Shown here: positions 1 through 62,593 of the stretch, piece after piece | How the letters are laid out: every line of letters begins with the position of its first letter | Position numbering within the stretch: the first letter of the stretch is position 1 | From: a bacterium | Lineage (GTDB): Bacteria > Patescibacteriota > Minisyncoccia > UBA6257 > JAGOQP01 | Length of the DNA stretch: 62,593 bases | Direction of reading: 5' to 3' | NCBI GenBank assembly: GCA_021780615.1 | Contig: JAJXYJ010000006.1 | Span: forward strand, 1-62,593 | Program-made: the position numbers and the translations under genes | The notes under the pieces: model-generated | Seen by the model: only the letters and a program-made list of their open reading frames with translations | The model's database searches: none | Told to the model about the DNA's origin: nothing

Positions 1-175
1 TATATTCCTTGATATTATTAATCGCTTCAGGAGAAAGCACTTTTGTACGAATAGAAGGATCTACCTGTGCCGCGGCAAGAATCTGTAGTGCGCGGGTTTT
101 TCCGATACCATAAAAATACGTCAGTGAGACGTCTATTCTCTTTTCATCTGGTATGTTGATTCCGAATAATCGCAT
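1..175 (-). CDS. rpsM: 30S ribosomal protein S13, N-terminal part (gene runs off the window start)
   Basis: Minus-strand ATG at 173-175 gives MRLFGINIPDEKRIDVSLTYFYGIGKTRALQILAAAQVDPS..., the conserved S13 N-terminus. Follows infA-rpmJ as in the canonical ribosomal cluster. Confidence 0.85.
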   Translation of the reverse strand, partial: MRLFGINIPDEKRIDVSLTYFYGIGKTRALQILAAAQVDPSIRTKVLSPEAINNIKEY

Positions 176-210
176 AGGTTGATAGTAAGTAAGATACAAG
201 GCGTCATTAT

Positions 211-324
211 TTAGCCTTGGCGTTGTTTATGCTTCACGTTTTTGCAAATAACGTACACTCGCCCTTTTCTTCGTACTGTTTTGCAGTTTTTGCAGATTTT
301 TTTAACTGATGATCGCACTTTCAT
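211..324 (-). CDS. rpmJ: 50S ribosomal protein L36
   Basis: Internal ATG of ORF 211..396 gives the 37-aa [37 protein letters not shown], a typical L36 zinc-ribbon sequence. Confidence 0.9.
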
Positions 325-334
325 AAAAGCTTTT

Positions 335-574
335 TTATCGTGTTGGTTTTCTGACAAATGATGTCTCTCTCTTAATGATGATGCCACGGTTCCCATCCGG
401 ACTTAGCTTCAGTGACACTTTATCTCCGGGCATAACCTTGATGTAATGAATGCGCATCTTCCCTGCGAGATGACTCAAAATAATAGTGTCGTCGACTTTG
501 ACGCGGAACATGGTTGAAGGCAGTGCTTCAATCACTGTTCCCTGTACTATTTTTTCTAATTCATTTTTTGACAT
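335..574 (-). CDS. infA: translation initiation factor IF-1
   Basis: 79-aa ORF. The S1-like stretch [42 protein letters not shown] matches the IF-1 family pattern. Position is upstream of rpmJ. Confidence 0.9.
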
Positions 575-712
575 CAGTGGGTTGTATGATAGAAAATTAG
601 AAAGGAAAAGTCAACCCCCAGCCGTATTCTCTTTGTATGTTCACTCTGAGGGGGTGTCTTTTTATCTAGATGTTTAATGGAATGGTCTGATAGGATGGTT
701 TTTTGAATCCGG

Positions 713-2116
713 TTAATCTATAATCATCTGTACTTGAGATGAATTTTGTGGTACGCGACTAACCCAGAACGGCCAAAACGATACTGAGAGAGAATCAATG
801 CCATTCATCTGTAAAATACTTGTTTTAATCGCTGATTCGTCTTTCCCTTGCAGAGATTGTTCAAGACTTTTTGCGTCAATTGGTTCCCAAAATGTTGCTT
901 TATAGGAAACGGGCAAACTCATAGTTGCATTGTTCCATTGTATGTTGGGCGTGCCGTAAGTAAGCGAAGAGTCTTTCTCTTCGTATGTTGCGTCGGGAAT
1001 TTGTCCGGCAGTGATGGCGCCGGTTTTTAACAGCGCGCGAACATCTTTTTCATTGAATGTCATGGCGGTTGCCTGCGCTTCAATGGACACTGAAAAATTT
1101 TTCTGCGCGTCAACGGTGGTGTCAACGTTTTTTGAAATAATTTGGAATTGTTCTGATCCTTTCACAAAAGTTACATCTTGGGGAAGTTTTAAGAGGAGCG
1201 ATGTTTCAAGTTTATCTTGCATTTGTTTTTGTGCTTGGTCTTGTGCCTGCGTAATATCAGCATCGGTGGCAACGGGTCCAACACCAACAAACCCTCCACT
1301 CATGGAGCTGGTTGATTGTCCGTAGAATCCTGCGTATTTACTCGATCCTTTGAAACCAGGAATGGTAAATTTATCAACGGGGCCGATGTTGTACGCTTCT
1401 CCTGGCTGATCGGCTACGACGTGCGCCTCAATGCTTTCTGGCTTGAGTCCCGATGCTGTTTTTTGGGCACCGGGTACAACGGTAGCGCTGGTGAGTCTAA
1501 ATATTTTTCCATCAGGGGTAACAAAGCGTGTGGTAGCAACGAGTGGTTGAGGTGCCGTACTGTAGTTGTTGAAGATAAGAATTGTTCCTTGGGCTTTTTG
1601 TTTTACGTTGGCAGTTCCTGTTGCCGGGAACGTGAAGATGCTCGTTGCATGTTCGGTCATAAGTTCCCCAGGGATTTGTGCCGTTGATGTGGCAACGGTT
1701 TCCCCCGCGACTACTTGCAGAGATCCATCATATGAAACGGAATATTTTTTTTCACTGATATGAATGGTTACTTTTGCCAATACGCCGCTGGCATAGTAGA
1801 TCCCTATAAAAATAATAATGGCAATTATTCCTCCCCATACCATTTTTTTGCCTCGTTTTCGTGTTGGTATGCTCGTGCGTTCCGGTGCATCATCTTCTCC
1901 GGAAAAATTAAACTCTTGATCAAGTGAAAATGAGTCTTCGTGTTGTCGTGATGGTGACTCAAAATCTTTTAGTGCTTCAAATTTTACTTCGCTAATAAAC
2001 GCCGGAGATTCCGCGGGAAGTTCTTTGGCGGGTTCGACTTTTCTTTTTGTTTTTTTAGATTGTGTTATCGGAATGATATCGACAACTCTAATAATTTTTT
2101 TTTGTGGCTTTGTCAT
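713..2116 (-). CDS. hypothetical membrane-anchored protein (basic N-terminus, one TM, large extracytoplasmic domain)
   Basis: Long ORF. Start moved to the ATG at 2116 because a terminator-like hairpin (2147-2162) lies inside the longer 2164 version. TM segment MVWGGIIAIIIFIGIYYASGVLA. No recognisable catalytic motif. Confidence 0.55.
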   Translation of the reverse strand: MTKPQKKIIRVVDIIPITQSKKTKRKVEPAKELPAESPAFISEVKFEALKDFESPSRQHEDSFSLDQEFNFSGEDDAPERTSIPTRKRGKKMVWGGIIAIIIFIGIYYASGVLAKVTIHISEKKYSVSYDGSLQVVAGETVATSTAQIPGELMTEHATSIFTFPATGTANVKQKAQGTILIFNNYSTAPQPLVATTRFVTPDGKIFRLTSATVVPGAQKTASGLKPESIEAHVVADQPGEAYNIGPVDKFTIPGFKGSSKYAGFYGQSTSSMSGGFVGVGPVATDADITQAQDQAQKQMQDKLETSLLLKLPQDVTFVKGSEQFQIISKNVDTTVDAQKNFSVSIEAQATAMTFNEKDVRALLKTGAITAGQIPDATYEEKDSSLTYGTPNIQWNNATMSLPVSYKATFWEPIDAKSLEQSLQGKDESAIKTSILQMNGIDSLSVSFWPFWVSRVPQNSSQVQMIID

Positions 2117-2140
2117 GTGTGCTATATATCTTTCTAGTAT

Positions 2141-2162
2141 AACAAAGCGCCGCAAGCGGCGC
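2141..2162 (-). terminator. intrinsic terminator-like hairpin after the 405-aa ORF
   Basis: GCGCCGC-TT-GCGGCGC followed by TTTGTT on the minus strand, directly after the stop at 2169. Confidence 0.5.
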
Positions 2163-2168
2163 AATGGA

Positions 2169-3386
2169 CTAGTTTCCCATATGATGTGGAATGAGCCATC
2201 GAATATATTTTATACCGAGTCCTTGTATATTATTTTTTCGAGGAACGCTAATTGCTGTAAATATATCCGCCGTATGTTTATGCGGTAAGTGCAATAGTTC
2301 TTTTTCCATACCGCTCACAAAGCTGATGTCTTCGTGCGCAATCAGTGCTTGTTGAAACTTTTTATCTGCTTGGAGATAAAAATCAAGCGCACCGCCGTCA
2401 ATACATATTGTTTTAATACCGGTTGATTTCTTAAACGACATAATGCCATTGCGTAGTCGTGAAAGTTCTTGATCAAGAAGTTCCTCGAGGTATTTCTTTG
2501 CTTTTGGAGATACTGCTCCTTCCGTGAGTTTTTTTATGATGTTCATAAAAGAAGTGCGATCAATGTAAAGGTGCGCATTGAGTGTTTCATATAAACTTTG
2601 ATAGCCAAAATTAAACGAATCTATGAAAACGATTGAGGTGCCGTTATAGGCAACGACGTCTGTTGCTGTTTCCTTTATTACTACGCACAAAAAGGGCTTC
2701 ACCTCCTTCGGATTATCCGCGAGGGCTCGTTGATAGAGCGAAAGCGCCAATGATACCGCGTCTTCATAGACGGCATATATACTCCCCCGTTTTGACAGGA
2801 TGCGTGTTAATGCCATAAAAATAGATCGCCGCACAAATGTTTGTACGATATCAAAGTGTACTCGTGTTCCCGTTTGGTTAAAAACATCATCTTGATTCTC
2901 ATGAAGACATTTTTTATCAACAAAGATATTTGTTATGGCACTTTGAGTCAGTAACACATTTAAATCATCAGTGTCGCATTTAGTGATGGTGATTTTTTTA
3001 TTTTTTTCTATGAGGTTGGGAATGTGGTGTGAGAAGTAGGATTCTATTTCTCCTGCGGTTATTTGATTTTTGGGATTTATTCGCTGTAGTTCTATGGCGT
3101 GTTGTCTGGTAAGAGCGTGTTCATGCGACACGGTCATAATAATGTTGTAGCGAAACGGAAAGAAAGCCGTATGCATGACTATGCGCACCAGAGTGGTGGT
3201 ATGAAAATTTTGTTCGGTTACATTTTTAAAGAAGCGCGATGATTTTTGTACAAATTTTTGTGTCTCCGAGTTATACGTGAGTAAATATATACGCAATCCC
3301 TCATCTCCAAAATGAAGCACAAGAAAACGCTGCTGATGAAAAAAATCAGAAATATCTTTGCGAATATGGCGTGGTACGGTGTTCAT
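2169..3386 (-). CDS. hypothetical protein with weak actin-like ATPase (FtsA/PilM-like) resemblance
   Basis: 405-aa ORF. Segments FLVLHFGDEGLRIY, VVIKETATDVVAYNG and ICIDGGALDF loosely resemble the phosphate/adenosine motifs of the ASKHA fold. Weak call. Confidence 0.4.
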   Translation of the reverse strand: MNTVPRHIRKDISDFFHQQRFLVLHFGDEGLRIYLLTYNSETQKFVQKSSRFFKNVTEQNFHTTTLVRIVMHTAFFPFRYNIIMTVSHEHALTRQHAIELQRINPKNQITAGEIESYFSHHIPNLIEKNKKITITKCDTDDLNVLLTQSAITNIFVDKKCLHENQDDVFNQTGTRVHFDIVQTFVRRSIFMALTRILSKRGSIYAVYEDAVSLALSLYQRALADNPKEVKPFLCVVIKETATDVVAYNGTSIVFIDSFNFGYQSLYETLNAHLYIDRTSFMNIIKKLTEGAVSPKAKKYLEELLDQELSRLRNGIMSFKKSTGIKTICIDGGALDFYLQADKKFQQALIAHEDISFVSGMEKELLHLPHKHTADIFTAISVPRKNNIQGLGIKYIRWLIPHHMGN

Positions 3387-3398
3387 GTGTCTGATATA

Positions 3399-5225
3399 TT
3401 ATGCTACCGTGGCTCGAATACGTCGTGTCCCTTTGGCAACTGATTCTTCTTTAGTAATGGTAAATACTCCGATGTGGCCGGTTCTTTCGACGTGCGGGCC
3501 TCCGCAGAATTCCATACTTACCACGCCACCGCTTTCAGGTGAGCCGATGTAGTACACCTTCACGGTTTCAGGGTATTTTTCTTTGAAAAAAGAAAGCGCA
3601 CCCGACGCAACGGCCTCGTCTTTGCTCATTTCTTTGTAATACACTGGCAAATCTTCTTTGATCCGTTCATTGACCATAAGTTCAACTGCTTGTATCTCTT
3701 CAGGGGTAAGCTTGCGATCGAAATTAAAATCAAATCGCATGCGATCAGGATTAATATCGGAGCCCATCTGATGGATGGTTTCTCCCAGTAGGGTGCGCAG
3801 GGCCCATTGAAGTAGATGCGTTGCGGTATGCATTCTCATCACCCGATCCATTTCTTGAGAATCTCGGGCTTTTAACTCCCCCGTATCAAGTACCAATCCG
3901 TGGCCGCCAAATTTTTTTTCCACGCCAGCGCGGGAAATATCCTGATGTTTTTTAAATTCTGCATCAAAATCCTCTTGTCGCATCGTAGCTGTTGCGTGCG
4001 GCGGCGCGAGTTCTTTGATGAGTTCATAGGGAAGGCCATAACTTTCATAAATGTGAAACGCATCGGCGCCGGATATCTCTTTTCGCTTGGTGAGTTCTTT
4101 TAATCCCCCCGCGATACTTTCTTGGAAGCGTTCTTCTTCTTCTTTCCACACCGCGTACATTCGTTCACTCTCCCGAATGAGTGGGTATATATTTCCAAAA
4201 AGCTCTTCTACCATCCGTTGTCCTTCGTGAAAAATATCCACGTGTACATCGTGTGTTATTTTTAAGGCTATTATTTTACGCAAGAGACGTCGCAAGATGT
4301 ACCCTGCTCCTTTATTTGATGGCACAATACCATCGCTCATCAAAAATAACGATCCGCGAATATGATCGGCGCAGATACGAATATCACGCTCGGGTACGTG
4401 GGACATATGTATGCGGATGGTATCCATGAGTGGTCGCAGAACGCTTGTTTCGAATATATTTTGTTTTCCTTCAGTGATAGTCAGGAGACGTTCTAATCCC
4501 ATACCGGTATCAATGCCTGGTTGGTCAACTTTTTGAAATTCTTGCTTGTCCCCTGTTGTCATTCGGGCAATGTACTCATTAAAGACAATATTCCATACTT
4601 CAACGCCTTTTCCTGCCAATGCTTCATCTGCCGATGGGGCGATATAAATTTCTGTTGTGGGTCCGCAGGGTCCCTCAGCGCCTGTTGGTCCCCAAAAATT
4701 ATCTTGTCGAGATCCCAATCGAATCCGTTCTTTGGCGAGCCCTATCTCATTGTGCCATATGGCATATGATGCTTCGTCGCGTGGTGTCCGCTCATCCCCT
4801 TCAAAGACAGTGACGTAGATGCGTTCAGGACTAATACCGAGTACCGAGGTGATAAATTCATATCCCCAGGTAATTGCAGATCGTTTGAAATAGCCTTGTA
4901 TTGAATAATCAGTCGGATCATCGGTTCCTACGGGACCAAATGAAAAATTACCCAACATCTCAAAGAATGTTAGGTGCGTATCATCGCCCACTTCTTCAAA
5001 ATCGGTTGTACGGAAACATTTTTGAATTGACACCGTTCTGGCTGATCCGAAATCTTGCACCGCATCAAGTTCTTTGGTGTAGTAGCGCTTAAATTGTTGC
5101 ATGCCGGCGGTAGTGAGTAGTACCGACGAATCATCAGGAACAAGTGATGAGGATGTAATAACCCGATGTCCCCGTGTTTCAAAATAATCAAAAAATTTTT
5201 TTCGAATGTCATGTAAGGGATTCAT
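3399..5225 (-). CDS. alaS: alanine--tRNA ligase, short form (catalytic, tRNA-binding and editing domains, no C-Ala domain)
   Basis: N-terminus IRKKFFDYFETRGHRVITSSSLVPDDSSVLLTTAGMQQFK is the class II AlaRS signature. HTATHLL and CGGPHV editing-domain zinc motifs are present. Only 608 aa. Confidence 0.92.
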   Translation of the reverse strand: MNPLHDIRKKFFDYFETRGHRVITSSSLVPDDSSVLLTTAGMQQFKRYYTKELDAVQDFGSARTVSIQKCFRTTDFEEVGDDTHLTFFEMLGNFSFGPVGTDDPTDYSIQGYFKRSAITWGYEFITSVLGISPERIYVTVFEGDERTPRDEASYAIWHNEIGLAKERIRLGSRQDNFWGPTGAEGPCGPTTEIYIAPSADEALAGKGVEVWNIVFNEYIARMTTGDKQEFQKVDQPGIDTGMGLERLLTITEGKQNIFETSVLRPLMDTIRIHMSHVPERDIRICADHIRGSLFLMSDGIVPSNKGAGYILRRLLRKIIALKITHDVHVDIFHEGQRMVEELFGNIYPLIRESERMYAVWKEEEERFQESIAGGLKELTKRKEISGADAFHIYESYGLPYELIKELAPPHATATMRQEDFDAEFKKHQDISRAGVEKKFGGHGLVLDTGELKARDSQEMDRVMRMHTATHLLQWALRTLLGETIHQMGSDINPDRMRFDFNFDRKLTPEEIQAVELMVNERIKEDLPVYYKEMSKDEAVASGALSFFKEKYPETVKVYYIGSPESGGVVSMEFCGGPHVERTGHIGVFTITKEESVAKGTRRIRATVA

Positions 5226-5233
5226 GATGGGCA

Positions 5234-5366
5234 GAAATTTTTAATTTGAAATTTTTAATTTTTAAATAATGTTTCAATTTTTCCTGCCTGCCGGTAGGCA
5301 AGAATGTTTTAAACATTAGGATTTATGTATAAAATTAAAAAATTAAAAATTATAAAATTGATTTTA
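5234..5366. repeat. AT-rich intergenic element with GC core, copy A (rpoD|alaS spacer)
   Basis: Aligns almost end to end with 30475-30597: shared AATTTTTAAATAATGTTT.AATTT..CCTGCC..GCCGG.AGG..GAATGTTT...ATAAAATTAAAAA..TTATAAAATT. Confidence 0.8.
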
Positions 5367-5369
5367 AAC

Positions 5370-6650
5370 TTAATATTCTTCTAGTGCCTTTGCTTTTTCG
5401 TGGTCGCGCATCCGTTCCAGCGCCTTGGCTTCAATTTGACGAATGCGTTCGCGCGTGACGCCAAATTTTTTTCCTACTTCTTCAAGAGTATGCGTGACGC
5501 CATCCATGAGTCCAAAACGCATAGAAATAATTTCTCGTTCCCGTGGCGTCAAATCTTCCATAATTTCCAATATTTTTTCACGGAGGAGAGAGTGGGATGT
5601 AATCTGATCGGGCGTCAATCCTTTTTCGTCCTTGATAAATTCTGAGAGTGTTGAATTGTCATCATCGTCTCCAACCGGCAACTCCAATGAAAGCACTTCC
5701 TGTGAAATTTCTTGAATGTGACGAACTTTATCAACTGAGATACCCATTTCTATGGCAATCTCTTCGGCCAGCGGATCTCTTCCTAATTCTTGAGCAAGGC
5801 GGCGTTTGATTTGTGTGTATTTTGATATGGTCTCAACCATATGGACCGGGATACGAATGGTGCGGCTCTGATCGGCAAGTGCGCGAGCGATTGCTTGGCG
5901 AATCCACCATGTTGCGTAGGTGGAAAACTTAAATCCTTTACGGTAGTCAAATTTATCTACTGCTTTTGAAAGGCCAATATTTCCTTCTTGGATGAGGTCC
6001 AAGATGCTCATATTATTACTCCGGTTCACATAATGTTTGGCGATGGAAACGACTAAACGAAGATTTGCCTGAATCAAACGTTGTCGTGCTTCTTCGTCGC
6101 TATGTTCGGCCCGTTTTGCCAAATCTTTTTCCTCTTGTCCAGTAAGCAGTGCCGTGCGGCCGATAGTCTTGAGATATAGTTGTACGGCGTCAGGAAGATC
6201 GGCAGCATTCAGTTCATTTATTTCTTTTTGAAGGTCATGCTCTTTTTTAACAGAAGAATCAATGAGTTGATCTACTTCAATAACTTTAATGTTATGTTTT
6301 TCAAGTTGTTGGTAAATTTCTTCCAAAAAAGAAACGTCGTCTTCGATATGGGGAAACACCGTCATAATTTCCGAATCAGTCACAAATCCTCGCGCTTTGC
6401 CGCGCTCAACGAGTTCCATGATGGTCGCCTCATCAAACACCTGTTTCTTTTTTGGTGCAGAACGAACAGGAGACTTTTTGGTCTTGTGTATTTTTTGAGC
6501 ACTTTTCTTTTTTACTACCTTATGTTTTGCCGCTATGTGATGCGGTTTCTTTTTGGCGACGGAAGTCGATTTCTTTTTTGATGCAGTCGCCGGTTTCTTG
6601 TGAGGAGATATTTTTTTACTCCCCTGACGGATATTTTTTTTGATTGCCAT
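5370..6650 (-). CDS. rpoD: RNA polymerase sigma factor, primary sigma-70 type, with a lysine-rich N-terminal tail
   Basis: Regions 2-4 are recognisable ([69 protein letters not shown]). The first ~70 aa are K-rich. Confidence 0.92.
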
Positions 6651-6719
6651 AGTGACGTTGTTTCAAGGCGTGGAATTTCCACGCCATATATTAAATCGCG
6701 CGCGATGCGCACAGGTTGG

Positions 6720-8441
6720 CTAATTATCTATCAATTTTGCGAGTTCGTCAAATTCTGTAAGTAATTCCTGTACATTTCCATTTTCTTCTTTTAATTCTAT
6801 TTTTTTAATAGTGTGCATAATTTGAGTGCGCCGCTCTTTTAAATACTCCTTTTTAAGCTCTTGGAGTAAGAACCGTCCTTCTAAAACGTTCTTTTCTTCG
6901 TCTCCACCATCGTCTCCCAATGACTGTTGCATGTCAATGAGCTGGAGTGCCTCTTGCATATGTACATCCAATGATACGTGTGTGGTGGTATCCAGAGATT
7001 CAATCATAGCGCCATAGGGTGCTGGAAAGTATGCTCGATACGCATGAGCTTCTTGTGCGATGTGTTTTGTGCGGCATGAAAGAAAGACAATCTGAGAGGC
7101 AAGTTTTTCGAGGCGCGATGTCGGTTCGTGTGCCACCACCGGCGAGGGAACGGCGGGTTGGCGGGGAAGGATGTGTTTTTTCTTGAGTAGTTGCACCTCT
7201 TCAAACACTGACTGTTCGGGAATGGCGATAGTATCTGCTATCTTCTTTATCCACCGTCCTTGTTCTAAGGGGCTTGCGGTAAGTATAATTTTTTCCAAAA
7301 GAGCTCGCACCGCGCTCTTCATAGTATCGGGAGATATATGAGTAAGATATTTGTTAAAATAATAATCAAATGCTGGCACGGCCGTGGTGATAATGGTTGA
7401 TGCAATTGCTCCCGGATTTTTTTGTATGAATTCAGCGGCGTCTTTTGCATCTGGCAGTACCAGTATCTTCACCGAAAAATCAAACGTATGAGCCATATCA
7501 ATAGCGCGTTCTGTTGCGGCTATCCCCGCTTCGTCACCATCAAAAGCCATAATGAGTGTCGTCGCTATTTTAGAAAGTACCTGCATGTGCTGTGTGGTGA
7601 GCGCTGTGCCTGACGTTGCCACTGCATACCGTACTCCTTCCTGGTGAAGCATTAATAGATCCATTTGTCCTTCTACAATAAGTGCCGTTTTTTCTTCCTT
7701 GATGGCGTGCTTTGCTTTATCAAGACCATAGAGTATATGCGATTTGTTAAAGATGGGGGTTTCGGGACTGTTGATGTATTTTCCCGTGTGGTCATTGTCT
7801 AACTGCGGAAGAATACGTCCAGAAAATGCGACTGTTTTGCCAAATGCATTAGCGAGAGGAAACATGATACGTCCACGAAATCGGTCAATATAAGTGCCTC
7901 GTTCCGTCCGTATGCTCATACCGGATCGCTCAATGTCTCGCATGGCATAGCCGGCATTAATAAGATGAAGCGTAAGGCCATCTGGTTCTTGGGGAGCGTA
8001 GCCAATAGTAAATTCTTCAATGGTTTGATCTCGCAATCCTCGTTCTTTTATGTAGGTGGTTGCTTCTGTACTTTGTACGAGTCGATCGGAAAAATATTCT
8101 TGAGCACGCGCCATAATATCATAGAGGACGCCAAATTCTTTTTGAGTTGCGGGGCTTATGTGTTGCAATTGCACCCCTGCTTTTTCAGCGAGTGCTTTGA
8201 GCGCTTCATAAAACTCAACGCCCTCATACTTCATGACAAAACTAATAACATCTCCCCCTTCGGCACATGATCCAAAACAGTGCCATGACTGACGATCGGG
8301 AGATACCACGAACGAAGGTGTTTTTTCTTTATGAAAAGGACACACTGCCTTAAAGTTTTTCCCAGCAGGAGTTAAGGGGATGTATTCTTTAATAACATCA
8401 ACAATATCGAGTTTTTCTTTTATCTGCTGAATGGGATCCAT
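6720..8441 (-). CDS. dnaG: DNA primase
   Basis: Zinc-binding [25 protein letters not shown]-like motif ([11 protein letters not shown]...WHCFGSC) and a Toprim region ([11 protein letters not shown]...DGDEAG). Confidence 0.92.
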   Translation of the reverse strand: [573 protein letters not shown]

Positions 8442-8512
8442 GGCCGGATTATAGCAGGATACAAAAAAGTTGCCAGCGATGTTTGTATGAGAAGGAAGAA
8501 ATAGCCGCTTAT

Positions 8513-8797
8513 TTAAGAAAGTGGAATTTTTTCAATGCATTGTGCAAGTTCTATATCCTTTTCGGATATGTCTCCTGTTGCATGAGTGGAAAGTTCAACG
8601 GTCACCGCGTTGTATGATACGTGCATATCAGGATGGTGATCGAGTTGTTGTGCGCAATTGGCAATTGCGTTTACTAATTGCATTGTCTCTGTAAAATCTT
8701 TCAATGTAAACGTATGTTTCATAACTTTTCCCTTATCCTGAATTTCCCAGGGAATACGGAGCTGGGCGATAGCGTGTTGTATGCGGGTGATGTCCAT
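8513..8797 (-). CDS. 4a-hydroxytetrahydrobiopterin (pterin-4-alpha-carbinolamine) dehydratase family protein
   Basis: DHHPDMHVSYNAVTVELSTHATGDISEKDIELA matches the PCD/DCoH core. Start set at the ATG at 8797, because the longer ORF would overlap the SOD gene. Confidence 0.8.
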   Translation of the reverse strand: MDITRIQHAIAQLRIPWEIQDKGKVMKHTFTLKDFTETMQLVNAIANCAQQLDHHPDMHVSYNAVTVELSTHATGDISEKDIELAQCIEKIPLS

Positions 8798-8829
8798 GTG
8801 ATGGTTATGGTATGACGTGAGACTGGTGA

Positions 8830-9447
8830 TTAATGTGTTTCTGCGCGGTGGTAATTTTCTGTTACGTGATTCCAATCAATGGTGTGCCACCATGCATCGA
8901 TATAGTCCGCTCGTTTTTGTTGATACTTGAGATAATAGGCATGTTCCCATATATCAATGCCGAGAAGTGGTTTTTGTTCCTGTGAAATCGGGTTGTCTTG
9001 GTTTTGAGTTTCGATGATGCTTAATTTTTTGTCTAGCGACATAACAAGCCATGCCCAGCCGCTTCCAAAATGGTTGGTGGCAGTTTTATAAAATGCATCT
9101 TTAAATGCGTCAAAACTTCCAAAATCATGAGTCAGTGCGGTATGCAAATCATTACCTGGCTCTGCTGAAGGATGAGGACTCATATACTGCCAAAAAAGCG
9201 AGTGGTTATAATACCCCCCGCCATGATTACGCACTGCCGTTCTGATATCCTGGGGAACAGCATCTAAATGAGTGAGTAATTCTTCAACGGATTTTTCATA
9301 CAATTCCGGATGGATATCAAGTGCCGCATTAAATTTATCAGTATAAGTTTGATGATGCTTGGTGTAGTGTATTTCCATGGTACGCGCATCAATATACGGT
9401 TCAAGGTCCGCAAACCCATAGGGAAGTTTTGGAAGTTCGTGTTTCAT
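8830..9447 (-). CDS. Fe/Mn superoxide dismutase
   Basis: LPKLPYGFADLEPYIDARTMEIHYTKHHQTY ... DIWEHAYYLKYQ are the classic Fe/Mn-SOD N- and C-terminal signatures. Confidence 0.93.
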   Translation of the reverse strand: MKHELPKLPYGFADLEPYIDARTMEIHYTKHHQTYTDKFNAALDIHPELYEKSVEELLTHLDAVPQDIRTAVRNHGGGYYNHSLFWQYMSPHPSAEPGNDLHTALTHDFGSFDAFKDAFYKTATNHFGSGWAWLVMSLDKKLSIIETQNQDNPISQEQKPLLGIDIWEHAYYLKYQQKRADYIDAWWHTIDWNHVTENYHRAETH

Positions 9448-9530
9448 AATGTTAGAATATTTTATAGTTTACAATGTACATTTATTAATCATTGTAAATT
9501 TATACCTACTACCCTCAGCTCTTGGCTATA

Positions 9531-9797
9531 TTACATTTTTACCCCTTCTTTTTTAAGAATTTTTCGTTTGGCGGCAGTGCCTCCGGGACGGCTATACTGT
9601 CCTAGTGTTCCATCGGATCGAATGACGCGATGACAGGGCGTCAAAGGATTGTGATGTGTTCGCATAATTGTTCCCACGGCGCGATACGCGTGAGGACTCC
9701 CCGCTTTGCGTGCAACTTCTTTGTATGAAAGCGTTTGACCTTTGGGTATGGTCTGCACAACTTTATGAACACGATCGGTGAAGGAAAGTTTTTGCAT
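9531..9797 (-). CDS. MGMT-family protein (methylated-DNA--protein-cysteine methyltransferase DNA-binding/active-site domain only)
   Basis: 88 aa with IPKGQTLSYKEVA...AYRAVGTIM..NPL.PCHRVIRSDG, including the PCHRV active-site motif. Confidence 0.8.
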   Translation of the reverse strand: MQKLSFTDRVHKVVQTIPKGQTLSYKEVARKAGSPHAYRAVGTIMRTHHNPLTPCHRVIRSDGTLGQYSRPGGTAAKRKILKKEGVKM

Positions 9798-9974
9798 ACT
9801 ACGAGTAGTTAATGGAAGTAGAAATATAATTTCCCGAAAAATTCCAAATATCAAGCACCACATACCAAATAATATCGAAATACCAAAAAAACAAATAACC
9901 GAAATAAATTCGTTTTGAATTTTGGTGATTGGAATTTATTTGTGATTTGGAGTTTAGGATTTTAATATTTTCCT

Positions 9975-10322
9975 TTATTTCCCGCATACCGGGCATATCC
10001 AGGATTCTTCTTCGGGATGTGTCGGATGCATGGGATTATCAAGTTTAGAAAACAAAGAACATTCGTGATAGATTTTACACTGCTTCTCGAACGCATCGTA
10101 GGGTTTTTTACAACGCATTATTTTAAAGTATGGATATTTGTCAATAAAATCTCCCAATCGTTTTCCAATATTTTTATTGGCCATGCCTATATATTTTGCT
10201 ACCAATGCTCCATGCTCGTCGATATCTCCTAATACAAATACCCCGCAACATGGATCGGATGAGATATGCTCCACTTGTTGTACGGTAAGTTCGTAAGGGC
10301 CTTGAAGCTTATGGAGTGTCAT
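9975..10322 (-). CDS. hypothetical protein, possible GIY-YIG-like domain plus C-terminal CxxC
   Basis: GVFVLGDIDEHGALVAKYIGMANKNIGKRLGDF resembles the GIY-x10/11-YIG-...-R pattern. Ends with WICPVCGK. Weak. Confidence 0.4.
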   Translation of the reverse strand: MTLHKLQGPYELTVQQVEHISSDPCCGVFVLGDIDEHGALVAKYIGMANKNIGKRLGDFIDKYPYFKIMRCKKPYDAFEKQCKIYHECSLFSKLDNPMHPTHPEEESWICPVCGK

Positions 10323-10369
10323 AATGGGTGCAAGGTATGTACTGCCTCTGTTTACTATTGGCCTTTATA

Positions 10370-10873
10370 TTATTTTTCAGTATCGCTTGTCTTATGGTAA
10401 ACGTTTTTTTTGATGGGTATGAATGCACGAGTGTGTTTTTGATAAGTATCATATGCAATACCAAACGATTGTTTTAAGGACTGCTCTTCAAGGTATGCCC
10501 ACAGTACCATAATTATAGTGAGCCATGTTGCGCTGACAAACAGTGCTGATAACGGATATATGATAAAAACTCCCCACGCAAGAACAATGTCGGCACTGTA
10601 GAGCGGGTGGCGAACTTTTTCATAGACACCCGATGTGATGAGTCGAGAAATGCGTGATGCGGGAAATGATGCTTCTGTATTGACGCTAATACCTCTGATA
10701 AAAAAATAAATCCAATACACAAAACACATACCGCCTAACAGATACAGCAAAACTGGTGGTTTATATAAAAGAGTTTCATGAAAATCGTCAAAGGCTGCCA
10801 CAACGCCGGCAATGATAATTGCCCACATCAGAAATGGGTGTATCCACACATCAGGATGTAACCGTTTCTTCAT
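10370..10873 (-). CDS. isoprenylcysteine carboxyl methyltransferase (ICMT/PEMT-like) family membrane protein
   Basis: Multi-TM 167-aa ORF with TSGVYEKVRHPLYSADIVLAWG, the RHPxY signature of this family. Confidence 0.7.
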   Translation of the reverse strand: MKKRLHPDVWIHPFLMWAIIIAGVVAAFDDFHETLLYKPPVLLYLLGGMCFVYWIYFFIRGISVNTEASFPASRISRLITSGVYEKVRHPLYSADIVLAWGVFIIYPLSALFVSATWLTIIMVLWAYLEEQSLKQSFGIAYDTYQKHTRAFIPIKKNVYHKTSDTEK

Positions 10874-10935
10874 AGATACATATAGTATACCACATCCACA
10901 CCTTTGTGCATACCTTATAACAAGAGCCTCCTTTG

Positions 10936-12177
10936 TTATTCATAGCGTAGTGCTTCCATGGGGCTTTTGCGTGATGCCTGGCGTGCCGGAAATACACCAA
11001 AAACAAATCCGATAGCGCTCGAGACAGTGACCCCAAGAATAACTCCCACGACGGGAAATATGAATACAAAACTAAGCCCGCCAAAGGTGGTTATCGCCCA
11101 TGCGGCCCCCAGACTCATCAAAATACCCACAAGAATGCCGATAACGCCCCCGCTTATTGTAAGAATGACTGCTTCCATAAGAAATTGTGAAAGAATATTG
11201 CTATTTGTTGCTCCTAATGCTTTACGTAATCCGATTTCTCGGGTACGTTCGGTTACCGATACCAACATAATATTCATAATACCAATGCCTCCCACCAACA
11301 ATGAAATTGCCGCCACCGAGGTAAGAAGGATGGTGAGGATGTTGGTAATGGTGCTGATGGTACCGATGAGATCTTGCTGTGTTTGGGTGAAAAAATCATC
11401 TTTCGTAGGATCGGTGATGTTATGGTTGTTGCGCAAGAGCGTCGTGACATCTTTTTGCACGTTAGGAATATTTGCAACGCTATCTGCCTGGATGATGATG
11501 CGCTGGATGTAGCGGATGCCCAGAATATATTGCTGTGCCGTTGTGTAAGGAACCACAATACTTTCATTCAAATTGACGGCTGCCATCTGCCCCATTTCCG
11601 GCAAGACACCCACCACTCTAAAGCTCTGATCTTTTATTTTTATATTTTGACCGACGGCGGATGAGAAACCGAACAATTGATTAGCAACTAGATTTCCAAT
11701 AACGGCAACTTTTGCTTTTTGCAATACATCATCGGCGCTGAATAATGTTCCTTGGCCTTTGGTCATGTCAACGTTACTGCTGGTAAAAAAATCCTGCGTG
11801 CTTCCCAAAAATGTTCCGTCGTACGATTCTGATCCGTATGTCGCCGTTCCCGGCCCAAACACCATAGGTATGACCAGCTGCGCATCAGGAATGTTTGACT
11901 TTTTCTGCATATCCTCGAAATCCTTGTTTTTAATCGAGTCAACCATCAAATTCCCCCCGCTTTTTAAGCCGCTTTGGCGTCCCGGAATGACATACACATT
12001 TTGCGTTCCTAGGCCTTGTATTTCTCCGACAATAAGATTTTGAGCGCCATCACCTATTGCCATGACCAAAGTGATGGATGCGATGCCGATAACAATACCC
12101 AAGATCGTTAATATCGCCCGCGACTTGTGCGTCGTGACTCCCCGTACTGCCATGGTAATGTTGTCCTGTAATTTCAT
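10936..12177 (-). CDS. ABC transporter permease, MacB/FtsX-like
   Basis: N-terminal TM, large periplasmic domain, C-terminal FtsX-type 3-TM bundle (ERTREIGLRKALGAT). Follows the ATPase gene. Confidence 0.88.
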   Translation of the reverse strand: MKLQDNITMAVRGVTTHKSRAILTILGIVIGIASITLVMAIGDGAQNLIVGEIQGLGTQNVYVIPGRQSGLKSGGNLMVDSIKNKDFEDMQKKSNIPDAQLVIPMVFGPGTATYGSESYDGTFLGSTQDFFTSSNVDMTKGQGTLFSADDVLQKAKVAVIGNLVANQLFGFSSAVGQNIKIKDQSFRVVGVLPEMGQMAAVNLNESIVVPYTTAQQYILGIRYIQRIIIQADSVANIPNVQKDVTTLLRNNHNITDPTKDDFFTQTQQDLIGTISTITNILTILLTSVAAISLLVGGIGIMNIMLVSVTERTREIGLRKALGATNSNILSQFLMEAVILTISGGVIGILVGILMSLGAAWAITTFGGLSFVFIFPVVGVILGVTVSSAIGFVFGVFPARQASRKSPMEALRYE

Positions 12178-12182
12178 GACCG

Positions 12183-12902
12183 TTATTTGTTAAACCCGTC
12201 TTGTGCAATAATGCGGCGGTTTTTTACTTTTTCATCTTTATCCAAAAGTCCGTCCTTGATGTGCAGAATACGTTGAGCCGACTCAGCGACATATGATTCG
12301 TGTGTCACCAACACAATGGTACCCCCTTTGGCATGCAGATTTTGCAAAAATTCCAAAACAACCTCTCCTGATTTTGAATCGAGACTACCCGTCGGTTCGT
12401 CGGCAAATATAACGCGAGGATTGTTGGCCAATGCTCGAGCGATAGCGACGCGTTGTTTCTGACCGCCAGATAATTTTGAAGTATCATACAACATGCGGTC
12501 GCCAAGTCCCACCAGCTCAACCATTTCTTTGGCAATGTGCGTTCGTTTCGGTTCGGTAATGCCTGCATAAATCAACGGGAGTTTGACGTTATCAAGCACG
12601 CTTTGGCGCGCCAATAAGTTGAATGACTGGAATACAAATCCGATTTTGGTATTGCGAATAAATGCCAATTCATCATCGGAATAATTATTCATCTCTTTTC
12701 CTTCAAATAAGTATGTGCCGCCCGTGGGCCTGTCCAAAAAACCAAGCATTTGGGTGAGCGTCGATTTTCCGGATCCCGATGGACCAACAATGGATACAAA
12801 TTCACCTTCGTTAATATCCAAATCAATGCCGCGTACCGCACGGGTTTCAACACCGTCATCTATATATGTTTTTTGCAGATTGCGTACGGAGATGAGAGGC
12901 AT
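12183..12902 (-). CDS. ABC transporter ATP-binding protein (MacB/LolD type)
   Basis: Walker A GPSGSGKST, signature LSGGQKQRVAIARAL, Walker B VIFADEPTGSLD. Confidence 0.93.
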   Translation of the reverse strand: MPLISVRNLQKTYIDDGVETRAVRGIDLDINEGEFVSIVGPSGSGKSTLTQMLGFLDRPTGGTYLFEGKEMNNYSDDELAFIRNTKIGFVFQSFNLLARQSVLDNVKLPLIYAGITEPKRTHIAKEMVELVGLGDRMLYDTSKLSGGQKQRVAIARALANNPRVIFADEPTGSLDSKSGEVVLEFLQNLHAKGGTIVLVTHESYVAESAQRILHIKDGLLDKDEKVKNRRIIAQDGFNK

Positions 12903-12912
12903 GGGTGTGGGG

Positions 12913-13040
12913 AAAAATTTTCAATAATCAATTTTCAATGATCAATGAATTTTTAAATTTTAAAATTAATTAATTGAATAATGTATTGCCTGGAAGGTCC
13001 GCCTTTGGCGGAAAAATTGGAAACTGAAAATTGAAAATTC
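12913..13040. repeat. diverged member of the AT-rich element family, copy C (HlyD|ABC-ATPase spacer)
   Basis: Shares the AATTTTTAAATTTTAAAATTAATTAATTGAATAATGTATTGCCTG arm with copies A and B. Its GC hairpin differs (TCCGCC-TTTG-GCGGA). Confidence 0.5.
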
Positions 13041-13045
13041 TACAT

Positions 13046-14641
13046 CTAGTCGCTCTGGACATACTGCCCTTCCTGGAGTCCGGATACGATTTCAGTGCGC
13101 CCGTCGGATCCTCGCAAGCCGGCGGTAAATTCCGTTTGCGTGCTGGTCGCCGCGTCCTTGTTTGCCATTAATTCGACGTATGTTTTATTGTCTTGGAATA
13201 TGACGTTGCGGGTCGGTACATACAGTACGTTAGTTTTTTGATCACTTTCAATGGTGACGTTGGCGGTCATGCCCGCGAGTATGCGCGAATCTTCCTGGGA
13301 AAACTGAAGGATTGTTTTATATGTTGCCACGCCATCCAGTGTTGTTGCAGACAAATCGACTTGCACCACCTTTGCATCAAATATAACTCCCTGTCCGTAT
13401 GCATCTAGTGTTATGTGAGCGTCCTGTCCTATTTTTATTTTCGCAATATCCGATTCGGCGATATACGTTTCAATCTGATACGCCCCCGATCCGATGAGCG
13501 AGATTGCTGTTACATTAGGCTGAGCAATATCCCCTACATTAAGCGGGATTTTGGTGACCGTTCCGCTAAACGGCGCATATAATGTTCTTTTTGCGAGCTG
13601 TGCCTGATAATAGTGCACCTGCGCCGCGGCCTGATCAACTTGTCCTTGCTGATATTGAATATCTTGCGATGCAGATCCTGCTTGCTTCAAGTCAAGTTGT
13701 TTTTGGGCCGCGCTGATGGCGGTATCGTTTGCTGTTTTTTGAGCGCTGATGGCTTGCTGTTGATTAGTGATATTCGTGAGTGCGGTAATCAATTCTGCTT
13801 TGCCGGTATTAAAGCTTGCCCGATACGTCGCCAATGTTGTCGCATCAAGCGATGATCCGTTTAATGCATCTTGCAGATAAGAAAAAAGTGTCAGGCATGC
13901 ATTGATGTGCGTGCGAGCATGTTCCAGGGCCGCATCTATATCGCTTTGCGAACTTTCTGCGGTGAGCGTCTGCAATTCTTGGCTCCAGGTATTTAATTCG
14001 CTTTGAACGACTGCATATTGGGATCCAGCATCTATTTTTGCCTGCGCTGCGCTGGTATCAAAAGTCACGCGCGGTGTTGCCTGATTGGCGTCAAACATGC
14101 TACTGATTTGGCTTGTTGCTGCATCATTCGCCTTTGTGTATGCATCACGCAACACATTGCGTGCCGCCGCATAATCAGCATCAATACTCGTTTGCGCTTG
14201 CTGCTGTGCATTATCAAGGGCAGTCTGCGCTATGGCAAGATCTTGGGATCGCGTGCCTGCCTGTAGTTGATTTAATTTTGCTTGCTGGGATTCATATTGT
14301 GCCTGTGCTTGTGCCAGTTGAGCCCGCAAGTCACTACTGTCCAAAGCGATGAGCGGGTCTCCTTGGGAAACTTTTTGTCCCAAGGTCACGTATATTTTAG
14401 AAACTCTGCCGCTTTGTTCAAATGCCACATCAAGACTTTGTGTTGGCTTTACAGTGCCGGTAACCGTCACCTCCGATACCACATCACCGCGGGCAATCTG
14501 AAATGATTTTAAAGGCGTTGCTTTTCCTCCGCGGAGTATCATGATTACTATAATGAGCACAAAGATGCTCGAAAACGTGAGCCATTTCCGCTTCATGAGT
14601 ATGCGCCATATTTTTTTAAAAAATCCTTTTTTTTCTTCCAT
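13046..14641 (-). CDS. HlyD/MacA-family efflux periplasmic adaptor with a long Q/A-rich coiled coil
   Basis: N-terminal TM, VSEVTVTGTVKP, a lipoyl-like GDPLIALD motif, a long AQ-rich hairpin region and a beta-barrel C-terminus. First gene of the ABC operon. Confidence 0.85.
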   Translation of the reverse strand: MEEKKGFFKKIWRILMKRKWLTFSSIFVLIIVIMILRGGKATPLKSFQIARGDVVSEVTVTGTVKPTQSLDVAFEQSGRVSKIYVTLGQKVSQGDPLIALDSSDLRAQLAQAQAQYESQQAKLNQLQAGTRSQDLAIAQTALDNAQQQAQTSIDADYAAARNVLRDAYTKANDAATSQISSMFDANQATPRVTFDTSAAQAKIDAGSQYAVVQSELNTWSQELQTLTAESSQSDIDAALEHARTHINACLTLFSYLQDALNGSSLDATTLATYRASFNTGKAELITALTNITNQQQAISAQKTANDTAISAAQKQLDLKQAGSASQDIQYQQGQVDQAAAQVHYYQAQLAKRTLYAPFSGTVTKIPLNVGDIAQPNVTAISLIGSGAYQIETYIAESDIAKIKIGQDAHITLDAYGQGVIFDAKVVQVDLSATTLDGVATYKTILQFSQEDSRILAGMTANVTIESDQKTNVLYVPTRNVIFQDNKTYVELMANKDAATSTQTEFTAGLRGSDGRTEIVSGLQEGQYVQSD

Positions 14642-14645
14642 ATGA

Positions 14646-15089
14646 TTATTTGTGATGACGTGTTATTGCGTGAGTATATATCTTTTGCATAATGTCTGCG
14701 AGTTGTTCTTGTTCGCGAACCGAAAGCTTTTTAAGATTGTCGCGCATTCTTAATTCCATGCCTTTCATATTTTTTTTGAGCATCTCTTTTCCTTTTGTGG
14801 TTGGCATAATGTGCACCAGACGCTTGTCTTGTATGTCCCGTTTTCGCGTCGCAAGACCCAGTTTTGCCAATTCATTTACCATAGCAGTCATTGACGGCAT
14901 GGTAATTTGCAGAATATCTGCGAGCTCTTTTACCGTCGGTTCACCTCGCTCATGAATAAAGTGCAGTACCATTGTTTTGAGGAATGATACCTCCCTAAAG
15001 TTCTGCCGCTGATGTGTCAAAGAGCGCATCAGGGTAAGCGTTTCCACGATGCGATCAATAGCGGTTTTTTTCTTTGCTGTTTTGAGCAT
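14646..15089 (-). CDS. MarR family transcriptional regulator
   Basis: Winged-helix segment TVKELADILQITMPSMTAMVNELAKLGLATRKRDIQDKRLVHI. Start at the ATG at 15089. Confidence 0.85.
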   Translation of the reverse strand: MLKTAKKKTAIDRIVETLTLMRSLTHQRQNFREVSFLKTMVLHFIHERGEPTVKELADILQITMPSMTAMVNELAKLGLATRKRDIQDKRLVHIMPTTKGKEMLKKNMKGMELRMRDNLKKLSVREQEQLADIMQKIYTHAITRHHK

Positions 15090-15148
15090 AATACTTAGAT
15101 AGTCTAAGTATATATATTGGCGATACCATGTCAATATCATTTGTGCAT

Positions 15149-15170
15149 AAAAAATGCACCCGAGGGTGCA
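15149..15170 (-). terminator. intrinsic terminator
   Basis: TGCACCC-TC-GGGTGCA followed by a T6 run on the minus strand, 3 nt after the stop at 15173. Confidence 0.7.
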
Positions 15171-15172
15171 TC

Positions 15173-15460
15173 TTATGAAATAGAACGTTGTTGCAGTGCA
15201 ACAACTTTTTTCTTTATCCTCTTTCTTTCTTTTTCTTTTTTTCTAGTGACTAAAGAAAGTTTTCTATTGAGTGTCAGTTTCCATATATTGAAATGTTCCC
15301 TTTTATCCATAGACTTTTCAAGTAACCCTTTAAGAGCTATGGGGCATTCGCACACAAAACGGAAATTTTCTTTAACATCAGGCAGTCGACAAAATTTTAT
15401 ATTATCAAGCTCACTCATATTGCCTAATGTGTGATACAGATGTGACTGTTGCGTAGTCAT
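15173..15460 (-). CDS. hypothetical small basic protein (start uncertain)
   Basis: 95-aa ORF with its own terminator. No SD before the ATG at 15460. A strong SD (GGAGG, 15493-15497) instead serves a 25-codon ORF (15488-15411) whose TGA overlaps an internal ATG (15418) of this ORF. Confidence 0.45.
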   Translation of the reverse strand: MTTQQSHLYHTLGNMSELDNIKFCRLPDVKENFRFVCECPIALKGLLEKSMDKREHFNIWKLTLNRKLSLVTRKKEKERKRIKKKVVALQQRSIS

Positions 15461-15604
15461 CTAGACATTCTACATAATATTGAGGCATAACCCCTCCTTT
15501 TTTAGTGTTCTAAAATAATTTGTCATCCCATCGTATGCCTATTTTATCACCTCGTCAAACAAAAACTCCCTAGAAAATATCTAAGGAGTTTTTATGTAAA
15601 AATC

Positions 15605-16006
15605 TTATTCAGTTTCTGTGGTAACGCCGTCAAAATGTTCTTCGTGCGCTTCCGCATCTGCCTTAGTTGGGTGCACCGTATCCTTTTGGTGATTGGGTAT
15701 GGAATACACCGTGTAGAGTTTCATCTCATCAGTAGCAGATGTGTTGATGATGTTGTGCCGTGTACCGGCGGGCACCACGATAGCCGATCCATCCTCAAGT
15801 GGATATTCGACGCCGTTCAAGACAGTCTTGCCCGTCCCCTTTTCAATGCGCAAAAATTGATCGAGCCCGTGTACTTCTTCGCCGATATCTTCGCCTGGTT
15901 TTAGGGACATGAGCACTAACTGGCTGTAGTGCGCCGTATAGATGACCTTTCTGAAATTCTCGTTTTCCAGAGAATCCTTTTCAACGTTAGTAACAAATCC
16001 TTTCAT
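15605..16006 (-). CDS. cupin domain protein
   Basis: GEEVHGLDQFLRIEKGTGKTVLNG...VVPAGTRHNIINTS has the two-motif cupin pattern. Confidence 0.8.
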   Translation of the reverse strand: MKGFVTNVEKDSLENENFRKVIYTAHYSQLVLMSLKPGEDIGEEVHGLDQFLRIEKGTGKTVLNGVEYPLEDGSAIVVPAGTRHNIINTSATDEMKLYTVYSIPNHQKDTVHPTKADAEAHEEHFDGVTTETE

Positions 16007-16102
16007 ATGTTTATGTGTTTATGTGATTACTTATATAGAGACGATGCATATCCCAGTATAGCATGTATGGCGCCTCAAAGCATTGTTTCGGCGTATGTGA
16101 AG

Positions 16103-16444
16103 TTATGACAGCATGTTTTTTAAGACGATGGCTTCGTTGTGTTCTTCGTCTTTTGCCGCGTAGAGCAATGTGATGTTCTTTTGTTTCTTCACAATTTCTT
16201 TTAGTTCATTGAATGCCTCTTTGTTCCTTTTTATTTCGGCTCTGTATTTTGTTTTAAACGCCATCCATTTTTTGGGATCATGCCCAAACCACTTTCTCAA
16301 TACGTCAGAGGGGGCAATACCTTTTAACCACAAATCCAAGGCTGCTTTTTCCTTGGAAACACCTCGCGGCCACAGACGATCGACCAAAACTCGAAAACCA
16401 TCACTCTTGTTCGGTTTTTCATAGATGCGTTTAAGGGTAACCAT
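16103..16444 (-). CDS. DUF488 family protein
   Basis: KRIYEKPNKSDGFRVLVDRLWPRGVSKEKAALDLWLKGIAPSDVLRKWFGHDPKKW is the typical DUF488 (YeaO-like) sequence. Confidence 0.8.
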   Translation of the reverse strand: MVTLKRIYEKPNKSDGFRVLVDRLWPRGVSKEKAALDLWLKGIAPSDVLRKWFGHDPKKWMAFKTKYRAEIKRNKEAFNELKEIVKKQKNITLLYAAKDEEHNEAIVLKNMLS

Positions 16445-16548
16445 GGATATATATACTGTACTACAATTTTATAATAAAAATATTTGATACAGAAGCAGGT
16501 GTTAGCATAGTACCTCAAAGGCGGACATGATGTCCGCCTTTGTTTTTT

Positions 16549-16798
16549 ATAACTGGAGGCGTGTATTAAACGAAGTTCGAATGTATTTCGGACAAAATCC
16601 GCAGGATTTTGACGAATGACACGTGCGCCTCGCATTGACCGCTCGCATTCGCTCACGATACCTGCTTTGTGGCTTCGTTTGAGCCTTGTGGTAACTGTAA
16701 AATGCGGATTGTGTTGGGCACAAGTAAATCTATATGTGCTTGCCCCCTCCGCTCTGTGCGCGCGCAAGCCCGCCCGCTACCGCGGGCGGCTCCCTTAC
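16549..16798. other. GC-rich, hairpin-dense noncoding stretch (possible structured RNA or decayed sequence)
   Basis: No credible ORF. Perfect hairpin CAAAATCC-GCA-GGATTTTG (16593-16611), 8-bp GC hairpin 16770-16789, repeated CTCGCATT(G/C). Much more GC-rich than the adjacent 562-aa gene. Confidence 0.3.
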
Positions 16799-18487
16799 TT
16801 AAAGTTTCTTCGGTTCAATTTTCCGTTTTGTTTTAACGTCATTCAAAAATATCTTAGAGCTATCAACATTTCCGCTATAGTAGTACGAGAGCGAGTTTTC
16901 CTCAAAATTGTAGACCATATTCTTTTTCAAAAAATGATCCAGAATTTCACGTCCCTGCTTTTCAAGTAATTCTTTCTTACCTTCTGGCAACTCTGTCGCG
17001 TCATAGAATTCTTGCTTGAAGCCCTGATACAACTTTGGGAAAGCCTCGGCCAATTTTGAGAAAATAGGTATGTGCAAATCCTTTGCTTGTGCCTTGTTTT
17101 GCTCTTCAGAGAAAGCGTAAGAACCGAACACAAAGAAATAAACCAGAATCATCGCTGGGGAATACCCTTTATAGTTAGGCATAATTCCGTCACCAAGAAT
17201 TTTCTTTTTTAACTTTTTAACAAAAGTGGAGTAGGCAATATTTGTCTTAAAACCGTCCTTTTGTATTTCAAGAAAGTGATCATACAACTGATACACTTTC
17301 AATCTAAATATCTCCTCATTTTCGATTTTGTATTTACTTATTGAATTGTGGAAAAGGTCATACAAAAATGTTCCTGTATTTTCTCTTACCTTTTTGCTCT
17401 TGTCCTTTGTTCTAACGCCGCATGTGTAATACCAACCAAACCCTTCGACACGATCTATAAGCATTTCTAATTGTTTTTGGTCATAGCATGATTCAATAAA
17501 CCCTCCGATTTCCTTAAAGAAAATACCGATCAACTCATCATTGAGTTCATAGTTTTTCTGGTAACCATCTTTTAAGCTAACGTGGTTATTTTCCTGATAC
17601 ACTAATCTAAAGTATCTGGTAACTAGAGAAATATAGTTTAATTGACCAACACTGGTTAAGCCATTGAACCCGTACTCTCCAAACAAAACTTGCAATAGCG
17701 AATTATTTTTATCTTTTATCATTGCGTCATCAAGACAAAATAAGCCATTCGGGTAAATCTTTTCTCCTATAAACATATTCAGAAATGAGTCACTATTTTC
17801 TAATGACTTAACCATCAGCCGCTTTAGAAAAAATTCTATATGAGACAAATCCTGCCCGCCTTGTTTTTGCTTTTCTCTATAAAAATCTATAGTGCGCCCA
17901 AAGACAAAATAAGATTCGGAAAAATGTTTGAGAAAAATATCACTAGCAAAATCATTTCTAAATATTTTTTGCACGTCTTTATTACTCAATGAAAGATCGA
18001 GTAAGTTTTCAAACAATTCTATGGATCCTCGAATAATTTGCACTTTGTCTAAATGGGCGTTAGACAAAGTTCCGGCTAAAATATCCTGGAAAATAGCAAT
18101 TTGATTTTTGTTGAGTCGTTCAAGTGGATTAAGAATTACCCATAGGTAAATCGCTATCGCTACACCCATAAAAATTGCACCCCCAATTTCAAAAATGAAT
18201 GGGTATCCAAGAAAAAGTCCGTCTAATTCTCCAAAAAATGCTAAAATTATACTCCCGACAGCGAGCCAAAGGGCCAACTTTCTTTTCCTATAATTCAAGC
18301 TGAACCTTAGCTCTCGTCTGTTTGAAATAAATTCAATAAAAGCAACAACTATGGCAATAGCTGTAATTGCGACGCCTAAATTGTATGAGGAATGGGTCTT
18401 CCAAATCGGATTATCCAAGATGGTGGCAGTAGTGTTACTAGACCATCCCTGTACACTCGTTAGAAATTGATAAAGACATTGATTCAT
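16799..18487 (-). CDS. orphan 562-aa integral membrane protein (about 4 N-terminal TM helices plus one near residue 455)
   Basis: Long uninterrupted ORF, AT-rich. Starts 6 nt after the HNH stop. No motif I can assign. Confidence 0.7.
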   Translation of the reverse strand: MNQCLYQFLTSVQGWSSNTTATILDNPIWKTHSSYNLGVAITAIAIVVAFIEFISNRRELRFSLNYRKRKLALWLAVGSIILAFFGELDGLFLGYPFIFEIGGAIFMGVAIAIYLWVILNPLERLNKNQIAIFQDILAGTLSNAHLDKVQIIRGSIELFENLLDLSLSNKDVQKIFRNDFASDIFLKHFSESYFVFGRTIDFYREKQKQGGQDLSHIEFFLKRLMVKSLENSDSFLNMFIGEKIYPNGLFCLDDAMIKDKNNSLLQVLFGEYGFNGLTSVGQLNYISLVTRYFRLVYQENNHVSLKDGYQKNYELNDELIGIFFKEIGGFIESCYDQKQLEMLIDRVEGFGWYYTCGVRTKDKSKKVRENTGTFLYDLFHNSISKYKIENEEIFRLKVYQLYDHFLEIQKDGFKTNIAYSTFVKKLKKKILGDGIMPNYKGYSPAMILVYFFVFGSYAFSEEQNKAQAKDLHIPIFSKLAEAFPKLYQGFKQEFYDATELPEGKKELLEKQGREILDHFLKKNMVYNFEENSLSYYYSGNVDSSKIFLNDVKTKRKIEPKKL

Positions 18488-18493
18488 TTATTT

Positions 18494-18730
18494 TTATCGA
18501 TTACCTTTTGCCCGATTATGGGTTTTGCACAACATCTCGCAATTCTTTGCCGAAGTAGCACCGCCCTTACTCCATGCTAACACATGGTCAGCTTCCATTT
18601 CGCCAAAACTCCAAATTTTTTCCTTGTTAGAGTCATGCCTAACGGCACAAAGCGAGCAGTTTGATTTTTCTTTAGCTTCTGCTTCTTTAGTTTGTTTTGC
18701 GTTCGCGTATGCACTCAATGTTTTTACCAA
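18494..18730 (-). CDS. stand-alone HNH endonuclease domain protein
   Basis: CSLCAV...EADHVLAWSKGGATSAKNCEMLCKTHNRAKGN is an HNH beta-beta-alpha-Me motif with Cys pairs. No ATG is available (TTG at 18730). An out-of-frame ATG at 18752 precedes an A5 run. Confidence 0.7.
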   Translation of the reverse strand: MVKTLSAYANAKQTKEAEAKEKSNCSLCAVRHDSNKEKIWSFGEMEADHVLAWSKGGATSAKNCEMLCKTHNRAKGNR

Positions 18731-18764
18731 GTTTGGATGCTGAAGTACTCATATCTACATGTGT

Positions 18765-18794
18765 ATTATAACCGAATATTGCATCTTATAACAA
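18765..18794 (-). promoter_or_regulatory. candidate sigma-70 promoter for the HNH/562-aa pair
   Basis: Minus strand TTGTTA-18 nt-TATAAT, about 35 nt upstream of the HNH ORF. Confidence 0.35.
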
Positions 18795-18918
18795 TATTGT
18801 CATATATTACAAATATGCAAATATTAAAGCGCCGGAACCAAAACAAAAAATTTCCTTTTTTCAAATATTCCACCTCGCGCCGACCCTATTTCGACTTTTG
18901 ATTTCGATTTTTAATTTT

Positions 18919-19080
18919 GGCGGAGAGGGCGGAAAGGTTGAATTTGGCCTCGACTAAATTTTTTCCGTCGAAAAAATTTGTCTGGCCACCACCTCATATA
19001 CAATTCTGTTGAATTGTATATATTCCGGTGTTCAAATCCCGATTGGCTCACAAGCAGTTGTGAGCCTCCCCTCTCCGCCA
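18919..19080. repeat. tRNA-Ser-end-derived hairpin-rich element E1
   Basis: Starts with GGCGGAGAGGGCGG (13 nt identical to the complement of the tRNA-Ser 3' end). Ends with the inverted copy CCCTCTCCGCC(A). Contains three perfect 9-11 bp hairpins and a GTTCAAATCC T-loop-like string. Confidence 0.6.
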
Positions 19081-19120
19081 TACATGCAAAAGCCCCTTTA
19101 TAGGGGCGTATTTATTGTAT

Positions 19121-19277
19121 GGCGGAGAGGGCGGGATTTGGCTACAAGTAAATTTTTCTTCCGAAAAATTTCCCGCAGCCCGCCCCTCGCGGCGCTTCTC
19201 GCCATATCGCTCGTCGCGCAGCGCTGCGGTCTTCAAATCCTCCACGTGAGTGAATCAATTCACTCACTCTCTCCGCA
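19121..19277. repeat. tRNA-Ser-end-derived hairpin-rich element E2
   Basis: 19122-19140 is identical to 19312-19330 (19 nt of the tRNA-Ser 3' end, same orientation). The right end CTCTCCGC is its inverted copy. Same AAATTTTT-loop-AAAAATTT hairpin as E1. Confidence 0.6.
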
Positions 19278-19305
19278 AAATTAAAACCCGCATATAAGCG
19301 GGCTT
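19277..19305 (-). terminator. intrinsic terminator after tRNA-Ser
   Basis: Minus strand AAGCCCGC-TTATAT-GCGGGTTTTAATTTT, immediately 3' of the tRNA. Confidence 0.7.
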
Positions 19306-19312
19306 AATTTTG

Positions 19313-19397
19313 CGGAGAGGGCGGGATTTGAACCCGCGATACCTTGCGGTATACCCACTTTCCAGGCGGGCGCACTAGACCACTATGCGACCTCTCC
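19313..19397 (-). tRNA. tRNA-Ser (anticodon GGA), class II with long variable arm
   Basis: Folds by hand: GGAGAGG/CCTCTCC acceptor, GCA..TGC D stem with GG, CCCGC-CTGGAAA-GTGGG anticodon arm, ATACC-GCAA-GGTAT variable arm, GCGGG-TTCAAAT-CCCGC T arm, discriminator G. No encoded CCA. Confidence 0.9.
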
Positions 19398-19655
19398 ATA
19401 TATCTCGTTTAGTGCGTGTTTCAATTTTCCTTTCAGAACTTCACGCCCATGACCAGTTTTAAAATATTTTTCTGCCTCCTGAGCATCTTTCTTGTTACTA
19501 TAAGCTTCATAAAATATCAAATCAAACGTTCCATTTTTTGATGTAAAGTCCGAATGGCCAGCTTGATGCTCTTCAATCCTGCGTTTAAGATTGTTGGTAA
19601 ATCCCTTGTATAATTTTCCATTTTGCTTAAAGCGCAAAACGTAGAAGTAATACAT
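19383..19655 (-). CDS. GIY-YIG nuclease family protein (small COG2827/UPF0213-like)
   Basis: MYYFYVLRFKQNGKLYKGFTNNLKRRIEEHQAG...FYEAYSNKKDAQEAEKYFK fits the GIY-YIG...R...H...E pattern. The last 4 codons and the stop lie inside tRNA-Ser nt 1-15. Confidence 0.85.
   Translation of the reverse strand: MYYFYVLRFKQNGKLYKGFTNNLKRRIEEHQAGHSDFTSKNGTFDLIFYEAYSNKKDAQEAEKYFKTGHGREVLKGKLKHALNEIYGEVA
19385..19412. repeat. 28-bp direct repeat, proximal copy (tRNA-Ser nt 1-13 plus 15 nt of leader)
   Basis: ATGCGACCTCTCCATATATCTCGTTTAG is identical to 19705-19732. Confidence 0.95.
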
Positions 19656-19704
19656 TTCTTATTGACCACTTCCGCCTCACCGGCGGATGCGCCGACGAGG
19701 CGCA

Positions 19705-19732
19705 ATGCGACCTCTCCATATATCTCGTTTAG
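19705..19732. repeat. 28-bp direct repeat, distal copy, bracketed by twin TGCGCC-GAYGA-GGCGCA hairpins (19688-19704, 19737-19753)
   Basis: Exact copy of 19385-19412. The two copies flank the GIY-YIG gene. Confidence 0.95.
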
Positions 19733-19927
19733 CGTGTGCGCCGATGAGGCGCAACGTGTAGAGCATAGCAAAGCGATATGCGCTATGCAAGAAAATACTT
19801 CGTAACAAAACAATGTGCGTATATGTATTAAAAGGTATAGGTTTTAATATTCGCTTTGCTTTGGATATGCATAAAAGGTCGATCCAATGATGCAATCATT
19901 ATAAAAAATAATTACGTGTACTACTAT

Positions 19928-20143
19928 ATGAAAAAAATGACATGTTCCCAGATGGGCGGTCCTGCCGCGTGCAATACCATACTCACCGGCAATACGCCCG
20001 AAGAAATAGTACAACACGGCATGAAACACATTGAACAGGCCCATCCTGATATGGCAGAAAATATAAAGGCAATGTCAAAAGAGGAAACTGAAAAATGGAT
20101 GGAGGAATTTAAAAATAAATGGGATGCCACCCCCGACATATAG
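19928..20143 (+). CDS. DUF1059 family small protein
   Basis: 71 aa, MKKMTCSQMGGPAACNTILTGNTPEEIVQHGMKHIEQAHPDMAENIK, typical of DUF1059. Confidence 0.7.
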   Translation: MKKMTCSQMGGPAACNTILTGNTPEEIVQHGMKHIEQAHPDMAENIKAMSKEETEKWMEEFKNKWDATPDI

Positions 20144-20197
20144 CAGATTATTCATTGCATATTTTTTACATCTCTTTTCCTGTATACTGTTTCTTAT

Positions 20198-20836
20198 ATG
20201 ACTATTACCAAATTTGGGCAATGCTGCATGCTCATTGAAGAAAATGGCCTGCGTATTCTTACCGATCCAGGCATGTTTTCGACGCAGCAAGATACCATTA
20301 CTCATGTTGATGTTATCCTCATCACCCATGAACACGGTGATCATTTTCACGTGCCTTCGGTGAAGGCCGTGCTTGCCAACAACCCGGAGGCAAAAATCAT
20401 CACCAATACTGCTGTAGGAAAATTACTTGCAAAGGAGGGTATGACGTCATACACGCTTGTCGAGCAGGGCGATCATATTGAAGAAAAAGGAGTTTCTATT
20501 GAAGGGTTTGGCAATGAGCATGCGGTTATATACAAAACACTTCCCATTGCCCAAAACACCGGTTACTTTATAGCCAACCGTTTGTTTTATCCTGGAGATG
20601 CGCTTACCAATCCCGGTAAACAAGTGGAGATATTAGCGTTGCCGGTTGCAGGGCCGTGGCTAAAAACATCAGAAGCAATTGATTATGCTTTGGAGATTAA
20701 TCCAAAAGTATGCTTTCCGGTGCACGATGCGGTGCTCTCTCATCCTGATATAGGTATTTTTGCTCCCCGCATGATACTGCCTTCCAAGGGCATTGCGTTA
20801 AGGGTTTTGGAAATCGGTAAGGAAGAAGAATTTTAA
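20198..20836 (+). CDS. MBL-fold metallo-hydrolase
   Basis: VILITHEHGDHFH (HxHxDH motif) in a 212-aa ORF, followed by a strong terminator. Confidence 0.85.
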   Translation: MTITKFGQCCMLIEENGLRILTDPGMFSTQQDTITHVDVILITHEHGDHFHVPSVKAVLANNPEAKIITNTAVGKLLAKEGMTSYTLVEQGDHIEEKGVSIEGFGNEHAVIYKTLPIAQNTGYFIANRLFYPGDALTNPGKQVEILALPVAGPWLKTSEAIDYALEINPKVCFPVHDAVLSHPDIGIFAPRMILPSKGIALRVLEIGKEEEF

Positions 20837-20840
20837 AAAT

Positions 20841-20868
20841 CTCCCTCTGATATAGAGGGAGTTTTTTT
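20841..20868 (+). terminator. intrinsic terminator of the MBL gene
   Basis: CTCCCTCT-GATAT-AGAGGGAG followed by T7. Confidence 0.85.
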
Positions 20869-20869
20869 A

Positions 20870-20902
20870 TGTTCTTTCGATGTCGGGAATCGAAAGATGT
20901 TT
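20870..20902. repeat. 33-bp inverted repeat, left copy
   Basis: TGTTCTTTCGATGTCGGGAATCGAAAGATGTTT equals the reverse complement of 25863-25895 at 32 of 33 positions. Contains an internal TTTCGAT-n7-ATCGAAA palindrome. Confidence 0.95.
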
Positions 20903-22295
20903 ATTTCCAAAAAAATGGTGCTATACGAAGTTTTTCGGGAAGTCTGTTGAGGCCGGGTATGTATGGAAATGCCACCAACAGAAGCATCAGAAATCCAAGT
21001 ATTTCGGCGCCATCACGATCTTGATTAGGATCAGTTGCCAACAATGTATGATCCAAAAGCCCAATGGGTGCCAACCACCATGCACCCGGTAATCCCCCGC
21101 TTTCTTCGCGCACCATGCCATACTGATCAGTGGTTATGCCCAAGCGTTGCGCATGGGCTTCGAGAACGCCGGTATCAGAAAGAAATCGATCAACATATGT
21201 GGCATTCAGCGCGTTTGTTTGATTGCTTTGCAGACTGGTTTGATACAGACCGCTTTGCGCCATGTGTACCAATGTGCTGATGACTGCAATGACGGGATTA
21301 GCGGTATCCGCATTATTGAGCACTGCATGTTGTTGTGAAAAATAACCCATTGCATCTTGTATTTGTTGTTGCTGCACGGCGGCGGGCTCTTGAGTCCATA
21401 CCGCAAACATGTCCTGTCCCTCGATTGTTTGCATGTATTGCCTGTATGGATGGGCGATGTATATCGTTTGCGTATCGTAGGCATAGGGATCGATACCATC
21501 CATATAGGTAGCGGTACCCGATGTATGATTCATTTCTTGAAGCAATGTTTGTGCTACCAGTGAGGGACTGTCTTGAGCAACACTTTGGATGGTGGTGGCG
21601 ATAATGAGCGGCGATGGAAAAAGAAATGCCAATAAAATAATAACACCTGTTATAATTCCTCCGCGAACAAAAAGAATGCGGTGCTTTGCGGGAACCATTT
21701 GATATGAGGTGCTTTTTTGATACGGGCGGGCAATTCCCAGCGTACGGACTAGTATATAGTGCAGTGCAAGAAGTCCCACAATAATGAATGGAATAAGAAT
21801 AATGTGAATGCCGTATATTTGGGCATAGTTAAGATTATTGATGAATGCGCCCAGTCCGCTACCGTTGTATAAATCCGATGCCTGTAAGGCGCGCCATTGC
21901 GATGAAAAATCGCCGCGCAATCCATATCCGAATTCCGCCTCAAAAAATGCCGCAAAAAGCATGAGCGTGCCGATGACCCACGTGCGCCGTCGCGGTTTTC
22001 GAAAGCCCGATGTTAAAAATACAATAAGAAGATGCAGGAAAATGAAAAATATAAACGCCTGTGCTGACCACAAATGTACGCTTCTCAAGAACAACCCCGC
22101 CTGCGTGGTAAGCCACCAATGGGGACCAAAAAATACCATGACCAATCCGGAAAGTATTAAAAGCAATAGCGACGTCATGGAAAGAAATCCCATGGAATAA
22201 AATATCTTATTCGCGTATGCGGGAACTTCTTGCAACATAAATCCTCGCAAAGTCCCCCACAGAGAAACTGGTTGTAATGGTGTTTGTTCTTCCAT
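20901..22295 (-). CDS. cytochrome b/b6 N-terminal-domain protein fused to a ~250-aa C-terminal extension
   Basis: RSVH-x13-H...SGFRKPRRRTWVIG (helix B and the PR..W..G motif) and H-x14-H (GIHIILIPFIIVGLLALHY, helix D). All four bis-haem histidine ligands are in b6-type spacing. Confidence 0.8.
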   Translation of the reverse strand: MEEQTPLQPVSLWGTLRGFMLQEVPAYANKIFYSMGFLSMTSLLLLILSGLVMVFFGPHWWLTTQAGLFLRSVHLWSAQAFIFFIFLHLLIVFLTSGFRKPRRRTWVIGTLMLFAAFFEAEFGYGLRGDFSSQWRALQASDLYNGSGLGAFINNLNYAQIYGIHIILIPFIIVGLLALHYILVRTLGIARPYQKSTSYQMVPAKHRILFVRGGIITGVIILLAFLFPSPLIIATTIQSVAQDSPSLVAQTLLQEMNHTSGTATYMDGIDPYAYDTQTIYIAHPYRQYMQTIEGQDMFAVWTQEPAAVQQQQIQDAMGYFSQQHAVLNNADTANPVIAVISTLVHMAQSGLYQTSLQSNQTNALNATYVDRFLSDTGVLEAHAQRLGITTDQYGMVREESGGLPGAWWLAPIGLLDHTLLATDPNQDRDGAEILGFLMLLLVAFPYIPGLNRLPEKLRIAPFFWK

Positions 22296-22351
22296 ATATG
22301 TATCTGCATGTACGGCACGCGGTGTCGTACATAGTGCGCGCTTATAAAAAA

Positions 22352-22642
22352 TTAGATTTGGAATCCAAATGCGTTTTTATTCTCATCGTCGGAGCTGACA
22401 TTAATAACCCCGTTTGTTTTTTCATAATTGGTAAGGTTTTCTTGCATGGCAGCAAGCATCCGCTTGAAGTGAGCGGGTGTGACGATGATGCGTGACACGA
22501 GCGTCGGTGCAGGTTGTTGTGTGAAAATAAAATCTAATACGAATTCATCGGGAGTGTGGCTCGCCATCAATGCATTGGCATAATGCCCTTGCAGGGTTTT
22601 GTCATCGGCCTTGATTTGTACTTGCTGTTGATTTTGTGACAT
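22352..22642 (-). CDS. DUF3467 family protein
   Basis: GHYANALMASHTPDEFVLDFIF...VSRIIVTPAHFKRMLAAMQENL matches the DUF3467 pattern. Confidence 0.75.
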   Translation of the reverse strand: MSQNQQQVQIKADDKTLQGHYANALMASHTPDEFVLDFIFTQQPAPTLVSRIIVTPAHFKRMLAAMQENLTNYEKTNGVINVSSDDENKNAFGFQI

Positions 22643-22711
22643 CTGTTAAGTATAGCGCATTATGCGTTGCATGCTAAGTAACAATAATTATATATAACTA
22701 TTTTAAACAAT

Positions 22712-22858
22712 TTAATCACTTATTTGATGATAATATATCTTTTGGTTATTGTGGATGAAGTTATCCACATATAAAAACGCCCTGATAGATAACCTATCAG
22801 GGCACCGATGGCACCCATCTTTGCAGTGTGCCACAGCGGGAATCATCCACTGTTTCAT
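22712..22858 (-). CDS. possible 48-codon Cys/His-rich leader-like small ORF
   Basis: Perfect SD AAAGGAGGTGA 8 nt before the ATG at 22858. Peptide MKQWMIPAVAHCKDGCHRCPDR... A canonical terminator hairpin lies inside the ORF (codons ~19-28). Confidence 0.3.
   Translation of the reverse strand: MKQWMIPAVAHCKDGCHRCPDRLSIRAFLYVDNFIHNNQKIYYHQISD
22772..22803 (-). terminator. intrinsic terminator or attenuator hairpin
   Basis: Minus strand GCCCTGATAG-GTTAT-CTATCAGGGC followed by GTTTTTAT. Confidence 0.7.
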
Positions 22859-22971
22859 AAATCTCACCTCCTTTATTTGTGTTCTATGGTTAAGCATAGC
22901 ACACCTGTCAAGGGCTGCGGTTACAATAAAGCCCATGATTGCCGAAGCAAACCATGGGCTTAGAAAACTAT

Positions 22972-24630
22972 CTAACAAGAGCGTTTCCTGCGCTCTACTC
23001 TCCTTTTATGAAGAGTATGAGCGAGGTCATTTAAAATGGTCCAATAATCAAAGAGGTTGCCCTTTGATATTTCCCCTCTTTTTATATCGACTATTTTAAT
23101 AAGGAGTCGAGCATGCATACGAGCCCAACAAATTTGATATCCGTTGTTTTTATACTGAATCCCATCAATAGTTTCCCATAATTTTATGATTTGATAGGTA
23201 AAGTAGATTTCTCTACTTTCTTGTGAAGCCGAATCATATCCATATTGAATATGGTCACACATACGACCATAATCAGTCTCTTTCCAATAAACCCACAAAT
23301 CATCCACAATCGTGGCTTCCTCCATTTCCATATACTCAATGGATAATGGGTCAGGCAATATAACATTCCAAAATATATCTGGAATATCCTTTAGTAGAGA
23401 TTCTTTAGGCTCTACCTTTTTTTCTTCCGGTGTTTTTTTGGGTAATAAAGGAACGGGCTCCAGAACAACAATGTTTTTTTCTTCAATTTTTTGTTCTTGA
23501 GTTTGAATGGGTTTTGTATCTACTACTATAAACCCTTTGGTTTCTGGAATATAATACCCATCAAATAAGAGTTCCTTTCCAGGGACAAAGTCATATTCAG
23601 GCTGTGTCGACTTCCTATCTTGAATGTTTTTATTTTTTCTGTGAAAAGCGGGTATGAGTAGTAACAGTAATAACCACGGTATGGGGATTAGTGTTATGTT
23701 GTTATTTTTTCCAGCCAAATCAAATGTAATAGTTACCGATCTCTTTGAACCGACAATCCTATCAAATATGACTTTGGCGCTTTTGCCCATGGCACCGTTG
23801 TTATATGCAATAACGGCGTGCCATACGCGCTCTGTAATGGAATGACCTATATACCCTTGCATTGAAGCAACGGAATCCAAGACTTTCCACTCAGGAATGC
23901 TCAATTGAAGCTCCTCAACCGATATCCATGTTCCCCATTCTTTTGAATGCGCATTGAGCGTATCGGCCATTTGAGTAAATCCATCACTTGCAAGAAACGA
24001 GGCGGTATATCCTAGACATGCGTGCGCACGTCTATCAGCAAGAGCCAAATTTTGAATATCTATCGCACCGTTTTCAAGAGTCATAAATCCTTTTAATTGT
24101 GGGCCTTCTGGGGAAGCAAATCCTTCTGCATGAAAGTTTATGATTTCAAAATGGTGTATCCTAGAATCAATAGGATGGTTAAGGCGATACACTTCTTTAT
24201 TCATCTCAAAACCTTGTAAAGCATTTTTAAGTTGCTTTTGAAGTTCGTTTGAAATAAATTTGGAAGCTTTGGGATAATCTTCAATGCGCAGTGCTTGATC
24301 TGAATTTTTATCTTGATCAAACAGTCGTGCATATTCAAATGGAATAGAAATTGTTATACGAATAGATTCTTCTGCTATCCGTGGAAATTCAATTTGAATA
24401 GGGCACAATAAACTCCATCCATTAAATACCTTATAGCCATCTTTGTTGAGCTTCATAAAACTCAAACGGATATCCGGCCAACGCCAATTTGTTTGAGTTG
24501 ATTCATTCTTAGAACCAACAAATGGAATCACATCCTGTGATGAGATTTTTGTTTGGCAAAAAATCGTGGAAGAAATAACAAGCACAAATAACAGAACTAA
24601 TAACAGAACTAAGGTGGTGAAATTTTTCAC
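22972..24630 (-). CDS. orphan 552-aa bitopic membrane protein (signal peptide, exo-domain, TM, cytoplasmic domain)
   Basis: GTG start with SD AAGGAG 7 nt upstream. N-terminal LVLLLVLLFVLVISS, central TM IPWLLLLLLIPAF. Weak OmpA-like string AEGFASPEG...NLALADRRAHACLGY. AT-rich. Confidence 0.65.
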   Translation of the reverse strand: MKNFTTLVLLLVLLFVLVISSTIFCQTKISSQDVIPFVGSKNESTQTNWRWPDIRLSFMKLNKDGYKVFNGWSLLCPIQIEFPRIAEESIRITISIPFEYARLFDQDKNSDQALRIEDYPKASKFISNELQKQLKNALQGFEMNKEVYRLNHPIDSRIHHFEIINFHAEGFASPEGPQLKGFMTLENGAIDIQNLALADRRAHACLGYTASFLASDGFTQMADTLNAHSKEWGTWISVEELQLSIPEWKVLDSVASMQGYIGHSITERVWHAVIAYNNGAMGKSAKVIFDRIVGSKRSVTITFDLAGKNNNITLIPIPWLLLLLLIPAFHRKNKNIQDRKSTQPEYDFVPGKELLFDGYYIPETKGFIVVDTKPIQTQEQKIEEKNIVVLEPVPLLPKKTPEEKKVEPKESLLKDIPDIFWNVILPDPLSIEYMEMEEATIVDDLWVYWKETDYGRMCDHIQYGYDSASQESREIYFTYQIIKLWETIDGIQYKNNGYQICWARMHARLLIKIVDIKRGEISKGNLFDYWTILNDLAHTLHKRRVERRKRSC

Positions 24631-24767
24631 GACTAACTCCTTTTATTTTTTGATTTATATATTTTTTCAATGTTCAGTGACTATATTATAGCATAATTAT
24701 ATATTTTTGTAAATATAACAAAAGCCACGTATTATGCGGCTTTTATTATATAACGCTTATGTATATC

Positions 24768-25868
24768 TTACTCTCCAGTCCCCACTGCATCAGCAACCGA
24801 TGCAAAGCCGTCTTTTTTGAGCAACGTCGCAAGTCCTTTGTCTATCTCTTTTACAATCCCCGGTCCTTCATAAATCATACCTGTTATCAATTCAATTAAC
24901 GATGCACCAGCACGGATTTTTTCATATGCATCTTGAGCTGAAAATATGCCCCCAACACCAATAATGGGATATGTTCCTTTGGTCAGTGTGTAGACTTTTT
25001 TAATGAGTGATGTGGAAAGATCTTTTATGGGTTTTCCCGAGATGCCTCCGGCATACTGCTCTATGGTGGATATTGATGTATGAGAAAGCAATCCTCTGTT
25101 TTGAGAAAGATTTGAAATAATAAATCCTTTCACGCATGGATATTTTTTTACCAACGATAATATTTCATCCAACATTGCATCGGTGATGTCGGGCTTTAAT
25201 TTGAACACGATTGGTTTTTTATATGAAGACGCATCATATGTCTCCTGAAGGGCATCAAGAAAATTTTTTAAAAGTCCCATATCTTCACACAGCAATACGC
25301 CATCGCCGGTGTTGGGGCAGCTGATATTAATATTAATAATATCCGCCAGAGGTTCCATTTTTTTGTATGAATACACATAATCTTCAATGGTTCCCATTCC
25401 TTTAATTGCAGGATTGTTTGTTTTGGCAATGTTTACAATGAGTGGAATGGAAGGTTTATTTTTTTGTAAACGTGCATAGATTATATCTACACCTTCATTT
25501 TTAAGGCCGTAGTTAATGATGAGTGATTGATCTTTTTTGAGTCGTACACTCCAAGGGCGAACATTCCCATTGTAGGCGTGGCGTGTGACCGATCCCACTT
25601 CCATAAAGCCAAATCCTATTGCGGGAATAATGTGCGTTAAACGAGCATTCTTATCAAATCCCCCGGCAAGCCCCACGGGGTTTTTAAAATGAATGCCAAA
25701 TACATCCGTTTCCAGTACAGAATCTTCGTGTACAAATGATGCCGTGAGCGCGGCGCGAGCAGGATAAAATTTTCCCAATGTCTGCCCTACACGGCTTATT
25801 ATAGCGTGCGCATGGTCAGGATGTGTCAAAAATAATACCGGTTTTGCGATTTTTTTGTATAAAAACAT
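24768..25868 (-). CDS. pyrD: dihydroorotate dehydrogenase, family-2-like scaffold
   Basis: N-terminal extension MFLYKKIAKPVLFLTHPDHAH (like class 2), FKNPVGLAGGFDKN, GFGFMEVGSVT, NISCPNTGD. Start at the ATG at 25868. Confidence 0.88.
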   Translation of the reverse strand: MFLYKKIAKPVLFLTHPDHAHAIISRVGQTLGKFYPARAALTASFVHEDSVLETDVFGIHFKNPVGLAGGFDKNARLTHIIPAIGFGFMEVGSVTRHAYNGNVRPWSVRLKKDQSLIINYGLKNEGVDIIYARLQKNKPSIPLIVNIAKTNNPAIKGMGTIEDYVYSYKKMEPLADIININISCPNTGDGVLLCEDMGLLKNFLDALQETYDASSYKKPIVFKLKPDITDAMLDEILSLVKKYPCVKGFIISNLSQNRGLLSHTSISTIEQYAGGISGKPIKDLSTSLIKKVYTLTKGTYPIIGVGGIFSAQDAYEKIRAGASLIELITGMIYEGPGIVKEIDKGLATLLKKDGFASVADAVGTGE

Positions 25869-25895
25869 ATTTCGATTCCCGACATCGAAAGAACA
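25863..25895. repeat. 33-bp inverted repeat, right copy (htpX-pyrD spacer plus the first pyrD codons)
   Basis: Reverse complement matches 20870-20902 at 32 of 33 positions. Confidence 0.95.
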
Positions 25896-25897
25896 CA

Positions 25898-26806
25898 TTA
25901 TGGGAGTTCGCGCAATGCTTTAATGCGTTCTTCTATGGGTGGATGCGTCATAAAGATGCGCACTAAAAAAGAATACTTTTTATGATACGGGCTATCTGCT
26001 TTGAACGGATTAACAAAAAACAAATGCGCTGTTGCTTCTTGAGGTTTTCGAAGCGGTTGATCGCCGGATATTTTTTCCAACGCGCTTGCGAGTCCTTCCG
26101 GATAACGCGTCAAAAGTGCTCCCGATGCATCGGCTAAAAACTCACGCTTGCGGGATATGGCAAGCTGGATAAGCGTGCCCACAATCGGCGCGATAATGAT
26201 GGCGATAAGGCCAATGATCATGAGGATGCCGCCCTGCCCTTCTCTGTCCCGATCGCGGCCACCGCCGCCCCACAAAAAACTGCGGGTAAAAATATTTGAG
26301 AGAATAGCCAAAAATCCGACCAGCACCACCACGACAGTAGAAAGGAGTGTGTCGTAGTTTCTAACATGAGACAATTCGTGTGCAATAACTCCTTCTAACT
26401 CCGTCTTATTGAGCTTTGCAAGAATTCCTGTGGTGACCGCAATTGCCGCATGTTTCGGATTGCGGCCGGTTGCAAACGCATTTGCTGACGCATCATTGAT
26501 GATATATATCTTGGGCATGGGAATGCCCGCGGTTATCGCCAAATTTTCAACAATGTGGTACAGCTCTGTATTGGTGGCGTGATCTGCTTCGTGAGCCCCG
26601 CTCATTTTCATAACCATCGTATCCGAATTCCAATATGCAGTTACATTCATGATGAGCGCGAATATGACTGCAATATAGAGAATGCCAGGATCCTGATAGA
26701 CGTATCCTAATATCCATCCAATACCGATGACGATAATCAAAAACAAGGCAAAAATAAGCCATGTTTTTCTGATATTAGTATCGCGAAATGAATAGAGAGT
26801 CGACAT
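25898..26806 (-). CDS. htpX: zinc metalloprotease HtpX (M48 family)
   Basis: Four-TM layout, HELSHV zinc motif and C-terminal THPPIEERI. Confidence 0.9.
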   Translation of the reverse strand: MSTLYSFRDTNIRKTWLIFALFLIIVIGIGWILGYVYQDPGILYIAVIFALIMNVTAYWNSDTMVMKMSGAHEADHATNTELYHIVENLAITAGIPMPKIYIINDASANAFATGRNPKHAAIAVTTGILAKLNKTELEGVIAHELSHVRNYDTLLSTVVVVLVGFLAILSNIFTRSFLWGGGGRDRDREGQGGILMIIGLIAIIIAPIVGTLIQLAISRKREFLADASGALLTRYPEGLASALEKISGDQPLRKPQEATAHLFFVNPFKADSPYHKKYSFLVRIFMTHPPIEERIKALRELP

Positions 26807-26928
26807 ATAATGAGTTGAAATTTACAAAATTAAAAAGAGAGATGCGTCCTGCCTTTAGCCTCCTGCCCTTATATTAGGGAAGGGTAAATATGTATATTCT
26901 TTATAAACCTTTCACTTTATAGCTTAGA

Positions 26929-27204
26929 TTATTCTCCTTCTTTTTCTTCTTCTGGAGATTTCTCTTCCAAGACAGATACTGCTTTCTCTTTTTTCTTCAT
27001 ATTACTAAAGAAGAAGTAGTACAAAATTTCCAATAATCCAAAAGTATTTAAAACTAACAAGGCCACAAACCACACCGGTTGGCGCTTTCCTGATGCCTTC
27101 CATAAAGACAATCCTTTCCATACAAGTGTCCAAATAGTTAAAAGAATAACAAGTGTCGGGTTTTGGCTAATGATTGTGTTGAAATTATTTACGATAGCAT
27201 TCAT
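26929..27204 (-). CDS. small membrane protein (DUF5652-like)
   Basis: 91 aa with two TMs, WKASGKRQPVWFVALLVLNTFGLLEILYYFFF. The family name is from memory, so only moderately sure. Confidence 0.55.
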   Translation of the reverse strand: MNAIVNNFNTIISQNPTLVILLTIWTLVWKGLSLWKASGKRQPVWFVALLVLNTFGLLEILYYFFFSNMKKKEKAVSVLEEKSPEEEKEGE

Positions 27205-27239
27205 ATATTTTTAATTATAGTTAATAATAGATATACATC

Positions 27240-27800
27240 CTAAAACTTTACTTGTACTGGATTACGTTCTGCATCATTTTCGGTTTGAAAAAATTCTTCT
27301 TGTTTAAAACCAAACGCGGATGCCATTAAATTTGTGGGAAATACCTGGATACGGTTATTAAGATCCATCACCATGCCATTGTAAAAACGGCGAGCCGCCT
27401 GAATCTTATTTTCAGTATCGGATAATTCTTCTTGCAACGCCAGAAAGTTTTGATTTGCTTTCAGGTCAGGATAATTTTCCGCAACGGCAAAAAGAGATTT
27501 AAGTGTTGAGGAGAGTTGATTTTCTGCTCCTGCTTTTTCGTCTTTTGTTTGTGCGCCCATAGCTTGTGTCCGTGCCTGTGTTACATCCTCAAAAACATTT
27601 TTTTCATGTGCGGCATATCCTTTGACTGTTTCTATCAAGTTCGGAATAAGATCATAACGACGCTTGAGCTGAACCTCAATATCCGACCATGCTTCTTTGA
27701 CGCGATTGCGTGTGCGGATGAGCGAATTGTACGCAAAAACAATCCACACCACGATAAGCGCGACAATGATCCAAATTAAATTCATTTGTACAAAATTCAT
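27240..27800 (-). CDS. lemA: LemA family protein
   Basis: N-terminal TM followed by YNSLIRTRNRVKEAWSDIEVQLKRRYDLIPNLIETVKGYAAHE, the LemA signature. Confidence 0.88.
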   Translation of the reverse strand: MNFVQMNLIWIIVALIVVWIVFAYNSLIRTRNRVKEAWSDIEVQLKRRYDLIPNLIETVKGYAAHEKNVFEDVTQARTQAMGAQTKDEKAGAENQLSSTLKSLFAVAENYPDLKANQNFLALQEELSDTENKIQAARRFYNGMVMDLNNRIQVFPTNLMASAFGFKQEEFFQTENDAERNPVQVKF

Positions 27801-27851
27801 GATAATAAAGTTATTAATAACATACGGCCTATGTCATATATGGTACACCCC

Positions 27852-28742
27852 TTATTGCGTGTTGTCTACGGCCACCGTGCCTTCAACAATCGCTTCAAAT
27901 ACATCGCCGTTTTTTTCAACAGATATGACGCGTACTTTTTTAAATGGATTCATTCCATTGATTTCAGTCAGCTCAGCAAAAGACAATTGATGATGTGACT
28001 CTTGTGCAGAAACACTTTTCTCTGATTCTTTTAAAAATGTTTCCGTATGCACGGTGATGCACGTTCGTTCATTAAGCATGTGCAGTGCTTCTATAACAGC
28101 TTGCTGAGGTGTTGCGCCCACAGCCTGCGCCGTGTAAGAACTGTCTTTTCCTTCAATATCAGATGGCGCGACATCGGACAGTATTTCGGTACTTCCACAA
28201 TACATGTTGCGGTAGGAATCAGACTTCTCGTTATTTTCTTCATACTTTAAGCTATGTGATTCGGAGGCTATGTAAATATGCTCAAGGACCGTTCCGACGG
28301 TATCTGGTATGGAGCCTTTCTGCGAAAGTGTTACCTGTTCATCCTCGGTGTATGTTCTCTTTTCAGAAAGTGATTCTAATCGGACAATCGCATTTTTATG
28401 AGCTTGCATACGAACTGCCGTGACTATTTCCTGCCACAGTGTATCAATGGATTGTTGATCGACATGTTTCATTTGCTCAATTCTATGTGCACTATTTTTT
28501 GGTGATTCAGGTATGGGCGTCTGCGCGTGTATTTCTGTTGCCGATCCAAAAAGAAGCGCGAATGCAAGAGCTTTAATATATCCTGCTCCCTTTTCACGCA
28601 CCGATTCAAAAAGAGACTTTTTATCCTCAGGAAGTTGCACGAGACCCGCTTCGCTTTCACGATTTTTATCCAGCACATGACGGCGTTGAATCAGGTGGCC
28701 GCTATTTTCCGCTGAAGTTTCGTAGATAGGCATTTTTTCCAT
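27852..28742 (-). CDS. hypothetical protein with one TM/signal-anchor
   Basis: 296-aa ORF, hydrophobic segment ALAFALLFGSATEIHA. No recognisable domain. Confidence 0.5.
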   Translation of the reverse strand: MEKMPIYETSAENSGHLIQRRHVLDKNRESEAGLVQLPEDKKSLFESVREKGAGYIKALAFALLFGSATEIHAQTPIPESPKNSAHRIEQMKHVDQQSIDTLWQEIVTAVRMQAHKNAIVRLESLSEKRTYTEDEQVTLSQKGSIPDTVGTVLEHIYIASESHSLKYEENNEKSDSYRNMYCGSTEILSDVAPSDIEGKDSSYTAQAVGATPQQAVIEALHMLNERTCITVHTETFLKESEKSVSAQESHHQLSFAELTEINGMNPFKKVRVISVEKNGDVFEAIVEGTVAVDNTQ

Positions 28743-28829
28743 ATACGTACACTATATACATCGGATACACAAAAGCAAACACCCTCATCTGAGGGTGTTT
28801 GCTTTATGGAAAATATACATGAATATATA

Positions 28830-30597
<1,768 letters not shown>

Positions 30598-30607
30598 TGC
30601 TACTTCC

Positions 30608-30904
30608 TCACTGTTCCACGACCGCTAATACATCTTCTTCGCTGGCGACCATGATTTTTTCTCCATCAATCTCAATCTCGTCAGGGCCGTATTTTTTAAA
30701 TAGCACCGTATCTCCTACCTTCACCGACATGGGCATATAATTTCCCTTCTCGTCTTTTTTACCGGGGCCGACAGCAAGAATCTCACCGCGTGTGGGCTTT
30801 TCTGTTGCGTTATCAGGAAGCACAATGCCCGACGATGTGACCTTTTCCTCATCTAGAGGCTTTATAATGATATGGTCCGATAACGGACGTAGTGTTGTTT
30901 TCAT
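30608..30904 (-). CDS. groES: co-chaperonin GroES
   Basis: LRPLSDHIIIKPLDEEKVTSSGIVLPDNATEKPTRGEILAVGPG. Confidence 0.95.
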   Translation of the reverse strand: MKTTLRPLSDHIIIKPLDEEKVTSSGIVLPDNATEKPTRGEILAVGPGKKDEKGNYMPMSVKVGDTVLFKKYGPDEIEIDGEKIMVASEEDVLAVVEQ

Positions 30905-31124
30905 ATATAGTGTGTGTAATTAAATTAAATAGCACTCTTAAATAATCGTATGCGGATACCGTATAGATTACTTAATAGTAAGATACTGAAGATGTCCCTA
31001 TTGTAGCGGCAGAGCCAAAGAAGTCAACCCCCCACAAATTCAAAAAATTCTTCTTATTCTCACATTCTCAAGAATATGAGAACAAAGGAAAAAATAAATG
31101 CCGCCTTATTAAAGACGGCAAAAC

Positions 31125-31460
31125 TTATTTAATGGAGTGTTTTTTGCCAAAAAACTCCTTTTTAAATTCTTTTGTAACACCCGGTATAGCCCACCATAAG
31201 AAGGTGGCAAAACCGGCAAATATGAAATACCTGGAATCAATTTCATAGCCAGTGATTATAATATGATATATAATCGCTAATATTCCAATGAAAAGTAATC
31301 CTGATAACAAAAGAAAAAATTTTGCCTCGGAAGAAAATGATTTAAAATCACTTTCTTTTCTTGCAAAAATGTGCGTTTTGTTTTTTTTGTAAGAAGAGAT
31401 TCCCATTTTCAAAAATAAAAATGAGAAAACTCCAAGCACAATTATTGCTACTAATTCCAT
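31125..31460 (-). CDS. hypothetical small membrane protein (3-4 TM)
   Basis: Start taken at the ATG at 31460 (MELVAIIVLGVFSFLFL...). No known motif. Confidence 0.5.
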   Translation of the reverse strand: MELVAIIVLGVFSFLFLKMGISSYKKNKTHIFARKESDFKSFSSEAKFFLLLSGLLFIGILAIIYHIIITGYEIDSRYFIFAGFATFLWWAIPGVTKEFKKEFFGKKHSIK

Positions 31461-31600
31461 AATAACTCCTATTTTATTTTTTTTAAATGTTCTAATTTCA
31501 CTTTCAGGGTTTATATTATACCATAATATATGCCATTTTGTCAATATATCACCAAAGACCATGGTATGGCCTTTTTCTTAACTTTTTTAAAATTTATTTT

Positions 31601-32665
31601 CTATTCGTCTTCTGTATGCGCTGGTTTATCAAGTTGCATCGTTTCAATGCCCGCCGCTTCCCCTGTTACGCGCATGACGTCTTTGTCTATCTTACCCAAT
31701 TCTTTTGACGCAGCATTGTATGAATTGACGGTCGTGCTCAAATTATTGCCCACTTTTTGAAAATACATATCATACGCCCTCAGGTGCTTGGAAAGATCTT
31801 CCACTTTTTTAATGATGTCTTGCGCCGATTTTTCTATGGTAAATGCACGGTAGCCATAGAGCACTGACTGCAGGTAGGCGGCAAATGTCGTCGGTGATAC
31901 GATAATAACATTCTTATCTTTGTATGCGTAATCGATAAGGTTGCGCGTGTTTACCTTGACCGCACCCACCTCGTTAATAAGCAAATCGTAATAAATGCCT
32001 TCAGCGGGAATAAACATGAACGCGAAGGGCAACGTTCCTTCGTTGGGGCGGATATATTTTGCCGTTTCATCGATGCGTTTTTTAAGATCATTTTTAAATT
32101 CTTTCTGCAGTTCTTCCCTCTTTGCTTCATCGTCCTCGTTAATGACTCGATTATAATTATCCAGCGAAAACTTGGCATCCACGGGAATAAATCCTTCTTT
32201 GGTTACGATAACCGCATCGGCTTTTTCGCCGTTTTTGAATTCATATTGCAGTTTATACGCATCGGGCGGCAGAATATTGCTCAAGATGAGTTCCAACCCC
32301 GCTTCCCCGAGATTCCCCCGCTGTTTTTGGTTTTTGAGCACTTTCTCAAGGTTCTGCAGCTGTTCGGTGATACCAAATACCTGCTTGTTGGTCTCTTTCA
32401 CTTCAGTTAATTGCGTGGTGATGTCTTTAATGAGCTGTTGGGAGTGGGAAAATTGCATACGCACCTGATCCTGCATTTCACGATTTGATTGCCCTAGTTT
32501 GCTATCAAGCGTTTTTGAAATTTCCTGCATTTGACTCTGCAAGAGCATTAGTGATGCATCGGAAGGCTTTTTTTCTTGCATCGCTTTTTTGAGCATGGCA
32601 TACACTGCCGCAATAACGACAATCTGCAATACGACAAATATAATAATAATCGTTCCCGCATCCAT
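31601..32665 (-). CDS. rmuC: DNA recombination protein RmuC
   Basis: N-terminal TM, coiled coil, then EKADAVIVTKEGFIPVDAKFSLDNY and FMFIPAEGIYY, typical of RmuC. The long ORF begins with GTG at 32704; ATG at 32665 is preferred. Confidence 0.85.
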   Translation of the reverse strand: MDAGTIIIIFVVLQIVVIAAVYAMLKKAMQEKKPSDASLMLLQSQMQEISKTLDSKLGQSNREMQDQVRMQFSHSQQLIKDITTQLTEVKETNKQVFGITEQLQNLEKVLKNQKQRGNLGEAGLELILSNILPPDAYKLQYEFKNGEKADAVIVTKEGFIPVDAKFSLDNYNRVINEDDEAKREELQKEFKNDLKKRIDETAKYIRPNEGTLPFAFMFIPAEGIYYDLLINEVGAVKVNTRNLIDYAYKDKNVIIVSPTTFAAYLQSVLYGYRAFTIEKSAQDIIKKVEDLSKHLRAYDMYFQKVGNNLSTTVNSYNAASKELGKIDKDVMRVTGEAAGIETMQLDKPAHTEDE

Positions 32666-32814
32666 AAAGATATGTAATGCGGATATTGTATCACTACATA
32701 TCACAAAAACAAAACCATATTTATTATTTTAGAATGATTTATTTGCCTTCTTGCCTCTATTCTGGTATCTCTATATAAGTTCTAGAAATATTTTAAACAA
32801 ATAAGGAGTCTATT

Positions 32815-33066
32815 GTGGAAAAAACAAAGGTTGTTGTCCAGCAAGGGACGGATAAAATGCATCGCCTTACCTGTAGCGCATGTGGCAAACTCCTCAAAGG
32901 AGACATTGCTTTCACGAGCAACGGAAAAGTTAGTCTATTTGTGGTATGCGGTTTCTGTAAAGAACTCAATCCGATACATTTACATGAGATTGCTTCCCAG
33001 ATACCGCCAGATCTTCCCTTATTTGATGTCCTTCACTTCCGTACGCGGATAGAAAAGGAGGAATAG
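32815..33066 (+). CDS. hypothetical small CxxC...CxxC zinc-ribbon-like protein
   Basis: GTG start 6 nt after SD AAGGAG. CSACGK...CGFCKE. Followed by a terminator-like hairpin near 33082-33112. Confidence 0.5.
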   Translation: MEKTKVVVQQGTDKMHRLTCSACGKLLKGDIAFTSNGKVSLFVVCGFCKELNPIHLHEIASQIPPDLPLFDVLHFRTRIEKEE

Positions 33067-33150
33067 CCATGCAGACATAACGCCCCCATCATTATATGTG
33101 GGGCATTTTTTTGTAAAAACTAGAAAATAAAATTTATATTTTAAAACCAC

Positions 33151-33192
33151 AATCCTGACATTCTCTGACGATCGTCAGAGAATGTCAGGATT
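33151..33192. terminator. perfect 42-nt palindrome between convergent genes (probable bidirectional terminator)
   Basis: AATCCTGACATTCTCTGACGA|TCGTCAGAGAATGTCAGGATT. I checked that the two 21-nt halves are exact reverse complements. Confidence 0.6.
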
Positions 33193-33413
33193 TATTTTTC
33201 TATAAGGAATGTTTTATGTTTTGACGATGCTCCGCGGACGAGTGTGACAAGAGATTTTGATACGTGAAAATAATCCCCAAGCTGGCGAATAATATCTTCA
33301 TTGGCTTTGTTTTCAATTGAGGGCTTTGTCGTTTTGACCACATACTCCCCTTCCGCTATTTGTTCCACGCCATCCGTATGCTTGGTTAGTTTTATGTGAA
33401 CGGTGATGCGCAT
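33192..33413 (-). CDS. DUF167 (YggU) family protein
   Basis: MRITVHIKLTKHTDGVEQI...ENKANEDIIRQLGDYFHVSKSLVTLVRGASSKHKTFLIE. Confidence 0.75.
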   Translation of the reverse strand: MRITVHIKLTKHTDGVEQIAEGEYVVKTTKPSIENKANEDIIRQLGDYFHVSKSLVTLVRGASSKHKTFLIEK

Positions 33414-33535
33414 GAGACACGTGTAAAGTAAAAAATTTATTTCAAATTTTTTTAATACTTGATGTTTGGAATGTGTCCAATGATTCAATTCTCGATTCCT
33501 AGTTACTATTTACCAATTACCATTTTACTTGCAAC

Positions 33536-36484
33536 TCACAAGTAGCGTCCCGTCGCCGTCTTTTTTCTTTTTGCTTCATCGATAGTCCCCTCAAATATAA
33601 TTCTTCCTCCTTCGTCTCCCCCCTTAGGGCCCAATTCTATCATCCAATCCGCCTCTTTTATCACATCAAGGTTGTGTTCAATAATGACCACTGTATTTCC
33701 TTTAAGTACCAGCGATCGGAGAATGTAGAGCAACTTTTTGGTATCGTCAAAATGAAGCCCTACCGTCGGCTCATCCAAAATATACATGGTTCTGCCGGTA
33801 AAACGTTTTGAAAGTTCTTCGGCAAGCTTGATACGCTGTGCCTCGCCCCCTGAAAGCGTCGTGGCTGATTGTCCGAGTTTCATATATCCCAGTCCGATGT
33901 TATCCAACAATTGCAGTTTATCGGCAATTTGTGAAAATGATTCAAAGAATATCACTGCGTCGCGCACCGACATATCCAGCACATCAGCAATGCTTTTGCC
34001 TCGATACCGCACATCCAATACTTCGGGTGAAAATCGCGTGCCGCCGCACACATCACATTCCACATACATATCCGGCAAAAAATACATTTCCACCTTTTTA
34101 AATCCTTCTCCCTTACACGCCTCACAGCGTCCCGGCTTTACATTGAAACTGAAGTATGACGGGTTGTATCCTCGAATCTGTGATTCTTCCAGGCGCGCAT
34201 ACAATTGCCGTATGGGAGTAAAGATTCCGGTGTAGGTTGCCGGATTTGAACGAGGTGTTTTTCCAATAGGACTTTGATCAATAATGATAACCTTGTCGAT
34301 TTTATCTTGTCGTTCCAAGGTCTCATAGGTGCCGGGCACAACCAAGAGTTTGGATACTTCTTTTTGTAGTGCCTTGGCAAACACATCTAATATAAGCGTG
34401 CTTTTCCCCGAACCTGACACGCCAGCAACAACAACAAATCTACGCAACGGTATTGTTACCGTCACATGCTTTAAATTAAACTGTGAAGCTCCCGTAAGAG
34501 CAATAGTATCGTCAGCGCTAAATTCTTTACCATTTTTTACCAAACCTGAGGCAACTTTTTCTCTGCCAGAAAGATATTTTCCGGTTAGTGTTTTTGATTT
34601 CAGTAGTTCTGCAGGCGTACCCATAAAAACCACCTCACCTCCTTCAACGCCGGCGCGCGGACCAATTTCTATAACCCAATCGGCATGTTCAATGACTCGC
34701 TCATCATGCTCCACCACCACTACGGTATTTTGCAAATCACGTAAATATTTAAGTGTAGCGATGAGGCGATCAGTATCATGCGGATGCAGACCAATAGTCG
34801 GTTCATCTAACACATAAATAACTCCTGAGAGTCCTGATCCTAATTGCGTTGCTAAACGAATACGTTGATTTTCTCCCACTGACAGTGTGGTTGCCCCACG
34901 AGCTACGGTCATATATTCAAGCCCCACATCAACAAGAAATGATAATTTTGTGCTTATTTCTTTAATAATAGCTAACGCGATTGTTTTTTGATTTTCATTT
35001 AAATCACTAGTGTCTTTAAAAAAGGCAATGATGTCGCGTGCGGGCATAGAAGCAACGTCATAAATATTTTTTCCTTTGAATAATACCGCCAACACCTCGG
35101 GACGCAATCGTGAGCCGTTGCATGCGGGACAAATCTGTTCCCGCATATATTTAGAAAGTTCGTGACGGATAAATTCTGAGTCGGTTTCATAATAGAGCCG
35201 TTCTAGTCGCGGAATCACTCCTTCAAAAAATGTTTTACCACGCCACTCGCCATCTTGCAGTTCAATATGTTCTTCTTTGTTACCGTATAAAATAAGCTGA
35301 CGCACCTCTAGGGGAATTTTTTTAAACGGCGTGGATGATTTGAGGCCATGCTGTTCCAAAATGGTATTAGTCACAAACTGTTGCCAGTTAACACCCATAG
35401 AGCGCTTGGCAATACGACTCAAAGAAAACCATGGCAAGATGGCGCCCGCCTCCAGTGAAATGTCTTCGTTAATGAGTAGTGAGAGATCTATTTCCAGCTT
35501 CGTGCCCAATCCCTGGCAGGTGGAACATGCACCCTGGGGGCTATTAAAGGAAAATAAGCGGGGTTCTACATGCGGCATCGAAAATCCGCATGTTGGGCAA
35601 GCATATCGCTCTGAAAAAGTAACATCTTTTTCTTTCTGTTTTTTGGGATTAAGAGGTTGTAAGTGCGCCACCAAAACACCCTTGCCGATATGCAAGGCTT
35701 TTCTGACTTTTTCTATGAGCTCAATGTGATCTTCTTTGGCAATCCTTTCTAAGCGTTTCTTTTTTGTCTTTAATGCTTCACGTTCTGCCTTGGAAATATT
35801 TTTTTCTATTTCTATTTTAAAATTAGTCAGAAATCGCCCCACGACTACTTCAATGGTGTGTTTTTTATTTTTATCCAAATCTTTTTGTTTTGCTTCTGCA
35901 ACAGGATACAACAATCCATCCACTCGTACACGAGCATATCCGGATCGCTCTATTTCTTCGAAAACCGCCCGATGCTCCCCTTTTTTATCGACAATAATTG
36001 GTGCCAAAATAGATACTTCATATTCTTTTGAATATGTACTTATGTGATTGGCAATTTCCTGTGGTGTTTGAGCGGTAATGGGAACATGATCGTTAGGGCA
36101 ATACGGCACACCTGCGCGTGCAAAAAGCAGGCGCAAATGGTCATACACTTCCGTAATGGTTCCTACTGTTGAACGCGGATTAGACGAAACGCTTTTTTGA
36201 TTAATCGCAAGTGTTGGAGAAAGCCCAATAATTTTAGATACATCCGGCTTTTTAAAGCCACCTAAAAATTGCCGCACATACGATGAAAGCCCCTCCAGAT
36301 ATCGCCGCTGACCTTCTTCGTAGAGTGTATCAAACGCCAATGACGACTTACCTGAACCCGAAACACCACAAATAACCACCAATTTATTTTTGGGGATTTT
36401 TACGTCTATATTTTTGAGGTTGTGCACTTTGGCGCCCTCCACTTCAATATAGTCATTTGATTTAGGTGATTGTGTCATTGACAT
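33536..36484 (-). CDS. uvrA: excinuclease ABC subunit A
   Basis: Two ABC modules ([26 protein letters not shown]), zinc modules ([32 protein letters not shown]) and [12 protein letters not shown]. Confidence 0.97.
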
Positions 36485-36561
36485 AGCAATAGGTTATTGT
36501 ACAGGATTTTTGAGTTAGTTCAATGGTAGCTGGAGAGGGATTTTTATTATACAATCATCCT

Positions 36562-37599
36562 ATGACCGCAAAGCTTCAAAAAATCATTGCCGAACTTCCT
36601 CAAAAGCCGGGAGTATATTTTTTCAAAAATAGAAAGGAAGAGATTCTCTATATCGGCAAGGCAAAAAATATTAAAAAGCGCATCCAGTCGCACTTCGCTT
36701 CAAAGGGCAATTTTGGAAATTTTTATTCACAAGCTAGAAACATTGATTTCATACAAACCCGCACGGAGAAAGACGCATTCATTCTTGAAAATGAACTGAT
36801 TAAAAAATATCAACCGAAATACAACGCCGAATTAAAGGATGATAAAAATTATGCATTCGTTGTTTTAACCGATGAGGCATACCCAAAGGTGGTCGTGACT
36901 CACCAACCTAAAACCACACAGGGTACTGCTATTGGGCCTTTTATTAGCACCAGAGAACTTAAAAAATTTCTCTTTGATATCAGAAACATATTTCCTTATC
37001 GTACCTGTAAAAATGGCGTTGATAAGCCGTGTTTGTATTATCACTTAGGATTATGTGCCGCGCATGGTAAGGAAGCACAACATTATTCCTTAATTATGGC
37101 GGGCCTTGAAACAAGTATTCGTATGTACAATGGTGAAAAAAAACATCTAGAATGTTATGACATATCAAATACCCAAGGATCACTTTCTGTGGGCTCTATG
37201 GTTACCTTCAAGGGAAGTCGGCCTGATAAAAATCTATATCGTAAGTTTAAGATAAAAACCGTGCATGGTGCCGATGATCCACGATCACTTAAAGAAATAT
37301 TGGAACGTCGACTGACTCATACTGAATGGCGCTATCCGGATATGCTCATAGTTGATGGAGGTAAATCACAGTTATCAGCACTCAAAAAAATCCCCCTCCC
37401 CCTCATCGGCCTTGCCAAAGATCACCGCGCCAAAAGTGATGCTTCTCTTTTTTCTCCCTTTGGGCATGGGCCCGTGTCCTTGCGCGTCATGCCGGAAAGT
37501 ATTCGTACCACCCTCCTACGAGCTCGTGATGAAGCGCATCGATTCGCCATCACCTATCATCGCGCCAGAAGACTTCAAGAAATAAAACAAAACTCATAG
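36562..37599 (+). CDS. uvrC: excinuclease ABC subunit C, minimal form (GIY-YIG plus RNase-H-like endonuclease domain)
   Basis: PGVYFFKNRKEEILYIGKAKNIKKRIQSHF (GIY-YIG), ECYDISNTQG...IVDGGKSQL...RDEAHRFAITYHR. Only 345 aa. No UvrB-binding UVR motif or (HhH)2 is visible. Confidence 0.85.
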   Translation: MTAKLQKIIAELPQKPGVYFFKNRKEEILYIGKAKNIKKRIQSHFASKGNFGNFYSQARNIDFIQTRTEKDAFILENELIKKYQPKYNAELKDDKNYAFVVLTDEAYPKVVVTHQPKTTQGTAIGPFISTRELKKFLFDIRNIFPYRTCKNGVDKPCLYYHLGLCAAHGKEAQHYSLIMAGLETSIRMYNGEKKHLECYDISNTQGSLSVGSMVTFKGSRPDKNLYRKFKIKTVHGADDPRSLKEILERRLTHTEWRYPDMLIVDGGKSQLSALKKIPLPLIGLAKDHRAKSDASLFSPFGHGPVSLRVMPESIRTTLLRARDEAHRFAITYHRARRLQEIKQNS

Positions 37600-37700
37600 C
37601 TCATAAACACATTCTCTTTGGGAGTATGCTGTTGCGCTTTCTGTTTTTTACCGTACACTAAAGGATTATCATCAAAAGAATACATTATATCGTTTACACT

Positions 37701-39677
37701 ATGGCATTTCATATATCAAAAAAACTTACTCCTGCCGGAGATCAACCACAGGCAATTAAAAAACTTGTGGCAGGATTTAAAAAAAATGTAGCCTATGAAA
37801 CGCTTTTAGGTGTTACCGGAAGCGGTAAAACGTTGACCATGGCCCATACCATACAACAACTCGGCAAACCAACGTTAGTTATATCGCATAACAAAACACT
37901 CGCCGCCCAGCTGTATGAGGAATTCAAGTCATATTTCCCTCACGACCATGTGCATTACTTTGTCTCCTATTATGATTATTATCAGCCAGAGGCATATCTA
38001 CCCAACTCCGATACCTACATAGAAAAAACAGCTCAAATTAATAAAGAAATAGAACAACTCCGCCATGCCGCCGTACAAAGCGTTCTTGAACATGACAACA
38101 CCATTATCATTGCTTCCGTATCATGTATTTATAACCTTGGCTCTCCGCAAACATTTCGCGCATCAAGTATTACCCTGCGCGTTGGTGATGAACTCAGTAG
38201 AAAAGATTTACTCAAACAACTTCTTGCACTTCAATATGAACGCAATGAATATGATTTTTGGCATGGAACATTTCGTCAACGAGATGAGTATATTGATTTC
38301 TGGCCACCGGGGGGCGATGTTATTATCCGTGCAAAAATAGAAGCGGGCGTACTCACCGAACTGCATGAGATGCAGGCGCCATTTGGCACGACTCGCCCCA
38401 TAACGCATATAAAGCTCTTCCCTTCAAAATTTTGGATATCCGAGGAACACATGCGCGACATTGCCATAGCCAATATTACACAAGACCTCACCGTGCAAGT
38501 TGGCGCACTTCAAAAAAAAGGAGCGATGCTTGAGGCTGAACGCCTCAAACGCCGTACCCGCTATGACATTGCACTCATTCGTGAGGTTGGATGGTGTAAA
38601 GGTGTTGAAAACTACACGCGTTATTTTGAGGGGCGCCCCGAAGGATCATCTCCTTTTACGCTCATGGATTATTTTCCCAAAGACTATCTCCTTATTGTTG
38701 ATGAATCTCATATGACCATTCCTCAAATTCGAGGAATGTACTTTGGTGACAAGTCTCGCAAAGAAACACTTGTCGCCCATGGTTTTCGACTTCCTTCCGC
38801 ATTGGATAATCGTCCGCTGACCTTTGAGGAATTTTCTGCAAAAACGCATATGTGTCTTTTTGCTTCAGCAACGCCAAGCGAGTATGAACTGAGTATATCA
38901 TCCTCTGTTGCCGAACAAATTGTACGTCCAACATTTTTACTTGACCCTGACATTGAAATTCGTCCCAACGCCGGACAAATTCCTGATCTGATTGAAGAAA
39001 TCATCAGACGTGCCGCCGCTCACGAACGCATATTAGTAACCGTACTTACCAAACGCCTCTCCGAAGCACTCGCCCAGCACCTCAAGGAAAAGAAAATAAA
39101 AGCGGTGTTTTTACACTCAGAAATAGACACTCTCGAACGCCCTAAAATTCTACGAGATCTACGACTTGGAAAATATGATGTCATTGTCGGTGTAAACTTG
39201 CTTCGAGAAGGGTTGGACCTTCCCGAAGTCTCACTGGTAGCAATTTTAGACGCTGATAAAGAAGGATTTTTACGCGATACCACGTCGTTTATTCAAATCG
39301 CCGGACGAGCAGCTAGACACTTACACGGACATGTCATTATGTATGCTGACACCATTACCACTTCTATTAAAAAAGCACTCTCTGAAACTGCGCGGCGCAG
39401 ACAGATTCAGGAAGCATATAATACCACGCACCATACGGTTCCCCGCCAAATTATAAAAAATATCGCTTACACACTTGAACAAGAGGTTGAAAAAGAAGAA
39501 GAGCAACCAATACAGAAAGAATTTGTCCGCGATTATCTTGCGGAATTAAAACAGAAACTTGAACTTGCACAGCGCAACCTGCAATTTGAAGAAGCGATTC
39601 GTCTCAAAGAAAAAATTGATGCAATCAAAAAAGAGCATGCATCAAAAAAAATTTCTCCAAAGAAGAAGAAACATTAA
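37701..39677 (+). CDS. uvrB: excinuclease ABC subunit B
   Basis: GDQPQAIKKL, GVTGSGKT, YVSYYDYYQPEAY, DESH, helicase C motifs and C-terminal UVR motif LQFEEAIRLKEKI. Confidence 0.97.
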   Translation: MAFHISKKLTPAGDQPQAIKKLVAGFKKNVAYETLLGVTGSGKTLTMAHTIQQLGKPTLVISHNKTLAAQLYEEFKSYFPHDHVHYFVSYYDYYQPEAYLPNSDTYIEKTAQINKEIEQLRHAAVQSVLEHDNTIIIASVSCIYNLGSPQTFRASSITLRVGDELSRKDLLKQLLALQYERNEYDFWHGTFRQRDEYIDFWPPGGDVIIRAKIEAGVLTELHEMQAPFGTTRPITHIKLFPSKFWISEEHMRDIAIANITQDLTVQVGALQKKGAMLEAERLKRRTRYDIALIREVGWCKGVENYTRYFEGRPEGSSPFTLMDYFPKDYLLIVDESHMTIPQIRGMYFGDKSRKETLVAHGFRLPSALDNRPLTFEEFSAKTHMCLFASATPSEYELSISSSVAEQIVRPTFLLDPDIEIRPNAGQIPDLIEEIIRRAAAHERILVTVLTKRLSEALAQHLKEKKIKAVFLHSEIDTLERPKILRDLRLGKYDVIVGVNLLREGLDLPEVSLVAILDADKEGFLRDTTSFIQIAGRAARHLHGHVIMYADTITTSIKKALSETARRRQIQEAYNTTHHTVPRQIIKNIAYTLEQEVEKEEEQPIQKEFVRDYLAELKQKLELAQRNLQFEEAIRLKEKIDAIKKEHASKKISPKKKKH

Positions 39678-40225
39678 AGTCCCCATGCAGACGCCTGCTC
39701 TTGCAGGGCGGCAATAACATGCCCTATGTGCTCTTCTAAAGGTACCCCTAATTCCTCTGCTCCCTGGTAAATATCTTCCCGGCTGACATTTGCCGCAAAT
39801 CTTTTTTCTTTCAAGCGCTTGGTAACCGATTGGACATCAACGTCGGCTAGTTTTTTGCTTGGTTTAATAAGCGCTACCGCCACAATAAATCCGCATAACT
39901 CATCAACAGCAAAAAGTGTTTTTGCCATACGCGTTTCGCGTGGTACCTGTGATGCATGCCCTAAAATCGCATCACTCATTTCATCATCGATTCCTTTATC
40001 TTTAAGGAATGCCACTGCCTGATACGGATGCCCCAAGGGACCCACGGTGGGATACTTTTCATAATCCATATCATGCAAAAGCCCTGTTATCCACCATCGA
40101 TCAGCATCCTGTCCTGTGTGTTTTGCATACCATTCCATAGCAGTTGCCACGGTATACATATGTGTCCGTAAACTGGGTGATCGTACCCAGATAGAAAGTA
40201 TTTCCATTGCTTCATTCCTTGTCAT
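39674..40225 (-). CDS. HD domain phosphohydrolase
   Basis: LRTHMYTVA...GLLHDMDYEKY (H...HD...D). Start at the ATG at 40225, because the longer ORF would run through the tRNA-like gene. Confidence 0.75.
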   Translation of the reverse strand: MTRNEAMEILSIWVRSPSLRTHMYTVATAMEWYAKHTGQDADRWWITGLLHDMDYEKYPTVGPLGHPYQAVAFLKDKGIDDEMSDAILGHASQVPRETRMAKTLFAVDELCGFIVAVALIKPSKKLADVDVQSVTKRLKEKRFAANVSREDIYQGAEELGVPLEEHIGHVIAALQEQASAWGL

Positions 40226-40238
40226 AGTGGTAATGCCA

Positions 40239-40266
40239 TTGACTTTAGCATGAAATCTGCTACTAT
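40239..40266 (+). promoter_or_regulatory. candidate promoter of the tRNA-like gene
   Basis: TTGACT-16 nt-TACTAT, ending 13 nt before the tRNA-like 5' end. Confidence 0.5.
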
Positions 40267-40279
40267 ACCAACCATTCTT

Positions 40280-40388
40280 GAGGCCATAGCTCAGTGGATA
40301 GTGCAAGAGCGGATATAATCCAATGCATTGAGAGCGGTCCCTTACGTATTATAGGGAACGGGCACAGGTTCGAATCCTGTTGGCTTCA
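40280..40388 (+). tRNA. atypical tRNA-like gene (Arg-ACG-like backbone) with a 31-nt insertion in the D arm and a 12-nt anticodon loop; possibly a pseudogene
   Basis: Canonical GAGGCCA/TGGCTTC acceptor (G3:U70 wobble), TAGCTCAGTGGATAG, ACAGG-TTCGAAT-CCTGT T arm, and its own promoter and terminator. Deleting 40302-40332 restores GCTC-AGTGGATA-GAGC. The loop is TTACGTATTATA. Confidence 0.5.
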
Positions 40389-40420
40389 CGCAGTACATTA
40401 AAATTCACTCAATCCTCTAG

Positions 40421-40453
40421 TTGCCTGTTCAAGCATCGATCAGGCAATTTTTT
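40421..40453 (+). terminator. intrinsic terminator after the tRNA-like gene
   Basis: TTGCCTG-13 nt loop-CAGGCAA followed by T6. Confidence 0.65.
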
Positions 40454-40507
40454 ATACCTATGACGTCCGCCTTTATTGCTAAAATATATTTCTCCCTGTA
40501 GGATGGA

Positions 40508-41653
40508 ATGCATATGATTTCATTTTCTATTATTAAAAAATCAAAAAAGAGTAAGGCACGATTAGGAATCCTTTCTACGCCCCATGGCGACGTTGAAACC
40601 CCTGCATTTGTTGGTGTTGCCACACAAGCGACCGTTAAAACGCTTACCAGCGACGAGGTACGCACGGTGGGCACGCAACTATTGATTGCTAATACCTATC
40701 ATTTACATATTCGGCCCGGCGAAGATGTCATTAAAAAACAAAAGGGCATTCACACCTTCATGCACTGGGATCGGCCTATGATGACTGACTCGGGAGGATT
40801 TCAGGTATTTAGCCTCGGATTTGGAAAAGATCACGGTACAGGAAAAATTTTAAAACAAAAACGTGATCTTCAAATTACTGACGGCCAGCAACCACAACAT
40901 ATAAAAATCACCGATGATGGTGTTACTTTTAAATCGTATGTTGATGGTCGTACATTATTTTTAGGCCCTCAAGAATCAATACATATTCAACAAAAAATCG
41001 GAGCAGATATCATATTTGCATTCGATGAATGCACTTCTCCTTTAGCTGATCACATCTACAACGCCAAAGCACTCCAACGCACTCATCGCTGGGCGCGCAC
41101 CTGCATAAACACAAAAACATCCGCACAAGCCTTATACGGCATCGTACAAGGAGGAAAATTTAAGGATCTCCGTCAAGAAAGCGCTCGGTATATCGGATCA
41201 CTCCCCTTTGATGGTTTTGGCATTGGCGGAGAATTTGGTGATAGTAAACAGACCATGAGTGCGATGCTTCGTTGGACGCTTCAAGAACTTCCCGAAACAA
41301 AACCGCGACATCTTTTAGGCATTGGCCATATCGCCGATATTGAACGCATTATAAAAACAGGAGTAGATACCTTTGATTGTATTACTCCAACGCACTACGC
41401 ACGCCACGGATACGCTTTCACCTCACAGGGAAAAATTGATCTAAAAAAATCAGAACATCGTAACAGTACACGACCTCTCGATCCACACTGCTCATGCTTC
41501 GTTTGTACGACTCCTTATACCCGATCCTACATACATCACCTTCTTAAAGCATACGAAATCACCCCTCTTAAACTCCTTACCATTCACAATCTTCATTTCT
41601 TTAATGCGTATGTTGCTCGCGTACGAGAAAAAATAAAAAAGGGACTTCTATGA
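40508..41653 (+). CDS. tgt: queuine tRNA-ribosyltransferase
   Basis: TPHGDVETPAFVGVATQATVK, MTDSGGFQV, LGIGHIADI, zinc site CSCFVCTTPYTRSYIHHL. Confidence 0.95.
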   Translation: MHMISFSIIKKSKKSKARLGILSTPHGDVETPAFVGVATQATVKTLTSDEVRTVGTQLLIANTYHLHIRPGEDVIKKQKGIHTFMHWDRPMMTDSGGFQVFSLGFGKDHGTGKILKQKRDLQITDGQQPQHIKITDDGVTFKSYVDGRTLFLGPQESIHIQQKIGADIIFAFDECTSPLADHIYNAKALQRTHRWARTCINTKTSAQALYGIVQGGKFKDLRQESARYIGSLPFDGFGIGGEFGDSKQTMSAMLRWTLQELPETKPRHLLGIGHIADIERIIKTGVDTFDCITPTHYARHGYAFTSQGKIDLKKSEHRNSTRPLDPHCSCFVCTTPYTRSYIHHLLKAYEITPLKLLTIHNLHFFNAYVARVREKIKKGLL

Positions 41654-42689
41654 CCGAACGGCAATTTCAGGCGCGTATAGCGCAATACGATTATTCATTT
41701 CCACCCGATGCTATCGCGGATAAACCGGCAATTCCCCGTGATAGCGCTTGTCTGCTCATATACAATCGGACTCGCGATATGATCGCCCAAGATACTTTTT
41801 TACACCTCGATCGCTACCTTCCTTCGGGCGCAGTATTGGTATTTAATCAAACAAAAGTGATTCCCGCTCGCCTTGCTGTAACCAAAGAAACGGGTGGAAA
41901 AGCGATTATAACGTATCTGGAAACAATACATGGGCTGTGGAAAGTACTTGCAGATAGGCGCCTTGTCATCACCTCAAAACTTTTCATAGCCTCAGGATAT
42001 GTATGTAGAGTAGAAAAACAAGAAGGAAAGTATTTTTATCTCAAACCACTTTTTGATGAAAAAAACGTGACGCTGTTTTTATTCGTTGGGGAACAATGCC
42101 ACTACCACCCTACATTCACAATCCCCACCTGACTGAAAAGCAAAAACGCTCATACTACCAAACAATTTTTGCAACACAATCAGGATCGGTTGCCGCACCA
42201 ACCGCATCACTTCATTTTACTTCCCGTGTTTTAAAAAAACTTTCAACTCGGGGTATTGATATGGCATACATAACGCTCCATGTGGGATTGGGAACATTTG
42301 CGCCATTAGAAAAACATCACCTGGTGCATAAAAAACTTCACGAAGAATCTTATACGATTGATGCGGCAACAGCGCGCCTTTTAAATACCGCACATGCCGC
42401 AGGAAGACCCATTATTCCCGTGGGCACCACATCGCTACGAGCACTAGAATCAGCATATCAGCACAGACATGTTCAATCAGGCAGTGGCACTACCCATTTA
42501 TTTATCACTGAATCATACCGCCATCGCGTTGCCAGCGGCATTATCACCAACTTTCACGTTCCTCGTTCATCACTTTTGATGCTGGCTAGCTCATTTACCG
42601 GAAGAAAAAAGATGTTGGAGCTGTATCAGCACGCGCTGGAGCGCGAATTCAAATTTTTTTCGTTCGGAGACGGGATGCTGATTGTTTAA
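41650..42689 (+). pseudogene. queA: S-adenosylmethionine:tRNA ribosyltransferase-isomerase split into two frames (frameshift at an A7 run; error, pseudogene or -1 recoding)
   Basis: ORF 41650..42132 holds the QueA N-terminus (FDYSFPPDAIADKPAIPRDSACLLIY). ORF 42096..42689 in the -1 frame begins at the conserved MPLPPYI. The frames meet at GA A_AAA_AAC (42059-42066). Confidence 0.85.
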
Positions 42690-42728
42690 TTGACAACATT
42701 GCTGTAATATTTTTTCTGTAGACACGAT

Positions 42729-42757
42729 TTGACATTTTTGTACATGTAAGATATAAT
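42729..42757 (+). promoter_or_regulatory. perfect consensus sigma-70 promoter
   Basis: TTGACA (42729-42734), exactly 17 nt, TATAAT (42752-42757). Confidence 0.6.
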
Positions 42758-42763
42758 CTTCTC

Positions 42764-42852
42764 ACACGTTGTATTAACGTAAAACAAAAAGGGCCTAATT
42801 CTTGGTATTTTGTACCACCTCGCAGACAATGCATGATAAGAGGTGGTTTTTT
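42764..42852 (+). ncRNA. candidate small RNA of about 90 nt (consensus promoter to intrinsic terminator)
   Basis: 5' hairpin ACGTT-GTATT-AACGT, an A-rich tract, then terminator CCACCTC-18 nt-GAGGTGG plus T6 (42815-42852). No plus-strand CDS follows. No family recognised. Confidence 0.35.
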
Positions 42853-43519
42853 ATTGAAAATCAACCAGAACAACAAATTCTCCTTTTTCTAACTTTGTAT
42901 CACTCACAAAACAATTTAACACCTCCGCGGGAGTTCCTTCAAGGTATGCCTCATGTATTTTTGTCATTTCTTTGGCAACGCATACAAAACAATCGGGAAC
43001 GGCTTCGTAAAGAGCGGTCATTGTTTTGACAATTCTAAATGTTGATTCAAAAAAAACCAGCACTGTTTGCTGCATGCTATATTTCTCAAACATATGCTTC
43101 AGCTGCCCGGCTTTCTTGGGAGGAAAACTAATGAAGGTGAATTCTTTTGCCCGGATGCCCGAAGCGGCAATGGCGCTTGCCAAGGCTGAGGGTCCTGGGA
43201 TAACGGCAATAGCAATCCCCGCTTTACGTGCGGCGCGTACCAATCCCGCTCCTGGATCACTAATCCCCGGCATACCAGCTGAGGTAACAAATGCCGCATT
43301 ATTTTTTTTAAGCACCTCAAGAATAGCCGGCATTGCTGACGTTGCATTCTTTTCGTTATATTTTATGAATTTTTTTCCCTTAATCCCCAATATATTCAGT
43401 AATTTTTGAGAATCAGCAATACTTTCCATAATAATAACATCAACATCAGTCAGTGTTTTTCTCATGCGATCAGAAATATCACCTAAATTCCCTATGGGTG
43501 TTCCCACAATATAAAGCAT
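42851..43519 (-). CDS. rsmI: 16S rRNA (cytidine1402-2'-O)-methyltransferase
   Basis: MLYIVGTPIGNLGDISDRMRKTLTDVDVIIMES...SAGMPGISDPG. Confidence 0.9.
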   Translation of the reverse strand: MLYIVGTPIGNLGDISDRMRKTLTDVDVIIMESIADSQKLLNILGIKGKKFIKYNEKNATSAMPAILEVLKKNNAAFVTSAGMPGISDPGAGLVRAARKAGIAIAVIPGPSALASAIAASGIRAKEFTFISFPPKKAGQLKHMFEKYSMQQTVLVFFESTFRIVKTMTALYEAVPDCFVCVAKEMTKIHEAYLEGTPAEVLNCFVSDTKLEKGEFVVLVDFQ

Positions 43520-43603
43520 ATGAGTATAGTATATAGTATTAAGCATTAAGTATTAAGTGTAAGTGGTAAATATGTATGGTAAAAAGTTAGAGAATAAAAA
43601 TAT

Positions 43604-43639
43604 CCACTAAAAAACGCCTTAGTGGGCGTTTTTTAGTGG
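43604..43639 (-). terminator. long hairpin terminator
   Basis: CCACTAAAAAACGCC-TTAGTG-GGCGTTTTTTAGTGG, a 15-bp perfect stem 8 nt after the stop at 43647. Confidence 0.7.
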
Positions 43640-43646
43640 AAAGATA

Positions 43647-43856
43647 TTATTTCTCTGGATTCCCAAATGGATCTTCAATTTTATTTTTTGCTTTTTCTTC
43701 GTATTCGCTTTTTGAAATCATTGAGCCGCTCGCCTGATCGAATACAAGTTCTTCGACGTGCTCATCACCTCCTTCGTTTTCATTGCCCCCGCCTCCACCT
43801 TGAGTGGATTCAATTTCTGCAGCAGGTTTAGGAGAGACATCTTCTTTTCCAAACAT
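43647..43856 (-). CDS. hypothetical small acidic Gly/Glu-rich protein
   Basis: 69-aa ORF with its own terminator. No motif. Confidence 0.45.
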   Translation of the reverse strand: MFGKEDVSPKPAAEIESTQGGGGGNENEGGDEHVEELVFDQASGSMISKSEYEEKAKNKIEDPFGNPEK

Positions 43857-43891
43857 AGAATAATAGTATTAATTGTTATTTTTATATGCAC

Positions 43892-43920
43892 TTGACTTTA
43901 TGCATATTTTGTTTTATTAT
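43892..43920 (+). promoter_or_regulatory. candidate promoter of the ClpP-like gene, bracketed by a 10-bp inverted repeat
   Basis: TTGACT-17 nt-TATTAT. ACTTGACTTT (43890-43899) and AAAGTCAAGT (43937-43946) are exact inverted copies. Confidence 0.5.
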
Positions 43921-44004
43921 ACTCTTCCTTGGTGTAAAAGTCAAGTATTAGCACATGAAAAAATAAAATATACATCACCCTAAACTGACCGAAAGGAGAC
44001 TTTT

Positions 44005-44562
44005 ATGATAGTATTAAGTGAGGCTTTTGGAGGGAGTCTGAAAATGGCTCTTCTTCTTAAAAGAAAGCTCATCCTTCAAAATGACATCAATGGAGCAACT
44101 GTTGATTATTTCATTGAAGGACTAGAGTTTTTGTCGTCCGAGGATCCACATCTTCCTGTTACTATTGTTATTGGATCATCGGGAGGATCTGCCGAAGCGG
44201 GCCTAAGAATTTATGATGCTGTGAAAAATTCGGGACTGATGGTTATTGGAACAGTAAAGTCACTTGCCAATTCTATGGCAAGCATCGTATTGCAAGCATG
44301 CAATAAAAGAGAAATATATCCGCATGCAAACATTCTTATTCATTCGATTGATGTCACCAGAAATATATACGATGTTAAAAATCGATTGGAAGAGGTGACT
44401 AAAAAAGCAACATACTTTCAAAATCAAATAGAAGGAATTCTTCAAGAGAGGACAAAAATGTCCCGAGAAGATATTACCAGAATCATGAATATGGGGAGTG
44501 ATGGTAAGTCATTTTCTGCGCATGAAGCGCTAGAAAAAGGACTTGTTGATACAATTTTATAA
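44005..44562 (+). CDS. ClpP-family serine protease homologue (stand-alone)
   Basis: SD AAAGGAG 7 nt upstream. IVIGSSGGSAEAGLRIYDAV...SLANSMASIVLQAC..R...P.ANILIHS parallels ClpP INSPGG...AASMG...IHQP. Confidence 0.75.
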   Translation: MIVLSEAFGGSLKMALLLKRKLILQNDINGATVDYFIEGLEFLSSEDPHLPVTIVIGSSGGSAEAGLRIYDAVKNSGLMVIGTVKSLANSMASIVLQACNKREIYPHANILIHSIDVTRNIYDVKNRLEEVTKKATYFQNQIEGILQERTKMSREDITRIMNMGSDGKSFSAHEALEKGLVDTIL

Positions 44563-44565
44563 GTA

Positions 44566-44591
44566 AAGCGGGGTTACTCCCCGCTTTTTTT
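44566..44591 (+). terminator. intrinsic terminator of the ClpP-like gene
   Basis: AGCGGGG-TTACT-CCCCGCT followed by a T run. Confidence 0.85.
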
Positions 44592-44658
44592 ATTGTATCT
44601 ATATTAAAAACCATCTTTTAAATAGATGGTTTTTAAATACGAATATACATTCTTTTAC

Positions 44659-44952
44659 TTATCCGTGTTTTTTAACAAACTCAAACAGCATATCGCATGA
44701 TTTGAGAATTGATTGATCGGTAAGACGGTAGTAAATACTTGTTCCCTCTCGACGCATTTTTACCAAGTTAGTGTGCCTCAGAAGCGTCAAATGTTGAGAT
44801 ACATTTGTATTGCGAATACCTAACTCCTGAGCGAGTCCTTCAACCGACTTTTCTCCCGCTCCAAGAATAATAAGAATCGCCAATCGTTTGGCATTTGCTA
44901 AAATTCGGTATAATTCAGCACTTTTTTCGTATTTATCAAAATTTTGTTTCAT
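44659..44952 (-). CDS. ArsR/SmtB family transcriptional regulator
   Basis: ELYRILANAKRLAILIILGAGEKSVEGLAQELGIRNTNVSQHLTLLRHTNLVKMRREG. Confidence 0.88.
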   Translation of the reverse strand: MKQNFDKYEKSAELYRILANAKRLAILIILGAGEKSVEGLAQELGIRNTNVSQHLTLLRHTNLVKMRREGTSIYYRLTDQSILKSCDMLFEFVKKHG

Positions 44953-45124
44953 AGACGTATAGTTTCCGTATATACGAACATATTTTTTATGCGACTCCTA
45001 TGTACTACACTCATATCTCTTTTTTCTTTCGCTCACGTACATAATACATATAATGATAGATAATCACAATATAAACATATATAGTATCAGATATATCATA
45101 TATACGATATACACGTATGGTTTT

Positions 45125-45979
45125 CTATGTGGGTTTAATCAATGACCGCACTCGTTCGATGTTTTTCTTATCAGGTCCTTTGCCGTCAAACCCGGGAACT
45201 TCTAAAATAAGAGGTACCTGCCGCAACGCAGGATGATTTATAAAGCGCGCCAATCCTTTGGCTCCTATGCATCCCTCCCCTATGTTTTCATGACGATCAC
45301 GTTTTGAGCCGGCTGGCGTCTTGCTGTCATTAAGATGCACTGCCCACAGAGCATCTTTCCCAAGTTCGTGATTGATCTTTTTTATAAAAACATCAATGGC
45401 ACTGTCGCTAAAATCAGAAAGGAGTCCCGATTCAAAGGCATGCGCGGTATCAATGCATACGCCCACCCGTTCACTGTGTACCTCTTTGTAAATAGATGCT
45501 ATTTCTTCGATTGTATCACCAACCAAATTTCCCGCACCAGCATTATTTTCAATAATAACATTTCCCTCTTCTGTATTATCAAGAATGGCACGCAGAGCAC
45601 GAACAACCATGTCTCGCGCTTCATCCTTAGGACGCTCTCCTCGTGAACCGATATGAAAAATAACGCCTCGCGCGCCGAGCACCGCCGCAATGGCGGTATG
45701 TTTTTGGAGAAGCGTTCGTGACATTGCCGCAAGCTCTCCTTTGGGACTTGCCAGATTGATAAGATAAGGAGCGTGTAAAAAAATGGGCGTAATATCACGC
45801 ATCGTACATTCTTTTTTAAAGGCATCAGTATCTTCTTTGACGGGAAGTTCTGCGCGCCATTGTACCGGTGAGGCTCCAAATATCTGGATAGTGTTTGCTC
45901 CTATGGCTTGGGCGCGATCAAGAGCAGCAAGAAATCCTCCCGCTGATGATACGTGTCCTCCTATGCGACGTTTTATCAT
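45125..45979 (-). CDS. nfo: deoxyribonuclease IV (endonuclease IV)
   Basis: IGGHVSSAGG, HAPYLINLAS, IIENNAG, CIDTAHAF, HLNDSK. Confidence 0.93.
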   Translation of the reverse strand: MIKRRIGGHVSSAGGFLAALDRAQAIGANTIQIFGASPVQWRAELPVKEDTDAFKKECTMRDITPIFLHAPYLINLASPKGELAAMSRTLLQKHTAIAAVLGARGVIFHIGSRGERPKDEARDMVVRALRAILDNTEEGNVIIENNAGAGNLVGDTIEEIASIYKEVHSERVGVCIDTAHAFESGLLSDFSDSAIDVFIKKINHELGKDALWAVHLNDSKTPAGSKRDRHENIGEGCIGAKGLARFINHPALRQVPLILEVPGFDGKGPDKKNIERVRSLIKPT

Positions 45980-46006
45980 GCGTGTGCCAATAACTATGAT
46001 TATTTG

Positions 46007-46270
46007 CTATACGCCTTCATTTCCCGAAGTTTCCGATGACTTGAGCTTCTGAGCAATTCCTTCTGCTTCATCTTTATGACGCGCTAATACTGCCATCATT
46101 GCCGCCATTTGATCTTTTCCTGTCGCCATTTCTTGTTGCATTTCTTTGGCCACCATTTCAAAAAATTGAGGGTTTTTCATAACCGCTTCTACAATTTTAT
46201 TTTTCTGTGCTTCGGGAACCCCCTGCATTTGACGATCAATCATTTTTTTTATAAAAAATTCTTTTATCAT
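46007..46270 (-). CDS. hypothetical small helical protein
   Basis: 87-aa M/Q/K/E-rich ORF. No motif. Confidence 0.45.
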   Translation of the reverse strand: MIKEFFIKKMIDRQMQGVPEAQKNKIVEAVMKNPQFFEMVAKEMQQEMATGKDQMAAMMAVLARHKDEAEGIAQKLKSSETSGNEGV

Positions 46271-46291
46271 AGTATAGTGTATATGTATATA

Positions 46292-46735
46292 TTATGAGCA
46301 GAATGCGCGTAGATCTTTTTCAATTTCCTGCGCATGTACCCGCGGATCGACTTTCTCATATATTTTTTTGATCATCCCGTCTGGATTAATCAGAAACGTA
46401 GTGCGCTTTGCGAAAAGTATCCCATCAGTGCCATAGGCGCTCATAAGAGTCTTTTGGGGATCAGCAAGAAGCATAAAGGGAAGGGCGTATTGCGTGCAAA
46501 ACTTTTTATGACTTTCAACAGGATCAGCACTTACACCAACGATTACTGCCTGCTGTTTTAACGTATCATATGCATCGCGAAATGTTTGCGCCTCAACAGT
46601 GCAACCCGATGTAAAATCTTTTGGATAAAAATAGAGCACGAGCCACGATCCTTTAAAATCTGATAGTTTTTTTATCACACCATCTTGGTTAGGTGCGGAA
46701 AAATCAGGAGCCTGACTGTCTATGGATAATTTCAT
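46292..46735 (-). CDS. bcp: thioredoxin-dependent peroxiredoxin (Bcp type)
   Basis: APDFSAPNQDG...WLVLYFYPKDFTSGCTVEAQTFRD. Start at the ATG at 46735. Confidence 0.9.
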   Translation of the reverse strand: MKLSIDSQAPDFSAPNQDGVIKKLSDFKGSWLVLYFYPKDFTSGCTVEAQTFRDAYDTLKQQAVIVGVSADPVESHKKFCTQYALPFMLLADPQKTLMSAYGTDGILFAKRTTFLINPDGMIKKIYEKVDPRVHAQEIEKDLRAFCS

Positions 46736-46778
46736 ATTCTTACAGTATATCACAGCCCCATTTGAACGAACAATCACC

Positions 46779-47795
46779 TCATAAAAGGTTTGGCTTATTG
46801 TAATAGTGACGTTCTGCACGGGTTACAATACGCGCCATAGTAGCCACTGCCTGTATTGGATATTTTCCTGATGCTGTTTCATCAGAAAGCATAACTGCAT
46901 CACTACCGTCAATAACCGCGTTTGCCACATCACTCACTTCAGCGCGAGTCGGATGCGGCATTTGTACCATGGATAAAAGCATCTGTGTGGCGGTAATGGA
47001 TCCTTTGTTGTGCCAATATGCATGACGGATGAGATTTTTTTGAATAAAGGGCACATCCTCTACCGGCACTTCCGCGCCCAAGTCCCCTCGCGCCACCATG
47101 AGCGCGTCTGATACTTGAATGATTTCATCAATATGTTTGAGGGCAAGCGCGCGCTCTATTTTTGATACAATTTTTACCTTATCACCTACCAACGATCGAA
47201 GTTTTATGACGTCGGCGGCCGATTGTACAAACGATAATGCAATATAGGTAACTCCTTGTTCCAGCGCAAACGCCACATCATCCATATCTTTTTGCGTCAT
47301 ACCGCTGGTGGTAAGTGTGGTATTGGGAACATTGACTGCTTTATGGGAAAACAGTACTCCTCCAATGCGCACTCGTGCCGTTATCTGCGTTCCCGAAACT
47401 TTGGTGACTACAAGTTCTATGGCACCATTCGCAAGATACAAGGGGTCACCTTCTTTAATGTCAGCGTGTAAATATGGATCGTCAATATGAATAATTGATT
47501 TCAATTTTGATTTTTCAGTTGAAAATATCACCATTTCATCTTCTTGTAAGAGACGCCCTTTGGGGGGCATAACTCCCACGCGCAATCGCGGACCTTGGAG
47601 GTCTTGCATAATGGCAATCTTTTTTTTCGCATGGGTGGCAATTTTTTTTAAATGTTTTACCCGATGTATATATTCATCCTGCGTGCAGTGTGAAAAATTC
47701 ATACGGGCAATATCCATACCCTCGGACACCATTGCCTCAAGAATTTTTGGATCTTCTGACGTGGGACCTATTGTAGCTATTATTTTTGTTTTCAT
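46779..47795 (-). CDS. pyk: pyruvate kinase, short form lacking the C-terminal regulatory domain
   Basis: [60 protein letters not shown]. 338 aa. Confidence 0.9.
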
Positions 47796-47880
47796 ATATA
47801 TAATTTTTATAAAAAATGGCACCCCATAAAATATTCCGCTCAGTGCTTGAGCGGAATATAAGATGACGGTATTCTGTGTA

Positions 47881-48381
47881 TTATTTTACGTCTAACAGTT
47901 TTACGTCAAAGATGAGCGTTGCATTCGGAGGAATGGGACCTTGCCCTTGAGGGCCATATCCTAAATCGGGCGGAATAATCAATTTTCGTTCCCCTCCTAC
48001 TTTCATTCCCAGTAATCCCTCATCCCATCCAGAAATAACTTGCCCGGCACCCAATACAAATGAAAAATATGGTGGAGTGTGTTTGCTTGAGGCATCAAAT
48101 ACCGTGCCGTCCTGGAGGCTTCCGGTGTACTCAACAGTCACCGTTTTTCCCGCTTCGGCCACAGCCCCCGTTCCTTCGACGATATCAGTAATACCCAAGC
48201 CATTTTGTGCCGGTGATGATGTCGCGGCAATTTCTGGCGACGATGGTGCTTCGCTTGATGTTGATGTTGTTGTCATAGTGCTCTGAGTATGCAATGAAAC
48301 TGGATCATAGGTCAAGGCAACGTAGACGAGTGCCGCTGTGATCACAACGCCCGCAGCAATACCTGTATATATTTTCCACAT
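47881..48381 (-). CDS. membrane-anchored FKBP-type peptidyl-prolyl cis-trans isomerase
   Basis: N-terminal TM, then [18 protein letters not shown]...[36 protein letters not shown]...[10 protein letters not shown]. Confidence 0.92.
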
Positions 48382-48492
48382 AAAATAAAAGAAAAATTAT
48401 TTTTTAATAATACGCTCTACGAAATAGTGCTGATATAGTTATAGGAACGAGGGCCATTTTATCATATATGTTTTTTTGCTACAATAGAGAAT

Positions 48493-49023
48493 ATGTATTG
48501 GTGGTGGTTTGCCCTTGCTATTGGAAGCATTCTCTTTGCACTCGCGTATGGGGTATATTTTTACATCCTCCTTCCCCATTATGCTCCGCCAAGCTACCAC
48601 GCATGGCAGGATCAATCCAATGCTCAGATAAGTATTGGATCAACCACTATCTGCGCTCGCGTTGCTCTTTCTGCTACCACACAACAAAAAGGTCTTTCGG
48701 GAGTTGCATCACTTGATGCTCATAGTGGTATGCTTTTTATATTTCCCACCGCAGGAAAATTTTCATTTTGGATGAAAGGAATGCTTATCCCGCTTGACTT
48801 CATATGGATGCGCGACGGACACATTATTGATCTTACGCCAAATGTATTGGCTCCAACATCGCTTTTTGACTTTCACATTACCACCCCTTCATCGCCCGCC
48901 GATATGGTACTTGAAGTTCCCACGGGAACGATTGCTCAAAACAATATACATATCGGAGATGATGCCATAATTACCGCCAATAGTGCCTGCGTGCCCATTA
49001 TAACTCCTAAAAAAACACCATAA
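48493..49023 (+). CDS. DUF192 domain protein
   Basis: GLSGVASLDAHSGMLFIFP...FWMKGMLIPLDFIWM. Confidence 0.75.
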   Translation: MYWWWFALAIGSILFALAYGVYFYILLPHYAPPSYHAWQDQSNAQISIGSTTICARVALSATTQQKGLSGVASLDAHSGMLFIFPTAGKFSFWMKGMLIPLDFIWMRDGHIIDLTPNVLAPTSLFDFHITTPSSPADMVLEVPTGTIAQNNIHIGDDAIITANSACVPIITPKKTP

Positions 49024-49327
49024 ACATTGTTTCTCCACAGCACAACGTGCTCCCTTATTAAAAAAGGCGCCCTCATAAGCGCACGAATGATTGCTGTTAC
49101 TACTTGCTTATAATCAACTCATTTTACCTAGCACAAGCCCCCCATGCATATGGAGAGCTTGCGGATCGTCGATGCTATCACGTACTTATCCTTTCTTATA
49201 GTGAATGTTTTTCCATGCGTCCCCCATAATAACGATGGCACCATCTATAATGTAAAGAATAAAGCTCTTTTGGCAGATTTTTTCTCATCTACCACGTGAT
49301 GTACTACACGTATATTTTTTATTTCTT

Positions 49328-50107
49328 TCATGGCGTACTGAGCGTACTCGTCGTCATAACTTGCTGTGGTAATAATGTTGGATACACCACCACACCGCTA
49401 ATTTTTCTGATAATAAATGCGCTCGTTTGATTGTTTTGGGGGTTAATTGCCCGCGCCAAAATACGATCACCAGGCACAAGATTTTTCGATCCTAAATATC
49501 TCGTTTGAGCCGTAAGGGCAATACGAACGATGCTCCCATCACTTTCTTTTACCAAAAGACTTCCTTTCTGCATTGAAACAATGGTACCCGTTATAAATCC
49601 TTGTGGCATAAAACCGCTGTGCAATGGAATAAATTCAGAGCTCAATCCGGGATACTCGTCGGCATCAAAAAATATGCGCGGCAATTCCGTTGAACTCATT
49701 AATAATACACCGCCCCCTAGCGACAAAATACCAATACCGATAAGGAGATAGCTCACCGGTTTACGATAGGCAAATTCAAAGCGGCGCATGAGTCGCTGTG
49801 CGATAAATATCAACACTAAGGTTATGGCGAATAACACCCAAGGAAATGAAGCAATAAAACTACTAATTCCTTCCATGCCAAACGCAGGTAGATCAAAAAA
49901 ACCATAGTACTCAACGATAAAAACCATAAATGACACAATAGAGAGCAGCAAAATACAAGCAAGAATAAATATGATGCTGTAGGCAATAATTTTAATCGTA
50001 AAATACAGGCGAGGCTTCATATGAATGTGCTCCTGTTCGATCCGCTCCAAAACGGTCTGTTCTGGATTATGCTGTATATTATTTTTCTCCATGGTGTTTT
50101 TTTTCAA
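49328..50107 (-). CDS. membrane protein downstream of the ECF sigma gene (possible anti-sigma factor)
   Basis: 259 aa with 4 TM segments. Overlaps the 3' end of the sigma gene by up to 29 nt. No motif, so the role is inferred from position only. Confidence 0.5.
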   Translation of the reverse strand: MKKNTMEKNNIQHNPEQTVLERIEQEHIHMKPRLYFTIKIIAYSIIFILACILLLSIVSFMVFIVEYYGFFDLPAFGMEGISSFIASFPWVLFAITLVLIFIAQRLMRRFEFAYRKPVSYLLIGIGILSLGGGVLLMSSTELPRIFFDADEYPGLSSEFIPLHSGFMPQGFITGTIVSMQKGSLLVKESDGSIVRIALTAQTRYLGSKNLVPGDRILARAINPQNNQTSAFIIRKISGVVVYPTLLPQQVMTTSTLSTP

Positions 50108-50684
50108 ATACTTCTTTCATTGCCCTGACGGCGCGATTCAGACGAACGCCTACGGTTGATACAGGAATTTTTAGCACATCAGATATTTCGTCGTATGATA
50201 ACTCTTCAAAATAACGCAATACAATTACTTCACGATACTTTATATCCAAATCTTTAAGTGATGCTTCTATTCGCCGCTGATTCTCTTTATGAAAGAAAAC
50301 ATCCTCAAGATTGTCTGAACTGAATAAAAATGGTGTTACGGTGTCAAAATCGATGCGCAACAGCTTCCGATGCGAATCACGCAATCGGTTTACAAACGCA
50401 TTGTGTGCAATACGATACAACCACGATGAAAATTTCATGGATGTATTAAAGCTACGAAGATTTTCAAATGCTTTGATGAAGATATCTTGCACCACATCCC
50501 TAATATCCTCCTGCCCATTCATAAACTTATGTCCATAGCGTGTGATTTTTACCTCATAGCGCTTGACCAATTCTGCGAATGCATTTGTGTCTCCATCTAA
50601 AACCTGCCTCACAACACTCTCATCCGTTGCTGTTTGCTCCGCTTCTGTATTAGTACACTCTTTATCAGACGATATTTCATCCAT
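50079..50684 (-). CDS. ECF-type RNA polymerase sigma factor
   Basis: Region 2 (DVVQDIFIKAFENLRSF...FSSWLYRIAHNAFVN) and region 4 (REVIVLRYFEELSYDEISDVLKIPVSTVGVRLNRA). Confidence 0.9.
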   Translation of the reverse strand: MDEISSDKECTNTEAEQTATDESVVRQVLDGDTNAFAELVKRYEVKITRYGHKFMNGQEDIRDVVQDIFIKAFENLRSFNTSMKFSSWLYRIAHNAFVNRLRDSHRKLLRIDFDTVTPFLFSSDNLEDVFFHKENQRRIEASLKDLDIKYREVIVLRYFEELSYDEISDVLKIPVSTVGVRLNRAVRAMKEVFEKKHHGEK

Positions 50685-50688
50685 ATGT

Positions 50689-51387
50689 CTAGAGGTGATG
50701 GGTTACTGCTTCATACGTTGCCACGACCGCAGCTGTTTCGGCTCGTAAAATCAATTGTCCCAATGAGTGCAGGGCGATTCCCGCTTTATGAAAATCAGCT
50801 ATTTCTGTTTGGTCCCATCCCCCCTCAGGTCCAATATAAATATGCGTGACGCTATTATTATAAAGAGGCGCCTGAGATGATCCCGAGGGGTCATAGGCAA
50901 TATGCATCCCCGGAAGATGCTCTGTGAGTACCGCGGATATTTCTTGTGGGTCTTGCATAAGGGGAACGTGCGATCGTTGTGATTGCTCCGCCGCTTCGCG
51001 GATTATTTTCTCAAGACGATCGCGCTTGAGTAACTGCTTTATGGTTCGAACGGTTATCAAAGGAACAATGCGCGCAACCCCAATTTCGGTTGCCTTTTGA
51101 ACAACCCATTCAAAATTTTCTCTTTTTAAAATCGCGCAATAGAGTACTATTTCCGGCATATCAGTATCCGCTGTTTTAATGCGATCGTGCATAGAAAACT
51201 CGGCCGTCTCCTTGATAAAAGCCTTAAGTGTTCCAGACATACACACCCCATCATACGAACATAGGATACATGAATCTCCCGGTTGCATCCGTAACACCCG
51301 TTTCATCTGATACACCATAAGTGAGTCAGTAATTACCAGTGGTGTGGCGGAAAAATCAAATGTGCCAAAAAATCTATGTTGTTTCAT
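50689..51387 (-). CDS. rsmE: 16S rRNA (uracil1498-N3)-methyltransferase
   Basis: MKQHRFF...LRMQPGD...AILKRENFEWVVQKATEIGV...IYIGPEGGW...LGQLILRAETA. Confidence 0.88.
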   Translation of the reverse strand: MKQHRFFGTFDFSATPLVITDSLMVYQMKRVLRMQPGDSCILCSYDGVCMSGTLKAFIKETAEFSMHDRIKTADTDMPEIVLYCAILKRENFEWVVQKATEIGVARIVPLITVRTIKQLLKRDRLEKIIREAAEQSQRSHVPLMQDPQEISAVLTEHLPGMHIAYDPSGSSQAPLYNNSVTHIYIGPEGGWDQTEIADFHKAGIALHSLGQLILRAETAAVVATYEAVTHHL

Positions 51388-51395
51388 ATATGGTC

Positions 51396-52127
51396 TTACA
51401 CTCTATACGCCGCTGCTTTGTCGCGATACGCGCAATAATCACAGTTCGTTGATGCACGCGGAATAGTATCTCCCTCTAGACACATCCGCGCATCATGTAA
51501 TGTTTTTTCAATCCACGCATCATCTCCCGTATAGGGAATAATGGCGATGTCAAACTCCAATTTTCCATCAAATGCCTCTTTATCCCTCTTACCATTTGCA
51601 TACACAAAATATCCCTGAGGAGAAACAGTAAATCCATTCTTTCGCAAAAGCCATTGATATATCTCCATTTGACGCTTGTATGCTTGGCGATATTCCGCAT
51701 CAAGAGTGATTTCTGTAGTGGTACTTGTTGCTTTGTAATCAACAACCATCAACTCTCCGCGAGGATTAATCCAAATATCATCAACAGCCCCCGAAATGGT
51801 CAGCTGTGTCGGCTGGTGCACATAGGTAATTCCTTTAAAATTTTCCCGCCACTCATGCATCTTTTCATGCGCAAAAGGCACCGCGTCAATCCCATACGCT
51901 TTCATGAGCGGATGTGTAGATCCTGCGGCACGGTGAATATCAAATTCGTTCTTTAAAAGAGCATCCACCGCGGAGTTGAGCGTAAAAGGAAATCCCGGAG
52001 GACGTCCCACCCCCAATCTTCGATCTAAGTAAAAACACCGAGGGCAATCAATAAATAATTCAATTTTTGATCTGCTTAATGCAAACGGTTTTCCCGGTTC
52101 AAACGTGCGCTGTTTGTAATATGCCAT
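51396..52127 (-). CDS. PD-(D/E)XK nuclease family protein with Cas4-like Cys cluster
   Basis: N-terminal CPRCFY, VVDYKAT, QMEIYQWLL, C-terminal CDYCAY. Confidence 0.7.
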   Translation of the reverse strand: MAYYKQRTFEPGKPFALSRSKIELFIDCPRCFYLDRRLGVGRPPGFPFTLNSAVDALLKNEFDIHRAAGSTHPLMKAYGIDAVPFAHEKMHEWRENFKGITYVHQPTQLTISGAVDDIWINPRGELMVVDYKATSTTTEITLDAEYRQAYKRQMEIYQWLLRKNGFTVSPQGYFVYANGKRDKEAFDGKLEFDIAIIPYTGDDAWIEKTLHDARMCLEGDTIPRASTNCDYCAYRDKAAAYRV

Positions 52128-52173
52128 ACCATCGTATTGTAGCAAGAATAGAGTAACTGCTCAATGCAAAAAT

Positions 52174-52485
52174 TCATTCATCCACTTCATCAAGAATAAT
52201 ACGCTTTTCAAATGTGCCACGATCTTTTGCCTTTTTGGTACGAATTTTTTCTACGTCCACAAACGATATGTCATGCACGTGAGCTAGTGCATGAAGCACC
52301 TCAAAAATATCGGCGAGCTCTTCGCTATTTTGTACTTGTATAAATTCATGTACTTCTTCTTGTAGTTTTTCTAAAAGCTTCCTGCGATATTCATCGTGGT
52401 CAGCAGTGTGTATAACCGTCTTTTTTCCCTGCGCGTGCACAATAGCGGGAATGCCATCACGAACAAGTTTGTTATATTTAACCAT
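52174..52485 (-). CDS. MazG-like/PRA-PH-like nucleoside triphosphate pyrophosphohydrolase
   Basis: YNKLVRDGIP...LLEKLQEEVHEF....EELADIFEVLHALA. Confidence 0.7.
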   Translation of the reverse strand: MVKYNKLVRDGIPAIVHAQGKKTVIHTADHDEYRRKLLEKLQEEVHEFIQVQNSEELADIFEVLHALAHVHDISFVDVEKIRTKKAKDRGTFEKRIILDEVDE

Positions 52486-52557
52486 AAAACATGAGCTTTT
52501 TTATACTATACCACACATACCATGTTTCGAGTATACTATACTCCATATACCATTTTC

Positions 52558-53160
52558 ATGGATGATCGCGATGAAAAACTGAAAATAATACGAGACGAAG
52601 TACTTCGCCTCACTATATCTCCACTGTACGCCTATCGTTGTGATAATAACTATGTTCCCGTTATCGGACAAGGAAACCACCACGCGGCGATTATGTTTAT
52701 TGGAGAGGCTCCGGGAAAAAATGAAGCCCAGCAGGGACGCCCTTTTTGTGGAGCGGCAGGCAAAATATTAGATCAGCTCTTGGCGTCAGTACATATCAAA
52801 CGAGAAGATGTCTATATCACCAACATTGTAAAAGATCGTCCTCCGCAAAATCGTGATCCTGAACCGGCTGAAATAAAACTGTACGGCCCCTTTTTGGACC
52901 GCCAAATAGCCATTATCCAGCCGCGCGTCATTGTTACCCTTGGACGTTTTTCCATGGTATATCTCATGAATCGATACGGTCTGGATACCCTCAAGCCAAT
53001 CGGACAACTCCATGGAACCGTGCAGAAACCACATCCCCTTGAGAACGAAACGTATGCCCCCATTATTATTCCCCTATATCATCCGGCGGCGGCACTCTAC
53101 AACGGCGTCACAAAAGAAATTTTATTTAAGGATTTTCAACAACTGCAATCGTTTATCTGA
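52558..53160 (+). CDS. uracil-DNA glycosylase, family 4
   Basis: IMFIGEAPGKNEAQQGRPFCGAAGKILD...YITNIVK.RPP.NRDP. Its 3' end overlaps the convergent tsaC by 39 nt. Confidence 0.88.
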   Translation: MDDRDEKLKIIRDEVLRLTISPLYAYRCDNNYVPVIGQGNHHAAIMFIGEAPGKNEAQQGRPFCGAAGKILDQLLASVHIKREDVYITNIVKDRPPQNRDPEPAEIKLYGPFLDRQIAIIQPRVIVTLGRFSMVYLMNRYGLDTLKPIGQLHGTVQKPHPLENETYAPIIIPLYHPAAALYNGVTKEILFKDFQQLQSFI

Positions 53161-53736
53161 CAGTGGTACCGCGCCTTCGCGCACAACACGCACACCACTC
53201 GTATCTAAACTGATAAGCGTTGAAGGGGGTGAGTGACGCTCCCCCACATCCACATAAAAATCAACATTCTCTCTAAAGTACGCGTGTGCCTCAGCAATTG
53301 TGTAGGCAGGATCATGTCCCTGCGTATTTGCACTTGGCGCAACAAGCGGTCCTGTGCGAACAAGTAGGCGCAAGAGTCCCTGATGCCGAGGCATCCGAAA
53401 TGCAATACTTTTTGTTCCTCGGTGCAGATATGTAAATTTTTTTTGGGCACAGGGAATAACAACACTTACCTTTCCCGGCCATACCGTCGACACAATTTTT
53501 TGCTCAAAAGAATGCAGATGTATGCCAAACAAAGATACATCATCAATTGAGCCAATAAGAACAATGAGCGGCTTATCACTATCTCGATGACGTACTGTAT
53601 AAATACGCTCTACTGTCTTTTTTGAAAGCGCTGATCCAACAATACCATAGAGCGTGTCAGTAGGAATGACACCAACACCTCCGTTGCATAACGTTTGGAT
53701 AACTCGTTTTGAGGCAAGGGAATGGTATGTAGTCAT
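53122..53736 (-). CDS. tsaC: L-threonylcarbamoyladenylate synthase (YrdC/Sua5 domain)
   Basis: GGVGVIPTDTLYGIVGSALSKKTVERIYTVRHRDSDKPLIVLIGS...SANTQG. Confidence 0.88.
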   Translation of the reverse strand: MTTYHSLASKRVIQTLCNGGVGVIPTDTLYGIVGSALSKKTVERIYTVRHRDSDKPLIVLIGSIDDVSLFGIHLHSFEQKIVSTVWPGKVSVVIPCAQKKFTYLHRGTKSIAFRMPRHQGLLRLLVRTGPLVAPSANTQGHDPAYTIAEAHAYFRENVDFYVDVGERHSPPSTLISLDTSGVRVVREGAVPLSDKRLQLLKILK

Positions 53737-53741
53737 AGTTG

Positions 53742-54698
53742 TTACAATGTGTGCAGGTATGCTTGAATGCACGTGGTTAATTCGTCTACAGATGTGGTTG
53801 CCATAATAGCGGCACGCAATTGCCCGGCGCCATCAAATCCGGACACATACCCATGTACGTGTTTTTTTATCATGGAAAATGTTTTTATGCCGTTAAAATA
53901 GGCATCAAATAGTTTTGCGTGCAGTAGCAATGTTTCCAATTTTTCTGCCAAGGAAACAGTTGCTGCATCCTTTGTTGCATCAAAAAACCAGGGATTGCCC
54001 AACACGCCTCTACCCACCATAATCCCGTCAACACCGGTTGCCATAATTTTATTGGCACCATCACGCATACTCTGCACATCGCCATTTCCCAAAAGAATAA
54101 CGCCCTTTTGATGCGCCGGCAACACAAAGCGAGTCAACGCGTCCCAGTGAGCCGGTACCCGAGATAATTCTTTTTTGGTGCGTGCATGGAGCGTAAGTGC
54201 CGCTGGCTTAGCATCAATGAGAGTGTTTACCCACGCATCGTCAATCGCATCAAACCCCAGACGCGTTTTTACCGACACTGGTAAACCTCGTGCTCCCGCT
54301 TGCGTAGCGGCAATAATTTCACGCGCGCGTACGGCATCGCGACATAATCCAATTCCTCCGCCGCTGGCAATAACTTTTCTATCAGGACACCCCATATTAA
54401 TATCAATCCCATCAAAACCAAGCGCGGCCATCATCTGTGCCGCGGTATGAAATTTTTCCGGATCACTGCCCCATATCTGCGCGATTAAGGGGCGCTCAAT
54501 GGCATCAAAACGCAAATAATAACGAATAATACGATCATGGGCTTCCGCGTGACACAATCCGTCAACGGATACAAACTCGCTAAACATCACCGATGGTTTT
54601 GCGATACGCGCAAGAAGCTGCCGAAAAGCAGTGTCGGTTACCTCGTGCATAGGAGCAAGGGCATATATTGGTTTTGGTAATGCATCCCAGGAAAACAT
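53742..54698 (-). CDS. tRNA-dihydrouridine synthase
   Basis: LAPMHEVTDTAFRQL, DINMGCP, GRGVLGNPWFF. Confidence 0.9.
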   Translation of the reverse strand: MFSWDALPKPIYALAPMHEVTDTAFRQLLARIAKPSVMFSEFVSVDGLCHAEAHDRIIRYYLRFDAIERPLIAQIWGSDPEKFHTAAQMMAALGFDGIDINMGCPDRKVIASGGGIGLCRDAVRAREIIAATQAGARGLPVSVKTRLGFDAIDDAWVNTLIDAKPAALTLHARTKKELSRVPAHWDALTRFVLPAHQKGVILLGNGDVQSMRDGANKIMATGVDGIMVGRGVLGNPWFFDATKDAATVSLAEKLETLLLHAKLFDAYFNGIKTFSMIKKHVHGYVSGFDGAGQLRAAIMATTSVDELTTCIQAYLHTL

Positions 54699-54814
54699 AG
54701 GTGCTCCTTATTGTTTGTTTGGTTGTACCATACATGAACGCATTCGACAATGGATCAATGAGGTTATTGCTAAATACTTTTATGCTGTTGTATAGTAATG
54801 TGTATTATCTGACT

Positions 54815-56233
54815 ATGCATACACTTAATCAATACTTCTCTCGACTACATCCATGGCACAAGGACGCACTCCTCATTTTTCTGCTTATTATTCTGGCAAC
54901 TGCCACTCGATTTTTTTTGTTTGGCTACCCAAAACAAATTGTTTTTGATGAAGTCTATTTTGCGCAATTTGTGAGTCACTATTTCGATCACAGTTATTAC
55001 TTTGACATCCATCCGCCATTAGCAAAACTCATCATGGCAGGCATCGCCTCTCTTGTAGGAAAGCATCCCTCAATCACCTTTCAATACACCGCCGATGGAA
55101 CTCCCTACACAGATAATTTCTATGCATTACTTCGCGGTATTGTATCGGTGTTTGGAGTTTTCTTACCACTCGTACTCTATGCTTTTTTAAAAAAACTTTT
55201 TAAAAATCGATGGATTGCGTTCATTGCCGGTTTACTGGTTATTTTTGATAACGCACTTTTGGCGCAGTCGCGGTTCGTCCTCACTGATATATTTCTTCTC
55301 GTTTTTGGCATTGCGGGGTTATGGGGCATTCTTGCATACCGCGAAGCAGAGCCACACACACGAAAACGTATAAGCGCGTTTATCCTGGGAAGTTTAGGGC
55401 TTGCGGCGGCAGTCTCGGTTAAATGGACCGGTCTTGTGTTTTCTGGTGTTGCCGGCTACATATTTCTCTATGATGCCATCGTGCAAAAGAATTGGAAGAT
55501 GTTTTTTAAAAGAATAGTTGGATTAGGAGCTATTATTTTTGTTGTCTATGCATCCATTATGACATACAACCTTTCGCTCCTTCCCTATAGCGGTCCCGGG
55601 GATGATTTTATGACTCCTGCATTTCAAAAAACACTCATCGGAACAGCGGCTTCACTTAATCCAGCGATACATCCCCTCTCACTGCCGGAAAAACTCATCG
55701 AATTAAACAAAGAAATGTATACCGCCAGTAGCGGCATTACCGCCACACACCCGTACGGATCAAAATGGTATACGTGGCCTTTTATGGTCCGCCCTATCTA
55801 CCTGTGGAATGAACAGTTTACCACCGATATCATGGCCAGAATTTATTTACTGGGTAATCCGGCAATATGGTGGCTTGGAGCGCTTGCCATGACGATACTA
55901 AGCGTATGGGTACTGGGCACGCTCTTTAAGAAAAAGAAACATGACACATTTTTTGCGACATCAATATTGGTTGTGGGATTTTGGGGCAATTTGTTGCCAT
56001 ACATTTTTATTACGCGAGTCGCCTTCCTCTACCACTATTTTCCATCGCTTCTTATGGCTATCAGCGCACTTGCATTCCTCATATGGCACAGTCTTAAAAA
56101 ATTTCCCGTTCTTATTGTGGCACTCCTTGCCATTATTACCTTTCTCTTTTTCTATTTTGCACCACTTTCCTACGGTATCCCTCTTGAGATGCACACGTAC
56201 CTGCATTTAGTATGGTTCCCTTCGTGGGAATAA
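54815..56233 (+). CDS. dolichyl-phosphate-mannose--protein mannosyltransferase-like (GT39/PMT) glycosyltransferase
   Basis: Multi-TM. YPKQIVFDEVYFAQFVSHYFDHSYYFDIHPPLAKL is the PMT loop-1 DE motif region. Start uncertain (ATG at 54815 preferred over GTG at 54701). Confidence 0.8.
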   Translation: MHTLNQYFSRLHPWHKDALLIFLLIILATATRFFLFGYPKQIVFDEVYFAQFVSHYFDHSYYFDIHPPLAKLIMAGIASLVGKHPSITFQYTADGTPYTDNFYALLRGIVSVFGVFLPLVLYAFLKKLFKNRWIAFIAGLLVIFDNALLAQSRFVLTDIFLLVFGIAGLWGILAYREAEPHTRKRISAFILGSLGLAAAVSVKWTGLVFSGVAGYIFLYDAIVQKNWKMFFKRIVGLGAIIFVVYASIMTYNLSLLPYSGPGDDFMTPAFQKTLIGTAASLNPAIHPLSLPEKLIELNKEMYTASSGITATHPYGSKWYTWPFMVRPIYLWNEQFTTDIMARIYLLGNPAIWWLGALAMTILSVWVLGTLFKKKKHDTFFATSILVVGFWGNLLPYIFITRVAFLYHYFPSLLMAISALAFLIWHSLKKFPVLIVALLAIITFLFFYFAPLSYGIPLEMHTYLHLVWFPSWE

Positions 56234-56327
56234 ATCAGTTATCAAGTTGTAAAGTTAAAAGTTGAAAACAGGAAGCCCAAAGCCCATATTGTCTTCTGAT
56301 TTTTACTTTATGACTTTATAACTCAAT

Positions 56328-56525
56328 CTAGAAGTTCACGCTACTCCCCAATGACCCCATAAATGCGGGAATAACAAAGATAAGGGCGATAAGTGGAAGA
56401 ACAAAAAATACCAGCGTCAGCACGAACGTCCAATACATATATTTACGGATACGCTCAACCGATTTAAAGACCGCATCTATTTTTTGCTCCTGAGTGGCAA
56501 ATCGTTTTTCTAATTCAGAATCCAT
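56328..56525 (-). CDS. hypothetical small membrane protein
   Basis: 65 aa with one long hydrophobic segment. Confidence 0.4.
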   Translation of the reverse strand: MDSELEKRFATQEQKIDAVFKSVERIRKYMYWTFVLTLVFFVLPLIALIFVIPAFMGSLGSSVNF

Positions 56526-56640
56526 ATAAGGAAAGTATAACAGAGAAACAATAATTTACAATTCACCGTCTACCATATAAAAATAAATAAAAAAACCGCC
56601 CTGCAAGAAGGGTGGTTTTGTATATCTATTTCAAGAAAGA

Positions 56641-56976
56641 CTAGCGATAGTCGCGATGACCTCCGCCAAATCCTCCTCGATCGCCTCCGCGATGGAATCC
56701 ACCTCCGCCTGATTGGCGAGGACGATCTTCCAAGGGGCGCGCTTCGCTGACATGCAGTGTGCGGCCGTCAAGCTCCTTGCCATCAAACATTTCGATTGCC
56801 GCATCTGCTTCCTGGTCGTTTGCCATCTCCACAAAACCGAATCCGCGTGAGCGGCCAGTCATTTTGTCGGTGATGACGGTTGCTGATGTTACTTCTCCTG
56901 CTTGAGCAAATGCATCATGCAACGCCTCTTGCGATGTGCTGTACGATAAACCGCCAACGTATAATTTCTTTGCCAT
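56641..56976 (-). CDS. RRM-type RNA-binding protein with Gly/Arg-rich tail
   Basis: KLYVGGLSYS (RNP2) and RGFGFVEM (RNP1), with C-terminal GGGGFHRGGDRGGFGGG. Confidence 0.92.
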   Translation of the reverse strand: MAKKLYVGGLSYSTSQEALHDAFAQAGEVTSATVITDKMTGRSRGFGFVEMANDQEADAAIEMFDGKELDGRTLHVSEARPLEDRPRQSGGGGFHRGGDRGGFGGGHRDYR

Positions 56977-57213
56977 AATACTTGGTTATAACGTAGGGCG
57001 ACCTCTCATGCGGTTTACCACGTGAGCAACAACCTCTTGCGGTGTGTCAGCGCGATATACAAACCTATTGAGCAATTCCTACCCAGACAGTATACACTAC
57101 TTTGTTCCATAAGTCCACCCCATAGAGGATCCCCAACTAAGAACTGCATACCTCCCCTACCAAAGAAAAAACATCTGTATTGTAGGACATATCTATGGTA
57201 TACTCAGGTGCAT

Positions 57214-57468
57214 ATGAATACTCTCGCAAAAGCTGATATTTTCTTCTTTATCACCTCCCTTGCAGTCGTTGCTATTGCTCTGGTGTGTATCGTTGTCTTG
57301 GTGTACCTGGCGCGAATTATGAAAAATATCAAAGACATATCAGACGCCGCTCACCGCGAAGCACGAGGTATCGCCGACGATATTCACGCCTTCCGTGAAG
57401 ATGTCGTCAAAGAAGGAACTCAAGCAATTATAAAAACAATGAAACGCATGCATCACAAAGAAAAATAA
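57214..57468 (+). CDS. hypothetical small membrane protein
   Basis: Internal ATG at 57214 gives MNTLAKADIFFFITSLAVVAIALVCIVVLVYLA... The upstream part of the ORF looks noncoding. Confidence 0.45.
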   Translation: MNTLAKADIFFFITSLAVVAIALVCIVVLVYLARIMKNIKDISDAAHREARGIADDIHAFREDVVKEGTQAIIKTMKRMHHKEK

Positions 57469-57485
57469 CAAACACTACAAAGTAT

Positions 57486-57884
57486 ATGAAAAAAACAAAG
57501 AAACAAACATCATCACATATGTCAGCGGGTGAAATCTTAGGTATTGGTGCAGCCGTTGCTGCCGCGGCAGGTGCATATTTTTTATACGGAAAAGGTAAAC
57601 AAGCACATACACAGGTAAAGAGTTGGGCACTCAAAGCAAAGGCAGATGTTTTAGATCAATTAGAAAAAGCACATGTAGTAAGCGAAGACACCTATCGCGC
57701 CATCGTCAATAGAGTTGCCACGAAATACGAAAAACTCCAACAGGTGGATCCTAATGAACTTAAGGCAATGATTTCTGATATTCACGGTCATTGGAAAAAT
57801 ATTCAAAAACAAATGCAAACACCACCATCAAAATCAACTCACGCACCACATAAAAAATCACCGACAAAGAAAACAACAAAATAA
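57486..57884 (+). CDS. hypothetical protein with N-terminal hydrophobic segment (YtxH-like appearance)
   Basis: 132 aa, ILGIGAAVAAAAGAYFLYGKG followed by a helical region. Confidence 0.5.
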   Translation: MKKTKKQTSSHMSAGEILGIGAAVAAAAGAYFLYGKGKQAHTQVKSWALKAKADVLDQLEKAHVVSEDTYRAIVNRVATKYEKLQQVDPNELKAMISDIHGHWKNIQKQMQTPPSKSTHAPHKKSPTKKTTK

Positions 57885-57893
57885 TTCATTACG

Positions 57894-57941
57894 CTCTATA
57901 CCATAACGCCTCCTCTAAAAGGGAGGCGTTATGGTATAGAG
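57894..57941. terminator. 20-bp perfect-stem hairpin between convergent genes
   Basis: CTCTATACCATAACGCCTCC-8 nt-GGAGGCGTTATGGTATAGAG. Confidence 0.7.
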
Positions 57942-57949
57942 TCACTAGA

Positions 57950-60910
57950 CTACTCCATTAATGATCTCATGGCACAAAACGTGCACTCTTTTTTACCACA
58001 TCCCTTCTGAGCAAAAACGCCTGTTCTAATTTCAGTAAAGACGCGCGTTAGTGTTTCCTTAAGTTCATGCACCTCTGCATCAGATAGGGCAAATATTTCT
58101 CGGTGGTGTTTTCCCTGATCGTCCGGTTCTATGAAATCAATAATACCCTCTTCCATATGCCACGCACCATCATGGTACCCATCTAAAAGCATCCGATAAA
58201 AAACTAATTGTCGCTTGTAGTCTCCGTTGCTGGTTTTTGTATTCCCTTCTATATCATTGCGCGTTTTCGGTTTTCCGGTTTTATAATCAACCACTCGTAC
58301 CGTCTGCGGATTGATAAATTCTATGCGATCCAGTTTTCCGGTTAGCGCAACGCCATCATGTGATCCTCCCTTTATGGCGACTTCACAGCGCACCTCTCCT
58401 TCGTAGGTCAGATATCCTGTTTGATAATACGCAGCCAAAGCCGCCACTCCTTTTTTTGTAAGCTCATCAAAATCAGCTGTCTCTAATGGTAATTTTTTAA
58501 GCGCTTGTTTAAAGGCATTTGTAAAACCATCTACTGTAAGCTTCTGCGCACAAGCATCGCGCAATGCCGCATGTACCGCGGTGCCGTAGAGTTGAAACTT
58601 ATTGGGAATCGCCGGCAATCGTAACAAATTTTTATAAAAATAATTCCAAGGACAAGAAAGATAATTATTGAGGGCGGTCACACTAAATTCTTGCGATGCA
58701 AAAAGTTCTTGCACGTATGCCGTGTCATAAATGGTATCTCGAAGAGATGTCTGGGGTAGTGTTGATTCATATGGTTCCGAATCTTTTTTGTCCACTGTCG
58801 TATAATGAGCGCTATCAAGCTCGCTTATATATTCACAAGGAAGTTGTTCTTTGCCATCAGCGCCCGTGCGCGCATAGGTGATAACCACAGCTTCCTGGGC
58901 ACGCGTGAGGGCAACATAAAAAAGTCTCCGTTCATCATCATCGGCATCCCCTTCATGCAAGACCTGCGTACCAAGCGTATACACCTGGGCAATAAGTGCG
59001 AGCGGATTGGGTATACGCTTATGCCCCCAATGTCCGTCATAGGCATGCACAATATAAACATATGCAAATTCAAGCCCCTTGGAACGATGCGCGGTCATTA
59101 AACGCACACGCGCCTCAACGGCGCCACTCCCCGACGTTCCCAATGGTACATGGTGTGTTATGGCATCATCAAGATATTCAATAAAATCATTCAAAGAAAA
59201 CGATGTATGCACTTGTGCCGCCTGAGTCACTAAATCAAAGAACGCCCGCACTTTTTCCAATTTTTCTACCGAGTGAGCATGGCGTAATACATATTCCATA
59301 AATCCGGATTCATAGGCGATTGTTTCAATGAGCGGACCACACGGATGATAGTGTACTTGTTTTGACCATTCCCGCAGCAAAGAAAAAATACGTGCAATGG
59401 CGGCTTGATCTCGTACTCCCGCGGCAGTTAGCGCATCTCCATCAGCAGCCATATCAGCCAATACCATGCGACGTTCCGATGACCCCTTAATCATTTTATA
59501 TACCTCAAGCGGATCAAGACCCAAAACGTCAATGTGCAGTACTCGCGCCACCAACTCATCATCACCAGGCCTACAAGCGGCGCGCAGTAACGTAATAAGT
59601 TTTATAATATCGTCATCTGCAACAATATCTTGATTTGATTCTATGCGGCACGCAATACCCTTTCGTTCCAAAGCACGAGCGCACTGTTCGGCATCTTTAT
59701 TATCACGATACAATATGGCGATATCATGAGGGGCAACACCCGTCGCGATACGATGGGCGATGTGTTGCGCCACGCCACGCCATTCATCTTCTTGCGTGGA
59801 ATATGATATGACTTCCACTTGAGGGAGAGGAGGAGTGGAACGATGCGCTACAAGTCGAATTGGATTTTTGGCAATGTGCGTTCCTACTCCATGTGATGCA
59901 TCTAAAATACCTTGCGTCGAACGATAATTTTTTTCAAGAACGATGATCGTAGCGCTTGGATATAATTCTTTGAAGTATAAAAAATTTTGCAACGAAGCTC
60001 CCTGAAATCGGTAAATGGCCTGTTTTTCATCTCCGACAATGCAAATATTGGGTGCCGCGTCGTAATTACAAAGCAGTGCAAGAACTTTATTTTGTGCATT
60101 ATTGGTATCTTGGTGTTCGTCAACAAGGGTGTAGAGAAATCGTTCTTGTAATGATTGTAGTAGGTCCTCTCGTGCCTCAAGAGCGGTGGCGACTTCCATA
60201 ATCATATCGGCATAATCGTACGCTTTTTGCTCCCGTATTTTTTGTTGGTATGTTGCATACACGCGCGCCAACTCCTTATTTTTACCCATACGCTTGAGTG
60301 CGGTAGTGTGCAATAGCTTCATTTTGCCCGCGTGAGGTCCTGAGGTGTGATATAAATCATCGCGCTGTTGATAGAGACGCTCCGCGCTTTCAACTCGTTC
60401 TAAAAATTCTTCGGGCGATATCCCCTCTCGTTTTAGATTATTAATACCACTTAATGCCGGACGCACATAGAAATGAGGATCTCCAAAAGGCTTGAGCGTA
60501 TCAAGTGCCAACTCATCAATGCATCTCGCAATGATGCGCACCTGTTCCATTTCGGTAATGGGTTGTGAACCAATGATGTGCGGGAATGCTTCTGGATTTT
60601 GTAGAATAATTTCATTACAAAATCCATGAAAGGTGCCGATGTGCACGCGATATGCCGCCGCTCCAATGAGTTCATAGAGTCGCCGTTTCATGGATTGCGC
60701 CGCCGCTTCTGTGAAGGTAAGCGCCAAAATAGCTTCAGGGGGCGTATCAGTTTCTTGAAGAATGCGGCCTATACGCAAGGTGAGTACTTGCGTTTTTCCT
60801 GTACCCGGACCAGCCACAATCATCACTGGTCCTTGTATGGTATCAACCGCTTCTTTTTGTTGCGCATTAAGGCGTTCATACGCACTCACAAAAGGTGAAG
60901 TATGAGACAT
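57950..60910 (-). CDS. UvrD/PcrA-type helicase fused to a C-terminal PD-(D/E)XK (Cas4/AddB-like) nuclease
   Basis: AGPGTGKTQVL (Walker A), LVDEHQDTN, NYRS, then CPWNYF...VVDYKTGK...QLVFYRMLL...GCGKKECTFC. Start at the ATG at 60910. Confidence 0.9.
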   Translation of the reverse strand: MSHTSPFVSAYERLNAQQKEAVDTIQGPVMIVAGPGTGKTQVLTLRIGRILQETDTPPEAILALTFTEAAAQSMKRRLYELIGAAAYRVHIGTFHGFCNEIILQNPEAFPHIIGSQPITEMEQVRIIARCIDELALDTLKPFGDPHFYVRPALSGINNLKREGISPEEFLERVESAERLYQQRDDLYHTSGPHAGKMKLLHTTALKRMGKNKELARVYATYQQKIREQKAYDYADMIMEVATALEAREDLLQSLQERFLYTLVDEHQDTNNAQNKVLALLCNYDAAPNICIVGDEKQAIYRFQGASLQNFLYFKELYPSATIIVLEKNYRSTQGILDASHGVGTHIAKNPIRLVAHRSTPPLPQVEVISYSTQEDEWRGVAQHIAHRIATGVAPHDIAILYRDNKDAEQCARALERKGIACRIESNQDIVADDDIIKLITLLRAACRPGDDELVARVLHIDVLGLDPLEVYKMIKGSSERRMVLADMAADGDALTAAGVRDQAAIARIFSLLREWSKQVHYHPCGPLIETIAYESGFMEYVLRHAHSVEKLEKVRAFFDLVTQAAQVHTSFSLNDFIEYLDDAITHHVPLGTSGSGAVEARVRLMTAHRSKGLEFAYVYIVHAYDGHWGHKRIPNPLALIAQVYTLGTQVLHEGDADDDERRLFYVALTRAQEAVVITYARTGADGKEQLPCEYISELDSAHYTTVDKKDSEPYESTLPQTSLRDTIYDTAYVQELFASQEFSVTALNNYLSCPWNYFYKNLLRLPAIPNKFQLYGTAVHAALRDACAQKLTVDGFTNAFKQALKKLPLETADFDELTKKGVAALAAYYQTGYLTYEGEVRCEVAIKGGSHDGVALTGKLDRIEFINPQTVRVVDYKTGKPKTRNDIEGNTKTSNGDYKRQLVFYRMLLDGYHDGAWHMEEGIIDFIEPDDQGKHHREIFALSDAEVHELKETLTRVFTEIRTGVFAQKGCGKKECTFCAMRSLME

Positions 60911-61054
60911 AGTATGTGCAATTGTATACGCTCTGACTTTATAACACAAACAAATATACTACGATAAAATAAAAATCCGCCCATACACAACAAGGCAGAT
61001 TTTTATATATGATCCTTACGTCATTATTCTATGCGCACGTCTTCATAAAAATTC

Positions 61055-61534
61055 TTACTGCAGACGCGTGAGTTGTTGTACGGTGACAACCCCACCACTC
61101 CGTACTCCTTGCACTGACACTTGCACACCACTATCAAATGCCACACCGAGCGTACACGATATCGACATCGTATGTGCATCAACACAAACGCTCTGCGGGG
61201 TAAATATGAGTTGTACGGTCTGTGCCCCAAACCCCGAAGTGCCATACACTAAATACCATGCATCTTGTTGCTGATACCCTGAATTATTAAAAACAAACGT
61301 TCCTATTTGATTAAAATTTCCATTACCATTATATGATGTATTGTATCCTTGCGAGGTTATCATTCCTTGATTTGCCATATATCCCCCCAAAGCGGGAGGC
61401 GTGCCGTACAATGAATATGATGTTGATCCATTTTCTTGGACTACCGGCATATATGAAGAAGCCCAGGCAATAATGAGCGCGACGATAATAATAATAAGTA
61501 TCACAATAATGGTATGGTGTCCTTTCCAAGTCAT
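61055..61534 (-). CDS. hypothetical membrane-anchored protein, N/G/Q/Y-rich
   Basis: N-terminal TM IIVILIIIIVALIIAWA. No motif. Confidence 0.45.
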   Translation of the reverse strand: MTWKGHHTIIVILIIIIVALIIAWASSYMPVVQENGSTSYSLYGTPPALGGYMANQGMITSQGYNTSYNGNGNFNQIGTFVFNNSGYQQQDAWYLVYGTSGFGAQTVQLIFTPQSVCVDAHTMSISCTLGVAFDSGVQVSVQGVRSGGVVTVQQLTRLQ

Positions 61535-61709
61535 ATAATAATGTGTTTTAATGAGTTTTTATTGGTGTAGTATAGTAAGCACAATGCGAAGGTTTTACCC
61601 TTACATTTTCAAGCACGCAAGCAAAGAAGGGGTTTACATCCCCGTCATTGAATGTTCTTCATTATACCACACAATTATTCATATGAAAAGCCCCCACCGC
61701 TATTCCCCA

Positions 61710-61737
61710 CTACCGACTACCGACTACCGACTACCGA
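61710..61737. repeat. heptanucleotide tandem repeat (CTACCGA)x4
   Basis: Four exact tandem copies, counted directly. The SemiSWEET stop codon lies in the last copy. Confidence 0.95.
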
Positions 61738-62066
61738 TAGATGATAATCGCCACAACAATCGCCGCTTGCGTTATAAACCATAGCGCATTGGATATCAAA
61801 ATTGGTTTATCTTTATGAACGATGCCGTACACCAACCATAATAAGTTAAAGACACAAAAAAGCGCCCATGACGTGAGTGAAAAACTGGCAACATCTCTTG
61901 TTGCATATAATTTTATAATTTGAGGGAGCATGGTCATGGGAGCAACTACTGCTACCACAATAAGAAGCCTATCCAGAAATCGTATGCCATACTGCGGACT
62001 GGGGTATTGCTCAAACTGTTGAGTAACACGTTTCCGCCGATGCAGATGATGTAACGGATCACGCAT
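61731..62066 (-). CDS. PQ-loop/SemiSWEET family transporter
   Basis: Three TM helices with LPQIIKLY (PQ motif). 111 aa. Confidence 0.7.
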   Translation of the reverse strand: MRDPLHHLHRRKRVTQQFEQYPSPQYGIRFLDRLLIVVAVVAPMTMLPQIIKLYATRDVASFSLTSWALFCVFNLLWLVYGIVHKDKPILISNALWFITQAAIVVAIIIYR

Positions 62067-62131
62067 AAATAAATATTCTTCTAGTATATCACGAAGACTT
62101 TAAATGACATACCCCAAAGCACCACCGTCGT

Positions 62132-62593
62132 TCACGTTAACGGTCGTTCACGTTCCATAAATAATCCATTTTTGGTAACAACTCCATCCATACCTATAAA
62201 AAGATAGGGCACCCGGTGTCTATCAAGATATGCCGTCCCCTTATCTTTTCCTAATAAAATCCCGATACTTGCATATTCATCAGCTTTTTGTGCACTCGGC
62301 GCAATAACGGTGACGCTAATACTGTCTTTCGTTGATACTCCCTCATGCATCGCCACTTGATGGTGGGATAAGAATGCGTTGCTTCTAAAAACAACTGCAT
62401 ACGTTCCCGATGTCGCAATGGCTTCATTGCGCACTCCCACTACCGTCACAATGGCATTGGGTATTTGTGGATGCTGAATGCCAACGCGCCACTCATTATT
62501 GTCTATATTGAATGGCCCATGCGTCAAAATATCCCCTCCCGCATTAATCATCCACCCACTCTTTCTCTCCATAAGCGTCTGCCCTGCCTCATC
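62132..62593 (-). CDS. apbE: FAD:protein FMN transferase (ApbE family), C-terminal part; gene continues beyond the window end
   Basis: INAGGDILTHG...WRVGIQHP...AIATSGTY... The frame stays open to position 62593. Confidence 0.75.
   Translation of the reverse strand, partial: DEAGQTLMERKSGWMINAGGDILTHGPFNIDNNEWRVGIQHPQIPNAIVTVVGVRNEAIATSGTYAVVFRSNAFLSHHQVAMHEGVSTKDSISVTVIAPSAQKADEYASIGILLGKDKGTAYLDRHRVPYLFIGMDGVVTKNGLFMERERPLT

Follow-up and report, generated by a model that had tools for sequence, protein, structure and literature searches.

A conserved orphan membrane protein gene behind the probable remains of a restriction-modification operon in a patescibacterial genome

The locus lies on the reverse strand of the window, by which we mean the whole 62,593-nucleotide stretch of DNA that was analysed. 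Read in the direction of its genes, it consists of a tRNA-Ser, att-like copies of the tRNA 3' end, a promoter-like site with operator-like repeats, two short reading frames, the gene of a 562-aa membrane protein, here designated X, and a GC-rich non-coding element (Table 1). An initial annotation had described a 78-codon frame opening at TTG 18730 and a 562-aa frame opening at an ATG. Both are present and, as stated there, 6 nt lie between the TAA of the first (18496-18494) and the ATG of the second (18487).

Table 1 Features of the locus in the window (C, controller; M, methylase; R, endonuclease; C' and 'R, their remnants)
Feature	Position	Strand	Description
GC-rich non-coding element	16545..16798	-	Straight 3' of X; 52% GC; opens with hairpin GCCGCCCGC-GGTA-GCGGGCGGGC
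X	16799..18487	-	Intact 562-aa protein, ATG start; probably last gene of a former C-M-R-X operon
'R relic	18494..18702	-	Last 69 codons and stop of a lineage-B DUF262(GmrSD_N)+HNH type II endonuclease (nhmmer, tblastn)
78-codon TTG ORF	18730..18494	-	Codons 1-10 are C-gene sequence in a different frame; endonuclease relic from about codon 10-12
C' relic	18687..18752	-	ATG 18752 and 21 codons (MSTSASKLGKNIECIRERK, then TN and stop); codons 1-19 encode the N-terminus of an XRE/HTH_3 R-M controller
Putative deletion junction	18697..18702	-	ACGCAA microhomology; C codon ~19 to endonuclease codon ~320; C profile ends at 18697, endonuclease profile starts at 18702
Promoter-like site	18765..18794	-	TTGTTA-18 nt-TATAAT, from the C gene; best sigma-70-like match in 16300-19500 (10/12 positions)
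Operator-like (C-box-like) repeats	18775..18812	-	Palindrome ACAATATTGT and a second (G)CAATATT(C) copy overlapping the promoter
att-like copies of tRNA-Ser 3' end	18920..19140	-	Inside two degenerate ~200-nt tandem units between the tRNA and the C promoter
tRNA-Ser(GGA)	19312..19397	-	Upstream of the cassette; ARAGORN; Rfam RF00005, 57.8 bits

The reported proximity of the gene pair to a tRNA-Ser with att-like 3'-end copies was borne out. A perfect 19-nt direct copy lies at 19122-19140, a second direct copy (74%) at 18920-18938, and inverted copies are located at 19069-19084 and 19269-19284. All copies are positioned between the tRNA and the cassette, and none was found distal to it, 3' of X. 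No integrase was called within 10 kb of the tRNA-Ser, and no empty tRNA-Ser site was seen among contigs sharing the flanking DUF488 gene, X being present on nine of nine contigs with an identical DUF488 neighbour. At the other end of the cassette, the GC-rich non-coding stretch noted after the 562-aa frame is single-copy within the window. An Rfam scan returned tRNA only and no family for this element, parts of which travel with X: matches of 75-80% lie straight 3' of X in two other X-containing loci, L097 (3544-3697) and L107 (2855-2950), and L097 holds a further copy at 5223-5326.

The 78-codon frame has no ATG and no Shine-Dalgarno-like sequence is visible upstream of its TTG. It matches the HNH family PF01844 (E = 1.5e-7, 31.8 bits against a Pfam cut-off of 21.4 bits, profile positions 12-47), and its description as essentially only an HNH motif was correct to that extent; it is, however, the 3' end of a longer gene, preceded by ten codons of out-of-frame controller sequence. 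The sequences closest to it (65-84% identity) form the C-terminal ~70 residues of DUF262+HNH type II endonucleases of ~390-420 aa, which account for nearly all of the best 80 genomic loci; an EcoRI-family methylase is encoded directly upstream in 70 of these 80. When two full-length DUF262-HNH enzymes were used as tblastn queries, only residues 305 or 312 to the end matched the window (76% identity to residues 312-387 of the L016 enzyme), and no DUF262 homology was found anywhere in it. Likewise, an nhmmer profile built from the last 420 nt of the endonuclease gene aligned over 18702-18495 only, from position 215 to 422 of 423 (E = 4.3e-57). The relic thus lacks the DUF262 domain and hence the N-terminal part with the DGQQR motif. 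Full-length relatives (a representative from L016 and the lineage-A enzyme of L002) match GmrSD_N and HNH and, end to end, PADLOC REase_II PDLC03418; a PDB sequence search found no solved structure of the full-length endonuclease. We also considered whether 129 short HNH matches represent a widespread stand-alone protein family and rejected this, as the genome loci show full-length ~390-aa genes; the short database "proteins" align to the endonuclease C-terminal region and some of the entries are labelled partial. The relic retains every column that is invariant across 21 aligned relatives and a complete HNH/zinc-finger motif. Because dS is saturated (pS 0.65-0.8), selection on it after the deletion is not measurable. 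From these alignments, the 78-aa HNH frame is a deletion relic and not an independent small nuclease gene; an untranslated remnant was one outcome that the initial annotation had named as counting against its own proposal.

The sequence upstream of the relic comes from a different gene. The promoter-like site, directly upstream of both the relic and X, sits within a segment whose sequence can be aligned with that preceding the C genes of other X loci. It is overlapped by an inverted repeat (18787-18804) and a tandem repeat with an 18-nt period (2.1 copies over the operator-like region), and the motif ACAATATTG...ATGCAAT is common to the window and the C-gene upstream regions of L097, L101, L104 and L005; these C-box-like repeats would fit an operator role. 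The short frame that follows aligns with the C proteins of L005 (MKSESAKLGKNLKRIRTEKG) and L097. An HMM of the 24 N-terminal residues of C placed this segment first of 2465 six-frame segments (E = 4.9e-4 versus 0.13 for the next), and a DNA profile of C-gene promoters and 5' ends gave a single window match, at 18858-18697 (nhmmer, E = 5.3e-13). The HTH genes of L005 and L010 match PADLOC Control_protein. A full C is an HTH_3 protein of ~70 aa, of which the window has the promoter, the operator-like repeats and 19 codons; the frame stops at 18687, two codons past the junction, and its HTH has therefore been deleted. The initial annotation had suggested that ATG 18752 could be joined to the HNH frame by a 1-nt change in an A5 run (18725-18721). 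Both the ATG and the run exist, but the ATG is the C-gene start and the apparent frameshift link is a coincidence of the deletion junction.

At that junction the C and endonuclease DNA profiles overlap by 6 nt and the two genes are joined out of frame. Methylase homology was absent from the entire window at any significant level (best E = 1.1). By contrast with this arrangement, the order C-M-R-X is still whole in related CPR (Patescibacteria) contigs, and the intact operons of L010, L101 and L104 give an estimated deletion size of ~2.2 kb. We consider it highly likely that the locus is an internally deleted restriction-modification (R-M) operon in which the orphan membrane gene X has been kept. 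The ancestral operon would have run from promoter and operator repeats through C (HTH), an EcoRI-family adenine methylase M and a DUF262+HNH type II endonuclease R to X. A deletion at the 6-nt microhomology (18702-18697) would have removed M entirely, C from codon ~20 onwards and R as far as codon ~320, leaving the C promoter, C codons 1-19, the last 69 codons of R in another frame and an intact X. The "stand-alone HNH" would therefore be a gene fragment that has neither the DUF262 domain nor a proper start. Transcription of X probably begins today at the promoter that once served C, free of C autoregulation.

The parent system pairs an EcoRI-family methylase (PF13651; PADLOC MTase_II PDLC03297) with a DUF262/GmrSD_N-HNH endonuclease (REase_II PDLC03418), often with C, and intact versions precede X in related contigs. 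The window resembles it in the endonuclease C-terminal end and in the controller promoter and start, but keeps only the codons listed above and, with neither M nor the DUF262 domain left, contains no working member of the system. Beyond CPR the same system is not accompanied by X (0/80 loci). The ancestral endonuclease also shares with GmrSD/BrxU/SspE-type (type IV restriction) enzymes the logic of an N-terminal ParB/Srx-like DUF262 domain combined with a C-terminal HNH-type nuclease (PMC4619093, PMC12707154). It differs from them in being half the size, in having a classical PF01844 HNH instead of DUF1524, and in being paired with a methylase and classed as type II by PADLOC, while in the window the HNH end alone is left. 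The nuclease half of the locus is thus ordinary: a decayed type II R-M operon with a textbook C'-'R fusion scar that can mislead gene callers and readers into seeing a mini-nuclease.

The membrane protein gene is a different matter. X has a GC content of 0.349, rank 3 of 305 windows of 1.7 kb (mean 0.418, s.d. 0.024); the earlier statement that both genes are AT-rich holds for X and fails for the HNH frame, whose GC content (0.418) is the window average. X homologues occur in many different genomic contexts with neighbours that include serine recombinases and prophage-like genes, related cassettes elsewhere adjoin serine recombinases, and one IMG/VR contig carries X beside a serine recombinase; X is absent from INPHARED and PLSDB. 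With the deviant GC content, these contexts support, in general terms, the earlier proposal of horizontally acquired cargo, which we would extend to defence-related cargo derived from an R-M operon.

Hydropathy and the AlphaFold2 (AF2) model place three N-terminal transmembrane (TM) helices in X, at about residues 36-56, 72-88 and 96-118. This corrects the initial count of about four plus one near residue 455: the helix at about 445-458 falls below the TM hydropathy threshold and packs within the globular domain. The model is confident (pLDDT 83.5, pTM 0.79) and predicts, beyond the TM helices, a cytoplasmic all-α domain of ~440 aa and a small C-terminal β-sheet; a positive-inside loop and the resulting topology put the large domain in the cytoplasm. 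Profile searches, which assigned the HNH frame to PF01844, returned nothing significant for X in Pfam, PADLOC, PHROGs or NCBIfam. Its best match in PADLOC-DB v2, the 4TM effector PDLC00715 (E = 0.14), is not significant. The best hit of a sequence profile search against the PDB was EMC2 (E about 0.015), taken as a TPR-like chance match. Good as the model is, Foldseek comparison with the PDB and BFVD gave no fold match at E ≤ 1e-3 and only generic helical repeats (TM ≤ 0.26). The initial finding of no recognisable motif in the protein stands, as no catalytic, sensor or pore motif was found in X.

Homologues of X, 540-610 aa in length, form 81 clusters at 39-87% identity, and matches were found in 50 clusters among 1.84 billion (1.84e9) representatives. 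Every taxonomically named member is from CPR/Patescibacteria. The dN/dS ratio of 0.04-0.055 indicates purifying selection. By these searches, X is a rare orphan family without sequence or structural relative in the databases searched.

The gene neighbourhoods of X are more informative. The sample is small, about 26 informative non-redundant loci, mostly from metagenomes, and in about 21 of the 26 X lies within or beside an R-M operon of type I, II or III, on the same strand and 0-66 nt downstream of (or overlapping) a restriction gene, whole or in remnant form. Two DUF262-HNH lineages (A and B) serve as partners, as do type III Res, type I HsdR and a further type II enzyme. Intact operons, in which X starts 0-30 nt past the endonuclease stop, include C in L010-12/L111, L101, L104 and L105; M-R-X with no C gene detected upstream is found in L001, L002, L099, L106 and L126, and L097 has M-R-X with its 5' side cut by the contig end. 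Elsewhere X accompanies a type III MTase_III+REase_III pair (L004), an N6_N4 MTase with the non-HNH type II enzyme REase_II PDLC03572 (L110) or Vsr (L112), and an X homologue (hhalign probability 99.7, E = 1e-26) stands with type I HsdMS+HsdR in L123/124. About four loci (L007, L125 and probably L102 and L122) have X with no adjacent R-M genes. Comparative genomics thus shows X to be recurrently the last gene of type I, II and III R-M operons, straight after the nuclease subunit, and kept under purifying selection when the R-M genes decay. To judge from these gene orders, X is linked to R-M systems generally and not specifically to HNH.

Short HNH frames beside X do recur, but as separate truncations and not as a conserved pairing: in L005/6, residues 278-367 of a lineage-A enzyme remain behind a HinP1I-like R-M system, and in L008/9 residues 292-386 remain. 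Each of the three independent truncations, the window included, keeps the HNH core next to X. The L005 relic has an ATG and is packed tightly between R.HinP1I and X; the frame in the window is open, retains all invariant motif residues, ends next to the X start and has a promoter-like site upstream. These features would suit the first proposal, in which the HNH peptide is a working minimal nuclease that forms, together with X, a two-gene module for abortive infection or defence; we regard this reading as very improbable nonetheless. The frame is the tail of a ~390-aa enzyme, its first ~10 codons are wrong-frame controller sequence behind a TTG with no visible ribosome-binding site, and the L008 relic has lost an invariant, zinc-binding Cys. 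Moreover, X follows non-HNH nucleases (types I, III and PDLC03572) or stands without any nuclease, and no X gene adjoins the HNH-lineage endonuclease outside the X loci (0/80). The mini-HNH peptide may have a residual role.

The loci that lack R-M genes bear on a second alternative. X persists alone, which argues against a toxin that must be caged by an R-M partner and leaves room for a non-defence function. In such solo or decayed contexts (L008, L007, L125) it lies amid glycosyltransferase, ABC-transporter or glycolysis genes, and purifying selection continues to preserve it once the R-M genes are lost. On the X tree the two endonuclease lineages, A and B, are mixed with each other, indicating repeated reshuffling, and X has no defence-type domain. 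X could accordingly be a lineage-specific membrane or envelope protein with no part in defence, upstream of which R-M cassettes favour landing or which hitch-hikes on the same mobile DNA. We think this unlikely: such a landing site predicts both orientations and variable spacing, and neither was observed, X always being on the same strand directly after the nuclease gene (0-66 nt or overlap) in at least five unrelated nuclease families, including the partner of an X homologue of only ~24% identity. Its patchy and very rare distribution (50 clusters in 1.84e9), its deviant GC content and its recombinase and prophage-like neighbours also speak against a resident envelope protein.

The operon-terminal position right after the nuclease subunit in types I, II and III could alternatively reflect a structural partnership, in which X tethers or regulates R-M complexes at the cytoplasmic membrane, for example at DNA entry sites, or restrains them during establishment. 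The large α-helical, solenoid-like domain, which topology places in the cytoplasm and for which Foldseek found generic helical-repeat scaffolds only, is suited to protein binding. A single adaptor for five unrelated nuclease architectures would be surprising, however, and close X relatives pair with endonuclease lineages that are only ~40% identical. X is also retained after R-M gene loss, and the widespread M-R pair works without it in other phyla (X in 0/80 loci). We hold this arrangement to be quite unlikely.

On gene order and predicted topology, the best reading of X is that of a new accessory membrane protein associated with R-M systems, and it is probably defensive. As to mechanism, we tentatively propose that X is a second line of defence that travels with R-M systems and acts autonomously: the cytoplasmic helical domain would sense infection or failed restriction, and the TM segment would act on the membrane to bring about abortive infection or growth arrest, or to block DNA entry. 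The evidence for this mechanism is gene neighbourhood and topology, because X has no recognised motif or structural relative. More broadly, X might represent a new CPR class of restriction-coupled membrane defence protein, a possibility to which we give limited credence: a single modular gene placed behind a type I, II or III nuclease subunit, whose product would act at the membrane once restriction is inhibited or overwhelmed, by abortive infection or by excluding incoming DNA, or would couple restriction to the envelope.

The logic of the proposed mechanism would be analogous to that of two R-M-linked guards. PrrC, an anticodon nuclease encoded inside the type Ic EcoprrI R-M locus, acts as a back-up that brings about abortive infection if restriction is blocked (PMC12707154). 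X is likewise an accessory gene built into R-M operons, but PrrC is a soluble ABC-ATPase-like tRNA nuclease of type I loci only, whereas X is a membrane protein that occurs alone as well as beside types I, II and III. In Ronin decoy immunity (RonA+HsdMS), a membrane-active effector is tied to R-M components and is proposed to act when anti-restriction proteins appear (bioRxiv 10.1101/2023.04.06.535777). RonA, at 61 aa with a single TM helix, is lethal by itself and invariably linked to hsdS/hsdM; X, at 540-610 aa, includes a cytoplasmic domain of 440 aa and is evidently tolerated in the absence of an R-M partner, its retention without R-M in several genomes arguing against constitutive toxicity. 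Family, PDB-sequence and fold searches found no homology of X to PrrC or RonA, from which it differs in size and architecture.

X, rather than the nuclease, is the part of the locus worth following: a confidently folded, strongly conserved orphan, recruited repeatedly by mechanistically unrelated R-M systems. CRISPR is rare in CPR bacteria, and heavy reliance on R-M is thought likely (PMC6509639). A CPR-specific R-M add-on, if true, would bear directly on the phage resistance of these bacteria, and a restriction-coupled X layer would be a form of immunity specific to ultra-small, CRISPR-poor episymbionts.

Finally, X resembles the CBASS 2TM/4TM and Pycsar PycTM effectors in having a short N-terminal TM bundle in a defence-island context. 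It differs from them in having no cyclase or signalling partner and in combining the TM bundle with a large soluble domain in one protein. The gene after X in L004 is PycTM-like; a precomputed Pfam match of this gene was not reproduced in our own Pfam scan, and PADLOC PycTM models match it at E = 2.7e-7.

The initial annotation likened the locus by tRNA-Ser to a two-gene defence module in which a stand-alone HNH nuclease is paired with X, the 562-aa membrane protein. Both ORFs are present, with a TAA-to-ATG gap of 6 nt, as are the tRNA-Ser and the att-like copies of its 3' end. The AT-richness ascribed to both genes holds for X (GC 0.349, rank 3 among 305 equally long segments), whereas the HNH ORF (0.418) is exactly average. 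This ORF passes the Pfam HNH threshold with a match limited to profile positions 12–47, and its best PADLOC match, to a model for type II restriction enzymes, covers the extreme C-terminus (positions 314–371 of 372); this confinement to C-terminal positions was the first sign that the ORF is a fragment.

When one genome per species was scanned, at least 577 relatives turned up, spread over many phyla. In the 80 best of these loci (65–84% identity), the match is to the C-terminal ~70 residues, and the ORF is ~390–420 aa in nearly all. The enzyme of a representative locus, L016, and that of L002, a member of endonuclease lineage A, both combine GmrSD_N (DUF262) with HNH and align over their full length with PADLOC REase_II PDLC03418 (E = 5e-82 and 9e-134, respectively). 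Of the 80, 70 encode an EcoRI-family methylase (PF13651; PADLOC MTase_II) immediately 5' of the endonuclease; methylase and DUF262-HNH endonuclease therefore make up a type II R-M system of two genes that is widespread. Many short "HNH proteins" in a metagenome protein database were also considered as a stand-alone family, a reading that was rejected; they align to the same C-terminal region, and some entries are labelled partial. When a DNA profile was built from the final 420 nt of the lineage-B endonuclease genes, the part that aligned to the window began no earlier than profile position 215 (E = 4.3e-57), and neither DUF262 nor methylase homology was found within the window. Judged from these comparisons, the HNH ORF is what is left of the 3' end of a restriction-endonuclease gene and not a stand-alone nuclease. 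The relic descends from a known type II R-M family and is not a functional member of it, having no DUF262, no methylase and no proper start. A module formed by a mini-HNH nuclease and X would suit the close spacing of the two ORFs; given this truncation, we regard it as highly improbable.

The methylase of related operons is preceded by a ~70-aa HTH_3 gene that matches PADLOC Control_protein models. The window ORF opened by the out-of-frame ATG reads MSTSASKLGKNIECIRERK-TN* and matches the N-termini of such controllers, for example those of loci L005 (MKSESAKLGKNLKRIRTEKG) and L097 (MLISKRLGDNIKKIRTRKG), and the DNA 5' of it aligns with the controller-gene upstream regions of four other loci. 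Indeed, a controller-upstream DNA profile has a single match in the 62.6-kb window (E = 5.3e-13), and a 24-residue peptide HMM ranks the controller remnant, C', first of 2465 six-frame segments (E = 4.9e-4). The matched DNA holds the region's best promoter-like site, along with CAATATT repeats in palindromic and tandem arrangement; these repeats look like a C-box operator and probably served as one. The controller-derived alignment stops at 18697 and the endonuclease-derived alignment starts at 18702; their overlap marks the junction as a microhomology of 6 nt. The deletion removed ~2.2 kb, comprising the rest of the controller gene, the whole methylase gene and ~320 codons of the endonuclease gene. 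C' and the endonuclease remnant, 'R, are out of frame with each other, and the TTG ORF is open 5' of the junction only by chance; the ATG that was to be joined to the HNH ORF by a 1-nt change is the controller start. The window locus is a scarred operon, P(C)-C'-'R-X, in which the old controller promoter would now drive X, with transcription passing through the relic.

Features of the window and of compared loci that carry X or a homologue
Feature	Contig or locus	Positions	Strand	Remark
HNH ORF	window	18730..18494	-	78 codons, TTG start
X ORF	window	18487..16799	-	562 codons, ATG start
Endonuclease 3' profile match	window	18702-18495		
Controller-upstream profile match	window	18858-18697		
Promoter-like site	window	18794-18765		TTGTTA-18-TATAAT
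tRNA-Ser(GGA)	window	19312-19397		
tRNA-Ser 3'-end copies	window	19122-19140; 18920-18938		19-nt perfect; weaker
Tandem units after tRNA-Ser	window	18929-19335	-	two, degenerate, ~200 nt
GIY-YIG ORF	window	19383-19655	-	90 aa
34-nt direct repeat	window	19385-19418; 19705-19738		94%
23-nt repeat	window	19683-19705; 19732-19754		GC-rich
Non-coding element directly 3' of X	window	16545-16798	-	GC-rich (52%)
Same element 3' of X	L097; L107	3544-3697; 2855-2950		75-80% conserved
Same element behind pilin-like gene	L097	5223-5326		
Region of the long inverted repeat	L097; L107	3838-4216; 3120-3230		arms ~27 nt
Full lineage-A DUF262-HNH endonuclease 5' of X	L001, L002, L010-12/L111, L101, L104, L105, L126			
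Same, contig-truncated loci	L100, L103, L107, L108			
Full lineage-B endonuclease 5' of X	L097, L099, L106, L113			window's lineage
Endonuclease remnant 5' of X	L005/L006, L008/L009			in addition to the window's
Type III Mod/Res pair 5' of X	L004			
N6_N4 methylase + REase_II PDLC03572 5' of X	L110	2072-4836		4-nt overlap
PDLC03572 endonuclease ORFs	L110	3789-4043; 4000-4836		overlapping
Vsr gene 5' of X	L112			
Type I HsdMS-HsdR pair 5' of X homologue	L123/L124			
No recognisable R-M by X	L007, L125			
No recognisable R-M by X	L102			366-aa gene without known identity
No recognisable R-M by X	L122			114-aa HNH ORF 1.3 kb off
GT4 glycosyltransferase gene	L008	4603-5964		453 aa; also in L009
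Endonuclease remnant within it	L008	5677-5961		
Unannotated gene 5 nt past X	L123	7653-8267		204 aa
DUF4238 genes flanking cassette	L001	299-1273; 7671-8573		

X is a genuine gene and strongly constrained: its dN/dS against five homologues is 0.04–0.055 (dS saturated). The AF2 model, built on a 26-sequence alignment (pLDDT 83.5, pTM 0.79), predicts three TM helices together with a long domain made up of alpha-helices and, at the C-terminus, a small beta-sheet. Hydropathy and the model agree on helices at ~36–56, 72–88 and 96–118, where about four N-terminal helices and one near residue 455 had been proposed; the helix near 445–458 is not transmembrane. The loop at 57–70 carries seven Lys/Arg, and the ~440-aa C-terminal domain (residues ~120–562) is therefore placed in the cytoplasm. 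Invariant motifs of X lie near 228–237 (SLEN..S.LN), at 438–444 (N-x2-GY-x-P) and at 529–539 (ENSLSYYYSG). A divergent branch (P0216, P0221, P0224 and P0231; alignment A3) has a conserved N-terminal C-L-G-x(6-8)-C before TM helix 1 that is absent from the window's X clade, and some close-clade members (599–601 aa) have an additional N-terminal TM helix instead. Foldseek with the model gave generic helical-repeat proteins as best PDB hits (TM ≤ 0.26, E ≥ 0.017) and nothing in BFVD, and sequence searches of Pfam, PADLOC, PHROGs, NCBIfam and PDB sequences gave no significant match. Searched exhaustively with a profile, 1.84 billion representative proteins yielded no more than 50 at E ≤ 1e-3, which stand for clusters at 50% identity; all taxonomically named members belong to CPR bacteria (Minisyncoccota, Paceibacterota, Moranbacteria), and X is absent from phage and plasmid reference collections. 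Homology-based tests of membership were thus negative throughout, and X fits only the functional category "R-M-linked accessory gene".

The X family is recurrently the terminal gene of R-M operons, as seen in ~26 informative, non-redundant loci with X or a homologue drawn from look-ups and scans; among 23 X sequences compared, no pair was >97% identical. Intact operons that end in X include the C-M-R-X layout of the L010/L101 type and the lineage-B L099/L106 type. Wherever the endonuclease is present, X starts 0–30 nt past its stop. A recurrent pairing of HNH ORF and X, the check proposed in the initial annotation, is not what these loci display: X stands behind type I, II and III R-M enzymes, or without R-M. 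The homologue at the type I loci is ~24% identical and full-length (hhalign probability 99.7, E = 1e-26). Endonuclease lineages A and B, ~40% identical, are intermixed on the X tree, so recombination has reshuffled R-M modules and X repeatedly. In three loci, L001, L002 and L126, the last an IMG/VR contig, the cassette has serine recombinases on its flanks. Two further remnants arose independently: that of L005/L006, residues 278–367 of a lineage-A enzyme and now a 114-aa ORF, sits behind a complete HinP1I-like C5-methylase/endonuclease pair, and that of L008/L009 comprises residues 292–386 of a lineage-B enzyme and has lost one invariant Cys (NC(E/Q)MLCK now NYQMLCK).

The called glycosyltransferase gene of L008 and L009 covers this remnant, and the deletion there may have created an in-frame fusion between the HNH tail and a housekeeping gene. 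At L110, the endonuclease is split into two ORFs, possibly by a frameshift; immediately upstream, on the opposite strand, is an rve_3 integrase-core gene, and the locus may be another decaying R-M system beside an intact X. Other uncharacterised genes also recur near X cassettes, among them the two DUF4238 genes of L001 and the 204-aa gene of L123, none of which had PADLOC matches.

X is placed tightly behind, and co-oriented with, nucleases from at least five unrelated families, a pattern that speaks for a functional tie to restriction and against chance co-location; that X is a membrane protein outside defence, at a site where R-M cassettes land, is unlikely. X has also survived R-M loss, in the window (nine contigs, several samples) and in other lineages, so it is probably not a toxin needing an R-M partner as antidote and must have a value of its own. 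If X tethered restriction complexes to the membrane or regulated them, its position directly behind the endonuclease would make sense; set beside this survival, such a role appears rather improbable. We tentatively favor X as an autonomous second-line defence protein, whose cytoplasmic helical domain would sense infection or failed restriction and whose TM bundle would act on the membrane, causing growth arrest or abortive infection or blocking DNA entry. X is so far a candidate defence gene; the proposed role parallels PrrC in EcoprrI (PMC12707154) and RonA in Ronin (bioRxiv 10.1101/2023.04.06.535777) in logic, not in homology.

Each tandem unit after the tRNA-Ser opens with a tRNA 3'-end copy (19 nt, perfect in unit two) and holds a terminator-like hairpin, a AAATTTTT...AAAAATTT palindrome and an inverted partial tRNA 3'-end copy interrupted by a hairpin. 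No integrase lies near these units, which look like scars of repeated integration and excision. The GIY-YIG ORF (Pfam E = 9e-16; weak PHROG homing-endonuclease matches) overlaps the tRNA-Ser 5' end by 15 nt and is bracketed by the 34-nt repeat, which contains its last codons and the first 13 nt of tRNA-Ser; a second repeat, of 23 nt, lies by it. This arrangement suggests that a small homing-endonuclease-like gene was inserted or duplicated at tRNA-Ser.

At its start, the element 3' of X has the hairpin GCCGCCCGC-GGTA-GCGGGCGGGC. The window contains a single copy, no Rfam family matches it, and its conserved counterparts in L097 and L107 are on CPR contigs. Possible identities are a terminator or 3'-UTR module, a small RNA and a repeat that marks the cassette boundary. 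Downstream of X and this element, L097 and L107 carry the long inverted repeat (GCGGCGAAGCAAAAACCAAAAATTTCC / GGAAATTTTTGGTTTTTGCTTCGCCGC), followed by a second controller-type promoter, the same promoter module that is kept in the window, and then by a 67-aa HTH gene, which in L097 precedes a small TM protein and a type IV pilin-like gene.

What the first reader, a model, noticed from the sequence alone, without database searches (positions are those of the whole stretch)
19383..19737. GIY-YIG gene inserted onto the 5' end of tRNA-Ser, with a 28-bp duplication and a stop codon inside the tRNA
- The 90-aa GIY-YIG ORF ends ...GGA GAG GTC GCA TAG, which is tRNA-Ser nucleotides 1-15.
- An exact 28-bp copy of the junction (tRNA nt 1-13 plus 15 nt of leader) lies at 19705-19732. 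The GIY-YIG gene is therefore flanked by direct repeats.
- The distal copy is bracketed by twin hairpins TGCGCC-GAYGA-GGCGCA.

This looks like the footprint of an insertion that separated the tRNA from its ancestral leader or promoter. If the two are co-transcribed, RNase P cleavage at the tRNA 5' end would cut off the last four codons and the stop of the nuclease mRNA. GIY-YIG domains are known homing-endonuclease modules, whereas this small COG2827-type family is usually regarded as non-mobile.
Basis: partly seen in the sequence, partly recalled or inferred. Interest (0 to 1): 0.62.

Follow-up and report, generated by a model that had tools for sequence, protein, structure and literature searches.

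The report
Nuclease cassette riding a tRNA gene
A tiny nuclease gene with its own signature DNA hairpins sits inside a duplicated front end of a serine tRNA gene and takes its stop codon from the tRNA. The same layout recurs at a dozen kinds of tRNA genes in several bacterial phyla, which points to an apparently undescribed family of selfish elements that live on tRNA genes.

Summary
A 90-aa GIY-YIG ORF (19383-19655, minus strand) ends in a TAG that is nt 13-15 of tRNA-Ser(GGA). An exact 28-nt repeat and twin hairpins lie upstream, and nine independent assemblies carry them identically. It is not a one-off. Among 72 related ORFs from Patescibacteria, Bacteroidota and other phyla, 50 lie just upstream of a same-strand tRNA and 39 overlap it by exactly 10 or 15 nt. 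41 of 48 have a partial copy of that tRNA's 5' end upstream, interrupted in its D-arm by a GC-rich hairpin. The hairpin type follows the nuclease clade, not the host. It also occurs as hundreds of solo copies, one type as an exact 20-nt palindrome in at least 10 phyla. The canonical layout is tRNA[1-13]-hairpins-tRNA[14-20]-ORF-tRNA. The window's 28-mer and extra hairpin are strain-specific and look like the relic of a tandem second copy, because a sister strain lacks them. Tandem copies, a one-versus-two copy polymorphism, ORF-less relics and switching between tRNA types argue for a selfish UPF0213/Slx1-type nuclease cassette. No empty site, RNA data or prior description was found. The way it moves is inferred, not shown.

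The parts
19313..19397 (-). Functional (proximal) tRNA-Ser(GGA). Its nt 1-15 supply the last four sense codons and the TAG stop of the nuclease ORF.
   Evidence: ARAGORN; Rfam RF00005 at 57.8 bits; sequence.
19383..19655 (-). GIY-YIG nuclease ORF of UPF0213/Slx1-cluster type, 90 aa. It overlaps the tRNA by 15 nt.
   Evidence: - Pfam PF01541 at E 9e-16.
- PDB sequence hits to 1ZG2 and 1YWL.
- Invariant Y5, Y16, R26 and E50.
- AF2 model with pLDDT 85; the tRNA-encoded tail is disordered.
- Nearest folds are UPF0213 and Slx1.
- dN/dS is about 0.11 within the Ser clade.
19385..19412 (.). Proximal copy of the exact 28-nt repeat: ORF 3' end (15 nt) plus tRNA nt 1-13.
19656..19663 (-). 8-nt A-rich spacer before the ATG.
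   Evidence: Sequence.
19664..19670 (-). Copy of tRNA nt 14-20 (AGTGGTC), which resumes the partial tRNA after the hairpins.
   Evidence: In relatives this segment covaries with the D-loop of the local tRNA: AGTGGCT in L011, AGTGGCC in L018, AGCGGT in L031.
19671..19687 (-). Hairpin HP2 (TCCGCC-GGTGA-GGCGGA on the minus strand).
   Evidence: The HP1+HP2 pair is conserved in 48 loci of other genomes.
19688..19704 (-). Hairpin HP1 (TGCGCC-TCGTC-GGCGCA on the minus strand). Together HP1 and HP2 are inserted between nt 13 and nt 14 of the distal tRNA copy, and the two can also refold as a single 13-bp hairpin.
19705..19717 (-). Distal copy of tRNA-Ser nt 1-13 (GGAGAGGTCGCAT), the non-functional 5' fragment.
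   Evidence: 41 of 48 tRNA-linked relatives have such a copy.
19718..19736 (-). 19-nt relic of a GIY-YIG ORF 3' end (CACGC--TAAACGAGATATAT). It is strain-specific.
   Evidence: -.
- It is absent from the sister strain L099, which has an unrelated leader here.
- It has the form of a tandem-copy junction, as in L279 and L038.
19737..19753 (-). Outer hairpin HP1', the remnant of an older or tandem cassette copy. It is strain-specific.
   Evidence: absent in L099. L026 has a comparable extra HP1'-HP2'.
19762..19790 (-). Promoter-like TTGCAT-17 nt-TATGCT upstream of the whole unit (inferred; weak match to the consensus).
   Evidence: - Read from the sequence.
- Conserved between the window and L099 while the neighbouring sequence diverges.
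- Not listed by the consensus scan.
19284..19305 (-). Terminator-like hairpin followed by a T-run, just after the tRNA 3' end.

Best explanation
The locus is one copy of a compact, widespread selfish cassette.

**What is shown**
- The cassette consists of signature GC-rich palindromic hairpin(s) plus a single-domain UPF0213/Slx1-type GIY-YIG nuclease ORF.
- It is lodged in a tandem partial duplication of the 5' end of a tRNA gene.
- The upstream tRNA copy (nt 1-20) is broken by the hairpins at D-loop position 13/14.
- The downstream copy is the working tRNA. It abuts the ORF so closely that it supplies the ORF's last codons and its stop codon.

**What is inferred**
- The whole unit is transcribed from the tRNA's own promoter.
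- RNase P cleavage at tRNA +1 would then leave the nuclease mRNA without a stop codon, which would keep expression low.
- The cassette spreads and amplifies by nuclease-stimulated recombination through the short tRNA repeats. This could be single-crossover ('ends-in' or circle-type) integration together with unequal exchange. The hairpin would be the nuclease's cognate structured DNA site.
- The window's exact 28-nt repeat and second hairpin are the junction relic of such a tandem copy, whose ORF body was later deleted.
For: **Shown: the architecture recurs**
- Of 72 distinct homologous ORFs, 50 have a same-strand tRNA within 200 nt downstream. 39 overlap it by exactly 10 nt (stop = U8-A9-G10) or 15-16 nt (stop = nt 13-15). 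At least 12 tRNA types are involved.
- 41 of 48 have a copy of the tRNA 5' end upstream of the ATG, against about 0.08 expected per locus by chance.
- That copy is interrupted after nt 8-9, 13, 15, 17, 20-22 or 32 by a GC-rich hairpin, after which the tRNA sequence resumes.

**The hairpin belongs to the cassette**
- Hairpin type follows the protein clade, not the host phylum or the tRNA.
- The hairpin also precedes the ORF in non-tRNA contexts in gammaproteobacteria and Fibrobacter.

**The protein looks active**
- Catalytic residues are invariant and dN/dS is about 0.11.
- The nearest folds are UPF0213 and the structure-specific nuclease Slx1.

**Signs of mobility**
- Tandem copies occur in L038.
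- At one tRNA-Leu locus with identical flanks there is one copy in L276 (18 similar places) and two in L279.
- ORF-less relics occur in L123 and L178.
- Nucleases 65-75% identical sit on different tRNA types: Ala/Ile, Phe/Ala, Ile/Asp.
- Several MAGs hold 2-3 copies of the Ser-type hairpin pair.
- The Ser-clade nuclease is 74-85% identical across lineages, whereas the window's neighbouring gene is at most 63% identical to its closest homologs.

**The window's relic**
- The sister strain lacks the outer hairpin and the ORF-end copy.
Against: - No empty allele of this tRNA-Ser locus was found. Logan contigs show no 320-nt skip, and the predicted empty-site sequence is absent from metagenome contigs.
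- No circular or excised form was seen, and there are no RNA data.
- An 86-90-aa catalytic domain has no obvious way to recognise a long specific target.
- No recombinase is encoded in the cassette.
- The crossover model does not by itself explain two things: why the hairpin lies inside the distal copy, and why nt 14-20 track the local tRNA variant.
- Strong purifying selection and conservation would also fit a domesticated host function.
Confidence: 0.6

Rival explanations
1. This is a REP/RAYT-like system. The hairpins would be a dispersed family of REP-like palindromes with host or neutral roles, such as terminators at gene ends. The GIY-YIG would be their cognate, possibly domesticated, nuclease. 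The association with tRNA genes would then be a secondary site preference of the palindromes for tRNA-gene loops.
For: - About half of the 48 Ser-type hairpin pairs are solo, with no nuclease within -400/+900 nt. Most lie directly after stop codons.
- The exact 20-nt palindrome CCTGCCTGCCGGCAGGCAGG occurs in more than 120 loci of at least 10 phyla, against fewer than 1 expected. Only 6 of 125 copies lie next to a GIY-YIG.
- In L046 hairpins flank the ORF on both sides.
- Hairpin type covaries with the nuclease clade.
- In L275 hairpins sit in both the D-loop and the T-loop of pseudo-tRNAs.
Against: - The enzyme is not a HUH tyrosine transposase.
- The hairpin pair that marks the cassette is seen at 2-3 places in several MAGs, and some loci hold tandem gene copies. 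RAYTs are typically single-copy.
- This reading does not explain the exact abutment of the ORF to tRNA +1 or the tRNA 5' duplications.
- The window's 62 kb contains no solo hairpins; all three copies are at this locus.
Confidence: 0.2
2. This is a host function. The small GIY-YIG would be a tRNA-linked housekeeping or quality-control nuclease, co-expressed with particular tRNAs. The upstream tRNA fragment plus hairpin would be a regulatory 5' leader.
For: - Strong purifying selection.
- The family has recurrent fusions or operons with a TrmH-like SPOUT tRNA methyltransferase and a COG4123 methyltransferase (PMC1564403).
- The ORF and tRNA appear to form one transcription unit.
Against: - Tandem copies and copy-number polymorphism.
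- ORF-less relics.
- At least 12 different tRNA partners among close relatives.
- Copies in non-tRNA sites that carry the same hairpin.
- Pseudo-tRNAs riddled with hairpins.
- No defence-system model matches in PADLOC, and NCBIfam gives only a sub-threshold hit to a group I intron endonuclease model.
Confidence: 0.1
3. This is the first reader's reading: a single insertion of a GIY-YIG gene that created a 28-bp target-site duplication (15 nt of leader plus tRNA nt 1-13) and separated the tRNA from its ancestral promoter.
For: The exact 28-nt direct repeat flanks the gene.
Against: - The 15 'leader' nucleotides are conserved coding sequence of the ORF.
- The sister strain has a different leader and no outer hairpin, yet carries the same cassette.
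- Relatives share only the tRNA-derived part of the repeat.
- A promoter-like element precedes the whole unit.
Confidence: 0.05
4. This is a classical free-standing homing endonuclease gene. The nuclease would cut the uninterrupted tRNA allele of cassette-free genomes, and double-strand-break repair would copy the cassette in. The hairpin in the distal copy would serve only to destroy the target site.
For: - GIY-YIG homing endonucleases are known, including SegB inside the T4 tRNA cluster (PMC2330249).
- The cassette is inserted in a highly conserved gene.
- Its distribution is sporadic and multi-lineage.
Against: - There is no DNA-binding domain, only the catalytic domain.
- The intact proximal tRNA would remain a target.
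- The hairpin is conserved in sequence, covaries with the nuclease and occurs away from tRNAs, so it is more than a disruption.
- No empty allele was seen.
Confidence: 0.15

Closest known systems
UPF0213 / YhbQ-YazA (COG2827) stand-alone GIY-YIG proteins, the bacterial branch of the Slx1 cluster (PDB 1ZG2, 1YWL; Dunin-Horkawicz et al. 2006, PMC1564403)
   Same: - Same single-domain protein of about 90 aa.
- Sequence hits to both solved UPF0213 structures.
- Nearest folds are UPF0213 and Slx1.
- GIY, YIG, Arg and Glu catalytic residues are conserved.
   Different: - The family has no assigned function and has been treated as non-mobile.
- In the literature searched, no paper describes its adjacency to tRNA genes, the shared stop codon, the partial tRNA duplication or the cognate hairpins.
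Free-standing GIY-YIG homing endonuclease genes of phages (Seg family; SegB in the T4 tRNA gene cluster, PMC2330249)
   Same: - A GIY-YIG nuclease gene lodged next to tRNA genes without an intron.
- A selfish lifestyle with sporadic distribution.
   Different: - Seg proteins carry C-terminal DNA-binding domains, have their own stop codon and lie between genes.
- They have no tRNA 5' duplication, no cognate palindrome and no overlap with the tRNA.
REP elements and their RAYT transposases (REPtrons/REPINs; PMC2817692, PMC3116915)
   Same: - Short GC-rich palindromes dispersed mostly at gene ends.
- A small nuclease gene flanked by the same palindromes.
- The palindrome type is specific to the enzyme clade.
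   Different: - The enzyme is GIY-YIG, not HUH/Y1.
- Several copies of the hairpin pair per genome, and tandem gene copies at some loci.
- The elements sit inside tRNA-gene fragments.
- One palindrome is identical across at least 10 phyla, which is unlike vertically inherited REPINs.
Integrase-type genomic islands and prophages that integrate into tRNA genes
   Same: - Insertion into a tRNA gene that leaves an intact tRNA plus a displaced partial copy as a direct repeat.
   Different: - This is the mirror image: the 5' end is involved, not the 3' end.
- The cassette is about 0.35 kb and has no recombinase.
- The displaced fragment is further split by a hairpin.
Eukaryotic retrotransposons that target the 5' side of tRNA genes (Ty3, Dictyostelium TRE5) - from my own knowledge, not tested here
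   Same: Selfish elements that use the upstream side of tRNA genes as a safe and well-expressed haven.
   Different: Those elements are RNA-mediated, are directed by Pol III factors, insert upstream of the gene and do not overlap or duplicate it.

Membership tests
GIY-YIG nuclease superfamily | Sequence match to the GIY-YIG domain model above the curated threshold | tested here: met
   PF01541 at 58.3 bits against a cut-off of 22.6, E 9e-16.
GIY-YIG nuclease superfamily | Catalytic residues: Tyr of GIY, Tyr of YIG, Arg, and the metal-binding Glu | tested here: met
   Y5, Y16, R26 and E50 are invariant and H30 is nearly invariant across 34 diverse relatives.
GIY-YIG nuclease superfamily | The beta-beta-alpha-alpha-beta-alpha fold | tested here: met
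   AF2 model with pLDDT 85 and elements E-E-H-H-E-H-H. Foldseek hits to UPF0213, Slx1, I-TevI and UvrC domains.
UPF0213 / Slx1 cluster (COG2827) | A stand-alone catalytic domain of about 85-100 aa that is closest to UPF0213/Slx1 rather than to the I-TevI/UvrC branch | tested here: met
   phmmer hits only 1ZG2 and 1YWL. The Foldseek order is 1ZG2, Slx1, 1YWL, then I-TevI and UvrC.
UPF0213 / Slx1 cluster (COG2827) | Structure-specific cleavage of DNA (flaps, junctions), as shown for Slx1 | not testable with these tools
   Needs biochemistry. Activity on the hairpin or cruciform is only an inference.
Homing endonuclease gene (free-standing) | Presence/absence polymorphism: an empty allele of the same site in close relatives | tested here: inconclusive
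   No empty allele was found for this locus. One-versus-two-copy polymorphism at a tRNA-Leu locus and ORF-less relics exist elsewhere.
Homing endonuclease gene (free-standing) | A DNA-binding module that gives a long, specific recognition site | tested here: not met
   The protein is the catalytic domain only, 86-90 aa.
Homing endonuclease gene (free-standing) | Site-specific cleavage of the cassette-free target | not testable with these tools
   Needs an in vitro or in vivo assay.
REP/RAYT (REPtron) | Dispersed extragenic palindromes of one sequence family | tested here: met
   About 24 solo Ser-type hairpin pairs and more than 120 loci with the 20-nt palindrome.
REP/RAYT (REPtron) | The associated enzyme is a HUH/Y1 (IS200/IS605-like) transposase | tested here: not met
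   The enzyme is GIY-YIG.
REP/RAYT (REPtron) | The enzyme gene is flanked by its cognate palindromes | tested here: met
   59 of 72 ORFs have a GC-rich hairpin within 130 nt upstream, a few of which are not of the family's types, and the hairpin type follows the protein clade. Hairpins lie on both sides in L046.
Integrase-mediated tRNA-gene integration | A tyrosine or serine recombinase in the element and crossover in the tRNA 3' part | tested here: not met
   The cassette holds a single ORF, the GIY-YIG, and the duplication is of the tRNA 5' part.
   15 of the 28 nt are the element's own coding 3' end, and they are absent from the sister strain's distal copy.

The most novel reading that the evidence does not exclude
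UPF0213-type GIY-YIG nucleases would be the mobilising enzymes of a cross-phylum family of short GC-rich palindromes. This would be a REP-like system built on a different catalytic fold.

They would find their sites by DNA structure rather than by sequence. tRNA genes that extrude a cloverleaf in single-stranded or supercoiled DNA would be cut at the foot of the acceptor stem (+1) and in the loops. That would explain three things:
- the ORF always abuts tRNA nt +1;
- the hairpins land in D-, anticodon- and T-arm positions;
- the 5' part of the tRNA is duplicated.

This would amount to a new, structure-guided mode of DNA mobility. It would also give a function to a large 'unknown function' protein family.
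Probability: 0.25. Interest if true: 0.9.

Novelty: new variant of a known kind. Interest (0 to 1): 0.72.

Why it matters
- **A function for an orphan family.** It gives a concrete biological context, and a probable selfish lifestyle, to the UPF0213/YhbQ family. That family has had two structural-genomics structures since 2005 and still has no assigned function.
- **A missed feature of tRNA genes.** It shows that bacterial tRNA genes can be colonised from the 5' side by a cassette of about 350 bp that shares its stop codon with the tRNA. tRNA finders and gene callers annotate this as two unrelated features, and they miss the partial or hairpin-split tRNA copies.
- **An unexplained cross-phylum palindrome.** It links the cassette to palindromes that are conserved across phyla, one as an exact 20-mer in at least 10 phyla. 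Their spread needs explaining.
- **A testable expression control.** It suggests that RNase P processing could turn the nuclease mRNA into a non-stop message.
- **Relevance to streamlined genomes.** The elements are common in Patescibacteria, where every tRNA gene is usually single-copy.

Tried and rejected
**Searches that found nothing**
- Empty site. Logan contigs from 4 DNA runs show no 320-nt skip. The predicted empty-allele sequence (sister-strain leader plus uninterrupted tRNA) has no match in metagenome contigs.
- Synteny. Homologs of the neighbouring Lactamase_B_3 gene (at most 63% identical) do not keep the tRNA-Ser locus next to them.
- RNA evidence. Metatranscriptomes from the same study hold nothing from this locus. 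RNA runs found with a Bacteroidales locus share only tRNA words. A locus from a JGI contig could not be submitted.
- Known families. Rfam gives nothing besides the tRNA. PADLOC has no hit for the nuclease, and NCBIfam and PHROGS give only weak generic GIY-YIG hits.
- Literature. Seven searches, including one for the hairpin sequences themselves, found no description of the association.

**Models considered and set aside**
- The mobile unit is ORF plus a whole tRNA, leaving a displaced tRNA 3' part. Only 4 of 34 loci have a downstream 3'-end copy, and it belongs to a different element of about 160 nt.
- 'Break and rescue': the hairpin first disrupts a full tRNA and the ORF then brings a repair copy. 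Only one convincing full-length tRNA carrying a hairpin was found among the scanned loci (L034). L275 has two hairpin-riddled pseudo-tRNAs.
- Assembly artefact. Rejected.
- The hairpin serves as a ribosome-binding or start-site element. Its distance to the ATG varies from 7 to about 60 nt.
Full report
**1.

- On the minus strand, tRNA-Ser(GGA) occupies 19313-19397 (ARAGORN; Rfam 57.8 bits).
- A 90-aa ORF runs from 19655 down to 19383. It ends GGA GAG GTC GCA TAG, and those 15 nt are tRNA nt 1-15.
- The ORF is a GIY-YIG domain (PF01541, E 9e-16).
- The 28-mer ATGCGACCTCTCCATATATCTCGTTTAG occurs exactly twice, at 19385-19412 and 19705-19732, with none expected by chance.
- The hairpin TGCGCC-GAYGA-GGCGCA occurs at 19688-19704 and 19737-19753. 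A related hairpin, TCCGCC-N5-GGCGGA, lies at 19671-19687.
- Nine independent assemblies that encode the identical protein agree with the window over whatever part of -300..+900 each covers (one has a single mismatch). Four of them span both repeat copies, so the repeat is not an assembly artefact.

**2. The arrangement is a family trait, not a single event**

- A scan of one genome per species found 52 loci that encode relatives. Most are Patescibacteria; others are Bacteroidales, Fibrobacter and gammaproteobacteria.
- ARAGORN places a same-strand tRNA at the ORF's 3' end in most of them.
  - 50 have a same-strand tRNA within 200 nt downstream.
  - 39 read into it by exactly 10 nt or by 15-16 nt.
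  - With a 10-nt overlap the stop is the TAG formed by U8-A9-G10. With a 15-nt overlap it is TAG or TAA at nt 13-15.
  - The partner tRNAs are Ser, Arg, Asp, Ala, Ile, Thr, Phe, Gln, Gly, Leu, Lys and Met.
- The window's closest relatives are 74-85% identical. All of them sit on tRNA-Ser (mostly GGA or TGA) and end in ...GGVA*, which is encoded by the tRNA.

**3. The canonical anatomy**

- Upstream of the ATG, 41 of 48 tRNA-linked ORFs carry a copy of the 5' end of the same tRNA. About 0.08 per locus would be expected by chance.
- This copy is interrupted by a GC-rich hairpin, after which the tRNA sequence resumes for 6-25 nt. A short spacer and the ATG follow.
- In the Ser clade the order is tRNA[1-13]-HP1-HP2-tRNA[14-20]-spacer-ORF-tRNA.
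- In the window these parts are 19717-19705, 19704-19688, 19687-19671, 19670-19664, 19663-19656, the ORF and the tRNA.
- The resumed segment follows local D-loop variants: AGTGGCT in L011, AGTGGCC(TA) in L018 and AGCGGT in L031. The distal piece is therefore a copy of the resident tRNA and not a fixed part of the element.
- In other clades a longer hairpin, CCCGCCCGAACG...CGTTCGGGCGGG or CCTGCCTGCCGGCAGGCAGG, sits after nt 8-9, 13, 15, 17, 20-22 or 32.
- In Flavobacterium sp. MAHUQ-51, hairpins sit in both the D-loop and the T-loop of two pseudo-tRNA-Arg copies.

**4. What the window's 28-mer and 'twin' hairpin are**

- A sister strain (L099, protein 98% identical) has the same promoter-like TTGCAT-17-TATGCT and the same HP1-HP2-AGTGGTC-ORF-tRNA.
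- Between the promoter and the distal tRNA[1-13], however, it has an unrelated 43-nt leader. It has no outer hairpin and no copy of the ORF end.
- The window's 19718-19736 is a copy of the ORF's last 19 nt. It differs from the current ORF end by a 2-nt gap and is intermediate between the two strains' ORF ends.
- The sequence 'ORF end-tRNA[1-13]-HP1' is exactly the junction expected between two tandem cassettes. Intact tandems exist in L038 and L279.
- I therefore read 19718-19753 as the relic of a second, upstream cassette whose body was deleted. L026 has a similar extra hairpin pair.
- Downstream of the tRNA 3' end, the window, L098 and L099 diverge at once. The tRNA 3' end is therefore a separate insertion hot spot.

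**5. The hairpins are a partner of the nuclease**

- The hairpin type follows the protein clade, not the host or the tRNA.
  - The MYYFYVLRF... clade has the TGCGCC/TCCGCC pair.
  - The MYTVYVL... clade has CCCGCCCGAACG....
  - The MF(Y)FVY/MFYTY... clade has CCTGCCTGCCGGCAGGCAGG. This clade includes a WWE3 (Patescibacteria) genome as well as Bacteroidota and gammaproteobacteria.
- The hairpin directly precedes the ORF even where there is no tRNA. Examples are L043, L046 and L053, between apparent R-M genes (my reading of the flanking sequence), and L036.
- The hairpins also occur alone.
  - Of 48 genome hits to the Ser-type pair, about half have no nuclease nearby, and most of those lie right after stop codons.
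Only 6 of 125 copies lie beside a GIY-YIG.
- The 34-nt HP1+HP2 unit can refold as one 13-bp hairpin, which is the geometry of a cruciform.

**6. The protein**

- Y5, Y16, G18, R26, E50, E62, K66 and G70 are invariant and H30 is nearly so, across 34 relatives that are 39-79% identical to the window's protein.
- Ser-clade genes evolve under purifying selection, with a median dN/dS of 0.11.
- By sequence, the only solved relatives are the UPF0213 proteins 1ZG2 and 1YWL.
- An AlphaFold model (pLDDT 85) has the GIY-YIG fold. Its best structural matches are UPF0213 and Slx1, including the Slx1-5'-flap DNA complex, ahead of I-TevI and UvrC.
- The five tRNA-encoded residues are predicted to be disordered.
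- There is no further domain. PADLOC has no match, and NCBIfam gives only a sub-threshold hit to a group I intron endonuclease model.

**7. Evidence for mobility**

- Tandem copies occur.
- One locus has one copy in 19 places and two copies in another place, with the same flanks.
- ORF-less relics keep tRNA fragment-hairpin-short spacer-tRNA (L123, L178).
- Nucleases 65-75% identical sit on different tRNA species.
- Members of the Ser clade 76-81% identical to tRNA-linked ones sit at non-tRNA sites (L024 and L025).
- The Ser-type hairpin pair occurs at two or three places in several MAGs.
- The nuclease is more conserved across lineages than the window's flanking gene.

**8. What is missing**

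- No empty allele of this very locus was found.
- No excised form was seen.
- There are no transcript data.

**9. Mechanism**

- Shown: the architecture, its recurrence, the coupling of hairpin type to nuclease clade, the conservation of the active site, and copy-number dynamics.
- Inferred, step 1: the unit is transcribed from the tRNA's native promoter.
  - The promoter-like element is conserved in the window and L099.
  - The Bacteroidota TAnnTTTG box lies just before the distal fragment.
  - In L100 the distal fragment follows the stop codon of the upstream gene directly.
- Inferred, step 2: RNase P cleavage at +1 would detach the stop codon and give a non-stop mRNA. The nuclease would then be made only from unprocessed precursor.
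- Inferred, step 3: integration or amplification goes through the short tRNA repeats.
  - A circle or linear fragment that carries ORF-tRNA[1-k]-hairpin-tRNA[k+1-m] and recombines within 1-k reproduces the observed order.
  - It also explains the tandems and L034, where HP-tRNA[1-45]-ORF-intact tRNA-terminator is followed by a full tRNA with the same hairpin.
- Inferred, step 4: the Slx1-like nuclease acts on the hairpin or cruciform, or on cloverleaf-folded tRNA-gene DNA.
  - This is the most economical reason why the ORF always ends at tRNA +1 and why hairpins land in loop positions.
  - It is speculation until tested.

**10. Comparison with what is known**

- The protein is a member of the UPF0213/Slx1 cluster. 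All sequence and fold criteria tested were met.
- As a system it works most like a free-standing homing-endonuclease gene combined with a REP/RAYT-like palindrome family, and like a mirror image of integrase-type tRNA integration.
- It fails defining features of each of these: no DNA-binding domain, not a HUH enzyme, no recombinase, and the 5' end rather than the 3' end.
- Dunin-Horkawicz et al. noted fusions of this branch with a TrmH-like SPOUT tRNA methyltransferase and a COG4123 methyltransferase. They suggested a link to RNA metabolism but did not report adjacency to tRNA genes.
- A study of rRNA insertions in CPR bacteria noted GIY-YIG ORFs in non-intron insertions.
- None of my searches found the association or the hairpin sequences described. 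The library is not exhaustive.

**11. Verdict**

- The anatomy is different from what was proposed, and the phenomenon is much larger.
- I rate it as a new variant of a known kind (selfish nuclease cassettes).
- Interest is 0.72. My confidence is about 0.95 in the architecture, about 0.7 that it is selfish or mobile, and about 0.3 in the specific recombination model.

Noticed in passing
window 19120-19277 and 18918-19080 (also L019, L022 and L028 downstream of their tRNA-Ser; L187): - Two diverged units of about 160 nt lie just 3' of tRNA-Ser.
- On the minus strand each ends with a copy of the tRNA-Ser 3' end plus CCA. The CCA is not encoded in the window's own tRNA gene.
- Each begins with the complement of that 3' end, so the two termini pair as an 8-12 bp stem.
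- Both units fold very stably (MFE -66 to -81 kcal/mol, z -6 to -10).
- Each contains a reversed T-loop motif and 2-3 perfect AT-rich hairpins, and each is followed on the + strand by a terminator-like hairpin.
- Once its three hairpins are removed, unit 2 on the + strand becomes a weak ARAGORN tRNA-like hit.
- They look like inverted tRNA-Ser-like pseudogenes riddled with hairpins, or an unknown tRNA-like RNA. Rfam has no match.
   Followed up: partly
window 16799-18730: - A 78-aa ORF holds only an HNH domain (18494-18730, minus). It abuts a 562-aa ORF with no family match (16799-18487).
- The stretch has low GC (0.38).
- Strains with the same tRNA and nuclease have different sequence immediately 3' of the tRNA. 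In L098 my reading of an unsearched ORF there is recombinase-like.
- This suggests an island inserted at the tRNA-Ser 3' end.
   Followed up: partly
L149-L268 (genome contigs): - The perfect palindrome CCTGCCTGCCGGCAGGCAGG is present, letter for letter, in more than 120 genomes of at least 10 phyla, including cultured Flavobacteriia.
- Most copies are solo.
- It often sits within short tandem-repeat-rich intergenic DNA, or is flanked by 6-11-nt direct or inverted repeats.
- How one 20-mer stays identical across phyla is unexplained.
   Followed up: partly
L275 (Flavobacterium sp. MAHUQ-51) 1319-2360: An intact tRNA-Arg(TCG) is followed by two repeats of [107-nt spacer - GIY-YIG ORF - pseudo-tRNA-Arg]. 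The pseudo-tRNAs carry hairpins in both the D-loop and the T-loop. Here the intact tRNA copy is the upstream one, the reverse of the usual order.
   Followed up: partly
window 36523-37599 (+): A 358-aa ORF matches only the N-terminal GIY-YIG part of UvrC (TIGR00194, model positions 3-170 of 574). UvrC is normally about 600 aa, so it may be split or truncated here.
   Followed up: no
window 20901-22295 (-): - This is a cytochrome b family protein (PF00033/PF13631, from the precomputed annotation of the identical contigs).
- The closest homologs of the two window genes I checked (the GIY-YIG gene and the metallo-beta-lactamase gene beside it) are all from Patescibacteria.
- Respiratory-chain genes are unusual in Patescibacteria (my own knowledge).
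   Followed up: no
L100 2905-2995: In the closest relative outside the species (85% identical), HP1 is split by a 33-nt insert that contains tRNA-Ser nt 21-29 (CTAGTGCGC). The distal tRNA fragment starts directly after the stop codon of the upstream kinase gene.
   Followed up: no
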